A DNA stretch of 61,322 nucleotides, counting the filler, from Piptocephalis cylindrospora (Eukaryota), in assembly GCA_003614145.1 (NCBI GenBank). It is 6 parts of 6 records of this genome, joined end to end, with 100 filler letters (N's around TTAATTAATTAA, not from the genome) between each part and the next. Parts side by side here need not be neighbours in the genome. Positions count along the whole stretch, not along the records: positions 30,822 to 40,959 come from KZ988050.1; 5 more parts are not named here. One strand, given 5' to 3'. The translations under genes were made by a program, and so were the position numbers. Of the stretch, positions 1 to 61,322 are shown one piece after another (position 1 is the stretch's first letter; every line of letters starts with the position of its first letter). The notes under the pieces are model-generated. The model did not search any database, was not told where the DNA came from, and was given only the letters and a program-made list of their open reading frames with translations.

Positions 1-576
1 CTGTGATCTGGAGCGTCGGAGTAGGTGGGATGGTAAAGCTGACCTGAACGACACATTCTGTGATTGGGTGTGATTAACCAAGGTCATCCCATACTCCCAC
101 ACTGTGCAGGACAGTCGTTCTCTCCTCTCCTCCTTTTCTTTTAGAGCCAATTGGCCACTAAAATTAAAATGCGCACAAGTATATACACATTTGCTGTCTA
201 TTTTTAAGAGTCATATCTTCAGAGGGGACCATGGTTCGTCATCGATTCTCTACTTTTGTCGGCTTTGAGGATCGCTAGGAGGGTGTCTTGGCAAGACTAT
301 CTTTCCAACCATGACTTCCCTGCCTGATATGATAGATAGACCAAAATACGTATGACATGACACAAAGACGTGTATCCCATGCTATTAACAACCCGTGTTG
401 TTATCAGCGATCTACGGCCAATCCTAATCAACCTTTGCCGAAACGTTGTATACTGTCTTGAAAGTTCTTCATCATCAATAGTAATGATACTATTGTTATG
501 ATATAGATAAAATGAAGATGGTGTGATTTACCTAGAACTTACTGTGCCACACGAAAAAGAGAAGAAGTGCAAAGTT

Positions 577-658
577 TGCCTGGTGTGGGGTTCGAACCCA
601 CGCCTCTTTCGAGAGCGGGTCTTAAGTCCGCCGCCTTAGACCACTCGGCCAACCAGGC
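577..658 (-). tRNA. tRNA-Leu(UAA), intronless, long variable arm
   Basis: Reverse complement GCCTGGTTGGCCGAGTGGTCTAAGGCGGCGGACTTAAGACCCGCTCTCGAAAGAGGCGTGGGTTCGAACCCCACACCAGGCA folds as a cloverleaf: acceptor GCCTGGT/ACCAGGC, anticodon loop CT-TAA-GA, GTTCGA T-loop, followed by T-rich terminator-like runs. Confidence 0.96.
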
Positions 659-1148
659 TAAATATATGCACAAGAAAAAAAGATGCAACAGGCCCTTATA
701 TAGGTACATATTTCTTTATGTTGTTAAGGGAATATGATGTTTTTCATTATACGTTATATATATTATAAATTGAAATAGAGTCATTGTGGTAATCTTTGGT
801 CATCCCTATGGAGACCGGTACTAGACTGGTACCAGACTCTGGGATATGTGGTGTGTGTTGGTGTGAGGACAGGTTACGACTGTGGAATAAAGGTCTCTTC
901 TACCCACTTCTCCTTTTATATGTCTACTCGAGTGTATTGTTAGGAAGACAAATATTCCAATGGACCTTGGCTCCTATCGAGTCAATGGCCCCACAGTCAT
1001 ATTTCAAGAAAAAAAGGAGATTTCCATCCTAGATGCCAAAAAGTATAATCAAAAAGGGTCATCGAGAATACGTGAGAGCACTGTCGTATTTGCTGATTTG
1101 TTGTCACTTGAGAAAAATACCCTCAAGCCATCACTTGTATCCCCATTA

Positions 1149-2480
1149 TCAATGGCCTAGGGGCTCCTTCTTCCATTGATTGGCGACAGCGACAAGGTCA
1201 TCCATACTCATCGGGTCTTCGATCCAACGTTCTTGGGGAAGGACCTTTTCCAGGAGAGAATGGATGGTCGGGGAAACGGGACGATCAAGGGAATTTTTTA
1301 TATCCCATTTTCGGTCAAAGTAACTAGCCCTATCTTTTCCCGGGCGCTTGGGATTTGGGGTATCGAAAAGGTCGTAGATGGAGAGTACGATGAAGCGAAT
1401 ATCGGCCCTTTGGTAGTGTCGCTCCTTGAGTTTGGAGACGGCTTCATCTTTGGCGCCTAGAGGCAGGTATCGACGATTTGATACACCAAGCGCTTCTTGC
1501 ATACTATCCTCGCTTCCTTTAGCGAAAGAAAACCTAGAAAATTTTGGATTACAAGGAGTCGTTGGGGTCTTGAGGCAAAAAATACTCTCAGGCTGAAGAT
1601 TTCGATGAACAATACGCATGGAGTGTAGCTCTTGAGCGGCGTGGATAACAGCGATGAAAATATCACGGATCACCCATTCTGGAATGGGGTTCTCGGGTTG
1701 TAGGGAGGACCCCCATAATTTAATCAGCTTTGGTTCCTTGAGAAGCCTGGAAAGGGGAAAGGACACACGGGGTGTCACGAGGATCCAGTGAGTAGGATGC
1801 GTGACGTACACATCAAGAAGTTGAAGGACACTATTGGGAGACGCGACAAAGGCTTCGATGGTCTTCTTTATATCACGGATAGTACGATCCTGTCCAATAA
1901 TACCGGTCTTGCGAATGAAATGAAGGGAGACTTTGGTAGACTGGGAAGTTAATGCGCTAAAAAACCATCGACCTTTGATCACATTATCGTGCATACTATT
2001 CGAGGGGTCAATGGTCATAGGGGCTTGCCGCCCCGTAGATGTCTGGAAAAATGCCAAAATAGTATCAGGGTCGTCATCCGTCTTTCCATGGGCACGAGAT
2101 TTTTTATCATGCTTAGCCTTTTCCAGGTTAATGGCCTGGAGGAAGGCCCTGAGGGCGAATTTACCCCAAGCAGGATAGCCCACTATGGGCCACTTTTTAA
2201 AGGCCTCATCCACCGAGGGGAAAAGAGGTGGTAAGCGCTCATTGCTATTGAGAGCATAGTTACTTGTAAGCTCACTACACTGAACTTGCCGCAAGTAGAA
2301 TGCTTTTTGCAGTACTTCGGAAATCCGCCCGACGTGTCCTGAAGGACGGGCCTCTACGACGGCATTCTGGAATAGTTGATGGAGGATTGATGGGCCTAGG
2401 AGGAGAAGGAGGAGGGCGGTATGAAAGATGGAGCTCGAGGGGAAAGAGCCAGAGGCAGAGAGAATGGTTGAAAAAACCAT
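1149..2480 (-). CDS. Putative secreted protein-kinase-like protein (probable pseudokinase)
   Basis: 443-aa intronless ORF with a hydrophobic N-terminus (ALLLLLLGPSIL...VEA). The C-terminal kinase fold is degenerate: LHSMRIVHRNLQPES for HRDLKPEN, KFSRFSFA for the DFG region, ADI in subdomain IX. TATAAA lies upstream near 2630. Confidence 0.75.
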   Translation of the reverse strand: MVFSTILSASGSFPSSSIFHTALLLLLLGPSILHQLFQNAVVEARPSGHVGRISEVLQKAFYLRQVQCSELTSNYALNSNERLPPLFPSVDEAFKKWPIVGYPAWGKFALRAFLQAINLEKAKHDKKSRAHGKTDDDPDTILAFFQTSTGRQAPMTIDPSNSMHDNVIKGRWFFSALTSQSTKVSLHFIRKTGIIGQDRTIRDIKKTIEAFVASPNSVLQLLDVYVTHPTHWILVTPRVSFPLSRLLKEPKLIKLWGSSLQPENPIPEWVIRDIFIAVIHAAQELHSMRIVHRNLQPESIFCLKTPTTPCNPKFSRFSFAKGSEDSMQEALGVSNRRYLPLGAKDEAVSKLKERHYQRADIRFIVLSIYDLFDTPNPKRPGKDRASYFDRKWDIKNSLDRPVSPTIHSLLEKVLPQERWIEDPMSMDDLVAVANQWKKEPLGH

Positions 2481-3380
2481 GAGAGTCGGTATTGCTGAGT
2501 CGGTATGCTGAGTATTTGCAGTGAGCGGTAGAAAGAAAGTGGTTCGTTAGGAATAGCTAGAAATGGAAGGAGAGAGGAGGAGGGAGGGAAGGGAAGAAGA
2601 GAAGTAAGAAAAGGGTATAGACTGAGGCTTTATATGCATTCAAGGGTGGTAGTCTTCATATTTTCTCCTTCTAAAGCCGACAGTCTTTAGTCAGCTCAAG
2701 AATGAAGCCTTTGGCAAATACAAGTGAGAATTCAGGGCCCGCCCCATGACACGGACTTGCCGAACACATGTTGGTCTGAAGCACTTCCGACACTGCAGTG
2801 TCTAATGCTCAATGAGGGCATTGATCAATTCATAGTCCGAATCGGTCCGACTGGTATCCGATAGCTGGTCGTCCAATGGTACATCCCTTCCTTCATTCAT
2901 GCTGCAGTCGGACAAGCTGCTGGGGGACCTTCTGGTATCAGACATACCACTAGCCTCGGAGGATGACAGGTAGACGAGCTTGGATGCCATCTTTTATCAA
3001 TTCAGGGAAATAAAAAGACTTTTATCTTCCTCCGCAGGTTATCGTCTATGCTCTTTTCCCTTCCTGGGAGATACCAAGTTTATGAATGGAAAAGAACATA
3101 TATTCCCATCTCTACCCTTTCCGCGACACGTGAGAAATAAATGATCCAGTTTAGATGATGGTATAAATAGAGGAGCCAGATACGTTTTATTAAATGACGA
3201 TTTGGTGAACCGAGCGACAATGCCCTTTTCAATGTAATTATAATGGGTAGAGACTATGGAAGAACAGGAAATAAGGATGACTAGGTCCACCAGATTAGAT
3301 CTCATTGCCCCCGGGAAAAGGATGAATATAATTATGCAGGACGGTCACCAAGCTCCATGAATTACTCTTAATCTCAACCA

Positions 3381-3575
3381 TTAGTGCTTCCCGCTTGCAG
3401 TGGGAGTTTTACTGGACGAGGTAGTGCCCAAAGTCCCGGATAGGTAGATAGGAGCGCCGTTGTTGATTGTGGTTGCCCCAAGATAAGGGTGATAAGTCCA
3501 AGGGGCAGCCTGTACTGCCAGGTCAGTGGACAAGGTAAGTACTAGGGAAAGAAGACAGACAGTGACGGATACCAT
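3381..3575 (-). CDS. Small secreted protein, 64 aa, hypothetical
   Basis: MVSVTVCLLSLVLTLSTDLAVQA|APWTYHPY...: classic signal peptide with a VQA cleavage site and a short mature peptide. Confidence 0.5.
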   Translation of the reverse strand: MVSVTVCLLSLVLTLSTDLAVQAAPWTYHPYLGATTINNGAPIYLSGTLGTTSSSKTPTASGKH

Positions 3576-4714
3576 GCTGAGCGAGTACATCGGGAAAAGG
3601 GGGTCAGATATAGAGCAAAAAGAGGGTCCAAAGGTCAAAGAACGAGTGATGCAAGGTTAATGGATAGTGGTGATTATAGGGTAGTAGGAAAAGGATATAT
3701 GGAGTGTGAGGGAAAAGGGGAATGGAGGGAAGAGAGGAAGGAAAGAAGAAGAGAAAGAAATGGAAAGCGATGAAGCGATGGCTGCATATTTCACAGGATG
3801 GGATCGTCGCGCGCCAAGGCCCTCGAGAGGGACGATGATAGGTAGAGCCTTTGATCAAGGCCCCTCACCCAGAAATAATCGGGCACTTGCCTTACTTGAT
3901 CATTACCTGCTACTCACAGAGTCGTGTTCGTTCTTTCCAAACCTCCTGCTCCTCCCACACCATTCGTTCCGTATTTGCTTGACGTATTCACCAATCCTCA
4001 TCATCGGACTTTACACGAATTGCCCCTCCCACATTGTGAATGGTACCTGTCTTGAGCGGTCCTTACTGAGAGGACCTGCGTGGCCATTGGTGGAGATACC
4101 TAGAACGGCGGTGAACAAACCAATCTTGGATTGATCTAGATTCACAGGGACCATTACATTATTCAAATATCAGCAATTTTTGCCATTTAAACATGATCCA
4201 ATTACCATGATAATGCTGTTATCTTTTTCGCTGAATGCTCTATAAGAGTTTGGTGATAATGCCCAATTGAAGGCTTTTTAACTTCTAAAGCTAAATATAC
4301 CTATTAGGATTGCTGCTTAATTATTGATCATCAGCGACACTTTACTATCATACCTTAAAAAGGGACATTGCAGGCTGGCTTAAGGGCGAATATTACATTT
4401 GAATATCCATCAGCCTATCCTACCTGGGAAAACATAATGGCTTTACCACTACTTAAAACGGAACATTTTATGTAATCGAAGAGAGCATGAACAGTTGCTT
4501 TAGATGACCTCAAGGACATTCAAACTCCGTCTCCTCGTACCACGACGACATATGGACATGCGTATGGAAGAGAGTGCTTTGAAGGAGTGGTTCAAAACAG
4601 CGGACTAGGAATGAAGGCTACTTTCACGCGCACTTTTCTCATCTCTTCCTGTTCTCCGTCCCATCTTTATCCCATCCCCTGCCCCGTTCTTTATCTCACA
4701 ATCTAACCCAATCC

Positions 4715-6031
4715 ATGGACAGAACCAGATGCTTTCGTGACCTAGTTCAGGAGAAAGGAAAGGAACTAGGAAGGCCTCAAAATACACCTCAGCCATGGGC
4801 GCCCACTGAAGCCTTTACGCAAGAGGCCTATCGTATCGTGAGTGTCACCATCCGTATCCCTGCTCCTCTGTCAGCTAACCTAGCCTATCCTACGTCTCCT
4901 GAACACACAGTATCATCATATCCGTACTTTGCGTACGCTCCTTTCCCAGTCCCGGAAGGCTTATCTGGCCAGGCCAGGAAGGACTGGGGGCAAAGGAATC
5001 GGAGGAGTATCGAGCATGACGGAGCGGGAACGGAATGAGCTTGATCGACAAGCACGAGAGATCATCGCTAGCTGCTCTCAACGTATCCGGGGCCTAGAGG
5101 CCATTGTTGAGGGTAAGAGAGGAGAGCTGACTAGGTCGTATGCATCCTTCTCTCTCTAATAACAACACCTCCTAATCATTATAGCCAGTGCAAAGGGAAC
5201 GGGCGCCATGGGGAGCCTGATGTACAGTATTCTCATGGACGATGGAACTGAGGATCCGGGAAGGAAGCAGCAGGATGTGGAGCGGGCCCACCGAGCTTCC
5301 ATAACCCTTACCCTTAATACATGGCTTACTCAGCTTGGCCAGCAACAGAGGCAAATGCAGGAAGCGCGCTTGGAGAGACAGATGGAACGACAAAAGAGGT
5401 AAGGGAAATGCCTTTTCTCTGTCAATGTCCTACTCAGGCTGAAGATGACCCTTCTATTACTTTCCCAGCCGAATCAATCCTAGCATCTCGGCCATGGATC
5501 TGCACTCGGAGGAATCAGCGGATATTGGTGCAACAGGGGATGATGGACTGACTACGGAGCAAAGGCAGGCCTTGGAACAAGAGAATGATCGGATGGTCGA
5601 GGAGTTTGCCACAGCATTGGATCAAGTCCGGTAAGGATTGCTTTAGTATATTGACTTTGCATCCCATCCCCATGATGGCGATTTGGTGCATTAGCCGCCT
5701 TGTATCTACTCTCCATGATAACTCATCCGTGTATTCGACTCCTTTTCTCGTTTTCATGATGAACTTCCTTTTCTGGGAAATGAATAGGCAAACAGAGCGA
5801 TCCTTGACAGAAATCTCCCAAATCCAGTCGCAATTGGCCATGCATCTGGCCCAGCAAACCCAAGAAACGGAGAGATTGTATGCAGAGGCCACGGCCTCGA
5901 CAGACCGGGTCAAGGATGGGAACTTTCAACTGGCCGAGGCACGAAAACACATGGCCGATACGCGCAAGTGGATTCTCATCTTTCTTCTTGCAGCAAGCTT
6001 GATCCTCCTTTTTTTGGATTGGTATGATTAG
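4715..6031 (+). CDS. UFE1: Syntaxin-18/Ufe1 ER t-SNARE (multi-exon)
   Basis: MDRTRCF..., FTQEAYRI, MTERERNELD, SNARE coil (EISQIQSQLAMHLAQQ...VKDGNFQL) and C-terminal TM ending LLFLDWYD; GT-AG introns, e.g. 4838-4910. Confidence 0.88.
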
Positions 6032-6334
6032 GATGAATGTGGTAGCGATGAATAGGATGAATATGGTAGCAATGAATAGGCGGGGAGATGGTATACATTT
6101 TGAATTGGTTAGTGGTTTGAGATGAATGAAGTGATGTGTTGGTTGAATTGGCCATTGGCTTGGGGTAGATTTAGGATGGTATACACGTTGAATTACTCCG
6201 TGACTTCAAGATGGACCATAATCGATGAGGGCGGGGCGCGCTATGTCATTGAACTTGCGCAAAAGCACACATTCTTCTCTAACTCACTCATCGCCCTCAT
6301 TGTACGGTGTTGACATACATTCTCGTCGCTACAC

Positions 6335-6823
6335 ATGGCGTGGATTGTAGAAAAATTACAGAGGAAGAAGGGGGACTGCTGGTCGACTACAATAGAGGCA
6401 CTAGAGACCTTGGAACGACGGACCTTCCCCAAGTCTGAGTGCATGGACGTGAGGGCCGAGCTGTCCAAGTCCTCAACCATGTGTTGGGTGGTGCGCCCCG
6501 CCCAAACCATACCTAAGGGACATGAAGGGCCCAGCGTGCTTGGAACTATTATTATCCAGGTAGCTCGGGGAGGCCGATATCGTATTCACAAACTAAGCGT
6601 GGCGGAGCGATGGAGGGGCCAAGGAATGGGAGGTGTCCTAATCGACCATTTTCTCTCCTGGATGCGAGAACAGGGTGAGGATCGGGAATGTGATCTCTTT
6701 GTTGATACGGCTCGACAGCCGGCCATCTCCCTCTACACCAAGTATCAATTTACTCGGGTACGACATATCTCAAATTACTATGGGACTGATAGGGATGCAT
6801 GGTACATGCAGCTGCTACTGTGA
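6335..6823 (+). CDS. GNAT/RimI-like N-acetyltransferase
   Basis: Acetyl-CoA motif A (LSVAERWRGQGMG), AISLYTKYQF and NYY..RDAWYM tail. Confidence 0.88.
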   Translation: MAWIVEKLQRKKGDCWSTTIEALETLERRTFPKSECMDVRAELSKSSTMCWVVRPAQTIPKGHEGPSVLGTIIIQVARGGRYRIHKLSVAERWRGQGMGGVLIDHFLSWMREQGEDRECDLFVDTARQPAISLYTKYQFTRVRHISNYYGTDRDAWYMQLLL

Positions 6824-6947
6824 TCCTGGCCCGCCCAAAGACCCTCGTAGAGTAGATAAGGTTATGCATATAGTCAACTGGATAGAAATGGTATGGGAAT
6901 GTATGATGACTTTTTCCTTTGCCGGGAGACTCTGCGAAGAAAACCCG

Positions 6948-8022
6948 TCACATATTGGTTGGAGCAAAGTTGGAGGCATTCTCGCGGAAGAACCCATGGA
7001 TACTCAATTGGGGTCTATCCATGACGTCCTGATAAATGGGGGTGGTATCGGCCAGCTGACGGGCTCGGACTAGGTCCCAAACCTCCATCATGAGACCCCA
7101 CTCACTTTGATCGAGCATAGGGTTCTTCCTGAGCAGGTCTGTGGCATCTTGATGACTCAGGTCCTTAAAATCCACTTGCTTTCCAGTAGCCTCGGACAAG
7201 GCCTTGGACATGCTCTTGCCATCCATGGTCTCGGATCCTTTGAAAGAGGAGGGGTAAGGTAAGTACTTAGGCCTTATGTTTCACCCCTATCACCATGCAA
7301 AACTTACCGGTAATGGTAAGGATCTTGCTAGCAAAGTACCGGTTCATCCATTCTCGCTTACGTCCATCTCCCTTTTCCTCATCTCCTCCGTTCAATTCCC
7401 TATCCGGGGGGAAATCTTCATGAGCAGGGCCTTGTCCAGAGAGGGCACGAGAGATAAAATCAGCCACATCGATCATGCGTATAGGCGAGACTCTTCCATC
7501 GCCCATGGGGAGTCGAAGCGTTCCCGTGTCCTGAATGGATCGGGCATAGAGAAGAAGGTCTTCTTGGAGGGGAGCAATGCGTAGGATAGAATATTCTTTG
7601 ACGTCTTGGGCTTTGAGATGCTTCTCCATGTCTTGGTACATGGAGATCCATTTTCCGACCGTGGCCTGTTGGGAGCCCACGGCGATGTTGGAGACAAGGA
7701 CCATGGCGGGAATCTTGGCAGCCTTGCCAGCATCCATCATTCGGGTGGTCAGAGATCCCATCCGAGTATCGCCGGGCGGGATGATGAGGAGGAGATCTGC
7801 TCCCTTCATAGCATCGGCGAGGGATTCGAGACTACCGATGTCGTAGGAAACGACCTTGGCTCCGAGCTGGGTCAGATCCTTGCTCTTATCCGGGATGACA
7901 CATCCAGCAACGACCTTGGAGTAGTATTCACGCATCTCCCCAGTTAGCATTCTCTCCGCCACCTTGTGCCCTAGATGGCTATCTGCGCTAGTGATGAAGA
8001 CGGTTCGGCTTGACTTGGTCAT
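6948..8022 (-). CDS. NmrA-like NAD(P)-binding Rossmann-fold protein (one intron ~7240-7307)
   Basis: VFITSADSHLG N-terminal Rossmann motif, GRVSPIRMIDVA and LTITG-intron-SET; ORFs 7267-8022 and 6948-7226 join. Confidence 0.8.
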
Positions 8023-8513
8023 TGAGGCGACGGTGGTAGTGGAGTAGGATGGGCGAAGTGAGACGGTATGGTGGAGAAAGAGATGAGGGTTGGGTCGAGG
8101 ATGTAACTTGTATTTATTAATGATGAGCGTGGATCGATGACGTATGCAACAGAATCATTGATCCTGTCCCTGGATGATGCATCTAGGGAGGTGAGGAGTG
8201 ATGAGCAAGGAAAGCGATGCTTCCTTGACGCATTGTCCCACGCATGTCGAGATGAACTTGGGTCATTTGGACGCATCATTTCAGGCCTGGTAAACTAGGA
8301 TGGATCATCAAAGTCATGATACCTTGAGGGCACATTGGGCCTCTTGTTGACGCATCCACCGATTTACTCGATAAAGAGTGGCCTTTTTTTCCTTCATTTC
8401 CTCCTCGTTTTATGTATGAATGATCCAAAATACCTTTTACCTAGGTTCATTCCCTTCATAAGTAACTGGCACACACAGACACATAAAGACACATCACAAC
8501 GTTGTAGCCAATG

Positions 8514-8544
<31 letters not shown>

Positions 8545-8605
8545 CCCTGCCCTGTTCTGCCCGGATTCTTTTGAATCCTCATCCGACTTTCAGGATCATC
8601 CTCAT

Positions 8606-9868
8606 CTACCGTTTAGTTCCCTTGTTCCTAGGCTTGATATCCTCCTCCTTACAGGCATGAAGCATGATCTTGTTGGGGATCTTTCCATCCGCCCCCGTGT
8701 AACCCTGATGTGAGGTTTGTTTGATGGATGAGTGTCATCATGACGGCAAGCCCTCATCCCCACTCATTCACAAAAATAGCAAGTTCAACTTACCTTGCTC
8801 CAGTCATAGCTGATGGCATAGGCGAAAATGTTACCGGTACGGGAGAAAGATGAGCAAGTGATGGGGCCGCCCACGGGATCGGAGAACTTGAGACGGATCT
8901 TAGCATCCTTATCCCAAAAGTTATAGGTTCCGTCACCGCCAGCTGTCGACATGGTACCGTAGACGGGGTTGACGGAGATGGCGTTGACGGGGAAGATGTT
9001 GTTCCCAGACCGTTGGCATTTGAAGGTAAAGTTATTACTGGACTTGGACTCGTCAATGTACTGAATGGCAGCGCGGCCTTCGATGGAGCCAATGGCAAAG
9101 CCAGCAGCATCGTTAAAGCAGGCTACAGACCGTGTTTGAAACTTGAGAGGGACGGTGATGGTCTTGAAGATGGTAGAGGGGTTACTGAGGTTAATGATGC
9201 AACTGTGCCTCTCGGCGGTACCCACGACAAGAAGCTGTTTCTTTGTATCCATGGCATAGGCCCTTTCTGGGAGATTGACGGACATGGCCGGATTGGGCTG
9301 TCTTGGATCCCAATACTGGATAAATCGGAGAGGTGAGTGGGATGAACAAAAGGGGCATAAACGTCCTTTTTTCCTTTCTTTCTTTCCTCCTTTTTTTTCC
9401 GTCCTACCTTCAAAGTCTTATCCCAGGATGCTGTGGCGAGGATGGATTGACCCTGACCAGTCTCTACCCACCGTACACATGAGACGGGTTGGTCGTGTGT
9501 ACCCATTTGACGGGACTGGCCAGTGTTAATGTCGTAGAGCTTGATAGCCTTATCACATCCGCCCGAGGCGATCATGGTGCCATCCGGAGACCACTGGGCC
9601 TGGAGAACTGGACCTTCGTGGGAGTACATGGCCTTTGCATTGGCCTGGCCGGATTGAAGGATCTCATAGATTCGGACGTTATTGTCCCAGGATGAGGCGA
9701 GCAAATAGTCGGCCTGGGAGGAAAAATGTAAGGAGCTGATACCGTCTGGGGGGGAGTTGGCCACCTAAGGGGAGGATGAGTGAGCATGGGAGCGCAGGGC
9801 ATGTAGCAGCGGTTGCGGACGGTGGAGATGCTTACCTCAAAAGTGTCTCGCATGGCGGGGTTGTTCAT
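8606..9868 (-). CDS. RAE1: Poly(A)+ RNA export WD40 protein Rae1/Gle2 (multi-exon)
   Basis: PPDGISSLHFS, SSWDNNVRIYE, GSIEGR, FWDKDAK, YAISYDWSKG; last exon ends EEDIKPRNKGTKR*. Confidence 0.93.
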
Positions 9869-10208
9869 GCTGAGGAAAAGGTACAGAGGAAAACTGGGTC
9901 CAAAGTCGCACTCTGGATGGATCAGTGCGAGTTCCTGGGAGGTGAGAAGAGGATGAAGAAAAGATCAGGGGGATGAAAGACGCGCGTTGAGACTTTTTTG
10001 TTGTGCTTTTCCCTAGAACCTGTCGGTGTGGATGCAGGAGAAAAAGCAAGGCGCAATGAGGAGAGTCTAGGATGAGTGGGATGAGGATATGCTTGAGGGA
10101 GATACGCGGAGTTGACAAGTAGAGAGGTGTGGCAAGGTGGCTTTTTCCATTCATCTTGCTCCTGCTCACTGACTGTGATACACTTGACCAGGTTGAAATA
10201 TGGTTGAT

Positions 10209-10308
10209 NNNNNNNNNNNNNNNNNNNNNNNNNNNNNNNNNNNNNNNNNNNNTTAATTAATTAANNNNNNNNNNNNNNNNNNNNNNNNNNNNNNNNNNNN
10301 NNNNNNNN
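10209..10308. other. Artificial contig linker (N44-TTAATTAATTAA-N44)
   Basis: Identical 100-bp spacer with stops in all six frames, repeated five times in the window. Confidence 0.98.
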
Positions 10309-13300
10309 TAGAGGCGTGTAAGGTGGTCTGCCGCACCCGGTCATCGCTTTTACCTTCTCTGCTCCCATCGTATGCTAGCATGAAGGGGATATATGTGGAA
10401 ACCCAAGGAAGAGAGCTCATTGCGTCCTTGACTCGTGAGCCCAGTATTCGCTGGATCATGTGTGTGCTACCTGCGCTTCTTCTAGATAAGGACCGGGAAG
10501 TCAAGATGTTATGTAATTCACCTCACCTCTCCATCTTCATTCATTGTGTAAGTGCTTCAAAAATATGCTAAACAATATGCCGATGTGGATGAGGTAGAAT
10601 GCCTTAAAAACTCCCATGACTTTATACTCATCTCAGATGCCTTCCCTTCTCCCTTCAGCTCTGGCACCATTTATCTCACTTACCGGCAGGAAAGTTGATG
10701 GATGAAGCAGTGGCCCTCTTGAGGGATACGGTGGTCAAGACCGATTCCAAGGACATTTTCAATACTCTGATTATTGCTGATATTCATGGTGCCGGCGGGG
10801 AGGATGAGGAAAGCCTCTCTCTTACCCTGAGCCGTTATGAGGCTGTATGGAGGAGGCTTCATGATCCGACGGTCCTATTTGGCCTGGCCATGATTAGTTT
10901 AGTTCAAAAGTTGGATCCCTCCCGGGAATCCGCCTTGGATCGGGAGCTGGTAGGGAGATTTATTGCTTCCAATGAGAAAACCTTTCTCAGCTCCTTCTTC
11001 CGGTACATTGCCCCGCTTTTTCAGAGGTCCACGGATACTCGGGGGAAGGGAAGACGGAGAACAAGCTCTATCTCCAAGTCTCTTGGATCCTACGGGGATG
11101 GAATAGGGGAGTTACTTGAAGAGGGCATGGTAGATGAGGATCGAACGTGCGCCTCCTTGGGTTTACTAGAGAATCTCATTGAAGCTCCGGGCGTAGATGT
11201 CCTGGCATGGATGCGCCGTACCCACCTGACTGACCAAGGTGGTGACACGGCGCTGCGTCTCATATACGCCTTTGCCTCAAGCTATCTCGTGCAGTGGAGA
11301 CCTCCAGCCTCCTCAATCTCACCAGTGAAAGGAGGAATAAATCAAGCATCGGGTGAGCGGCTTCTCTTGGCTTGCTTACACTTTCTCCACCGCTTTGTCA
11401 AGTCCATGACAGTAGCTGAACTTCCCTTGATGCCCCATCTACAAAGGTGCATCCTTACTGCCTTGGCCCAACCCTCCTTGGGACAAGGAGCTGGGGGTTC
11501 GTCGGGCCTTCTAGAGCTTTTACTGGAGAGTCTAGATAATACGGTCCGGCTCTCCCGAGCTCCCACTTCTACAGGCACTGGGTCCTCAAGTAAAGGAGTG
11601 GGTCGTCGTGAGGGGGGTGGTGTCGAGGGGTATCTTACTCACGAAAGAAGTCGGGAGGATGCAATGCGTCGACTGAGGCTACTGCTCGTCAATGCCCTTT
11701 TACATCATCCTGGACATCTCAATCGAGGTCCTGGCCAAGTGTCCGTATGGTTACGAGTGGCCGATCGTCTTTTTGTGCACCTCCACACCGAGTACTCTAT
11801 CACTCAATGCATCATCCCGGTTCTGGGTTCCCTATGCCAAAGCGTCCGGATGGCATGCATGAATATTGAAGATGAGTCCACCCCTATTCCCTCTTCCGAG
11901 AAGGATCCAGGGGAAAATGTCATGGTGGACCTATGGACTTTAGAATTGCGGGTACGCCTTCTCGAGAAGCTCCTGCTCTATTATCTTGAGGTGACAGATG
12001 TGTCGGTGGATGCCGATGCCGTCTCAGATATTTCCTTGAACAGCACAACGGACTTGGAGAGTAAGGAAGAGGAAGAGGGGGAGGCATCGGAGGAAAAGTC
12101 TGGAGGAAGCACGGCTTCAATGGGAACTGGGGGTCTCCTTTCCCTCTTCAGCACATCCAATCCATCCTCCAAGAATGGTCGAGCTACCAATGGCAAGGGA
12201 GGATCTAGGTTACAGGGTAGGGTAACTGTGCAAGAATGGATGATGGAGCAACTCGTCACCATCTTTGCCACCTTGCTCCGAGTGTGCCAAGTGCGTATCC
12301 TACCCCGAAAGGATTGTATGGAGGTCATGAGTGCGCAGCAGGCTCTCACCCATGTCTTTTCTCGTCTTCTGGCTCGATACCGAAAGGCAATCCTTGAGGC
12401 CCTGGTAGAGGTATGGTGCGAGGAGGGTCCATGGTTACAGGCTTGTGATCTTCCTCACCGGGAATGGGAAATGGTGGAGTTGATTGAAGGCTTGGAATAT
12501 CGGGAGGTTATGCTCGCCGTAATGGATCACCCCAAGTCCTCGCCTGATCTAGATCGGACACCGAGAATTCGTCTTCTTGCTCGATTGGTTCGTCACACCC
12601 CGTTGGCCGATCTGTATGCGGTGGTATCGAGTATTGAGGAGTTTTGCCGGTCAGTCGCTGCCGCTTCCTCCAATGCATCCTCCTTGGCCGGGGACGGGAA
12701 TGGGATCAAAACGCTTCTCTCCCAGTTATTGATAGAAACTTGGAAACGAGTCCGGGGTATGACAGTGGAATCCGAATGGAGGTCTCTGCGCGAGAGCATT
12801 TCCGAGGTACGTAGACACCTGCTGATGGACTACTAGGGAATGATTTCATGCTAGGGGATGGATGTATACTAACATGAACTGTACTAACCATTATTTTTAT
12901 AGCTATGTGTGGCCTTGCTGGACAGCATGATTGCCGACTGGGCTGGGGTTATTGGGGATGAAAGGGCCATTGCCAAGGTTCGGGGAGTACCAGAGGATCG
13001 GCAGGTTCTGGAGGAGCTGGGACTTCCTTCGGTCGATTCCTCCTCCGTCCTCCCTGAGGTAGATCTGGTTCGAAGCGTGTGCTTCACCGCTAATGTGACC
13101 TTACCCCAGCTTCCCACCCTTACACTGCCTGAGACCATGCTTTCTCGGCTCACTTCCCGACTCACTACAGTCTTTACTCTCCCCATCCTTCGGGTGGACC
13201 CGGGGAAAAGACCACATCCTCTTTACCTTCTTGGACTTTACCTCCTGGATCGAACAGTACATCAGAGTCTGCCAACGACGGCATGGAAGCGGGAAGTGTG

Positions 13301-14709
13301 GGAGCTTTACGGAGATGCCAGCTTCTTCCGTGTACCAACGGAGAGGCTGGGCAAGGGGAAACATGGGCCATGGCGCCCCATCCTTCAAGCAGTTGTTCAT
13401 TATGATCGGGAAAAGTTGACGGAAGCCTTGAGTAAGATTTCCTCTTGAGAAGGGATGTGAGCGCTTCATTCATTGACAGCTTCATATGACATTCCTCTTA
13501 GGTCGATTGACGGCTTCCAGTACCAATATATTCACGTCGAGGGAAACGGAAGCACTTCAAAAGGCCCAGGCGGTCCATAGATTTGCTTATCTCATCTTGT
13601 GTGGCGAAAAGGATCAATACCTGCCCTTCCTTCCCGGACTTCAGGAGAAGATTGTAGAGTTACTCAAGACTCAAAGTCATTCCTTGGTGGTGTTACGCGA
13701 GGTAAGTGTCAAGGGGTTTTATGTTTTGAATGGAGTAGCGCGATAGGGGAGGATTAAGTAAGGCATAGACTTACATTCTTCCATCTTTCAGGTGTACCTT
13801 TGCCTTCGTGTCATCCTCTTCCGACACTCTTCCAAGTACCTCACCGGATTTTGGCCATTGATAATTACGGAGATGGTGAGTTCCGATGGCGGCGATGATC
13901 GTGAAGATGAAGACTGTAGGAGGGGAAATCCCAATAAGCCAACTGATTTCCTCATCACTGCTCTTTATTATGACTAATCCTTAGGTATCGTTTTTCACGG
14001 GAATGGCCGAGAAAACATCACCTTTATCCGAAAAGGATGAGCAAGTGCTTGTGGTGATTTGCAGGTTCTTGGACCTGATCATCACCCTTGCGCCCACAGA
14101 GTTCCAATTGTACGCATTATGTGTGATAAATATCTCTCTCTCTCTCTCTAATGACTCAACTCCTTCTTTTCTCTCTCCAAATACGTAGATTCCAATGGAT
14201 CTTTGTTCGAGAACTCAGTGAACGCAAGGATGGACCAGAAGGCAAGGGAGAGGATGGTGCGGTGGGATCCGGAGGGGGAAGTAGTGAAGAGGTAGGGGAG
14301 GGGGATGAAGGAGCTAGGAAGACGAGCATGACAGGGCTCAAGGGGAAGGTGGCTCCTGTGGATTCAGCAGCCTTCTTCTCTCCCACACTTGAAAGTCTTG
14401 GACGAAGACTTGGTGGGGCCCACTGGGATGCGCCGTTGCACATGGTAAGTTTAATCTGGTCATGCTCGGGTGGGTTAATAGATCTATGGTAGATACTCAC
14501 CGGCCATTAAACACCGATACTGGTAGTTGGACGTCCCAGGAGGCACGGAAAGTAAGCGACGGCCCACGCTGGAGGTGGGAACGAGTCCAGGACAGCTCGA
14601 GACCTTCTTCGCCACTCTTGGGGACAAGCTCCTATGGCAATCCTCCTCTCCGGTGGATGAGGTATATGTGGACGAGCAGCTAGAATTGGAGTTTTTCGAG
14701 TTGGAATAA
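10309..14709 (+). CDS. DOP1: Dopey/Dop1 protein, 5'-partial, multi-exon
   Basis: C-terminal Dopey motifs: WKREVWE..FF, NIFTSRETE...DQYLPFLPGLQEKIVELLK, YLCLRVILFR.S...FWPLIITEM, CRFLDLIITLAPTEFQL-FQWIF. Confidence 0.85.
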
Positions 14710-15084
14710 TTTTTGGATGCAGGTGAGGGAGAGTGAGGTACTAATAGGAACGACTGCGATTGATCAAGAATAACTGCAAAGGATGGGTGTGGTCATGAGA
14801 TGGTGCATGAGAAAGGATCAAGATGGAATGTATGGATCATAAATAGTATATCCCAATGGGGAAAATGCTCCCTTCCTTCCTATACGACAGGCTCCCGACG
14901 CCAAGAGGATAACGAGCCAAATTAAGTGAACGTGGACACTACAGACCCGTCAGGATTCCGAGCTACATGATGATGCTTACTTATCCAAAGTAATCCTGAT
15001 AACGAAGGTGGAATGAAGCTGCATGGCTGGGTTTGGAGGCAAAGACTAGGATGATTGGCTTTTCCTTTTTCCCATAGCGGAATA

Positions 15085-15722
15085 TGATGATGATAAACCG
15101 TTTTATTTTCCCCAGTGGGGTAGGCAGATGGGCATCCGAACACAGTGTCTGCTAATATAGCTGGCATGTGTGGTACCAGGAGCACTATGCTCCCGACGCG
15201 TACCCTATGTTAAAGAATAAATGGATGGATACTACAGAGCCCTGAAGCCTACCTTCACCCGAAGAAACGTTCTCCACCACAAGAGTCTCTGAGAGCAATC
15301 AGGGAAACTTGGGACACGATTAGGCATACCATCGTCCCTCCCAGGCAATGGCATACCCTTTCGCCTCCCGAGGTTGCCATCCTGCCTCTGATTCCCCTGC
15401 AGATCGTCGGTCCCAACGGGATCCAGTTGCTCCCCATCCCTCCGTGATCTCCATATCCTTCTAACACCCATTGCCCTCTCCCTCTCTACCTGACTCTTAC
15501 ATCGTCTCAGCCATACCCTCTCATAGATGCCCTTCATCATCATCGCATGCATCTCCCTAACCGCCGTCCCTGCCACTCTCGCCCTTGTCTTACTGCCTCT
15601 AATTCTCCATTCCCCATCTAGCATCTCTTCAGCCGCTTCCCTCCACCAGTCCGCTGGCCTTCCCTTCCACTCTCCTACATCTCTCCATGGGACACAAGCT
15701 CTTCTCACCGCTCTCAGCACCT
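15085..15722 (-). mobile_element. 5'-truncated non-LTR retrotransposon (LINE) insertion with 13-bp TSD
   Basis: Exact direct repeat CCATAGCGGAATA at 15072-15084 and 15723-15735. The minus-strand 3' end reads AATAAA...TTTATCATCATCA (microsatellite tail). The internal ORF 15232-15726 has a W-x-x-RC motif (YERVWLRRC) as at the C-terminus of L1/Tx1-type ORF2. Confidence 0.75.
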
Positions 15723-16343
15723 CCATAGCGGAATAGTGTATAAAGAGCTATTAATCGATCTGGGTAAATACGGAGTTAACGGGATAAATAAGATGAAGTA
15801 CGAGGCCCCCGAGGCAAAGCAAACGCAAACGATTGACATATGGCGGAGAAAGAGTCTATAGGAGCCGAGTGGTTCAGTCCAAACCATCCTTCCTCATTCT
15901 TTAGGAATATCTTATGTAAATTTCATTTGCATGAGAGGAAATCCATTTCTTTGCAAACTGTTCCAGCATCCCTCTTTGTCAGATAGAAGTCAACATAAGG
16001 AGCTGGTAGAGCCAGTCACGAGCAGTACTCCACCCCAACACTAATGTGACCCTGTTGGCGAGGATCACCGAGATAAAAGGTATAGCGGAGTTCTACTATG
16101 GACATGCTCTAGGAAGGTTGACATGGGCTGGTCATAGTAGGTATTGTAGGGCGGGAACCTACCCACTCCAGACAGACACATAAACACAACTCCGCACTCC
16201 TAGCCTCCAATGCTAGCCCCTCCTCCCTTCTTGACTTCTTCCTGCTCTCAACGTCTCCTCCTACACAATCCCCCGTTCCTTGACCCAGCAGGCCATTGTT
16301 AAACATTCTCAACATCACTGGACCAGGATCCTCAGGCTCATAT

Positions 16344-17552
16344 ATGGGAGAACTTAAGACATTTGACGCCTTGCGTAAGGGATGTATGTGTGTATATCCA
16401 GAGGGGGCTTGATACTCTCTAGTCCGACTTATCGACTTTGACCCTGTCAGGTGGAAAGCAGCTTCCAGGAGCGAAAGGGCCTTGGTGGCCTTGTAAGCGT
16501 TGGGGTGGTGGTGACTCTGTGTATCCTGTTGATCGGGGAACTCCGAGAGTATCTCTCACCGGCGATCCGGCACGACTTTCTGGTGGATCCTACGGTGGAT
16601 CATATGTTTCAACTGAATGTGGATATGACCATCAAGATGCCATGTTCCAGTGAGTTGTATAGGATGGGGTAGGATGAGGGTGCGGTTATTTATCACTCAC
16701 ACATCCTCGATAAATCAGGCCTTTCGATGGATGTAATGGATGTGACCGGGGATACTATTCACGTTCAGGATCAACTTCGGATGGAGACTAGACCATTTAC
16801 CACGGAGGGAGCCATTCACTTTCGGGATTTGAGCGGGTACACGTACAATGAGGATGTTCACAATTTGCTTCGTCAGGGTCAGCAAGTGAGGAAAGCCCCC
16901 TCGACTCCTGGATCTGGTATGGTCTACAAAGAGAGGATGGAATGGATGGATCGTCCTGTCACTCATCACCCCCTTTGTGGGATACGCAATCAAAATAGGA
17001 AATGGAGATGGATGTAGGGTCTATGGGTCGATGGATGTGGCCAAGATCCATGGAAATTTCCATGTAACGGCCAAGGGCCACGGGCATGGAGGAGAGCATG
17101 TGGCGCATGACTCGATTAACTTCTCGCATCGAATTGACAAGTTTTCCTTTGGACCAGATCACCCAGGAATCCACAATCCCCTGGACAATAGCGTGGAGGT
17201 GTCCAAGGTGACGTTTGAACGGTACAAGTACACGCTCTCCGTGGTACCGACAATTTTCACTGATGCGTACTCTGTCCTGCTGACGACGCAATACGCGGTG
17301 AGTGAGCATGACAAGGAGGTACCCCTCAAGGGAGGACAGCCCATGCAGCCTCCTGGGATCTTTTTTTCCTACACGATTGAACCCATCACTATTCGGGTAA
17401 GTGAGGACTCGGTACCCCTTTTCATGTTCCTCCTCCGGTCCTGTAGTATCATTGGAGGGATCTGGGTGACCGCAGGCCTTCTTTACCGAGCCGCCCTGGG
17501 CGCTCACGAGGCCTTGCATGGATCCACTGGGCAACGATATGGCCGGATATGA
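16344..17552 (+). CDS. ERV41: ER-Golgi vesicle protein Erv41/ERGIC2 family (multi-exon)
   Basis: LKTFDA, NVDMTIKMPC, GCRVYGSM...GNFHVTA, NFSHRIDKFSFG, PGIFFSY, C-terminal TM; the exact first splice junction is uncertain. Confidence 0.85.
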
Positions 17553-18431
17553 TGATGAGATCTGGGGAGGGGGGGGGGGTGAGAGGGTTGGTTCCTTCAT
17601 ATTGATTCATTGTTTGCTGCTGACGGAGAGCTTTTATTCTCTTGTATTGTGATACATTGCTTTCCATTGAAGGAGTGGAGAGAATGGATATATGCCACTG
17701 ATGGGGATAAGCAGTAAAACCAGTGGAGAGCCAAGGGGTAATTAAATGTCATTACAGTTTTAGGTTTGATACTGACATTGGAGAACCAAGGAATTTAAAT
17801 TCCAGCTCAGGAATGCAGATGAAAAAGGTTCGAATTTTGGATGAATCTTTGAGAGCACACATTTACTTTTTAACAGGGCTTGGCCCGCAAATTGATTGGG
17901 TTTGGTTTTAGGATCTGTGTACAGTCACGTACACATATACCTTCCACTATGGGGGAGAGACAGAGAGGCAAGGGTCTAGCTAGAGAACCTTTTCACCATC
18001 TCTCACCCACCACCTTATTCACAGTCTCTTCCTCACTCAGCATCTTTCATCTCTCTCATGCATACACAGCATAAGCAAGGAGATGTGACCAGATTTCTTC
18101 TCTCTCCAACCTCCCCCCCCCCTATCCCACGGCACCCCATACCACTCGTCAGGTCCGGGTCACAGATCAGTATTGGCCCAGTTGATGTAGCAGCAGCAGC
18201 GCATAATAACGCTGACACGAAAGATGCGAATCTCACACACGGCAAAGATCTTACATCTAAAAAGATGGAGGGGCAGATGAGGTCGCTTCCCCACTCCATT
18301 ATAAATACCATCTCCCCATATTCGACTGTGCACTCGCCCTGCCTCATCCTACCTTTACCTCAGCCTCCCTCCCCCCCCGTCTCCTTTCCGGTCATAAACC
18401 TTTTTTTATCGACTCCTCCCCTTCTCACACC

Positions 18432-19571
18432 ATGTCCCAACCCACTCATCTCTGGCTTCGTGAGGAAACCAAGCAGGCAGAACATAGGGCTGCCCTGTCC
18501 CCGGCCGTGTGCAAGACGCTCCTGGATAAGGGCTTCAAGATTACAGTGGAGAAATCAGCACAAAGAATCTTTGACGACGAGGAGTATTCGGCTGTAGGCT
18601 GCCCCCTGGTCGAGGGAGGATCGTGGAAGCAGGCACCCAAGGACGCATATATCCTGGGTCTCAAGGAGCTTCCCGAGGGTGAAACGGGTCCCTTGGAGCA
18701 CCGACACATCTTCTTTGCCCATTGCTTCAAGGGCCAGGCCGGGTGGAAGGAGTTGATCGGAAGATTTGAGGCAGGCAAGGGCAAGATCCTGGACCTGGAA
18801 TTCCTGAATGACGAGCGTGGCCGACGTGTCGCCGCCTTTGGCTACTATGCCGGTTTCACCGGGGCAGCCTTTGGCCTGGATGCCTGGGCCCGTCAGGTCC
18901 TTCGGGATCAGGAGGGCAAGGGTCCGACCCAGTACCCAGCCATCCGCCCCTTTAAGAATGAGGAGGCCCTGATTGCTCAGGTCAAGGAAAATGTTCAAAA
19001 GGCCATCCAGGCCCAGGGAGGATCTGGAACTCCCCCACGTATCCTCGTCATTGGGGCCCTTGGCCGGTGTGGATCCGGAGCAGTGGATTGTGCCCGCAAG
19101 GTGGGAATCCCGGATGAGCAGATCGTCCGATGGGACATGGCCGAAACATCCCGTGGGGGCCCATTTGTAGAGATTACGGAATCGGATGTATTTGTCAACT
19201 GCATCTACCTCACATCGTCCATCCCTCCATTTGTGACCCAGGAACTACTGGATGCACCGACGCGACGGATCCGATCGATTGTGGATGTGTCCTGCGACAC
19301 CACCAACCCCCACAATCCCATCCCCATCTACTCGGTCAACACGACCTTCCAGTCCCCCACGCTCCTTATCCCCTCCTCCAACCCCTTGTCCCTGGAATTG
19401 ATGAGCATTGACCATCTTCCCACTGCCCTGCCCCGGGAGGCCTCGGATGCCTTTTGCAAGGATCTCCTTCCTACGCTCCTTGAGCTGTCTGGCCCCTCTC
19501 CACTTCAGGATTCCCGTGTGTGGAAGGAGGCTCTTGAGTTGTATGAGAAGAAGGTGCAGGAGGCTGCCTGA
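18432..19571 (+). CDS. LYS1: Saccharopine dehydrogenase (NAD+, L-lysine-forming)
   Basis: LWLREETK..EHRAALSP, FAHCFKGQAGW, GRRVAAFG, GALGRCGSGA, DVSCDTTNPHNP, SIDHLP. Confidence 0.97.
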   Translation: MSQPTHLWLREETKQAEHRAALSPAVCKTLLDKGFKITVEKSAQRIFDDEEYSAVGCPLVEGGSWKQAPKDAYILGLKELPEGETGPLEHRHIFFAHCFKGQAGWKELIGRFEAGKGKILDLEFLNDERGRRVAAFGYYAGFTGAAFGLDAWARQVLRDQEGKGPTQYPAIRPFKNEEALIAQVKENVQKAIQAQGGSGTPPRILVIGALGRCGSGAVDCARKVGIPDEQIVRWDMAETSRGGPFVEITESDVFVNCIYLTSSIPPFVTQELLDAPTRRIRSIVDVSCDTTNPHNPIPIYSVNTTFQSPTLLIPSSNPLSLELMSIDHLPTALPREASDAFCKDLLPTLLELSGPSPLQDSRVWKEALELYEKKVQEAA

Positions 19572-20477
19572 GCGCGCGCGTGTGTGTTTGTGTGCGCTGG
19601 AGAGCAGAACAAAGGAAAGAGTAGACTATTTTCCATCATTGGCGAAAGCCTGATTCAACAAGACACGTCCCCCATTGTATCGGAGACAGGAAGGAAGGAG
19701 TAATCTACAAAAGCGGTTTGGCCATCCTCTCTCGGAACCATGACCTAGATAATGGCAATGACATTGTTAGGGGGGACGAGAAAGAGAGAGGAATCGCCCT
19801 TTCTGATCCTACCTGAAGAACCATCCTGCCCTCGGTATCCCTGGAAAGGGAGCAAGTGGTGGCTAGAATCAAGGCTTGAAGGGTCCTGGCAAGATGGCTT
19901 GTTCTATACCTGCGTGTCTGTGTGTCAGAGGGAATGCTTAAGACACGGATTCCCTTCTTCATCTCTCAGCCCTTACCGAAAGGTGGAGGGAACTGGACAG
20001 TGCAAAGACATGACCACATCCATATCCCTTTTACACTCTACCTATCCTCAGGGAAAAGTAGGGATGAGGGGATCCACGAATATTGCGTGCATAGTAACCA
20101 AAAAAGAATGATGCCTTACCATGACAGATCCATACGTCCCCTGAGAGGAAACGCGTAAAAAGGGATCATGACCCCTTCCCTCCCCATCCTGGATGGAGAT
20201 ACTTGTAATTTCCCCCTCCTCCACCATCTCCAGGATGGCCTCCATCAACCATCGCGCTTTCATCAGGACGCGTTGTTGCACCATGGACAGGAATCGGGTA
20301 TCTCCCTGGCCTTGACTTCCCCCATCTCCCTCTTGTACGGAGGGAGGAAGGGTGTCGAGTAATACAGTGGGGAGTCTACATGTATGAAAGGCCTTGGAGC
20401 CTCCGCCACATCGACCCCTGGGTATCGGCACAGGAAGAATGAATCAAAATAAAAAAACCTCTCCCCCCACCATGCAC

Positions 20478-20577
20478 NNNNNNNNNNNNNNNNNNNNNNN
20501 NNNNNNNNNNNNNNNNNNNNNTTAATTAATTAANNNNNNNNNNNNNNNNNNNNNNNNNNNNNNNNNNNNNNNNNNNN
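20478..20577. other. Artificial contig linker
   Basis: N/TTAATTAATTAA/N spacer. Confidence 0.98.
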
Positions 20578-20831
20578 GGGAAAGGTGGATGTGGAGGAGT
20601 TCCTGGAGGTGGTGGCCAAGCTTCGGGAGGGGTAGAGGCGAGGATAGGAAAGAGTAAAGAGGTGTGAGATCTCGTTCTTCCCCACGCACTCCCAATCCTT
20701 CCCCTCTAAATCATCTACCATCCTGGCTGAGCCAAGGCTTTCAGAACGGAGGCAAAGCCTCTCGCCCTCCTCTCTGACGGTGGTAATGATAGAGCGGTGT
20801 CTTGGGCGTGGAGCGGAGTAGTGGCGGTTGA
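20578..20831 (+). CDS. GPD2: 3' end of mitochondrial glycerol-3-phosphate dehydrogenase with C-terminal EF-hand (partial)
   Basis: The contig starts with the EF-hand exit helix GKVDVEEFLEVVAKLREG. A terminal exon after the AG at 20792 reads SGVLGVERSSGG*, matching the (I/V)PVERSGGG-type C-terminus of animal-like GPD2. Exon phasing was not fully resolved. Confidence 0.55.
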
Positions 20832-21323
20832 TGGTTGGTGGTTGCTATGGCAGATCCAGGCAATATTGCGCACCCTGCCTTTTCACAGACACAGAGAGAG
20901 GGACAAGAGTCGTATGGCGCACACATGCACCCTACTACACTACGCGTGTGCAACGATGGATCATCATTGGGCGGGTGGTAGGGAATAGATGAGCGAGGAT
21001 AGACAGGGTGCGCACACCTAAGAACAACGAGCTTACGCGTGGTCGGGGCATTTAGAATGTCCCTCTTTGCCTAGGAGTTTAGGCAGTCATATCTAGAAGT
21101 TTTGTATAGAGGATTTATGTTCGTGGCCTTCCTCAGATAATCTTCAGGTCTCCCCCGTTTGCGGAATGACAATAATGATGATACATCAAAATAATTTCTT
21201 TTTCCATCAAGGGACATTCGGGAACAAAAAAGCCAGGTTTTAGATAAAGTATCGCAGGGTCATCTTCTCGTCCCCACACCCTTCCAACTCCATCCCATCA
21301 TCCTTCCATGTGAAGGCAAGCCA

Positions 21324-21602
21324 TCAATCACGGACAAACTTGGTGTTTCCCAGAGCATCCGTGACCGCCCGGACCCCCTCATCCTCCTCATCGAGTCCCT
21401 CTCCTTCTTCTTCTTCTTCTTCTTCTTCATCACTGCTCTCATTCTCATCATCATCCGTACTCCTTTCCTCCTCATCATTATCGGATTCATCCTCCTCCCA
21501 GCCAGCATGGTTTGGATTTTCAAATAGCAAATCATCGTCGCTGTCTACTCCCATCAGAGAGAAGATGGGTTCGATCAGCCTCATTAGTCGTACTCCCTCC
21601 CT

Positions 21603-21638
<36 letters not shown>

Positions 21639-22760
21639 CGTACAAACGCCTTACTTTCAGTGTGAGCCTGGCCTTCCCTGTACTCTTCTTCAATCTTCTT
21701 CAGCCACGTCTCCTGAGCCTTCTTGACGTCCTCTGCATCCCCGCAAGCAGCATACCTCTCCAGTAATTCCCTGCTCCTCTCAACCCAGCGTGAGTACGCG
21801 GATACAGATGAGCTCACTTACATTTATCCATCTCTCCACTTACCGATTGACTTTACGAAAGGCCCCACCCCATTTGAAACAGCTCATGACCTTATCTGCC
21901 ACCTCAGGGAACCCTACATCGAGATAGGAAAATGATACGGGCGTCATCCAGCTGCATCCCTTCCTTATCCTATACCCATCCCAAAACCCCTACCAGTAAT
22001 GTAAAGGGTAGCAGCAAAGGCTTCAGCGCAATTTAATCTCCAAGGTTTCCCATAGTTGACAGGGTTGGTCGCTACCAGATAAGGCACTTCAGGAAAAGAA
22101 GGTTCAGTATGTGTACGGATATATATCACACTCTTGTGCAGAATTCCATACAAATCCGATCATGCCGAGAATGAAGTCGTCGAAAGGGAATCTCATCCAA
22201 TTTGGCCCAGGAGCACTCGATAACCCCAGCACCATTACTCTCAACAATTTCTCTGTCGGCCGGGGACACCACCATCGTTCCTCGAGGACTGATGAAGTGG
22301 GGGAGGGGGAGGAGGACAAGATTAGTCACCCATCCAAAACCATCTTATCAGTGCTCTCACTCGCACCTTAAGACAATGCCGCGACAAGCCTGGCCGACGC
22401 GTAAATTCCTGGCTAGCCCCAGTCTACGAAGCCTCTTTCCAGAGCACCGCTTCGGATCACAATGATCGAAATCCTAGATGGAAAGAGGGGTGAGTGGCCA
22501 AAGGAGGACATATCCATCCGACACGGTTTTTCCAGTTCACTTACCCACATGGCAAGGTCAATAGGAAGCTTCTCCCTTTCTTCTCCCTCATGATCCAGAT
22601 CTTCGGGTCTTTCTGCCGGGGGAGCACTAAGGGCCCTCGATGGATGAGACGAGGTGGATGGGGGGTCATGCATGCTCTTTGAGCCAGGATGCACTCACCT
22701 ATCCCAGTGCTTTCGGGATCCTCCACCTTGTCCACGATGGCTTGTTTGTTTTCTTGGCAT
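21324..22760 (-). CDS. TSR3: 18S rRNA aminocarboxypropyltransferase Tsr3 (multi-exon)
   Basis: [20 protein letters not shown]...[28 protein letters not shown], acidic tail. Confidence 0.93.
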
Positions 22761-23356
22761 AGTATGACTAAGAAAGGTGAGGTGAGATGGTTCGTGTATG
22801 TGCTGACGGAAAAGAGTATGAGCACAAGGAAGGGGAAAAAAAAGAAAGAACAACCCCACAACTCGCCTCACTTGAATATTAGATGGTGTCTCCACAGCCC
22901 AGATGCGAAATGGAGATCTGGCGGGCTTGGGCAAAGTCGTGCATGTGGGTCCAGACCAGGCTCAATGTCCTAGGTCACTCTACTGAATTGAACCAAGAGC
23001 CTTATATCGTGCTCATTCTAAGAATACTTTATTCATATTATTGGGAAATCAGGCACCTTCAGGGATGAAATGAGCACGTCCCACTGCCAATCACACAACA
23101 AATCAAATTGTGTCCCCTAACCTGCAAGTGTAGAGCACACACGGAATGTATTGAAGCGCGTACCCTTTCATCTCCTACTTCAAAATACCAGGGACGCGCC
23201 CTTATCCCATCACGTCCATGCACAAGACTGTATACGAGACCACTCAATCAAAACATATATAAAAAGCAGAAAGCCACGCCCTCGTCTCCCTCTCTCCCCT
23301 CCTTCCCTTCCCTCCCTCCCCTCCTCTCTCTACAGCCCCATCATCCCATCCCACTT

Positions 23357-26024
23357 TTACGACTCGTTACACACCGTCACTGCCGCTCCAATATCTGCTA
23401 CCCATTGCCGCCTTTCCATATCCGAGTCAGCGGAAAGGACAAGACTCATCTTTCCACTGGCCAGCCTGAAGGAATTGGCCCTTGAGCCCGAGTCGGCCAG
23501 AATGGAATACCCCAGTCCCTTGAGAGGCACCTTTCCCTGATGAAGCGACGAGATGTAAGGTAAGTAGGCGTAGAGACATAGCGAAATAAAGAAAAACTTA
23601 CCCCATAGACCCAGGCATCTGCAGGCGGAGGACCAGGCTTGCCCCAGAGGAAGAGATCGTCAAAGAGGACACATAATCTGGGCTCACCTGCCTCATACAT
23701 GGTGCCGATCTTGAGAAAGCGTCGACTTGGATCAGCTAAAGGATGTGGAAGACCAAAGATGGACCTTTGGATCTCCACAATGTGTGCCTGATTCTCTGCC
23801 TCTTCAATACTAAAGAGAAGCGGGAGGGGTAAGATCAAGGCAGGGTCAAAGCAAGAAGCTTTCAAACTTACGCGAATTGAGCCAAGAGAGCTTCGCCCCT
23901 AAAGTCCCGACCAAGAAGGATGCAATCGGCCCTGTCCGTGTATTCCTTATCCAGAGCATTCTCGATAAGACCCTCAACAAAGGCCCTATACTTGGGAAGG
24001 CGCTTGATGGGGAGATCCAAGTACTCAAGGATCCTCTCATCCTCTTCCCTCTCGCACATATCTAGCATGTTCCGGAAGGGTGTGTTGGATCGGGCCAGGG
24101 TCTCCAAGGCGTTAAGGGCTGCGGGCAAGCCCCGAGCATACGCGGTAAGAAGCTTGAGGGCGGGGATGAGGGAAAAGATAATAGGACTCAACGGGGTTTC
24201 CGGGCCCATGTCCGCTAGGGTGGTCTCCATACGACGTTGGACACGCTTATGGCAATTGAGGATTCCTTCAATATTCCCAAAGATCACATCTACCTGATCC
24301 TGCGTGTATCCCTGCTTTCCAGACCCGACATTGAAACGAGCAAATACCGGGGAGGCCAGGGACCGACGACGAGTACGGGAGGGCAGGGCATTCTTCCGTA
24401 GGGAGTAGACAAAAACCTCGGCGAGCCTCCGGAGGCTTCGGACAAAGGTCTTTTCGGTTTGCACAAGGTCTCGGAGCAATTGTCGCCTCTTGGACCTCTG
24501 CACACCATCCTCCTCAATGTCCGCGGCCGAAGGTTGACCAGGCATGGTGATAGCCGGACCTCGAGCCGGGGAGGCGGAGGGGGAAGTGGTGGAGTGGAGG
24601 GAGGAGGTGGAGGAAGTAGTGGAAGTTGAGGGGGAGGAAGAGGCGGTGGTGGGGGAGGAGGTGGAGGGGGAAAGGGATAGGCCCGCGGTCTTGACCTTGA
24701 CCCTGGGTGCCCCACCCACTTTCTTGGCCCCAGAGGATGCCCCGGCCATGGGGAAGGAGGAGTTGCGTACGGGGTGAGCAGGAGGAGCATGAGAGGGGGG
24801 TGGGGGAGGAGGATGGGAAGGGGGAGGAGGCGGAGGTGGAGGCGGACTACTCAGAGGCAAAGAGGAGGAAAAGGGGGCAGAGGAGGAGGAAGAGGATCGG
24901 ATGGTCCGGGGCTTGTGAAAAGGCACTGGGGATGTTGTGACACTTTCAGTTCCCCCACCACTCCTAATCGATCCAGAAACTGCCCTTTTCTGTGAGCTCT
25001 CCTCTCCTTCGCCCCCTTCCTCCTCCCTTTCTTCATCCCCTTCCTCTTCATCTTCGGATAGGGTCTGAGACAATCGAGTCCTGGCCCCCGAAGACACGGG
25101 ACGAAGGACAGTGGGGGCCGTATGAGCTCGGCCACGTCGAGGGATGGGGAAGCCCTCCTCGCTCAGCACATCATCCTCTTCCTCCCCATCCTCTTGTCTA
25201 GATGATGATGATAAGGAAGATTCATCCCCCCTATCTGCCCCGGTAGAGCCATTTTCGTTATTCGCATGAGTACCCTGGCCACTTTCCTTGTCAGACGCCT
25301 TCACATTGTCCTCTGGGAGATACTGATCGTAAATGTCTAAAATATCGGCATAAGTGGGGGTCCGATGATGCTGGGGCAAAAAGGGAGCCTGACGCGGATG
25401 GGAGGCGCCAGGATCGGGTAAAGATTCTGCCCGGTGTTTCAGGGCCAGACCGGATCGACTCGTGGTGGAAGGAGCGGGGTCATCTGAGGTGGAGCGCTGG
25501 GCAATGCGGGTACCAGCGTAATGGGAGCCAGCGATACTCTTTTCGTCAGGTTTGAACTTTCGCGAGTGGATGGAGGAGATGGAGGAGGATCTGGAATGAG
25601 AGGAGGCTTCAGAGGGTCTGGGCAGGGTACGTCCAGCGACCACAGGGGGTGGAGGGAAGGAGGGAGGAGGGGGAGGTGGGAAATCCGGGGCCGGAGAGGG
25701 AGGGGGAAGAGGGAACCCCGAGGGTCGAGGAGGGGAAGAGGCCATCATCGTGATGCTGGAGGGAAGGGAATTGGAGTGTTGAGCGGACCGTGGGTACGGC
25801 ACCATGGGAGGAGAAGAGGAGATAGGGGAGGAGGGGGAGGAGGAGGAAGAGCCCGAAGTGGGACTTTGAGAGCCGGGCCTCGGGGGGGAAATAGAGGGAG
25901 CCGGGGGGAGAGGGGGCAGGCTGGAGGGCAAGGAGGCCGGGGGTCTTCGAGGGCCCTGGGGCAATCGATTGACCTTGATCGGGGACCTTTCGGGAGGAGA
26001 TCCCGGGGGTACTGTAGAGGACAT
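23357..26024 (-). CDS. RhoGEF (DH-PH) with long Pro/Ser-rich N-terminus
   Basis: DH motifs RRQLLRDLVQTEKTFV, IFGNIEGI..H, YLDLPIKRLPKY; PH exons RRFLKIG...LFDDLFLW...ERRQWVADI. Confidence 0.85.
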
Positions 26025-27907
26025 GTTTGGAAGGGAGTGGGGGACGAGGATAAACTCAGCAAGAGGAAGGGTGCACTAAACGAGGAGAGAGGGAAAGATC
26101 TTTTTAAAGGAAAAAAAGAAGGTATCTAAGAACGGGACGGGGATACGAGGACAGCAAAGGACGGGGAGCACCGGGGTGGGAGAGAGAGGGAGAAGGATCA
26201 GGGACGTCAACGAATCAGGAATGGATGGGATGACAGGAGGGGGAGAGAGGAGGGTCGAACGTCCTGACACAAACAAAGGAAAGGGAGAGAGGAGAGAAGA
26301 AAGAAGGGGAAAAGGACACTAGATGATAGGACCGGAGAGGGAGGGGGGAGGGATAGGGGCTAATAAAGGCAAGAAGAGGAGGAGGGTGAAGGAGGAGGAG
26401 GAATGGGCAGGAAAAGCAATCGGCCTGGCCAAGGGGACAGACGTGTGCAGAAGACAGGGTATGAGATGGAATGATGGAGATAGAATTGCGCGCATGTGTG
26501 CAGGGCGAGATCTGGGAATGGCAGAACTAGCAAAGAGTGTGTGTACGGGGTGGGAGAAGGGAATAGGGGAGGTGACGATGGAGGAGATGGAGGAGGAGGA
26601 GGCTGCATCAACGGACATCAGGGTCCCATGAGCAGCAAGGCGGGTCGGGGATAGGGTGGGATGAAGACTAGGAGGGAAAGGAGCGAGAGTTTGGAATGGA
26701 GGACAGGGTCATTGGAGAGGAGAGGAAGACTGAATTAGACAGAGAAGCTGAGCTCGATGTTAGGCGCGGGAGAGACAGGATGACTGGCTAAAGAGGCAAG
26801 CCAAGGCAGCTGCCCCACTAGCCCCAGGATATCCCGAAAGTCCCAGTCAGTCGGATCACTTACTCTTGCAGAGCGCACCCGGGTAAACGGAGCTGGCCAG
26901 CTCTCACTCCATATTACTTTCCCTGGCCCGGTTGGCATTGGGATGCACACACACACACACACACACATACACTTATAGCCTCTTGGTTTTCTTCCCCAAT
27001 CTCACTTGAGGGTACAGGAGAGGATGCAGGTCCAAATGAGTGTGACCCTGCTGTGCCATTAAGAGGATACTTTGCGTCCATGGAGACACATTCACAAGCA
27101 CTTGGTCTACAGAGAGGTCGGAGCTGGAAGGCTGGGAGTAACGATGAGGTGTGGTGAGAATAAGCGAAACAAGTCCCAACACGGAAACTTAAGACTCCGG
27201 TAGGCTGAGTTGGGCGGGATAGTATCTAGACAGTGGGTTAGGCAGTGGATTGGGGGAGATGCCCAAAATGACATTATGTCCCTCCTTGAAAAGAAAGACT
27301 AGAGAAGTGAGGGGGGGAGGGAGGAGGTAGACACAGACTCCTCCGTACCTTAAAGTGTCAAGGAATTCACACAAGAGTGCCCAGAAAGCCCTTGCTTGAG
27401 GGGTGGCTTTGTTGTCAGAAGAAAAAGGTCCGAAAGGATCAATCGTACTGCACGCGGGGTTGGAGGGTGAGAGGTGAAAGGGGGGGAGGGGGAGGGGGTG
27501 GAGCATGACCAGGAAAAAACGTGGTTTCCAGACCTTGATCTTCATGGGGCTGTAAGACAGGGTAAATAGAGAAAGGGGTGGGAGATTGGACTGCCCTTGA
27601 TATGGTCAATATGTTAGGTTCATGAATAGAGAAACTATAGATGCCGTTTCCAGATAAACTATTTCCAAAGGAAGGGGCATTATCATGCTTTGGCGATTCA
27701 ATTCAAAAGCGCCTTCTTTTTCCAATAGGAGTGTAAAAGGGGGTGAGATGGTTCTGAGCTTGAATAGAGCGCATCTACTATAACAGCACGATCCCTACGG
27801 AGAAAGCAAAAGCCATCCTAATGATCCAAGTGACTACGATCTTGTCGGATCATGAGAGTGGTCCTTACCATGACGCTCTCGATTGACCAGGTAGCTACTG
27901 TTGCTCC

Positions 27908-27968
27908 AAGGAGGAGGAGAGGGAGAGAGGGAGAGAGGGAGAGGGAGAGAGAGAGAGAGAGAGAGAGA
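27908..27968 (+). repeat. Purine-rich (GA)n microsatellite
   Basis: GGA/GA runs visible directly. Confidence 0.85.
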
Positions 27969-28369
27969 AAGGGACATTCTGGAATTGAATTCAACTTTTT
28001 TAATTAACAAAAGCTGCTCATTGTCCTGGAGTAAAATCGTTTCTACTCAAAACATTCAATTTTAAACACATTCTAGTCGCATCGAATGGGAAATTGTGCC
28101 AAGTTTCAGAGGAAATTCCGTGGTAAATTCCTCACGTAAAACGTAGACTATTTACACTCCGCCACATCCTCACACACATCCTTTCGTTGATATGTTCATC
28201 CTTGGCATAAGGAGGATAGAGAGAGAAAGAGGAAATGGTGCTTAGCTCTTTGTTTCCTTCTTACCCCCCCCCTGGTCCTGACATTTCAAAGCCTCTCTCC
28301 TCCTTCCATCCCGTCTCCTCCCTTTCTTCGATCCCCTCCCCTCTTTTCCCTCATCCTATCAACGTACAA

Positions 28370-29582
28370 ATGGCCACTCCAATCGACTGGTTCAAGGAGT
28401 TACCTCCAGTAACACGAGTGTTTGTTCTCTGCACTACCGTGGTTACGCTGGCCGTGGTGAGTTTCCCTTTGGGTTGTTGTGGGTGAGTAGGCGCTGGTGC
28501 CCCCGATGTTTCTCTCACACGCACACACCCACAGCAATTGAAATTGGTCGATTGGTACCACCTCTTCTACAATGGAAGTCTGGTCTTCAGGACAGGACAA
28601 TACTGGAGATTGGTAACGACCTTTCTATACTTTGGAAATTTCTCTCTGGATTGGGTCTTTCACATGTACTTTACAGTCCGATACAGTCGATTACTGGAGG
28701 AAACCTGGTTCCGTCATCGGGTATCGGATTACGTGTGGCTGAACCTGTTTGCCTGCATCTCCCTACTGGTAGGAGTGTGTGGAGTGAGTAATGGAGTGAT
28801 AGAGAAGAATTTTATCTCATCCACGTCCCCTTCCTCTGTAGATCCTCGAACCGTTTTCGAAAAACCCATTTTTAGGCTACACATTAACATATGTTATTGT
28901 GTATCTTTGGTCCAGGAGGGAACCGTACGCCCGTATGAACTTTATGGGTCTTTTTATCTTTCGGGCTCCCTATCTGCCCTGGGTGCTGTTGATGTTCAAT
29001 TTTCTCATCAGCGGACAGTTCCCCGTGAGTCATCTACAGGGCATTGGCATTGGCCACATCTACTTTTTCCTAGAGGACATTTGGCCTCGACAAGGCGGTA
29101 GACGTTGGATGAAGACTCCCAGGTGGTTGTAAGTGAAGGACAGAGAGGGGGGAGGGGGGGAGGCTGGGAAGATGGCTTTCTCATTTCTTGATCCTGAACC
29201 ACGGAATAGTGCCCGGCTATTTGGCGAAGGAGATGAAAGGGTCGAGCAAGGGGACGAATGGGTCAATGAGCCATTGGCCATTCCCACTGAACATTCCAAT
29301 GAGACCACCCCAGCCCCGATAGAGAGGGATGGTTCCCCTAACGTGGAGGAGAGGATCAACTCGTCCTCCGTCGAGGATACCCCGCAAGGGGAGGAAGAGA
29401 CGAGTGAGGGAAAGGGTACGTCCAGATCCTCCTCTCCCCCTCCATCTTACTCGGAGTGCCAAGGATCAGAAAAGGGAGGGGAGGGCGTGTCCACTTCCAC
29501 TGCATCCTCATCCTCTACAGCGTCTACCAATGATTTAAGAGAGCGATCGAGCGCACAAGAGACGGTGCGTACTTCAGATTGA
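28370..29582 (+). CDS. DER1: Derlin (ERAD rhomboid pseudoprotease), multi-exon
   Basis: WFKELPPVTR, QYWRLVTTFLYFG, RYSRLLEE, YLWSRR, RAPYLPWVL, GHIYFFLED. Confidence 0.93.
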
Positions 29583-30721
29583 GAGTGTGGTTCAGATCAA
29601 GGCCTTAAGGCGGACATGTGCAATGAAATCGAGCAGGTAGCCTCTTGCTTTATATATATATCTCAGTCCCCAGCAATCAAGAGGAGGGATGGAGGTGCGG
29701 TAAGGAGACTAGGGTGAACAAGCATTCTATCCGAGAAATGCAGGACATGAGATTCATGACTGGACATTAATCAAAGGTTGTGATTCCTTCCTTGCATGGT
29801 CAAAGAAGGACAGTAAAGCTTCTTGAATCTTCTGCTAGTCAGCTTTCGTTTATATCAAAATCGATATGATACCCATCGACGATCCCAATGTCCACGGGAG
29901 ACGCAAGTCTGCCAAGACCATGACACACTCCTCAAAACTTGCCTCCTTTTCCTGTAGGCACGCTCGATGCACGCCGGTCAAACCGAGGATCTCCTTTTCC
30001 TGCATCGACATGCACCATGGGTAGAATGAGTACTCCGTTTTGGATCGTTCCAGAAAAGACCTGTATGTCATCCCATGCTCTGTATCCGTGTGTCATGGCA
30101 TCAGTACCTGCCTGGTGGGGTCTATGAGCTTTGAACACAAAGGTCTGCCCATGCATGTGGATCCCCCATTGACACCTCCTAGGGCGTCTCCCACACTAAG
30201 CCTTTGATGCACGTCTTAATCCCTCTAGGGACATGCCGATGGTAGAGGGGTCTTGCAACATTTTACTAACAAAAACAGAGCTCAAGAGATGGAATGGGCG
30301 TCACATCCTTGATGCAGACAGGCCCCTGGCAGGTACGGGGCACGGACCCCCCCCCTTATGTTAAACATCCTTAAAAAGGAGAGGCAAGGGCGCACACACG
30401 CGCCTGGTCTGAGTTTCAAGCATGAACTCCTCTTTCCTTCCTTAATAGCTCGTGTTACTGTGCTCGTTACTCAACCGATGAGGAGAATACTGCCTTTCTG
30501 TCCTCCCATCTTGCTGCAAGTTTCCCTTCGGGGATGAATGGCGTTGGCGATATGAAACTCGTAATATCCTAGGGAAATGTACCTCGTCCTCTCTTGAGGA
30601 ATTGAAAGAGAGATCCATCCGTTCCAATGTGTCCGATGACCAGAAAGATTTTCGTCAGACCATGTGAGAGAGAGAGAAAGAACAATGCGATGGACGGGTG
30701 ATGTTTAACGACATGGCCCTC

Positions 30722-30821
30722 NNNNNNNNNNNNNNNNNNNNNNNNNNNNNNNNNNNNNNNNNNNNTTAATTAATTAANNNNNNNNNNNNNNNNNNNNNNN
30801 NNNNNNNNNNNNNNNNNNNNN
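30722..30821. other. Artificial contig linker
   Basis: N/TTAATTAATTAA/N spacer. Confidence 0.98.
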
Positions 30822-30983
30822 TCAGAGGAAAAAAGGTTGGAAAGAGAAGAAGCGGTAGGAAACATTGGGAAAGAGAGAGAAGAAGGCAGGCTACAGAACG
30901 CACAAAGAATCATTGCGCTGCGCCTTTTATAGAGCGAGCAGCACACATTCAAAAAGGTGTCCCCTATACTAAAGTTCAGCCGG

Positions 30984-32180
30984 CTACATCATCTTCCTCG
31001 CAAATACAGTGTGCTTGTTTGCTCTAAAAAAATAAGTGAACTTGACCCCACATGTATGCTGAGAGGTAGAAGGCGGGATAGGTTCGCATAGAAGAGCCTT
31101 CAAGTTCACTACACCCTCTACTCTTGATGCCCAATGAAGCTTGGAGAAATGTGATGAGTAGGGGAGCAAGCTAGGATAGTGCCCAATAATGGTCGCTGGC
31201 ATCTGGGTGAAGTTGGTGGTAACTGGAGTGGAAGGGTTCAAACAATTGGACAGGATCTGTAATGATGAAAATCATTACAAAAGTTTTCACGAAATTATGA
31301 AAGCTTGCCACAAAGTTTTCATTCCCCGACAGGTCTAGAACTGGCTAGTCTAGAACTACCATCCCATAATCCCTCCTTTCGTATATAAGGAACCCTTCTC
31401 GTCCCCCTTCCCTCAGACTTTGGAATACACATCAAATCTTGTCCCTCTGTTCTTGTTGCCTTGTTACAGGATCAAAGAAAAGATATTGGAGATAGATGTG
31501 TTGAACAGGATCAAAGGTGCTGACGGTGGATGGAATGGGGTGAGCGGATGAATGAAGGGTGAATCCGCATCAGCAGGTGATGACCACCAGTGGCCTACTT
31601 ATAGGTCCGATTCAGTCAGGGAAAGAGTGGGCGGATGGATGTAGACCTGATAATCACCAGCTCAATCCATGGTGATCAAAACTGCTTACATCAGCTAATG
31701 CATTCCTGCCGACACAGGCTCCGTATATCATCAGTGGTTTTCACATGGGCGCTGGCCTTGACGAATATTATTGTTTCATGCGCATTATTATTGTAATTTA
31801 AGGAGAATAGGGAAAGGGTATGATTCCCCCAACAGAGAGATAGTAGTATGTTATGTTGCTGCGCTACGTTCTGTATTTGCACTACCTTACTCTCTAGTTT
31901 ACTTGCAAATATGCCAAGGGTACAGGGCCATCCTCATCTTACTCCCATCTTTCCATCATTGCAGTAGCCAAGGTTAAATGGATAGAGGAGTTGGAGCCTA
32001 GGAAATTTGAGTCAGATAGCAGATAATTACCCACTTTGGTCATCTGACAACCCAGGATAAAGGACATCTTTTCTGCCCGGGATCGGAGAGTGAGGAAGAG
32101 GAATACATCCCTTCCATTCCTGATGGTCACAACGGCCCGGCCAGAGATCCCTTTCGTGACCGCTGGATCAATAGAACTCT
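30984..32180 (-). pseudogene. Highly degenerate Ty3/gypsy pol (RNase H-like) relics
   Basis: Frameshifted minus-strand fragments LHPDASD, ..LKAL..CGVKFTY, LLSLCWG and WIEL..DYQ..I..P resemble RT-RNaseH motifs; interrupted by a solo LTR. Confidence 0.4.
31258..31468 (+). mobile_element. Solo LTR, 211 bp, with 5-bp TSD GGATC
   Basis: TGTAA...TTACA termini, GGATC at 31253-31257 and 31469-31473, internal TATATAA box; near-identical inverted copy at 33255-33465. Confidence 0.9.
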
Positions 32181-33131
32181 CATTGTAATGATGGCATTAT
32201 TACAGGAAAACTCCGAACATGGGGTTCCTCCTTTTTAATCTATCGGGAATACGGGTCCCTTCGATAGATTAAATCAGTCCAATTTCCCCTTTTTCTCTTT
32301 CCTCCCTTTTCTCGTTTTTCGATCTATAAGAGGATACTCTTTTGTCCCCTTTTCGCTAGCATCTTTTCTGCCTCCCCCCTGTCCCCCCCTGTTTCTCTGC
32401 CTGTTTACACTTGTTATATAAAGGTCATCACAGAGCCCTTTTATCGCTCTTTGAGAATTGGCCAACTGAATTGCGCCTCCAATAAACGGTGGCCTAGCGG
32501 ACTAGCCCGGGGATGGGGGGCTATTGTACATTCAAGCAAAAAATACTACTCGGAATTTGATGTTTTAATTTTTCGCACCTCAGCTAAAGGAATAAAAAAG
32601 AACACCACAGCACATTGGAGTAGTCCTCAAGGAAATGGAAAATATTCTTAGGTCAAGCAAATAATCCGACTCGGATTTTTAGTAATTTATTTTTCAACAT
32701 CGGCTAAAAAATGAGGCTATGATGCATTGGAGGGACGAAGACATGGAGTCAGGGATAAAAATTCGAACGGCTCTAAGAAGGCACGAATTGCGTACCAGTG
32801 CCGGGGAAGCATAGAAGTTTTAAGTCGAAGAAAGGAGGGGTGAGGAAGGGGAAAGTAAAAAAAATATTATTTTTTGCGGCGGGGGATTAGCCATGCATAT
32901 CTATCCCCTGTATGCTGGCTCCCATAGTATGGAATAATAATAAATAATATATATAAATATATAAATAAAAAAAGGAAAACATTGCTATCACGCTACGAGG
33001 GCAGTGGCTGGCATAGGTGCCGCAGTAAGTACATGCCATTAAAGGCAATATATGCGCAAGGATAACGCTGTAAAGGATTTACCCCCCATTGTAAGGAGTC
33101 CATCCTCATCATCCCTTCTTCACCCCATACT

Positions 33132-33254
33132 TGTAACAAGGTAAGAGAGAAAAAAATATTTGATATGTGTTCCAAAACCTGAGAGGAAGGGACAAGGAGG
33201 GCGTCTTTTATAGACAAGAGAAAATAATGGGAGAGGGGATGATTCGGGGCAGGC
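33132..33254 (-). mobile_element. Partial diverged LTR of a related family abutting the younger LTR
   Basis: Starts TGTAACAAGG and aligns by eye with the first ~100 bp of 33255-33465 (ATTTGAT.TGT.TTCC.A..CTGA..GGAAGGG...TTTATA.AC). Confidence 0.55.
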
Positions 33255-33465
33255 TGTAACAAGGCAACAAGAACAGAGGGAAAAGATTTGATGTGTATTC
33301 CCAAGTCTGAGGGAAGGGGGACGAGAATGGCCCTTTATATACGAAAGGAGGGATTATGGGATAGTAGTTCTAGACTAGCCATTTCTAGACCTGTCGGGGA
33401 ATGAAAACTTTGTGGCAAGCTTTCATAATTTCGTGAAAACTTTTGTAATGATTTTCATCATTACA
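33255..33465 (-). mobile_element. Second LTR copy (211 bp), inverted relative to 31258-31468, no matching TSD
   Basis: Reverse-complement match to the solo LTR with few substitutions; flanks CAGGC and ACTGG differ. Confidence 0.88.
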
Positions 33466-33467
33466 AC

Positions 33468-34145
33468 TGGGAAGAAAAGCGGGCTGGCCTTCAAAACCAG
33501 AAGGCGGCGGCTGCTGAGCGTCGCATCCTGGCTAGCCGTGCGCGTTCCCGGGAATCTGCCGCCCAGGCCCCTCGGTTCCAGGACCAGGAAGTTCAGGTTG
33601 GCGGAGAATTTGGAGGTCCCCCCGAGCCGGCGGAGACCCCTACCACCGAATCCCGTATCAGGTCCCGTGCAGTCCAGCCAGTGGACCGCTTTGACCCGGA
33701 AAACCACCGGGACGATGGCTCCGATGACGACGAGCCCGAGGAAGAGGAGGAAAGGTCCGCCGAGGAGGACACCATGGACGACGACGACAGGGCATTCATC
33801 CGCGGAGACCTCGACGAAGCCCGTGGAAATGCCCCATACGCCCTTCCCTCCGAGCTCTCCGAATCCTCCGAGTCCGACGGGGAGCGCTCCAACTCCATCG
33901 AGGACGTCGAGATTGACGTCGAGGAGCTCGACCGCGAGCTTGAGGAACTCACCGGCCCCAACACCGGTGAGGGGGACCTCGAGTTGGATGACGAGGTTCC
34001 GTTGAGCGAGGCTGAAGGGAGCCAAGCCGAGGAAGGGGACGAGAGGGGGGAGGAGAGTGGGGAGGAGAGGGAGGAGTGGAGTGGAGGGAGGAAGAGGAAG
34101 CGGGCTGTGGCTGGCCCCAAGAGGGTCCTCCGCAAGCGTGGATAG
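33468..34145 (+). pseudogene. 5'-truncated ORF encoding an acidic low-complexity protein with a basic NLS-like tail
   Basis: Frame is open from the LTR boundary (WEEKRAGLQNQKAAAAERRILASR...) through the D/E-rich region to GGRKRKRAVAGPKRVLRKRG*; no ATG at the 5' end. Confidence 0.55.
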
Positions 34146-34459
34146 GCCCTCGCTAGAGCGGGGTGGGGTGGGGTGGGGTGGGATGGGGTGGGGCCAAGGG
34201 ATCAATATATCCCTTGCTTATACCCTCTGTTTTGTCATTTTTGCCTTGTTTTCACCCTCATCCCTCGTCTCCTTTGCCCACACTCTGATAATATGTGGGT
34301 GGCCTGCCAAGTACACTTTAACCGTTACACAGTGTCTATACCCACCACTACTAATCACAATACAAGTCCTGCATGCATATAAAGTATACGTTATGCTCAT
34401 GGTGAATTCATGCCCAAAATTACTCATAATATTCATTACAATATTCAATATATTCATAA

Positions 34460-34553
34460 ATCCATTTACTATCCATTTGTTATCCATTTACTGTCCATTT
34501 ATTATCCATTTACTGTCCATTTATTATCCATTTATCATCCATTTACTATCCAT
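34460..34553 (+). repeat. 11-bp minisatellite (ATCCATTTACT-like, ~8 copies)
   Basis: Tandem TCCATTT(A/G)(C/T)(T/C)(A/G) units seen directly. Confidence 0.9.
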
Positions 34554-35044
34554 ACCATTATTTATCGACCACAATATCCCTCATTCTCCAATATCACCTT
34601 GCATTGCTCAACCCTCATCCTGAGTTGATTTTCATTGAAAATTGACCCATTTTCCAGCTTGTCCCCCATCCACCCTTAGGTATGGCCCCATACTTTAGTC
34701 AAGTATACACCATATAAGTGCCTTTCTATCCAAGCTGAATACGTCCACATCCCATATCCCCCCACTAGACCATCCCAAAGTCCACCAGGGGGCAAACGAT
34801 ACTTTTGCGGATTTTTAAACGTGTCCGTAACTGTATGAATAGTGGCCCAAGCGTGATGAAATACACACCATTCAACTCGCCTCGTTCCGCTCCCCAAGAT
34901 GGTCTGATCACCAATGTTACACAAGACCTCTCTTTTCTCCAAATAAAATACAAAGTTCATTTTTCGCACTTTTTTACACAAATACCCTACTTTTAAAGCG
35001 CATTTCTGGCGCACCCTCATCCCACCATACCGTCATTTACCATG

Positions 35045-35127
35045 CCACTATATCACCATACCACTATATCACCATACCACTACGTCACCATACCACTACG
35101 TCACCATACCACTACGTCACCATACCA
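35045..35127 (+). repeat. 16-bp minisatellite CCACTA(TA/CG)TCACCATA x5
   Basis: Five near-perfect tandem units. Confidence 0.95.
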
Positions 35128-35339
35128 TAAGTAGCCTCACACTCAACCCATTTGAACTAGACCAAGTGCATACATATCCACTCTACATATACACTTTACA
35201 TGCATTATACATGCACTATACATACGCTATACATACACTTTACATATGCTCTACAGACACTATACAGAGGCTCTACATACGCCCTACAGACACTAGCAGA
35301 TGCTATACAGACACTATACAGACACTATACAATGCATAT

Positions 35340-35638
35340 ACACCACCATCAACAAAGCTCAGCTTTCTCATTTCTGAAGACACTTTTCTTGACCCATCAT
35401 AACCAACCAATATTCCAACCAACCCTCAGCCATTACCAACTCATTATCTCAACCCTAAGCCAACATTTTCAACCCTAGCCAACATTTTCAGCCCTAGCCA
35501 ACATTTTCAACCCTAGCCAACATTTTCAGCCCTAGCCAACGTTTTCAACCCTAAACTTCAAAGTCGAATATCTCGGCCCCAACTCAACCGTATGAAACGG
35601 GAGTTGATCCAAACGGTTCCTATGACTCATGTGACTGC
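35340..35638 (+). repeat. Single copy of the ~320-bp repeat unit, including a 19-bp array (AACCCTAGCCAACATTTTC x5)
   Basis: 35551-35638 nearly matches 40783-40870 (CTAAACTTCAAAGTCGAATATCTCGGCCCCAACTCAACC...CCAAACGGTTCCTATGACTCATGTGACTGC). Confidence 0.9.
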
Positions 35639-36174
35639 TTATTGGTTAGGGTTTAACCCGCTAACCAAATCGATTTGAAACCAAAAAAGTTCAAAATAAA
35701 TCGCCAGTTAAAACGGATGCTTTGGGCGTGGATTGCGGGAGCGGCAGAGGCACCAGGGAGATGATAAAAGAGCACAGGGCGAGGGGAGGGGCGTCTGAAG
35801 TGACCACCAAATTTTGGTCGAGCACAGACCATGTTTTTGACCAATGAAAGTCGGTGAAAGTCGGGAAATATTGTAACCGTCAAAAAGGCCCGGGAATGCA
35901 ATGCACTTGGTCTTGTTTAGATTGATTGGTTCATTAAAGAAATATTACCGACTATTGATCAGTATGTAATTTTTCCAAGTTGGGTCAGACTTTTTTTGGA
36001 CGGAAAGTACTTGGCCGTGTCCAGAAGGCGCTGCAGCAACCTATGGAAAAGTACAAATGCTTATTAAGATAATAATGAGGATGCTTCAGGTATAAATTCC
36101 AATTGATATATTTTTTGATTTTCATCCCACTTTTTAATAATAGGATTTTTAGTATTTCTCTGCCACCCGTACTC

Positions 36175-38490
36175 TTAATGTGGCCGAATATCAATGTATA
36201 GGTTCTTGTCCTTCTTGGATGCAAAGGCATCCCCGTACCAGGATCGGACCATGCAGTCAAACTTGGAGAACTCAACCCACAGCGTATCCTGGTATGTTTG
36301 GTAGGTCTGCTGCTCCAAGCCCTGGTAGTGCTCCAGCAGGGTGTCTCGATAGGCCAGGTAGGCTGGATAGTACTTGACCTTCTTCCACATTGGCTTCTCA
36401 CTGACATTTGGGGCGAGGATGCCAGCCTGGGGGAACACATGCTCAAAAAGGTCCCTCCAATTGCTGATCTTGCGGCGGTTACTGATCGGCCTCTCCAGTC
36501 TGCGAGGGATAGACAACCTGACTTGGGCCAGGGACCATTCCTTCATCGGCCTGCCAGCCTGATAGTTCCGAGTCATTTCCACCAAGTCCACCCGAAGCAG
36601 TTCAATGACATACTGGGCCAGCTGGACAGGGTCCTCGACCACCAAATCCTCCTCCCCTGCCACCCTGTCCACCCCCTCCAGTAGCCTTCTCCTAGATTCC
36701 TCCTCATCCATAGCCACCCCCAGTCCATCCTCTGTGTCGGCCATTGTCTCAGTGTGGTCCTGGAGGACCCGAGAGCCCAGGCCTTCAAGAGACGCCTGGG
36801 CACCCTCCCAGTCCACCCGATTTCGGGGAAGGTACGGCCTATTATACCGCCGCAATGCCCAACCCAACCCGAGGGATTGGTGATCCTCTCGATTCAAGTG
36901 TCCAAAAACGGCCTTTCGGCACCGGGAATAGTACACCCCCCGGAGGTAGCCGCGGAACATCCCAGCCAGCATGTCCATGAACGCCTCCCTCCTCTTCCCA
37001 ATCCGACCATGGCTTTCCAGGATCCCCTCATCAACCCGTCGGGTCCCCTCCTGAACCAGCCAGATACTAGCGGCCTTGAATCGTGCCATATCCAAGGATC
37101 CTACTTGGTAAAAATGGTCTCTCGGATTCTTGGCCATGATCTCCATCGCGTCCACCTCCACCCCTACCACCATCTCGAAATCTCTGCCTGACACCCGGAT
37201 CTCCCGCCTTGCCGCCCAAGATATCTTCCCCGACTCTACCACCCCGTCCATTACTACCTCCGAGAGCCTCTTGAACTTCCCCGTCCCCCACCTCATATCC
37301 TTGCCCCGAAGCCTCTCCAATGGATGATCCCTGTTCCCCGTCGTTGCCATCTTGTCCACATGGTACATCTGCAGGTATGACACCCGAGGCACCCCAATAC
37401 CAAAGTTCACCACATCCTTGCCGTACCCCTCCACCGTCCGCCCGGCCACGTCATGCATCAACCAGTACTCGTGGAACCTAACCGGCCCTTCCACCGTGGG
37501 ATCCTCCCTTTCCTGGTTCCGCTTCCATAAAACCTGCGTCGGTCCACACATCTCTCGCGTCGCCCACTCTGGGAAAAATTCAAATCCCACATCCATCTGT
37601 ATCCGATGATAAACCCTTCCTAGTTCGAACATGGAGAGATGCTCCCGGAGTACTTTATCCCTCCACTGCACCACCTCCTCACCCTCGTCCCCATCCAACT
37701 GCCACAGTGGAATTGTCGTACAACCCTTGATGCCCTTGCATGACACATGAAAGAACATGTCCCCAAAGCGCTCCTCCAAGTACTCCGTATCCCTCACCAC
37801 CACCCTGATCGCACGTACTACCTCCGTGAACTCCCCCGCCTGAAGGTCCATCCCCACTTTGGCCGTCTTCCGGAAGTCTGCCGCGTTCCTCCGTGATCCT
37901 CTCATATATTGGATCCTCTGTGGATGCAGTACACGTCTCATTGCCTCCAGTACCACATGGTCATACCACACGTCCAGCTCCGGCCCGCTCATGAACCCAT
38001 TGCCATGCGTGTGGAAGGCTGATCCAAGAGATGGGAACACTGCATGCACCGTTACCCAGCTATTTCCCTCCCCGAACAGGCAATGCGGGGTCCGGGCAAG
38101 AGCAATTGGCTGGCCCCTAAACGGCGTCTGGACGTACAAATGGCTCCCCGACATATTGTAGAACTGGCCAGGGTTTGGGTAAATCCGGATCGGTCCTCGA
38201 GCCTCCAGCTCCATGGCCGAGAACATGATCGAGTCCACATCTGCATAACATTCCACCCCCGCTTGCATCGGCACCGATTCCGACATCACCTCCGTCCTCC
38301 TGGCCTCCTCACCCGCCTTTCCCCCATACACTGCCTTCTCCACGTCGGTGCATCCCACCACACGCGCAGTCCCCTGTTCAAACTTAAACACCGACAGGAA
38401 TTGATCCATATCCTGACGGTACACTGGCATTGCATTTCTCACCAAGGCCCTCTGGGGTACTGGGTGAGGAGCATTCATTTGACGGAACAT
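36175..38490 (-). CDS. Uncharacterised 771-aa protein, candidate mobile-element replication/transposition protein
   Basis: Long intact ORF, GC-richer than its flanks, with globular composition. TATAAAA at 38799-38805 and an apparent 5'-UTR GT-AG intron (~38507-38575). Function is not assignable with certainty. Confidence 0.8.
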   Translation of the reverse strand: MFRQMNAPHPVPQRALVRNAMPVYRQDMDQFLSVFKFEQGTARVVGCTDVEKAVYGGKAGEEARRTEVMSESVPMQAGVECYADVDSIMFSAMELEARGPIRIYPNPGQFYNMSGSHLYVQTPFRGQPIALARTPHCLFGEGNSWVTVHAVFPSLGSAFHTHGNGFMSGPELDVWYDHVVLEAMRRVLHPQRIQYMRGSRRNAADFRKTAKVGMDLQAGEFTEVVRAIRVVVRDTEYLEERFGDMFFHVSCKGIKGCTTIPLWQLDGDEGEEVVQWRDKVLREHLSMFELGRVYHRIQMDVGFEFFPEWATREMCGPTQVLWKRNQEREDPTVEGPVRFHEYWLMHDVAGRTVEGYGKDVVNFGIGVPRVSYLQMYHVDKMATTGNRDHPLERLRGKDMRWGTGKFKRLSEVVMDGVVESGKISWAARREIRVSGRDFEMVVGVEVDAMEIMAKNPRDHFYQVGSLDMARFKAASIWLVQEGTRRVDEGILESHGRIGKRREAFMDMLAGMFRGYLRGVYYSRCRKAVFGHLNREDHQSLGLGWALRRYNRPYLPRNRVDWEGAQASLEGLGSRVLQDHTETMADTEDGLGVAMDEEESRRRLLEGVDRVAGEEDLVVEDPVQLAQYVIELLRVDLVEMTRNYQAGRPMKEWSLAQVRLSIPRRLERPISNRRKISNWRDLFEHVFPQAGILAPNVSEKPMWKKVKYYPAYLAYRDTLLEHYQGLEQQTYQTYQDTLWVEFSKFDCMVRSWYGDAFASKKDKNLYIDIRPH

Positions 38491-39399
38491 CTTTGGCCGT
38501 TCAACACTACTACTATTATTAGAGGTGGGGAGAATTAATTGTGCCTTTATCCCTTCCCTCCAAGTAACCGCTTACCTTGTTCAATATGGATGGGGTAGAG
38601 TGGTAATAATGATGATTAGTGGTCGATGGTTCGATGGTTATTCGAGGATTTGGCTGGGGTGCGGAGTTGACCTTTTTATGGTGGGTTGACTGTGGTAGGT
38701 GTGCGCGGCTGAATGTGCGGAGTGTTGAGAAAAGTGGAGTGGTAAGGAAGAAAGAGTATTTCTGCCGAACTGGTACGAGAGTCTGTGGAAACTCCCTCTT
38801 TTATACCCCTCCCTTGCCACACTTTTTCCTTTCCGCACCCTTTTTCCTTAAAACATTTCATTTTATGAATGGTTTGTTCATGTATATTTCCACTCTTGTT
38901 CCAATCATTCATCGCTTCAATAATATTTCCACTTTCCTAAAATACCGTATTCTCCCTCAGTTCCCTGGACCTTTGTGAATATTCACATCAACATGCCCGA
39001 GGAACACACGAATCTGCCGGTATTATCTGAGCGCTCTCTATCCTATGGCGATATCCTATTCTATTCTATTCTATTCATTCTATACAATCGCATATTTACT
39101 CTGAGCACTTGCACCTCTATTCTTTTCCATCCTTCCACCTCCATCCCCATCCTGAACCTGGCCCGATTTGTCATTTTATCTCCTTCATGCTCCCTCCAGC
39201 CCTACCGTATCAAACATGTCCCGCTTTCTTCAAAATATCCACCATTTTATACAAGAGTCAGTAGACATATTGCACACTGCCTTGGGGGGCTTTATGGTTC
39301 TCGGATGTAAGTAGTGAAATGACCATTCTTCCAGGTACTCTCTCGTATCTTTCGTACCTATCCATATCCTATCCAGGCCCACCCATGCATAATAATAGT

Positions 39400-40870
39400 A
39401 AAATATAATACATTATCTCCAATAAAAGTTTATTCTTTCTCATTTTTGAAGGCACTTTTCTTGAGCAGGGCTACCCAACATCAGAACCATGATACCCGCC
39501 AACATCTCAATCTTTGAACTTCAAAGTTTAATATCTCACCTCAGACTTGATCATATGGAATGGGAGTTGGGTGAGGACAATTGCATGGCTCCAGAGGGTG
39601 CTGTCATTATCTAAATAGAGAGTAGTAGGATAACCATACAGATACATTAAGACATGCACTGATATACCCTTCTATATTCTCCCAAGTCCACCCATATTTT
39701 ATGACATATACTATCTCCAATAAAGTTGACTTTTTCTCATTTTAACGGACCTTTATTTGAGCACGGCTAAGCCAACATCCCAACCCACATGCTCAAGCTA
39801 CATGCACAACCCTAACCTTTAGAGTCATATATCTCAGCCCAAACTCGACCGTTTTCAACGGGAGATGACTGAGAACACCCCTATGGCTGCAAGGAATGTG
39901 GTGATTGCCTCGAAATAAAACACTATTATACCGATACTGACACATTGGATTTTAGACAGTATATTCTTCAGTCTTCTTCCAAGTCAACACCTATATAATA
40001 TGTATATTCTATCTTCACAAAGTTGACTTTTTTCATAACTTTATTTTGAGTAGGGCTAACCAACCTCCCAATCCACATTCCCAACCCACATTCTCAACCC
40101 TCAGCCAATATTTTCAGCCCTAAGCCAACATTATCAACCCTAAACTTCAAAGTCGAATATCTCGGCTCAAACTCAACCATATTCAACGGGAGTGGGTGAA
40201 AATTAATGATATAGGCTCAAAAAGCACTGTGATGGTTGATTTTAGAACACTAAGGAAAGAATACAGGTATGCAAAATATTACACAAAGTATCCCCAAATA
40301 AACATCCCTCCACCCATATATCCTATACATACTCTACCTTCAACAAAGCTCCTCTTTTCCAATCCTTGGACATTTTTTGATCTATCGTGATGCATTTAAC
40401 CAACACCCCATCCAATATTGCTACCCTTAAATTTCAAAGTTGAATATCTCGGCCTCCACTTGACCATTTTCAACGGGAGATGACTGAGAATGCCCCTATG
40501 GTTGCAAGGGATGTTGTGATTGCCTCGAAATAAAACACTAGGATAACGATACCGACACATTGGATTTTACACAATATATTCTTCAATCTTCTTCCAAGTC
40601 TACCCATATATACTATACAAATAGTATATCTAGAAAAGATGACATTTTCATGCTTTCCATGATCTTTTTTTAAGTAGGCCTAACCAACCTCCCAACCCAC
40701 TTTCTCAACCCTAGCCAACATTTTCAGCCCTAAGCCAACATTTTCAACCCACATTCTCAACCCTAAGGCAACATTCTCAACCCTAAACTTCAAAGTCGAA
40801 TATCTCGGCCCCAACTCAACCATATCCAACGGGAGTTGGTCCAAACGGTTCCTATGACTCATGTGACTGC
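39400..40870 (+). repeat. Tandem array of ~290-360-bp degenerate units (5 copies)
   Basis: Core AACTTCAAAGTCGAATATCTC...GGGAG recurs at ~39516, 39812, 40141, 40427 and 40784. Confidence 0.88.
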
Positions 40871-40959
40871 AGTGGCTATTTATTCTAAGATACTAGGACA
40901 TGGTCAGAAATATGCAAGGTATTATTATTACTACTTGGAATATTCTCCCTTTTATTTTC

Positions 40960-41059
40960 NNNNNNNNNNNNNNNNNNNNNNNNNNNNNNNNNNNNNNNNN
41001 NNNTTAATTAATTAANNNNNNNNNNNNNNNNNNNNNNNNNNNNNNNNNNNNNNNNNNNN
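40960..41059. other. Artificial contig linker
   Basis: N/TTAATTAATTAA/N spacer. Confidence 0.98.
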
Positions 41060-41969
41060 GACCCGATAGGGTCCGCCCACTCTGATCGACAATGGTGCCC
41101 GAGACAAAGACTGGGGGCCTGGGGTACTCGGGGGCTTGGCCTTCAGTACCAGGAGAGCAAAGTTCATCGATGGCATACAGAGCAGCCTTGGCGTTGAGGG
41201 TGTCAAAGATGGTCTCGACAAGAAGGATATGGGATCCACCATCCAGGAGGCCCCTGGCTTGCTCCTTGTAAGCAGTGACAAGCTCATCAAATGTGACATT
41301 ACGGAAGCTAGGATCCTCGACCGAGGGGGAAATGGAGCAAGTACGATTCGTGGGGCCCATGGCCCCGCAGACCCAGCGGGGTCGTGAGGGATCTAGAGCA
41401 GTGACCTCCTCACATGCTTCCAAGGCCAAGCGAGCAGCCTCTTTGTTCAGCTGATAAGCCAGGTGCTCTAGAGCGTAGTCAGCTTGGGCAATGGTAGTGG
41501 AAGAGAAAGTGTTGGTCTCAACCATATCGGCCCCAGCCTCTAGGTAAGCCCGATGAATGCCCTTGATGGCCTTTGGTTGGGTGAGTACCAGGAGATCATT
41601 GTTTCCTTTGAGTTCCTTTGGATGATCCTTGAGAAGCTCGCCTGGATGGAAATGGAGAAGGAATGGGAAGGGATGAGAAACGGGGTGAGAATAGAATGAG
41701 CGAGAGAAGGAGAGAGAGGGGAGGAGGAGGAGAAGGAGGGGGGGTGAGAATGGGATAACATACCTCGGAAAGCAGCTTCATCCAGCTTTAAATCCTGAAT
41801 CTGAGTTCCCATGGCGCCGTCCAGAAAGAGGATGCGCTTGGGCATTTCCTCCCGAAGAAAGTCTAAGAAGGGGGGGGGGATGAGTAAAGAGCGTCATGGA
41901 GACAGGGTTGAGGTGAGATGGGAGCGCCTTACCGTGAATCGACGACATGGGACTTGTAAGCGACGGCAT
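41060..41969 (-). CDS. metH: Cobalamin-dependent methionine synthase, N-terminal Hcy-binding domain (3'-partial, 2 introns)
   Basis: [96 protein letters not shown]. Confidence 0.95.
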
Positions 41970-42526
41970 GAAAGGATGGGCAGTGAGAGGATAGGAAGAG
42001 GAAGAGAAAGGGAGGAAATGATCCAGTCTTGTTCAGAGTAAGGATGAATAGATCGGCTCTTAAACTTTTTAGTACAAAACTGGCAGTGACTGAGCCCCTA
42101 AGAAGAAAGGGGTGGGGGGATCATCCGATACGATGAAGCACTGTTTCCCAAACCGACGTGACTTGACAAGTGGGCGGGCGGGAGATGGGGTGTAAAGGGG
42201 GATGAGTATAGCCAATGAGGGGAAGCAGCAGCCCTCACCAATCTCAGAGATGAGGGATGGCGAAGCGGGGATACAGGCGATAGGCTAAAGTGGGGGCATG
42301 TGGATGTCGGGTGTATGTGTGTGCAAGAAGCAAGAAAGAGGATGGGGAAGGCTTTTCCTTGTCGAGATAGAGAGAACGATGATGGGGGATGGGGGAGAAG
42401 GGAAGTACTTAAGAACATACTACTACTAAGCGATAGGGATGGATCTCATAAGGTAAGGGACATGGTCCATCCGAAAGCCCCTAGAAGCACACAGAAAGGA
42501 AAGAAGGGATGGGATCGGGGAAAGAG

Positions 42527-42916
42527 TTACTTCCATAGCCTCACACGCTTTAATGCTTTCCCTGCTGCGCTTCGCAGAATCGGAGAAGTGGCAAGACAAG
42601 TGACAAGGTCCTCGGGCTGCTCCCTCCACTGATACACGGGGATGTGAAGGTCCTCCAGGGCCTTGGCGGTGTAGTTGAGGTCGGTGAGGGACTTTACCTC
42701 AAGAGTAACCTTGGTCATGTTGGGGATGTCCTGGAGATACTGGATGGTCTGGGGCTGGTCCCGGAAAGTCCATAAGGCAGCAGTGGCAGCGTGACAAGCC
42801 TGGGTCATCATGGCGCCGATGGGCCAGCCCTCCTTCTCTACTAGATCCTTCCTAAGGATGATGAACATGGTGAGGCGTTCCGCAGACTTGGCTGCGGCAG
42901 TGACTTGAGCAGACAT
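42527..42916 (-). CDS. PTRHD1: Peptidyl-tRNA hydrolase 2-family protein (PTRHD1-like)
   Basis: MFIILRKDL..WPIGAMMTQACHA, MTKVTLEV, WREQPE..TCLAT.P. Confidence 0.88.
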   Translation of the reverse strand: MSAQVTAAAKSAERLTMFIILRKDLVEKEGWPIGAMMTQACHAATAALWTFRDQPQTIQYLQDIPNMTKVTLEVKSLTDLNYTAKALEDLHIPVYQWREQPEDLVTCLATSPILRSAAGKALKRVRLWK

Positions 42917-44823
42917 GGTCGAGGAAAGCCGAGGGGGGAGGGAAGGAAAGGGAGGGAGGGAGATAGGGTGGACAACTTTGGTGCCGCTCGCTGATTTATA
43001 CGTATTCCGCCCTGTATGTGACCAACGCGTCGGACTAGCCTAGATAGGTGAACTGTACCATGTGAGATATAGATCAGGGATACGCGATTGACGTGTGGTA
43101 CGCGTCATACACCCCATGGGATAACTATCCAAGATCCAGCGGGCGATCTGACCGCAAGGCTACATCGAACGAAGGTAGAGATGATGTATTCGAGGCTCGA
43201 TGTTGTCTATTCATCATGTCCGTATAAAGACCAATCTGAGTCTTGAAGCCAGTCACCAATGAACCAGGAAGGGCATCAACGAGGATGATTACCTGTGTAA
43301 TCCCTCATTATTCATGGATAAATAAAACGGCTATCATCATCAAATATAAATGGATGAGTATGATATTTTAAAAGGGCTCAATGTCCATATTACTTCGTGA
43401 TGAAATGAGTTGGGCAAGTAAAGGAATGAACCGACTGGCTGTATTTGGAAAAAATAGATATTATGAGCCAACTGGCCAAGGAAGATAAGGAGAGAGAGGA
43501 AGAGAGAGAACTTCAGAGCAGGGATGATTGACCCTGAATGATCGCATGGGTGAGGCAATGCGCAGGCTAGGAGATGGGGGGATAGGGAGGAGGGGGGAGC
43601 AAGAGAGGGGGAAAAAAGGAAAGGTTTGGATCCATCCCATCTCTCCCACCCTCCCTTCTTCCTCAATCACACTCATCAGCCGACCATGGCATGGCCATAC
43701 CTCATCTTCGCCTTTTACTTTGACTCATCACGAGATATCTCTTCTTCTTTTCTCAACGGCTTATTAACCATCAGCTCAACACGGAGAGGATGAGAAGAGA
43801 GAGAGAGAGAGAGAGGTGGATGAATGGAGAGAGGAGCAGGAGGGATACATCAGATTGAAAACTACAATTTAAACCGTCATATCCCTCCTCACTAGGTAAG
43901 AAGGGATCGGGGAGTGGAATGAAGGGTCATTCGCGCCTATCCTCACCATCCCTACCAAACTCCCTTTTCTTTCCATCCCTTTCCATCCCCTCCCCCCTTC
44001 TCTCATCATATCCTTGCTCATCCCTAGTACGATCTGGGGAGTAAGCCATTCACCATTCTGCTTGTCCTCACAGGGAATGAATGGAAAGAGTAGAGTATAA
44101 AACGTGCAGACAGCCCATCCCACAATCCCTCAATCCTCTCGGCCCAACTCTAATCCTTACCAAGTTCTTGGGAAACGTGGACAGGAAAGGCACATGGGCT
44201 CAGGAGGGATCCCCTCTGATCTCTGTTCATGTATCCTCATCCATCTTGCCGCGTACTCTTCCTTTGATAGAAAAGGAGATAGAGACTCGTCAAGGGGATC
44301 ATGTCGAATATATCCATAATAGGTGAATGATGAACGGGTTAATGAGGGGCAGGGTGGTTCAAATAGGGTTGATCCAACAGAGTCTGCTGCATCCATCCCC
44401 GATAAACCGCCAAATGGTTCCCCTCATCCATCCCATCCACAATCCCCGTGTGTGTTGTCTTGGTCTCATCCCTGGGGATCCCTCCAGTGCCTTTGAGATG
44501 AGGGAGAGTATGAAGAAGGATGGCGTCACTGAGGTGGGGCCTGCCTCTCCTCCAAACATCCAGGTGGATAGTGGCTATCTCCCGTGTGGGTGATGATCAT
44601 CAGGGAAAGAGGTGTACGAGACGTGAGGCGGTGAAAAGAAGAAAGAGTGTGGTGTTGGGGGTAACAAAGCAACAACAGCAACAGGATACACTGTGGCTCT
44701 TTTTATATTGGCAAATGAGTAAGACGGGGAATGGAGCAAGAGAAACACATGTGCCGCACCGCTGGATATAAGTGTGTGGGTGTAGATCACAGATCAGATG
44801 CTTGCACAGGCATTCCCCACCCT

Positions 44824-46257
44824 TCAAGAAGTAGTGGTGAGGGAAGAGGCAGCAATGCTCCGCTGAGAGCGCCACGAGTTAAAAAGAAAGAGCCAGTAGT
44901 ACTGCAGTCGTCGAATGTTTAGAGGAGGATACCGGAAGGAGGAGATCCAATCTAGACCACGGAAACGATGCATGACGGACTTTTCATGGGAAAAGAGCTT
45001 GAAGGACAGATGTCCCCGGTACATGTCCATGCCTGAGGCGCCGACACCGCCAAAGGGAAAGTTGTTGACGGCCATCTGGAGGACAACATCGTTGCCGATG
45101 CAAGACCCCGACATGGTGTCATCGATGACCCGGCGAACCCCCTCGGAAGAGCCAAAGACATAGGTGGAGAGGGGGGCGGGGCAGGAGTTGACAAAGGCGA
45201 TGGCGGAATCCCAGTCCGGGGTGGTGAGGATGGGGAGAATAGGGCCAAAGATCTCATCCTGCATGAGGACGTCATCGGCCTCGACCCCAGTGACCAAGGT
45301 GGGAGGAAAGTAAAGGGAGTCCTTGTCGGGTTTACCCCCCTGCCAGATGTTTCCAGCGGTGGTATCGAGGAGAGAGTTGAGGCGGACCCAATGCTTCTCG
45401 CTGACGACCCGTTGAATTTTCCGGGAGGGGCCGTACAGCTCGACCAGGGCCTTCTTGACCGACTCAACGAACTCCTCCTGGAGGTCCGGGTGACACAGGA
45501 CGTAATCGGGGGCCAAGCAGGTCTGGCCGGCATTGGCCAGCTTTCCCCAGATGATCCGTTTAGCGGCAACAGGAACATTAGCCCCGGGCCCAACGATGGT
45601 GGGACACTTTCCTCCAAGCTCCAGGGAGGTCGGGGTCATAGTCTCGGCGGCGGCGCGCAGTACGATTTTACCAACGGCGGGCCCACCGGTGAAGAAGATG
45701 CGGCCGTATGACAGGGACAGAAGCTCTTGAGTCTCCCGAGGACCCCCGGGGATGACACGGACCACGTTTTCAGACAGGTACTGGGGAAGCAGGGAGGCCA
45801 GGACACGAGTGGAGGCCGGGGCGACCTCGGAGGGCTTGAGTAGAACAGTATTACCGGCGGTCAAGGCGCCGATGACAGGGAGAAGAGCCAGGAGGATGGG
45901 GTAGTTCCATGGGGCGATGACCAGGACAGGGCCCAAGGGCTGGGATATGACGCGGCATTGGTCCATGGAAAAGGTCCAGGGGACGGCCAGGGACCGGGGC
46001 TTCATCCAGGAGGCCAGATTGGCAATGGCATCGTCCAGGTCGACGAACATGATGGCCAACTCGAGCTGAATGGCTTGGAGATAATCTCGACCCGTGTCCT
46101 CGTACAGGGCACGGCACATGGCGGGTTCACAATCTTGAACAAAGCGTTTCAGAGCCCGGAGATTATTCAGACGAGCCTGGAGGGTACGGTTGATACCACT
46201 GTGAAAGGACTCGGTGATTTCCCGGTGAGCTTTAAGGATAGTCTTGGAGGTGGACAT
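44824..46257 (-). CDS. Aldehyde dehydrogenase, ALDH3/Hfd1 (fatty aldehyde) type
   Basis: APWNYP, LKPSE, FFTGG, LELGGKCP, NAGQTCLAPDY, EIFGP, PFGGVGASG, FSHEK, RYPP. Confidence 0.93.
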   Translation of the reverse strand: MSTSKTILKAHREITESFHSGINRTLQARLNNLRALKRFVQDCEPAMCRALYEDTGRDYLQAIQLELAIMFVDLDDAIANLASWMKPRSLAVPWTFSMDQCRVISQPLGPVLVIAPWNYPILLALLPVIGALTAGNTVLLKPSEVAPASTRVLASLLPQYLSENVVRVIPGGPRETQELLSLSYGRIFFTGGPAVGKIVLRAAAETMTPTSLELGGKCPTIVGPGANVPVAAKRIIWGKLANAGQTCLAPDYVLCHPDLQEEFVESVKKALVELYGPSRKIQRVVSEKHWVRLNSLLDTTAGNIWQGGKPDKDSLYFPPTLVTGVEADDVLMQDEIFGPILPILTTPDWDSAIAFVNSCPAPLSTYVFGSSEGVRRVIDDTMSGSCIGNDVVLQMAVNNFPFGGVGASGMDMYRGHLSFKLFSHEKSVMHRFRGLDWISSFRYPPLNIRRLQYYWLFLFNSWRSQRSIAASSLTTTS

Positions 46258-48303
46258 GGTGAGAGATGAGGTGAGGGGGGAAACGAAGGGAGGAAGGAAG
46301 AAGGGAAGGGAGAGAGGGAGGGAAGAGAGATAAGGGAAGAAGAGGGGAGGAGGGGAAAGGTCTAGGGGGAAATGAAAGAGACAATGTGACTAGCACTGGA
46401 AGGTTCTTTTAATTCAAAAGAAGTATGAAGGGGGTGAATGTGTGGGGGCGGAGGCGGGAATGAATTTGGATAGCAAGCTAGAACACTGGGCCCAGGGGAG
46501 GTGACACGAGGTGGGAAGGGGAAGCACGCTGTGACTGGAGGATCGACCTTGGAGACAAGACTGGCGCGCACGGGGAGTATGAAGAGGGGAAATGGGTGAG
46601 TGTGAGTGCGGAAAAGAGAAGTTAGGCTGTGGGGGTAGGGAAGGAGATGCAGGAAAGGTAGGACAATGAGAGTGAGTGAGAGAATGAAGGTGGGAGAGGA
46701 TGGGGTCAAGCACGATTACACTAGGCCATTTATACCTTTTCCACTTGCCCTTGAAGCTTATAGATGAATGGAAAAAGGAGAGGGGCGATAGAAGGAGTAT
46801 CCTCTGAGCCAAGGCTGTATCTCGCTCCTTGACCGGGCTCGGGGATTGAATTCATCAGACTGAATGGCCTCACTGACTCACACCCAGTAGTATGGCGTGG
46901 GCTCTGAGGGATAGCTTAACGTCCGCACTCGAGCAGCTCTTTCACACGCACCTCATTTCAGCTGGAATGAAGTATGGATGATAAGGACCTTTGCTTTTCA
47001 TGAAAGTATCCATCCAGCGCATATCCGAGGCGGGATGGCCTCATTCGTGAAAGGGATCAAAGCCTGAGAATGGCCTAGGCGGAGATATAGGCCACACCCT
47101 AACTCATGGTATAGCTATAGTGTAGCTTACGCTTTGACTATAATGTAGCAACGATGAAGGTCATATGCCAAGTGAACCCTGGTGGTTCCCATGAGTAGGT
47201 TTTACATCAGGTCTGCTCAAGAGTAGATCAAGAAAGGGTCATGACTAGATGTCAACGCGACCCATCATCTGCTCCCACTACACCCCTTGACAACATCACC
47301 CCCTTTTCCATGATGCATCATCCTTGAGGATCATCGGATATGGAGTTATCACGCCATGCTTCTCATGACATCTCTCTTCCAAATATGAAGAGTATCCTTT
47401 TAAAAAATTCATCTACAACATCCATCCTGCAACTGGGAAAATAGGAGCAGAGCCGATTTGTCTGTCTCCAATTTTTTGGTGTTTTAAAATTAGATCGGAC
47501 CAACCCCTATTTTTAGTTGTTTTTGTATGGGCCTTAAAATGACTTGGCCAATCCCCACTCCCCCTCACCCGTTTGACATACACACACAGGCACAGTCTAG
47601 TTAGTACCGTACAGCCAAGCCCTATTCTCTGCTTTGTCACAGCACAGACACTGCATTCCTCATGCAACATGTATACATGCCTTGCTGGGCTATCCATCTC
47701 GCACTGTATTCCTTACCTCTGCGCCCAGCACCTAAACCCGCTCCCGCAACAGCACCACATTCATCCTAAAAACCTTACCTGAAGAATCAGGATCAGGAAA
47801 ATATTACCAACTAATCTGCCAATCATCCTGAGCCTCCACCCAACCCAACCAACCAAGCTTACACATACTGTTACCTGAACTGGACCCTTTTTCGTCCCTC
47901 CCCCCTAGAAAAGAGATCATCACCAGCTTCGTCGCCAGCACAAGCATCGCACCCAACACCAGCACCAGCATTCGCCGCCGCCCTCTCAATTCCCTCATCG
48001 TAAAACCTCCTCCCATACGAGATCCCGCACCCATGGCCTTCTGTATCAGGTTTCTTTACACTTGTGTAGGCCCTCTTCTCTTCCTCTCCCCTCCTTCCTT
48101 CTCAATCTCTCCTTTTCATCTCCTTCCTGTAAACCTTTGATCCCTCCCCCTCCTCCACCTCTTCGTCTCTTGCAAGTGTCACCCTTCTCTCTTCTCGCCT
48201 TTGTTTGCTACCCACCGCCCCCATTCTTATACTTCGGCCTCTTGAGCCGCCTGGCTTGTGCCCCCCCAAACCCTTCTCATCCCCATATCCCCCCTCCATC
48301 AAT

Positions 48304-49716
48304 ATGAGTCAAATTCCCCAAGATCCCCAGGCCCACGACACGACGGGTCTGTACACTGCCCTACAATTGCCAAAAACCGCTTCTCCTGAGGAGATCAAAA
48401 GGGCCTATCGGCGATTGTCTCTTCGGTACCATCCAGATAAGAATCCGGGGCACGAAGACGAGTTTAGAGAAGTGGCCCATGCCTACGAAGTCCTGAGCGA
48501 TAAGAAGAAACGGGCTGTCTATGATCGATACGGTGAATTTGGCCTCAATATGTTAGGCACCCCGGCGGCTGCCCTGGTCGATCCCCAGCTGGGAAAGCAG
48601 TTGCAGCGCTACTGTCTCTACGCATCCATGGCCGTTATCCTCCTCATCCTCTTCTCCGTCTTCCTGGCTGCCCGTGTTGACCAAGATGTCTCCTGGAACT
48701 GGAGCGTCGTCTTCATTCCCTTATGGATCCTCGATGCCTGGATCATTGTCACCCTCATCCCCCTGACCTTTACCCCATCTCCTCTCACTCCGGAGGAGGA
48801 GGAAGAGGCCGATCAGGAGGAGCGAATCGAAGATCCCTCTTCCTCGAGGAAGAGTGGCGGTATTCGACAACGTCGGAAAAGGGAGGCCTTGACCCGCGGT
48901 GCCTTCCTCTCCCTCTACCTAGCCCTACTCATTGTCTTTCAGATTCTGGTGGTCATACGAGAGGACCGTGTTTCCCTCATCTCATCCGCCGTCATCTTCA
49001 TCCCCTACTTCATCATGGAGGCTCTCAATGCCTTGCAGTGTCTCCTCAGCTCCATCCTCACCCTTTCCCTCCTGGCCAGGGCAAAGGCCCAGTCCGCCGA
49101 GGAGGAGGAGGAGGGGGGAGGGAGCGCCTCACCCTCCCGCATCCCCTTCCTTACTCGGTGCATGGTTCTGGGGGAGGCGTGGTGGTGGTGGGTAATTCGC
49201 GTCGTCTTTGTCATCCTCCTAGTTTTGCGCATCGACCAGGCCATTACCTGTCACTGGGCCATCGTTTTTATCCCTCTTTATCTTCCGGGCATCAAGTATA
49301 TCCTAGAGGTTGTGTGGCTCCGTCGGAAGATCCGTTCCCTTCCTGAAGGGTCTGAAGCAAGGATTCAGGTATCGGGCATGGTCACCTTCATGTCCGTTCT
49401 CCTTCTCCTGGGAGGTACCCTGTCATATGCCCTCGTCGGCCTCATCATCCGAAAACTCCAGGATGCCAATATTTCTCTCATGGTCGTCTTCACCCCAGCC
49501 TTTATTACCTTTGGCCTCATCCTGTGCTGTACCGGCTGTTGCTTCCCTTGTCTCCTATGTCTTCACTCTCTCGGACCCCCTAGCCCCGCAGAGTCGGATC
49601 TGGAAGCCCAATCGGGTTCCATGTCTTCGGCTCAGCGAAGGTTACTCCGCTTCGAGCGCGGTCTCTACGTCGTGGCCCCTCCCACCAAGCGTATCAAGGC
49701 AGCCAACCAGGCATAA
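48304..49716 (+). CDS. DnaJ-domain multi-pass membrane protein with TMEM185-like repeats and a Cys string
   Basis: J-domain with HPD (YHPDKNP), repeated W.W..VFIPLW TM hairpins, [12 protein letters not shown]. Confidence 0.85.
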
Positions 49717-49895
49717 TGTCTTTAGGGGGATGAGACATTAGCAGAATGGATGGTTGCATTGGTGGCTGGACTGGTTTCCACCTCCTTTGACCATCCCATC
49801 GAGAATAGAATGAGTGTGTGTGTGTGTGTGTGTGTGCGTCGGGTAAAAAGAAACAAGTTATTAGTCAATGGATCGCCCTACATAATGACTCTCTC

Positions 49896-50882
49896 CTAAG
49901 ATCCCCATGACCATAAACTGATAGTAAAGATAGGAAGGGGAAGGAGGTAAAAGAGGGGGAGGAGAACTAAGAGAAGCAACCCTGTCAAAGATCCCATCAG
50001 CCAGAATCGGGTCTTTCTCCACGCCGCTTCTTTGCACCACACCCGTTTCCGAGGAAAGATAAAGCCAGCCGACCATGCTCCAAGTACCATGCCCGACAAA
50101 TGAGATACCGAATCCACATGCTTCCCCCCACTCATCACCAGCAGGAGGCCCAGGCCAATAAAGAGGAGGAGAAGTCGTCGACGTGGTGAGTCCAGATCCC
50201 CCCACCGTAACCACACATCCACCACATACGCCCCCATTAGTCCAAAAATGGCCGCAGACGCTCCCAGCCCCACATGATGCAGGGACGAGACAAATGATGA
50301 GATCAATGCACTTCCCACTGCACTCACCCAGAAAACTCCTGCCACCCTTCTCCATCCGTACCGTCGCTCCAGGCCCCAGGTAAACAGGATAAATGCCAGA
50401 AGATTTGTCCCTAGATGTCCCCAGGAATAATGCAAGAGCGCCGATGTTCCAAATCTCCATCCCTGATACGGAAATGCCCAGGAGGCCCCACATGCCTCTG
50501 CCAGGCTCAGTATCCGGTGTCGTCCATCTTCCAATGCTGGAAAGTCCGTTGGGAGTACCATTGGACGCATGCATGGTACCATTCGTGCCCCCATCCGTAT
50601 CGCCGTCATGACTTCCATCGGCCGGTTCTTGAGCTGGAACAATAGGTGAATCTGATCATCATAGTACAATTGCACCAGGAAGATCCAAACAAAGGCCAAG
50701 GAAAATTGAATCGTGAATTGAGGAAAGGGAGGCTGTGTCATGCCGGATAGTGCAGTGATAGATAAGGGTGGTGGTGGAGGTACGTGAGCTGGGCGAGGAG
50801 CTTGTCCAGACTCCAGGACAGACGGACTAGTCCCTGGAGCATAAGGTGGGGGAGATATCCTTTGGGCCGGGTCGGTCTGCAT
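49896..50882 (-). CDS. Rhomboid-family intramembrane serine protease
   Basis: WRF...LLH..WGHL..N, LERRYGW, catalytic GASA and SHLSG. Confidence 0.88.
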   Translation of the reverse strand: MQTDPAQRISPPPYAPGTSPSVLESGQAPRPAHVPPPPPLSITALSGMTQPPFPQFTIQFSLAFVWIFLVQLYYDDQIHLLFQLKNRPMEVMTAIRMGARMVPCMRPMVLPTDFPALEDGRHRILSLAEACGASWAFPYQGWRFGTSALLHYSWGHLGTNLLAFILFTWGLERRYGWRRVAGVFWVSAVGSALISSFVSSLHHVGLGASAAIFGLMGAYVVDVWLRWGDLDSPRRRLLLLFIGLGLLLVMSGGKHVDSVSHLSGMVLGAWSAGFIFPRKRVWCKEAAWRKTRFWLMGSLTGLLLLVLLPLFYLLPLPIFTISLWSWGS

Positions 50883-51169
50883 GTGGCATTCGTCAAGGCC
50901 AGACTGAGTCCACCGAAAAATCAAGGCAAAGAGCGTATAGCTAAAGTCGTAAACGTAAAGGGATAAGAGGGATAGTGCGGATGAGGACGAAGATGAGGCT
51001 GAAGCGGAAGAAAAAAGGTTAAGAAAGAAGCGAGATGGATGTGTCTCCGACTAAATACCGGCGATCGTCCCAACCACTTGTGTATTTACATGATGCAGTT
51101 CCAGTAAGGTTAGCTCCCTTGGCTTAATCGGCGAAAGTGAGCAATGTATAGAAGCAGCCCTTCCTTAGC

Positions 51170-51269
51170 NNNNNNNNNNNNNNNNNNNNNNNNNNNNNNN
51201 NNNNNNNNNNNNNTTAATTAATTAANNNNNNNNNNNNNNNNNNNNNNNNNNNNNNNNNNNNNNNNNNNN
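51170..51269. other. Artificial contig linker
   Basis: N/TTAATTAATTAA/N spacer. Confidence 0.98.
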
Positions 51270-51461
51270 AGCACCGCTCTGAGATCCAGTATCCTTTTTC
51301 TTGGCCTCAACCTTTCTTCTCAGCGGAACGGACCCTGAGTGGGGACGAGCTCGCTGGAACCACCGAGCCTAGCTTACCTGAGCTTCAAGGCTTTCACACA
51401 CGTCAACAACTTGCTCAGGGATGATGGGGCGACGTTGAAGGACTTGTGTTAACTGATTCAT
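51270..51461 (-). CDS. 5' end of an unidentified spliced gene (partial)
   Basis: ATG-MNQLTQVLQRRPIIPEQVVDVCESLEAQ followed by a GTAAGC donor; runs off the contig. Confidence 0.35.
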
Positions 51462-53192
51462 GGTTCAAACGAGAGAGGGTGGAGGAACGTGGGAGGGATG
51501 GATAGGAAAGGAGAGCTGCAGATTTGGGATCACCAAGCGCCACTGCCCCAAGAGTCAATTGTAGGCTAGAGCGGAGCTGTCCTCAGGGCATTAGGTGTGA
51601 GGAGTGAAGATGGAGAAAGATCGTGGTCAGTCCCTGTATGCACGCATCAGCCCAGTGTATCCTTTACTGATTTTCAAGTTATTGCGGTAGGGGATGGAGG
51701 AAATAGCATGGTCGTGGATGGATGAAAGGGCATATTAAACGCGTCCATCTAGGAGCGGACCATACTCAAGGTTCCTTGAGAAGCAATATCGTGACATTCA
51801 TATCGAAAGATCAAGAGTAAACATGCATTGGTCCCACCCTCCTCTAAGCCCTCAGACAAAGATGGTGGGCTAGGGAGAGGTGGAGGCTGAAGAGAGCATC
51901 ATAGTGGATCTCCACCGCCGTAACTCCTGGTTTCCTAAAGTAATCAACGTCTCGATCCTATCCTATGAGAGGGAATGAGCTTTGGGGAAGGGAGAGGAAT
52001 GGCTCCCTTTTCCATTACTTACTGGATCCTGTACATTCCGATGCCGATCGAACTCGTATCTTGCCCAATCCGTCAGTTCTCGTTGTGTGGACTTGTCCTG
52101 GGATTCTGTATATGTTTGTTGATGGGAAATGAGGATGAGGATGAGGATGAGGATGAAGGGAGCTGTTAGTCTCTCTCCCCCTCATCCCACTACTTACGTC
52201 GCGTCAGTCGTAGAGCCTCTCGATACAGAGCACGCACTTTTGCTCTTTGAACAAACTAACGAGGAAGGATGAGGATAATAGCCCAACCAGATCAGGACGA
52301 CCAAGGCCTTACCGATTTGAGAGACAGCACAGGCTCGGGCATGTTGAAGGGAGGGGGAACACAAGAAGGAGAGACTGGTAGTTATCACTGCCAACTACGC
52401 GACTGATTTATATATATGTATGATGGAGAGGGAAAGGAAGGTAAGAGTGGTCAAAGTCCAGCCTGTGCCATTACCCCTTATTATCATAAATAAAACAATG
52501 TGCTATAATAATAATAGTGTGTGGTGATTAGTGTTCCTATCTGCATCCTATTTCATATGAATACTAGATGCTTCTGAATTTAAATCGTACATGATTATTA
52601 CTTTCGCCAAGGAAGCTAACAACCTTTCTATTCACATGCACGGCCCATGCTCTCAGGTGTATACTATAATATCTTTGGGGAAAAAGATGATACCTTATCA
52701 TCGGGATCCTTCACCTCATCCATAAATCCAAATCTTGATAAAATGAGCATGAATTTTCCCACCTCCAGAATTGGGATTGTTGACAGAGAAGCCTAGTGGT
52801 GCGCACACGCGTGTATATGTATAGCAAAGCGTCGGAGCCTCTCGAACCACCTGGATCTCATCCACTATGACCCTTGTGTATACCCTATCCTCACCCTTAC
52901 CAGGCTGACCTGGTCGCGCCTTGGCATTTCACAGGGATACACACTAGAAAAGGACTGTGGTGTGTGGGGTAGTACAAATGGAGGTCAAGGGGGCAGTTAA
53001 GCGCCTTGATGAGGAACCACCTCCATCTTCCTACCCTTTCCCCTTGCTTATCGTCGTGTCTGTGTCCCTGTCCCATCGTGTATTTTGATCCTCTCTTCCT
53101 CTCCCCCTTCTTCCTTCCTGAGCGTGCATACTCTCCCCATCCCCCAGGCCAGTCTCTCCACCACCATCTTACCCATTACCCATTCGTAGCAC

Positions 53193-55308
53193 ATGTCTCC
53201 ACAATGTAAGTTTGTCTCTCCCAAACCCTTATGATAGTCTTGCTTACCCCTCCCGATTAACCCGCACATGATTCAGCCCCGTCAAAGGAAGGGCAGCTCC
53301 AGGCATCAGATAATGATACCGAGAGGATGAGACAAGGTCGACTGCTTCTAGTGTGTCTCCTGGAAGACTTTTGCAAAATCTACGAAAAGAATCCAGGGGC
53401 ACAGCGGCATCTCTTCTTCACCATTTGCCGAGCCCTCTCTTCCATGGGGATTATCGGGGAGGAGCACCTGAGTGAGATGGCGTCAGTACGGTCCTCGTAC
53501 AAACGAGCTTTTGCCGAGCTCGTCTTCCAGGCGATACGATCAAAGGAGGTACGTGGCTCGGGTGAGGAGTACCATCCAAACCCATCTCACTCCACCTCAC
53601 CTCACTTCCCTTCTATCCTATAGCCCAAGGGACAGGGTCTCTTGACTGACGCAACAGATCAGGACCAGGTAGCGTTATCCCGACAACTGAGCACACATTC
53701 AGAGTAAATCTCTATTTCCCTTCTTCATCCTCCTCCCCTTACATTGACCCTCTCACTGACATTATCCTGTGCCTCCTCCACAGTCTAAAAATCGACTCTC
53801 CCAACGTCCCCAACTCTCTTTCGGATTTCTTGGACTCGGGTACCTCTAGATTCCAGGAGGACTTCACCACCCTGGGCATTCTGGGGAGAGGAGCGTATGG
53901 GAAGGTGATGAAGGTGAGGAATAATCTAGATGGGTCCATCTACGCTGTCAAGTGCATTCTCCTCTCTGGGGAGGACGTGGCACTGGATAAGATGTTTCGG
54001 GAGGTCAAGGCCATGTCCCGTTTGGTGCACCGGAATATTGTTCGATACTACGCCAGTTGGTTGGAGCATGTCAAGATGGAGGATTATGAGGATGAAAGTG
54101 ATATGGAAGATGAAGAGGGGAGGAATGAGGGCTGGTCCCGGGGATCCACAGTGAAGCTCCACGGAGAGGAGGAGTCATGGCCCAGCTCGGTGGAGGAGGT
54201 GATCCAGGGGCGTCCATCGCCCCATGACCTCCTGCAACAACGGCTTCACCTGGCTCTCTACATTCAGATGGAGCTGTGCAATGCCAGTCTATACGATTAT
54301 CTACGGGCTCGGGATGATCATTTGATCAATGAGGCCAAGGGAATGAAGAAGGATGGGTCCGTCACGGCTCTGGACCTCGTATCCTCCTCTCACAATATGG
54401 CTCTCTTCCGCGAGATCGTCTCCGCCATCCTGTATCTTCATCACAAAGGCCTCCTTCATCGGGATCTCAAGCCCGGAAACGTCTTTCTTAGCTGGGAAGG
54501 GGATGAACAGGTAGATCGGTGGGTCACATTGGGTCGTGAGGAGAGTCTTCAGGGCCTGACGGTGAAAGTGGGTGACTTTGGCCTTGTCAAGTACGAGGGA
54601 GGAGGCAAGGGAGAGGGAGAGGATGAGGAAGATGAAGAAGAAGAGGAGAGTAACATTATCGCATCGCCCCAAGGATGGAACTCCCCTCCAAGATCCCCAG
54701 AGAAGGAATACTTTTCCTTTTCCCCTGCCCCCATCAAGGTTCAGAGTCAAAAGGAAGATGTGGGTTTACATCCACGTCCAGCCATCCAACGTACTCATAC
54801 CGTTGGAATTGGTACGGCCTTGTATGCTGCCCCTGAGCAGCTCTATTCCCCCCATCCCGCTTGCCCTGCCCCGCCTTCCTCGATCACTTCAACGTCATCC
54901 TCCACATCCCCATCCTATGACCCCCGAGTGGATATTTATGCCCTTGGCATTATCCTCATGGAATTATACCATCCCTTTTCTACTCTGATGGAACGATCTG
55001 TGGTACTTACATCCCTTCGGGAAGATCGGGTCCTTCCGGACAAGCTTCTCTTACGGTGGCCCAAGGTCTCTGCCTTGATCCTGTGGATGACGGCTCCAGA
55101 CCGAACATTGAGGCCAACAGCCGATCAAGTCTCCCAGCTTGAGTGGCTTCAGCCCCACAGTGGGAAGGGGACAGACGAGGGTGGGGAAGGGAGCGAGGAG
55201 GAAGAGGGCTATTCTTCCCTCAAACTAGAGTGTGAGGCTCTACGCCAGAAGGTAAAGGAATTAGAGGAGAGGCTATCTCGGTGCACATGCCAAGCCTCTT
55301 CTCCCTGA
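53193..55308 (+). CDS. HRI: eIF2-alpha kinase, HRI type (multi-exon)
   Basis: N-terminal LLLVCLLEDFC..LFFTIC..GII (HRI N-domain-like); SRF..DF, LGRGAYG, RYYASWLE, kinase insert, LYIQMELC, HRDLKPGN, DFGL, T.GIGTALYAAPEQ, C-terminal coiled coil. Confidence 0.88.
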
Positions 55309-56272
55309 GCAACATGGCCCGCCCTGAATGGTTTTGGAGAGGGAGGACAAGTACAGTGTATCTTTATCCATCAGTACCCTATCCATACCAGTAAAGATCG
55401 ACCAAGTGGTCAGGCCATGGGACTGTGGATGGGAGCATGAGATCCGAACAAAAGAAGACGGATCAAGTGAACAGATTCCCTTGATTGGTCTACAACCCTC
55501 CTGCCCCTCTTTCCAATATCCCCGAGATCCATTGAACAATAGTGAGGCCTCCACACATACAGAGAGGAATGCACTCTGAGCATCACACTCGGGCCTCAAT
55601 CATCTCTCCTATTTACCACTAGTCTCTTATGGTGCTGCGCCACCATGTTATTGCTGCTACTACTATACTACTGCACCCACTGGGTATAGGGCAAGGCACG
55701 GCTGCTAGGGTCGGGTGTCGGAGTTTAACTCACTCCTTGACCGGCTACCGATGTACAGCGGTCCTGTCTCTCTCTCTCTTTCTGTGTGAGAGAGCAGGAA
55801 GGGGGGCACCAGGCAAGTCGTTGCGTGTCCCCCCCCTCTCCAGCGCCCACACCTTCCTATTCTCCCTTCCCACTTTCACTAGAAATAGCCGTTGTTTCCA
55901 CTGTCAATTCCCCCCACACACAAACAATCCGATCTTTTCTTTCTCCTCTTCCTCTTTCCCATTCCTCCTTTTCATCCTGTCCCCCCTCTCAATCCTTGCG
56001 GTGTACTCTTTTGTAAACCAGCTTGCTCGCCCCTTCACCTCCCTCTCTCTCCCGCCTCAGCCATCCTCGCGTCCCTCGTGTGTATCCTGAGCCGACCTTT
56101 CTAATCTCTCCTCTCCTCCTCTCCCCTTCGCCCCAAGGCCCGTTTCATATACGGAGAAGTAGCACGTCCATATACGGAGGAGCAGCACGACACCAAGGAT
56201 CTACCAAACCAAAACCATACCGACTTGCCCCTTTCTCTATCTTTCACTCTTCAGCCCCTCTCCACTCCCAGT

Positions 56273-58349
56273 ATGAGGTTGACTCACGCAGACTTGTCCC
56301 GTCGAACCTCTTCGGAATCCTCTTCGTCAGGCTCTATTTCCTTCACCAAGGACCCGGAATCCTCTCCTACCCCCGATGTTACCTTTCGATCAGAGAAAGA
56401 AGTGACTACTCGGTCCACTCCTCAAATCATCGCCGATGAGGAGAGTAACCCCTTTCTTTCCGACTCCTCCGATGATAACCCTGGGCCATCTACTGATCAT
56501 GGAACTGCTGCGTCATTGAATAGGATGAGAGAGATGGAGCTCCCGTCGGAAGAAAAGGAAAGGTTAGATAGAGAGGAGGAGGAGAGGAGAGAATGGGAGT
56601 TCCAATCGACCCATCGTCTCGATTCCATCTTTCCTCCCATCACCATGTCACCGATTCGATCCTCTTCCGACCGATCCCCTTCCCCATCCCACTCTTCCTC
56701 TCCATTGCAATCCTCCGGTGTGGAAACGAATTCTCATGGGGTACAGGAGAATACGATGGAGCCCGTAGAGGATGGCGATGTAAATGATAGAAGAGGGGAG
56801 ACGGAAGGAAGCACAGAAGAGGAAGAGGTAGAGACCACTACGAACGAGGGAGAAGTAGAGACAGAGAGAAACGCGAACGAAAGAGGGGCAGAGGAAGCTA
56901 CAAGTGAGGTGAGAACGGAGGTAGAAGAAGCTACGAACGAGAGAGAGGTAGTAGAAGAGACGGAAGCAGTTAGAGAGAATAATACCGCTGAAACAAGCGT
57001 TCAGGAGGACACAAACGAGGGGGATCGTGAAGGATGTGTTACTCAAGAGGAGATCACCAGTCGGGCAGAGGCTCCCAATCAGGAAGAGGCCCCCAGTCGG
57101 GAAGAGGAAAGGGTTGGGCAAATGGAGGTTCATCAGGGGCATGAAACTCCTACGACCCCTCCTCGAAACCATTCACGACCCAGATCACCACCTCCCATTC
57201 GGATTGCTCATCGACCGATCATCCAGAGAATGATCATACCCACAAACTTACCTAAGAGATCTTCAGTTCCTCCCTTGATCTTTCGTCCCCATTCCCCCAC
57301 GAATCCTTTCGAGTCAGATGCTCCCAATCCCTCCTCCTCTGATCCGGTGGCGCCTCGAATGAATGGATCTGAAATCCGATTTACCTTGTAAGTCGTATGG
57401 ATAACATGAGTGGGTCCGTCCTGTAAATCCAAGAAAGGACAAACCTTCTCACTCACTACCCTTTTTCTTCTTATATAGCCGGGGAAGATTGTTGCAGCAA
57501 GGAACTGGGCAAATGTTGGATGGACCGGATTCCCCTTTAGGGAAGGAGGCGCTCCCTCCCACTAGGAACAGTAAGCCGCGTACGCTCTTTACTGGAGACA
57601 CACCCAACGCAGAACCTTCCCTCGATCTTGGGCATGATTCCATCGGGGATGAGGAGGAGAAGGAGGAAAGAAAGATAGAGGAAAAGGAGGAGGATCTCTC
57701 GGATGCCGAGACCGTCTCTTTGGATCCTAATTCTGGTCACGGAAGACATGGAGTTTCCCACATTATGACTGAGACACCGGTGAGGAAGAAGACAAAGCAG
57801 GAGGAATCTTCGGGGAAGAAGAAGGAAGACGTCGAGGTGAGCCAGGAGGGATCTGAGGATACCGTTGAGGAGTTCAAGGATAAGGGAAAGGATAAGGAAG
57901 GATTTCTACCCTCGATGGGGGTCTTTATCTCTGACCTGGAATCTTCCGTAGCTGGAGATGGAGATGGAGAGAGGGGAGAAGTGGATGAAAAGGCAGAAGC
58001 GTTTTCTAGGACTAAACGGGATCGAAACTCTCGGTCCCCAGAGCAACTAGATGGATCTCCAGGGTCCAGTAAGCCCAAGGAGAAGCGGGGAAAAGTGGAT
58101 TTGGTCCAGAGTGAGGAGCAAGGAAGGCAGGCAATCCGACCCCGTCGTCGTAGCGCCCGTCTCTCCGCTGCCACTACTCTTCCCACCCCGCTGAGCACGG
58201 AGGATCCAGGAAGTGATGGGTCAAGGGAATTGACTCCCGGTAGGACGGGGTCGCCCTCCCACCCCTCCACTCGACGGGAGAAGGCGCGAGAGACTGAGAT
58301 TAAGGACAGGGGGAAGATGCTGTTGCTGAGTGAAGGGGAGGATCACTGA
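56273..58349 (+). CDS. Hypothetical Glu/Ser-rich disordered protein (intron 57388-57478)
   Basis: Two long same-strand ORFs joined by GTAAGT...TATAG; no recognisable domain. Confidence 0.55.
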
Positions 58350-59013
58350 AGAGGAGAAAGGGTCATGGATGGAAGGGTGGTGACTTTTTTTTCTATCCAG
58401 TCTACGGTCCTCTCTTACTCCTTTTTGAGCGAGCTGTAGAGAGCCGGTCGATGAGATGGGCAAAGCTCTTCCCTCACCTTCTCTCCTACCCTTCCGCCTC
58501 CCAGGGTTAATGTGCTGACATGTGTGTTCGTGCGTGTATGTGTTCATGCTGGCCTACTCTCCTGGACTTGAGTGTGTTGTTCTACTGTCCGATCTCTTTT
58601 CCCTCATCTTCTTTCCCCTCGAGCCACCACCCCCTTTTGTGGTTGGACTGTGTCTTTATCCCTTTCTTTCTGGTAGTATGCCTCTGTCACTGAGGCTTCT
58701 TTCAAATCCATTCTCATCATTTTTCCCATATGCATTTCTTTTTCTGAGTAGAGAATGGGGATACACTCAAGTGGGGCTTGTTGGAAGAGTAGTCCTGTAT
58801 CTCTGCCTTTCTTTTAAGGAAGAATGAAAAAGTAGGCTTGATCTTCATAATCTCCCTCCTACAGGCACGACACCACAAGCTTGAAGAAAGGTGTGCGTGT
58901 GCGAAGGCCACTACCAACCTCACAATACTCAATCCTTCTCCCTCTCCCTTTCACCGCCCTTTCATCCGAAAATCCTCTTCGTGACCTCTCCTATCCCATC
59001 CCATCCTATCAAC

Positions 59014-59307
59014 ATGGCCGACCGCTCTTCCAAGGTGCAAAAGGTGATGGTAGCCCCCATCAACCTCATCTTCCGTCTCCTTCAATCCCAGACCCGGGCA
59101 AGTATCTGGTTGTACGAGGAGCTCGATATGCGGCTGGAAGGGACCATTGTGGGTTTTGACGAGTTTATGAACCTGGTGCTCGATCAGTGTATTGAGGTCC
59201 GTCTCCGGCGGGGAGAGGCGGTGGGTCGTACTGACCTTGGACGGATCCTCCTGAAGGGAGAGTGCATCACGCTGATCCAAAGTTTGGAGGGCGCCACGTC
59301 CGGATGA
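59014..59307 (+). CDS. SME1: Small nuclear ribonucleoprotein E
   Basis: KVQKVMVAPINLIFRLLQ..IWLYE...GFDEFMNLVLD...LGRILLKGE.ITLI. Confidence 0.96.
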   Translation: MADRSSKVQKVMVAPINLIFRLLQSQTRASIWLYEELDMRLEGTIVGFDEFMNLVLDQCIEVRLRRGEAVGRTDLGRILLKGECITLIQSLEGATSG

Positions 59308-59737
59308 GAGGGTACGAAGCAAGTGGGGTCACTGGGTCAAGGGACTGAGGATGGACGCGAGCCTATTCAAAGGATGCTTCTTTTTTTGTTTACTGGATGC
59401 CAAAGAGGGATGGGTATGGAGAGTGTTTATCCTATCTACACCAAGGGAGAGATAGATCATGATTCATCAACACAAGAAAGACATTGGGGGTGTTGGTAGA
59501 GATGGAATGGATAGAGAAAAAAGAGTGAGGGACCAACATGAGAAAGAAGAAAAAGATGAAGGGGGGAAGAAATGGAAAAAAGGGTTCCCGATAGAGAGGA
59601 AGGAGGTAAGGGTAAGCGAGTAAAGGATGAGGCGTGTGTGTGTGTGTGTGTGTGCTTGCGAGTGATACGAGAGGAAGAGAGGGAAGAGGACAGGGCGATT
59701 CAGATTAAAGCATCATCATCCCATCCTACCTCGCGCT

Positions 59738-60965
59738 CTACTCCCGAGCCAAGGGGGAGGAGGGAGTCTGACGACGCCTGATTCTTTCCTCGGGGGAGCC
59801 AAGTTCAGCAAGGATGGTCTCGGGGACTTCGGCATCATCTTCGTCGAGAAGCCCGTAGCTCTCGCCACTGACTCCATCCTCCTCCTCGACGAGACGGGCA
59901 ACATGGGATTTGTTTCCATCCTCATCATCATCGTCGTCATCCTCCAGGTCATCGTTATCCTCTAGACCGCTGCCAGAAGAGCCAGCGCCGGCCCCTTCAA
60001 AAGCCAAGGCCTCCTCGCTCTCCCGGTAGGCGCGAGCCTGCCACCAGGTACTACCAACATGCCAGGCCAGAGCAGTGCACAGGAGGCACCAAAATGCAAA
60101 GGCGGAGATGAAAGCGAGTGCCGTGGGGACAGACCAGTAATACATGAGGTAGCGAAGGCCGGTGAGACGGGCAATGAGGTGAAGGGAGGCTCCGTAAGTC
60201 CAAACACGATCGGAGGACAGGGTGACGATGGCATGATGGACGGGCTCATCGTAGGAATCATGGACTCCCTCCATGATGGGAATTCTTAGGGTTTGTTCTT
60301 CCTCGGCCAGACCCACCACGTAGGGAGCAGCCCAAAGAAGGCTCTTGGCGGATCGGACCAGGGTACTCTCGTATCGGAGGATCCCTGGACGGGAGGATTT
60401 GTGAAGAATGCGATGATCCTCGGTGCGCAACTCGACTCCGACCATAAAGTTTCCCAGATCCCGGTTGTGGGTGGAGGAGGGGAGCTGGAGCTCGACGATC
60501 ACCGAATAGGCATGATCATACGAGAGGTAATGACCCGAACGGCCCGGGAGATCCACATGAGCCCGGGGCATCATGACCCCGGGGAGGGAAAGGCCACCCT
60601 CTCCGGTCGCCACGGGGGCAGGGGAAGCGTAGTCAAAGTAGATGGGAGTAGCGTACGAGGTATCGGGGACGTATGTGAAGTAAAATGCACCATAGGCGAG
60701 GACTGAGGTGGTAAGGATGAGGAAAAGGAGGAAGCAGCCAAGACCCGCGTTAAAGGCGTATCTCTTGGTACGAGGGGAGGTGAGATAGTTAGTGAGGTTG
60801 GTGACATGGGGTTCCAAGGGTCTCAGCAGTGGGTGGACCGCTCCCGAGGGGGACGGTTCGGATGGTTGTGTGATATGCTAGAGTTTAGGTTAGGAAAGGG
60901 AAGTGGGGGAATGAGTGTGATGGGGGAAGGAGATGAGACCCAGCGGTCCTTACCTCGGTGGGCAT
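59738..60965 (-). CDS. SEI1: Seipin (lipid-droplet biogenesis)
   Basis: TM, FYFTYVP, VELQLPSS.HN.DLGNFMV, SSRP.ILRYES, GLRYLMYYW, second TM; short first exon MPTE plus an intron. Confidence 0.9.
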
Positions 60966-61322
60966 GGTGATAGCGATCCAAGGGGGAGGCTAATGGAGGG
61001 ATTGAAAGCGTCGTTAGTGGAGAGGGGGAAGGGGAAGTCTGGCTGGATTGGCTGGGTAGGTACAGGCGGTTGGAAGGAGAGAAGGGTGGCTGGGTGACAG
61101 AAAGGACACGCGGAAGGACAGGGTGGGGGAGGATGAGGCAGACGAGAAGGAAAGGGATGGAAGAAAGGAGGAGAGGGCTATTTAGGAGAAGCAGTAGAGG
61201 TTGGGCCTCCTTGTATGAATGAATCAAGATGGTGGGGCTGGTGTGTGTAGGGGCACTTGGGGTGGGAGGGGCGGGTGAGCTGCCCCGTATCAGGCATGAG
61301 CAGAATGGACCTTAAGTTTAGT

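Follow-up and report, generated by a model that had tools for sequence, protein, structure and literature searches.

The open reading frame (ORF) described here represents an intact gene, present in one copy, that belongs to a small protein family found in fungi. The N-terminal ~380 residues of its product are predicted to adopt a two-lobed, TBP-like fold resembling that of Rep_trans initiators, bacterial enzymes whose nicking of DNA begins rolling-circle replication, and the protein would probably nick and rejoin DNA through Tyr376 with the aid of a divalent metal; for gene, fold and nicking taken jointly, we put the chance of this account being right at about even. The preliminary description of the locus had proposed a Rep_trans-like enzyme carried by a novel mobile element. 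The enzyme idea is partly supported, but the mobile-element idea is not supported. The locus shows nothing marking mobile-element ends, and the direct repeats around the gene are a high-copy tandem satellite, not element termini.

Gene structure and protein family

The window, the whole 61,322-nucleotide stretch analysed from Piptocephalis cylindrospora, is built from six contigs of ~10 kb each, with N44-TTAATTAATTAA-N44 linkers between them. The gene's contig occupies 30822-40959, so sequence past 40959 is not its neighbour. The gene and its surroundings comprise the following.

36175-38490, minus strand: intact ORF, 771 aa plus stop codon (open reading frame; collinearity with homologues)
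38513-38575, minus strand: candidate 63-base 5'-UTR intron (GTAAGC...AATAG) upstream of the ATG (a GT...AG stretch)
38798-38805, minus strand: TATAAAAG string ~310 bases upstream of the ATG (read from the sequence)
35654-39371, no strand: low-copy segment carrying the gene, between satellite units (single contig depth; limits of satellite homology)

The reading frame is open throughout, as originally described, and its product is collinear with homologues over 96% of its length at 31-35% identity. Strings matching the TATA box and 5'-UTR intron claimed earlier are present and are putative candidates for both; no coding exon is visible upstream of the ORF in three frames. One contig of run X1 spans 35781-39540 at a depth of 44.8 with 0 differences. 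In runs X2, X3 and X4 the coverage is confined to parts of the repeats and to 39093-40959, and the absence of the gene from it carries no information.

The family is rare and patchy across fungi. Among 1,835,955,588 representatives, 21 proteins are found at E ≤ 1e-3 and 13 at E ≤ 1e-30. The named members are all "hypothetical" proteins of P. cylindrospora and P. tieghemiana, and the family extends, more distantly, to Coemansia spp., Dendrothele bispora and uncultured eukaryotes. A profile built from the 13-sequence alignment recovers all eight of eight distant members (E 3e-19 to 3e-55). A word-indexed homologue search with the ORF protein gives a single match, P0002, and querying with the alignment yields no further ones. 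The family alignment finds no relative among metagenome, viral and prokaryote contigs, and a tblastn search of plasmids and phages with the domain returns nothing at E ≤ 1.

None of the 15 family proteins scanned matches a Pfam entry, and the ORF protein (P0001) hits 0 families even at E ≤ 10, in keeping with the reported absence of reverse transcriptase (RT), DDE, tyrosine-recombinase and HUH domains. NCBIfam likewise has no match for P0001 or P0002, and a PDB sequence search gave nothing usable. The ESM Atlas entry for the ORF protein has no feature matches, and its own model is so poor (pLDDT 0.28) that the structural rows are meaningless. A distant metagenome homologue, P0028, carries ~400 extra N-terminal residues that could be taken for a ubiquitin-type cysteine protease; Pfam lends a cysteine protease domain in P0028 no support.

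Flanking satellite and the mobile-element question

Two stretches of satellite border the gene segment.

35340-35653, no strand: one partial ~300-bp satellite unit, with 19-bp sub-repeats at 35449-35553 (repeat comparison)
~39372-40959, no strand: tandem array of about five ~300-bp satellite units, 60-82% alike, to the contig end (repeat comparison; k-mer depth to ~1,660)

Near-identical repeats at 35551-35638 and 40783-40870 had been described as bracketing the gene. Their likeness holds (84 of 88 bases identical, and 89% over a wider match of 181 bases), but they are units of a tandem array and not a bracketing pair. Satellite homology stops at 35638/35653 and restarts at ~39372, and the k-mer depth of the units reaches ~1,000-1,660, versus 44.8 for the gene-bearing contig of run X1. 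Satellite copies in this run include variants and run on into other sequence as loose ends. The flanks of the gene segment are not contiguous parts of one satellite unit, ~78 bases of which are unaccounted for, so the arrangement does not amount to a clean insertion flanked by duplicated target sequence. No telomere array is present: CCCTAA or TTAGGG occurs only as single hexamers within satellite units.

The full earlier model was of an active rolling-circle-type element of ~5.5 kb, ending in these same-orientation repeats and mobilized by the initiator that it encodes. Besides the match between the end repeats, the model can draw on an intact gene with atypical third-position base use (G3 0.47, C3 0.22), whose RSCU correlation with the seven other ORFs in the window is 0.28, as against 0.33-0.86 among those ORFs. 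The protein family is additionally multicopy and patchy, and one run X1 contig links 40959 back to 35364. That joint, however, lies on a contig of depth 1,008 and has 4 mismatches in 94 bases, which marks it as a satellite unit-to-unit junction and not a genuine circle junction. The proposed ends are themselves tandem satellite units, about five of which run off the contig on one side. The gene segment is present once at a likeness of at least 90% in run X1, the window's other five contigs hold no relative (0 matches), and the nearest relative among 1.84 billion representatives is only 34-35% identical. Members of the family are old paralogues that have diverged to 29-51% identity.

The search for copies with shared boundaries and for empty sites, suggested in the preliminary description, yielded neither: near-identical copies are missing from run X1 and from the five other contigs, and no contig of run X1 spans the site with the gene missing. 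Nor did the gene locus show termini specific to an element, a target-site duplication or a hairpin. Inverted repeats of at least 10 bases, at most 60 bases apart, number none in 35600-36200 and two weak ones in 38480-39420, in the single copy to hand. We consider the ~5.5-kb element very improbable. The gene may serve a replicon or transposon, or it may have become a domesticated gene of the host.

Predicted fold and candidate active site

The protein divides into two predicted parts.

37126-38256, minus strand: predicted two-lobed TBP-like domain resembling Rep_trans, residues 79-455 (model)
36178-37098, minus strand: mostly alpha-helical C-terminal region, residues 465-771 (model secondary structure)

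Both models are confident: that of the whole protein has a pLDDT of 83.5 and a pTM of 0.69, and that of residues 70-465 a pLDDT of 85.1 and a pTM of 0.85. The latter has the two-lobed TBP-like catalytic fold of Rep_trans. In an exhaustive VIA search with the residue 70-465 model against 48,161 chains, solved Rep_trans initiators take ranks 1 and 2, and a second look by VIA at the Foldseek candidates places all three Rep_trans PDB entries on top. The structural alignment begins at residue 79 of the model and residue 39 of the Rep_trans chain. Rep_trans chains align longest among the matches listed, over 170-180 residues versus ~90-110 for single-lobe matches. Foldseek at E ≤ 1e-3 has 0 matches in PDB or BFVD; its ranks for the Rep_trans chains are 3, 6 and 15 with the whole protein and 4, 5 and 11 with the domain, and an Inoviridae protein of 303 aa stands at rank 2 in BFVD. 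For HUH endonuclease and helicase domains there is no Pfam match, and the fold search gives TBP-like rather than RRM-like structures. The C-terminal region yields generic helical-bundle matches only, with conserved columns at A473, W477, G482, G514, G518, G530 and D635.

The Foldseek lists also contain many PP2C/SpoIIE chains, which are the top three matches of the domain (E 0.12-0.15) and account for several rows in the whole-protein and BFVD lists, as might be expected of a divergent metal-dependent phosphatase of this type. The TM-scores of these matches are 0.09-0.16 with an rmsd near 20, a Pfam PP2C match is absent, and no PP2C chain is among the best 50 of either VIA list. The phosphatase reading, rejected on the VIA results, is scarcely credible.

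The preliminary description had placed three motifs in the protein, RIQMDVGFE (296-304), YLQMYHVDK (372-380) and ARREIRV (427-433). These positions are correct, as is the numbering of D300, E304, Y376, K380, R428, E430 and R432. The conservation check proposed with them came out in their favour: across 23 family members there is no variation at D300, Y376 and E430, at K380, R428 and R432, or at F247, K255, G350 and Q374, and D84, D86 and S87 are nearly invariant. In the predicted model all candidate residues fall on beta-strands.

38233-38235, minus strand: D86 codon (DxDS motif; D84 codon at 38239-38241), strand 79-92; candidate equivalent of Rep_trans D46
37591-37593, minus strand: D300 codon (D-x-G/A-x-E/D), strand 298-307; candidate equivalent of Rep_trans D142-x-A144-x-D146
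37363-37365, minus strand: Y376 codon (Q-x-Y-x-x-D/E-K), strand 370-377; candidate catalytic tyrosine
37201-37203, minus strand: E430 codon (R428-x-E430-x-R432), strand 427-434; candidate equivalent of Rep_trans R212-x-E214

The Rep_trans motifs D142-x-A144-x-D146 and R212-x-E214 are those given by Carr 2016. A scan for Rep_trans motif I scores the D300 site best of ~763 sequence windows (z 5.1), and five of six Rep_trans motifs have their proposed site among the five best of ~763. Tested as an ordered chain, the motifs give no significant result (90th of 720 permutations for the true order), and the best-scoring chain uses neither Y376 nor E430. The motifs themselves differ in part: the fungal protein has Y-x-x-x-K where Rep_trans has Y-x-K, with the lysine four residues after the tyrosine and not two, and no arginine stands two residues before D300 as in motif I.

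Profile methods find no link. The comparison with Rep_trans recommended earlier, made with hhalign between the family alignment and a 10-sequence Rep_trans alignment, gives a probability of 0.3% (E 0.18); five family sub-blocks all give at most 0.3%, none in the proposed motif register. The PF02486 model detects no Rep_trans match in the ORF protein or in 14 other family proteins, with pT181 RepC, the positive control, matched at 36.5 bits. The suggestion of Rep_trans kinship stands as regards the nearest solved folds, a comparison that could have ended it, and the invariant residues on strands, but finds no support at the level of sequence and profile.

This lack of a sequence-level link in Pfam, hhalign and the motif-chain test would be expected if the protein were instead a lineage-restricted host protein with a common TBP-like alpha+beta arrangement and another job, either binding DNA or a ligand without catalysis or acting as some unrelated enzyme, its likeness to Rep_trans being convergent or generic. 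The family paralogues, old, intact and 29-51% identical, also sit on contigs of 37-110 kb in P. tieghemiana, like ordinary genes. Against this reading, Rep_trans chains come first in two VIA lists and give the longest alignments among the matches listed. The invariant residues that follow one another along consecutive strands (Asp, Asp, Tyr, Lys, Arg, Glu and Arg) have the look of an active site and not of a plain binding surface, and a rare, patchy family with many paralogues per genome would be odd for a housekeeping gene. We judge such a host protein unlikely, though by no means negligible.

If the protein is a Rep_trans-like nickase, DNA nicking and rejoining would proceed through the invariant Tyr376, probably by way of a 5'-phosphotyrosyl intermediate. 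A divalent metal could be held by Asp86 (or Asp84), Asp300 and Glu430, and these residues and the tyrosine would then correspond to D46, D142, E214 and Y191 of RepDE. R428, R432, K380 and K255 may hold DNA phosphates, and the helical C-terminal half might serve DNA recognition or partner recruitment.

Comparison with known systems

Among solved structures, those closest in fold to the model belong to Rep_trans initiators and MOB_T relaxases (PF02486: RepC/RepD of pT181-type plasmids, RepSTK1; PDB 4CWC, 4CWE, 4CIJ). Both the predicted domain and Rep_trans have a two-lobed TBP-like sheet, and the candidate acidic residues follow the Rep_trans order, one on the strand that opens each lobe and another on a later R-x-E strand. 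The invariant Y376, the candidate catalytic tyrosine, is predicted to lie on a beta-strand; published accounts place the tyrosine on a strand in Rep_trans and on a helix in HUH enzymes. D300-x-G/A-x-E/D and R428-x-E430 resemble the two Rep_trans motifs. Unlike Rep_trans, with which sequence or profile similarity is undetectable, the fungal protein is 771 aa long versus about 310, has ~145 added residues between its lobes and carries a ~300-residue helical C-terminus in place of a small DNA-binding domain; its gene is of eukaryotic nuclear type, and an origin hairpin was not found.

To our knowledge, tyrosine rolling-circle chemistry is established in eukaryotes only for Helitrons and other HUH-endonuclease elements. 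They differ from the fungal protein in having an HUH fold, a helix-borne tyrosine and a helicase fusion, whereas it has neither an HUH nor a helicase domain. TATA-binding protein differs in another way, being non-catalytic and lacking both the invariant Asp/Tyr/Glu/Arg set and the extra domains.

A precedent is Rep-Arvir (DUF7845, PF25227), the initiators of archaeal viruses and plasmids, whose tie to Rep_trans is structural only (PMC13107129). The fungal protein resembles Rep-Arvir in its predicted TBP fold, its apparent structure-only kinship with Rep_trans, and a conserved tyrosine and conserved acidic residues set in motifs that have diverged; the central wHTH domain and adjoining conserved hairpin origin of Rep-Arvir are unseen in the fungal gene. 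The Pfam scans of the family show no DUF7845 match, a negative that presupposes this model in the Pfam version used.

A broader reading, which we advance tentatively as possible but somewhat improbable, is that the TBP-fold tyrosine endonucleases, represented by Rep_trans in bacteria and Rep-Arvir in archaea, have in this family their first branch among eukaryotes. The protein would then be the enzyme of a fungal rolling-circle replicon or transposon of a class so far unrecognised, or a domesticated descendant of that enzyme, kept as diverged paralogues in zoopagomycetes. If so, this would be the first Rep_trans-like family in eukaryotes and, given the same fold and Asp/Asp/Tyr/Glu set, would extend this second rolling-circle chemistry, distinct from that of HUH enzymes, to all three domains of life. 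A new kind of replicon, transposon or domesticated nickase in fungi would also be implied, and such enzymes might find use as sequence-specific covalent DNA-protein linkers.

The reading frame and its contig

In the 61,322-base window, N44-TTAATTAATTAA-N44 linkers connect six ~10-kb contigs, and adjacency across the linkers is artificial. The gene, its motifs and the repeats all lie within one contig of 10,138 bases; because the contigs are linker-joined, whatever follows 40959 on the right is no genomic neighbour of the gene.

10209-10308, 20478-20577, 30722-30821, 40960-41059 and 51170-51269: linkers
30822-40959: contig carrying the gene
36175-38490, minus strand: the gene
38513-38575: 63-base GT...AG stretch upstream of the ATG, a putative intron
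38798-38805: TATAAAAG string upstream of the ATG, a putative TATA box

The gene and its motifs are real: the frame is open for 771 codons, and the three motif positions given in the preliminary description are exact. The TATA box and intron are candidates read from the sequence, and no coding exon is visible upstream. Third codon positions are rich in G (G3 0.47, C3 0.22), and codon use correlates at 0.28 with that of seven other window ORFs, versus 0.33-0.86 among those ORFs themselves. G3 also exceeds C3 in some other window ORFs, and the unusual codon use is at most a hint of a mobile origin. Local GC skew over the gene is -0.27 on the plus strand, unlike most other window ORFs. On the remaining five contigs the genes are ordinary eukaryotic ones (RhoGEF, aldehyde dehydrogenase, DnaJ, protein kinases, homocysteine S-methyltransferase), and no relative of the family is present; one of these contigs also holds a 738-aa open frame, 10620-12833 (+), without a Pfam match.

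A rare and patchy protein family

Sequence searches of Pfam, NCBIfam and PDB returned no match to the protein. HMMER, run exhaustively against 1.84 billion representatives, found 21 proteins at E<=1e-3, 13 of them at <=1e-30, and every named member is annotated "hypothetical protein". Piptocephalis cylindrospora accounts for at least eight and a P. tieghemiana MAG for five; more distant members belong to Coemansia species, to the agaric Dendrothele bispora or to uncultured eukaryotes. A profile built from the 13 closest sequences retrieves all eight distant members tested (E 3e-19 to 3e-55). Identity between paralogues is 29-51%, and the window's protein diverges most (29-34%). A maximum-likelihood tree built from 18 sequences puts it inside the well-supported Piptocephalis-type clade (97/96), where it has a long branch and no close sister. 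The source organism therefore probably belongs to this zoopagomycete lineage.

One distant member occupies a metagenome contig:

L011, 1-5679 (5.7 kb): distant family member with ~400 extra N-terminal residues

A Pfam scan of these extra residues found no domain. The member meets a stop after its R-x-E-x-R strand, and an adjoining 370-aa ORF (3022-4134) appears to continue its reading frame. Upstream, a 291-base tandem duplication lies within an acidic ORF.

Across distant fungi the family is rare and patchy, with many diverged intact paralogues and some fragments where it is present. This pattern would fit an old lineage, selfish or domesticated; it would also fit a fast-evolving host family.

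In an alignment of 23 sequences that takes in distant members, F247, K255, D300, G350, Q374, Y376, K380, R428, E430 and R432 are invariant, and D84, D86, S87, P107, H117, P135 and others nearly so. All residues singled out earlier are therefore fixed except E304, where most sequences, not all, have E or D. Given the family alignment, AlphaFold2 confidently modelled both the full-length protein (pLDDT 83.5, pTM 0.69) and residues 70-465 (pLDDT 85.1, pTM 0.85); residues 79-464 are modelled as alpha+beta and the remainder as helical. Predicted strands carry D84/D86 (79-92), D300 (298-307), Y376 (370-377) and R428, E430 and R432 (427-434).

Comparison with Rep_trans initiators

As described in the portions of the literature consulted, Rep_trans enzymes work as dimers and have a TBP-like fold with the catalytic tyrosine on a beta-strand, a D-D-E metal site (D46, D142, E214) and strictly conserved R140, D142, A144, D146, R212 and E214 around Y191 (PMC5714925; PMC4797284; PMC13107129). 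The sources also give just 13% identity between RepSTK1 and RepDE (PMC4797284), tie the archaeal Rep-Arvir family to Rep_trans through structure alone (PMC13107129), and state that Rep_trans proteins "appear to be restricted to bacteria" (PMC13107129; also PMC13595969).

The family's motifs run D-x-D-S, D300-x-G/A-x-E/D, Q-x-Y376-x-x-D/E-K and R428-x-E430-x-R. The order is that of Rep_trans: first an Asp, next a strand resembling Asp-x-Ala-x-Asp, then the Tyr strand and last the Arg-x-Glu strand. The family differs in having Y-x-x-x-K rather than Y-x-K, and in lacking an arginine two residues before D300.

A profile-profile comparison gave no support for homology: hhalign against a 10-sequence Rep_trans alignment (RepC-type proteins together with the Rep genes of seven plasmid records) returned a probability of 0.3% (E 0.18), and five contiguous sub-blocks returned <=0.3%, none in the proposed register. 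When profiles were compared by sliding window, the proposed motif I site ranked 1st of ~763 windows (z 5.1) and the sites of four further motifs 2nd, 3rd, 3rd and 3rd-5th, covering five of six motifs. The best collinear motif chain omits Y376 and E430, and when the motifs are permuted their true order comes only 90th out of 720.

Foldseek of the model against PDB and BFVD gave no match at E<=1e-3. The few solved Rep_trans initiators nevertheless come near the top each time (whole model: ranks 3, 6 and 15; domain: ranks 4, 5 and 11), their chains having the highest TM-scores among the matches listed (0.22-0.27); a 303-aa Inoviridae protein ranks 2 in BFVD. In a VIA-align search, independent of Foldseek, of the whole model against 48,161 representative chains, the two Rep_trans representatives stand at ranks 10 and 17, and their alignments, of 173 and 180 residues, are the longest. 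At its start the structural alignment sets residue 79 of the model against residue 39 of RepDE, which would place D86 opposite RepDE D46 if it is ungapped at that point.

The enzyme proposal is strengthened at the level of fold, the sequence tests lend no support to homology, and the chances that the gene encodes a Rep_trans-like enzyme may be put at about even. The portions consulted of literature on Rep_trans in eukaryotes or fungi and on Rep-Arvir describe no eukaryotic cellular or fungal Rep_trans-like family; judged by titles, Rep_trans papers mentioning fungi concern bacterial topics throughout.

Flanking satellite and the mobile-element reading

34460-34553, 35039-35127, 35189-35331 and 35449-35553: different minisatellites in a row (periods 11, 16, 11 and 19), immediately to the left of the partial unit
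35340-35653: one partial satellite unit, left of the gene
39047-39088: (TATTC)n microsatellite upstream of the gene
~39372 to contig end: about five units of ~300 bp in tandem, 60-82% alike

The direct repeats said to bracket the gene are genuinely similar (35551-35638 and 40783-40870 share 84 of 88 bases), but they are units of a tandem satellite rather than a pair. When Logan contigs from four runs of the same organism were aligned to the region, the gene segment 35781-39540 formed one contig at depth 44.8 with 0 differences. Satellite pieces reach depths of about 1,000-1,660, which do not equal copy number, and several run on into unrelated sequence. This depth contrast and the variant continuations show that the flanking repeats are a multi-copy satellite. 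One Logan contig links 40959 back to 35364; with a depth of 1,008 and 4 mismatches in 94 bases, this joint was rejected as a circle junction and is instead a satellite unit-to-unit junction. Within the satellite unit, the left flank ends ~78 bases before the point where the right flank resumes, and the arrangement therefore shows neither a clean insertion nor a target-site duplication. Contigs from two other runs start at 39093, directly past the microsatellite, so this position is probably an assembly break and not a biological boundary.

The proposed mobile-element anatomy is unsupported: Logan contigs, window contigs and the locus sequence yielded neither a further copy nor an empty site, and they revealed no element-specific terminus, no hairpin and no genuine circle. 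The 19-20-bp minisatellite sub-repeats include CCCTAG or CCCTAA, yet they make up no telomere array.

Elsewhere on the contig, a 238-aa open frame at 33429-34142 (+), rich in Asp, Glu and Ser and without a Pfam match, overlaps long frames on both strands and probably represents low-complexity sequence, not a gene. Inverted repeats of 212 bases, 96% identical (31258-31469 and 33254-33465), enclose 1,784 bases (43.5% GC) in which no ORF is convincing, a structure that could be a foldback or non-autonomous element.
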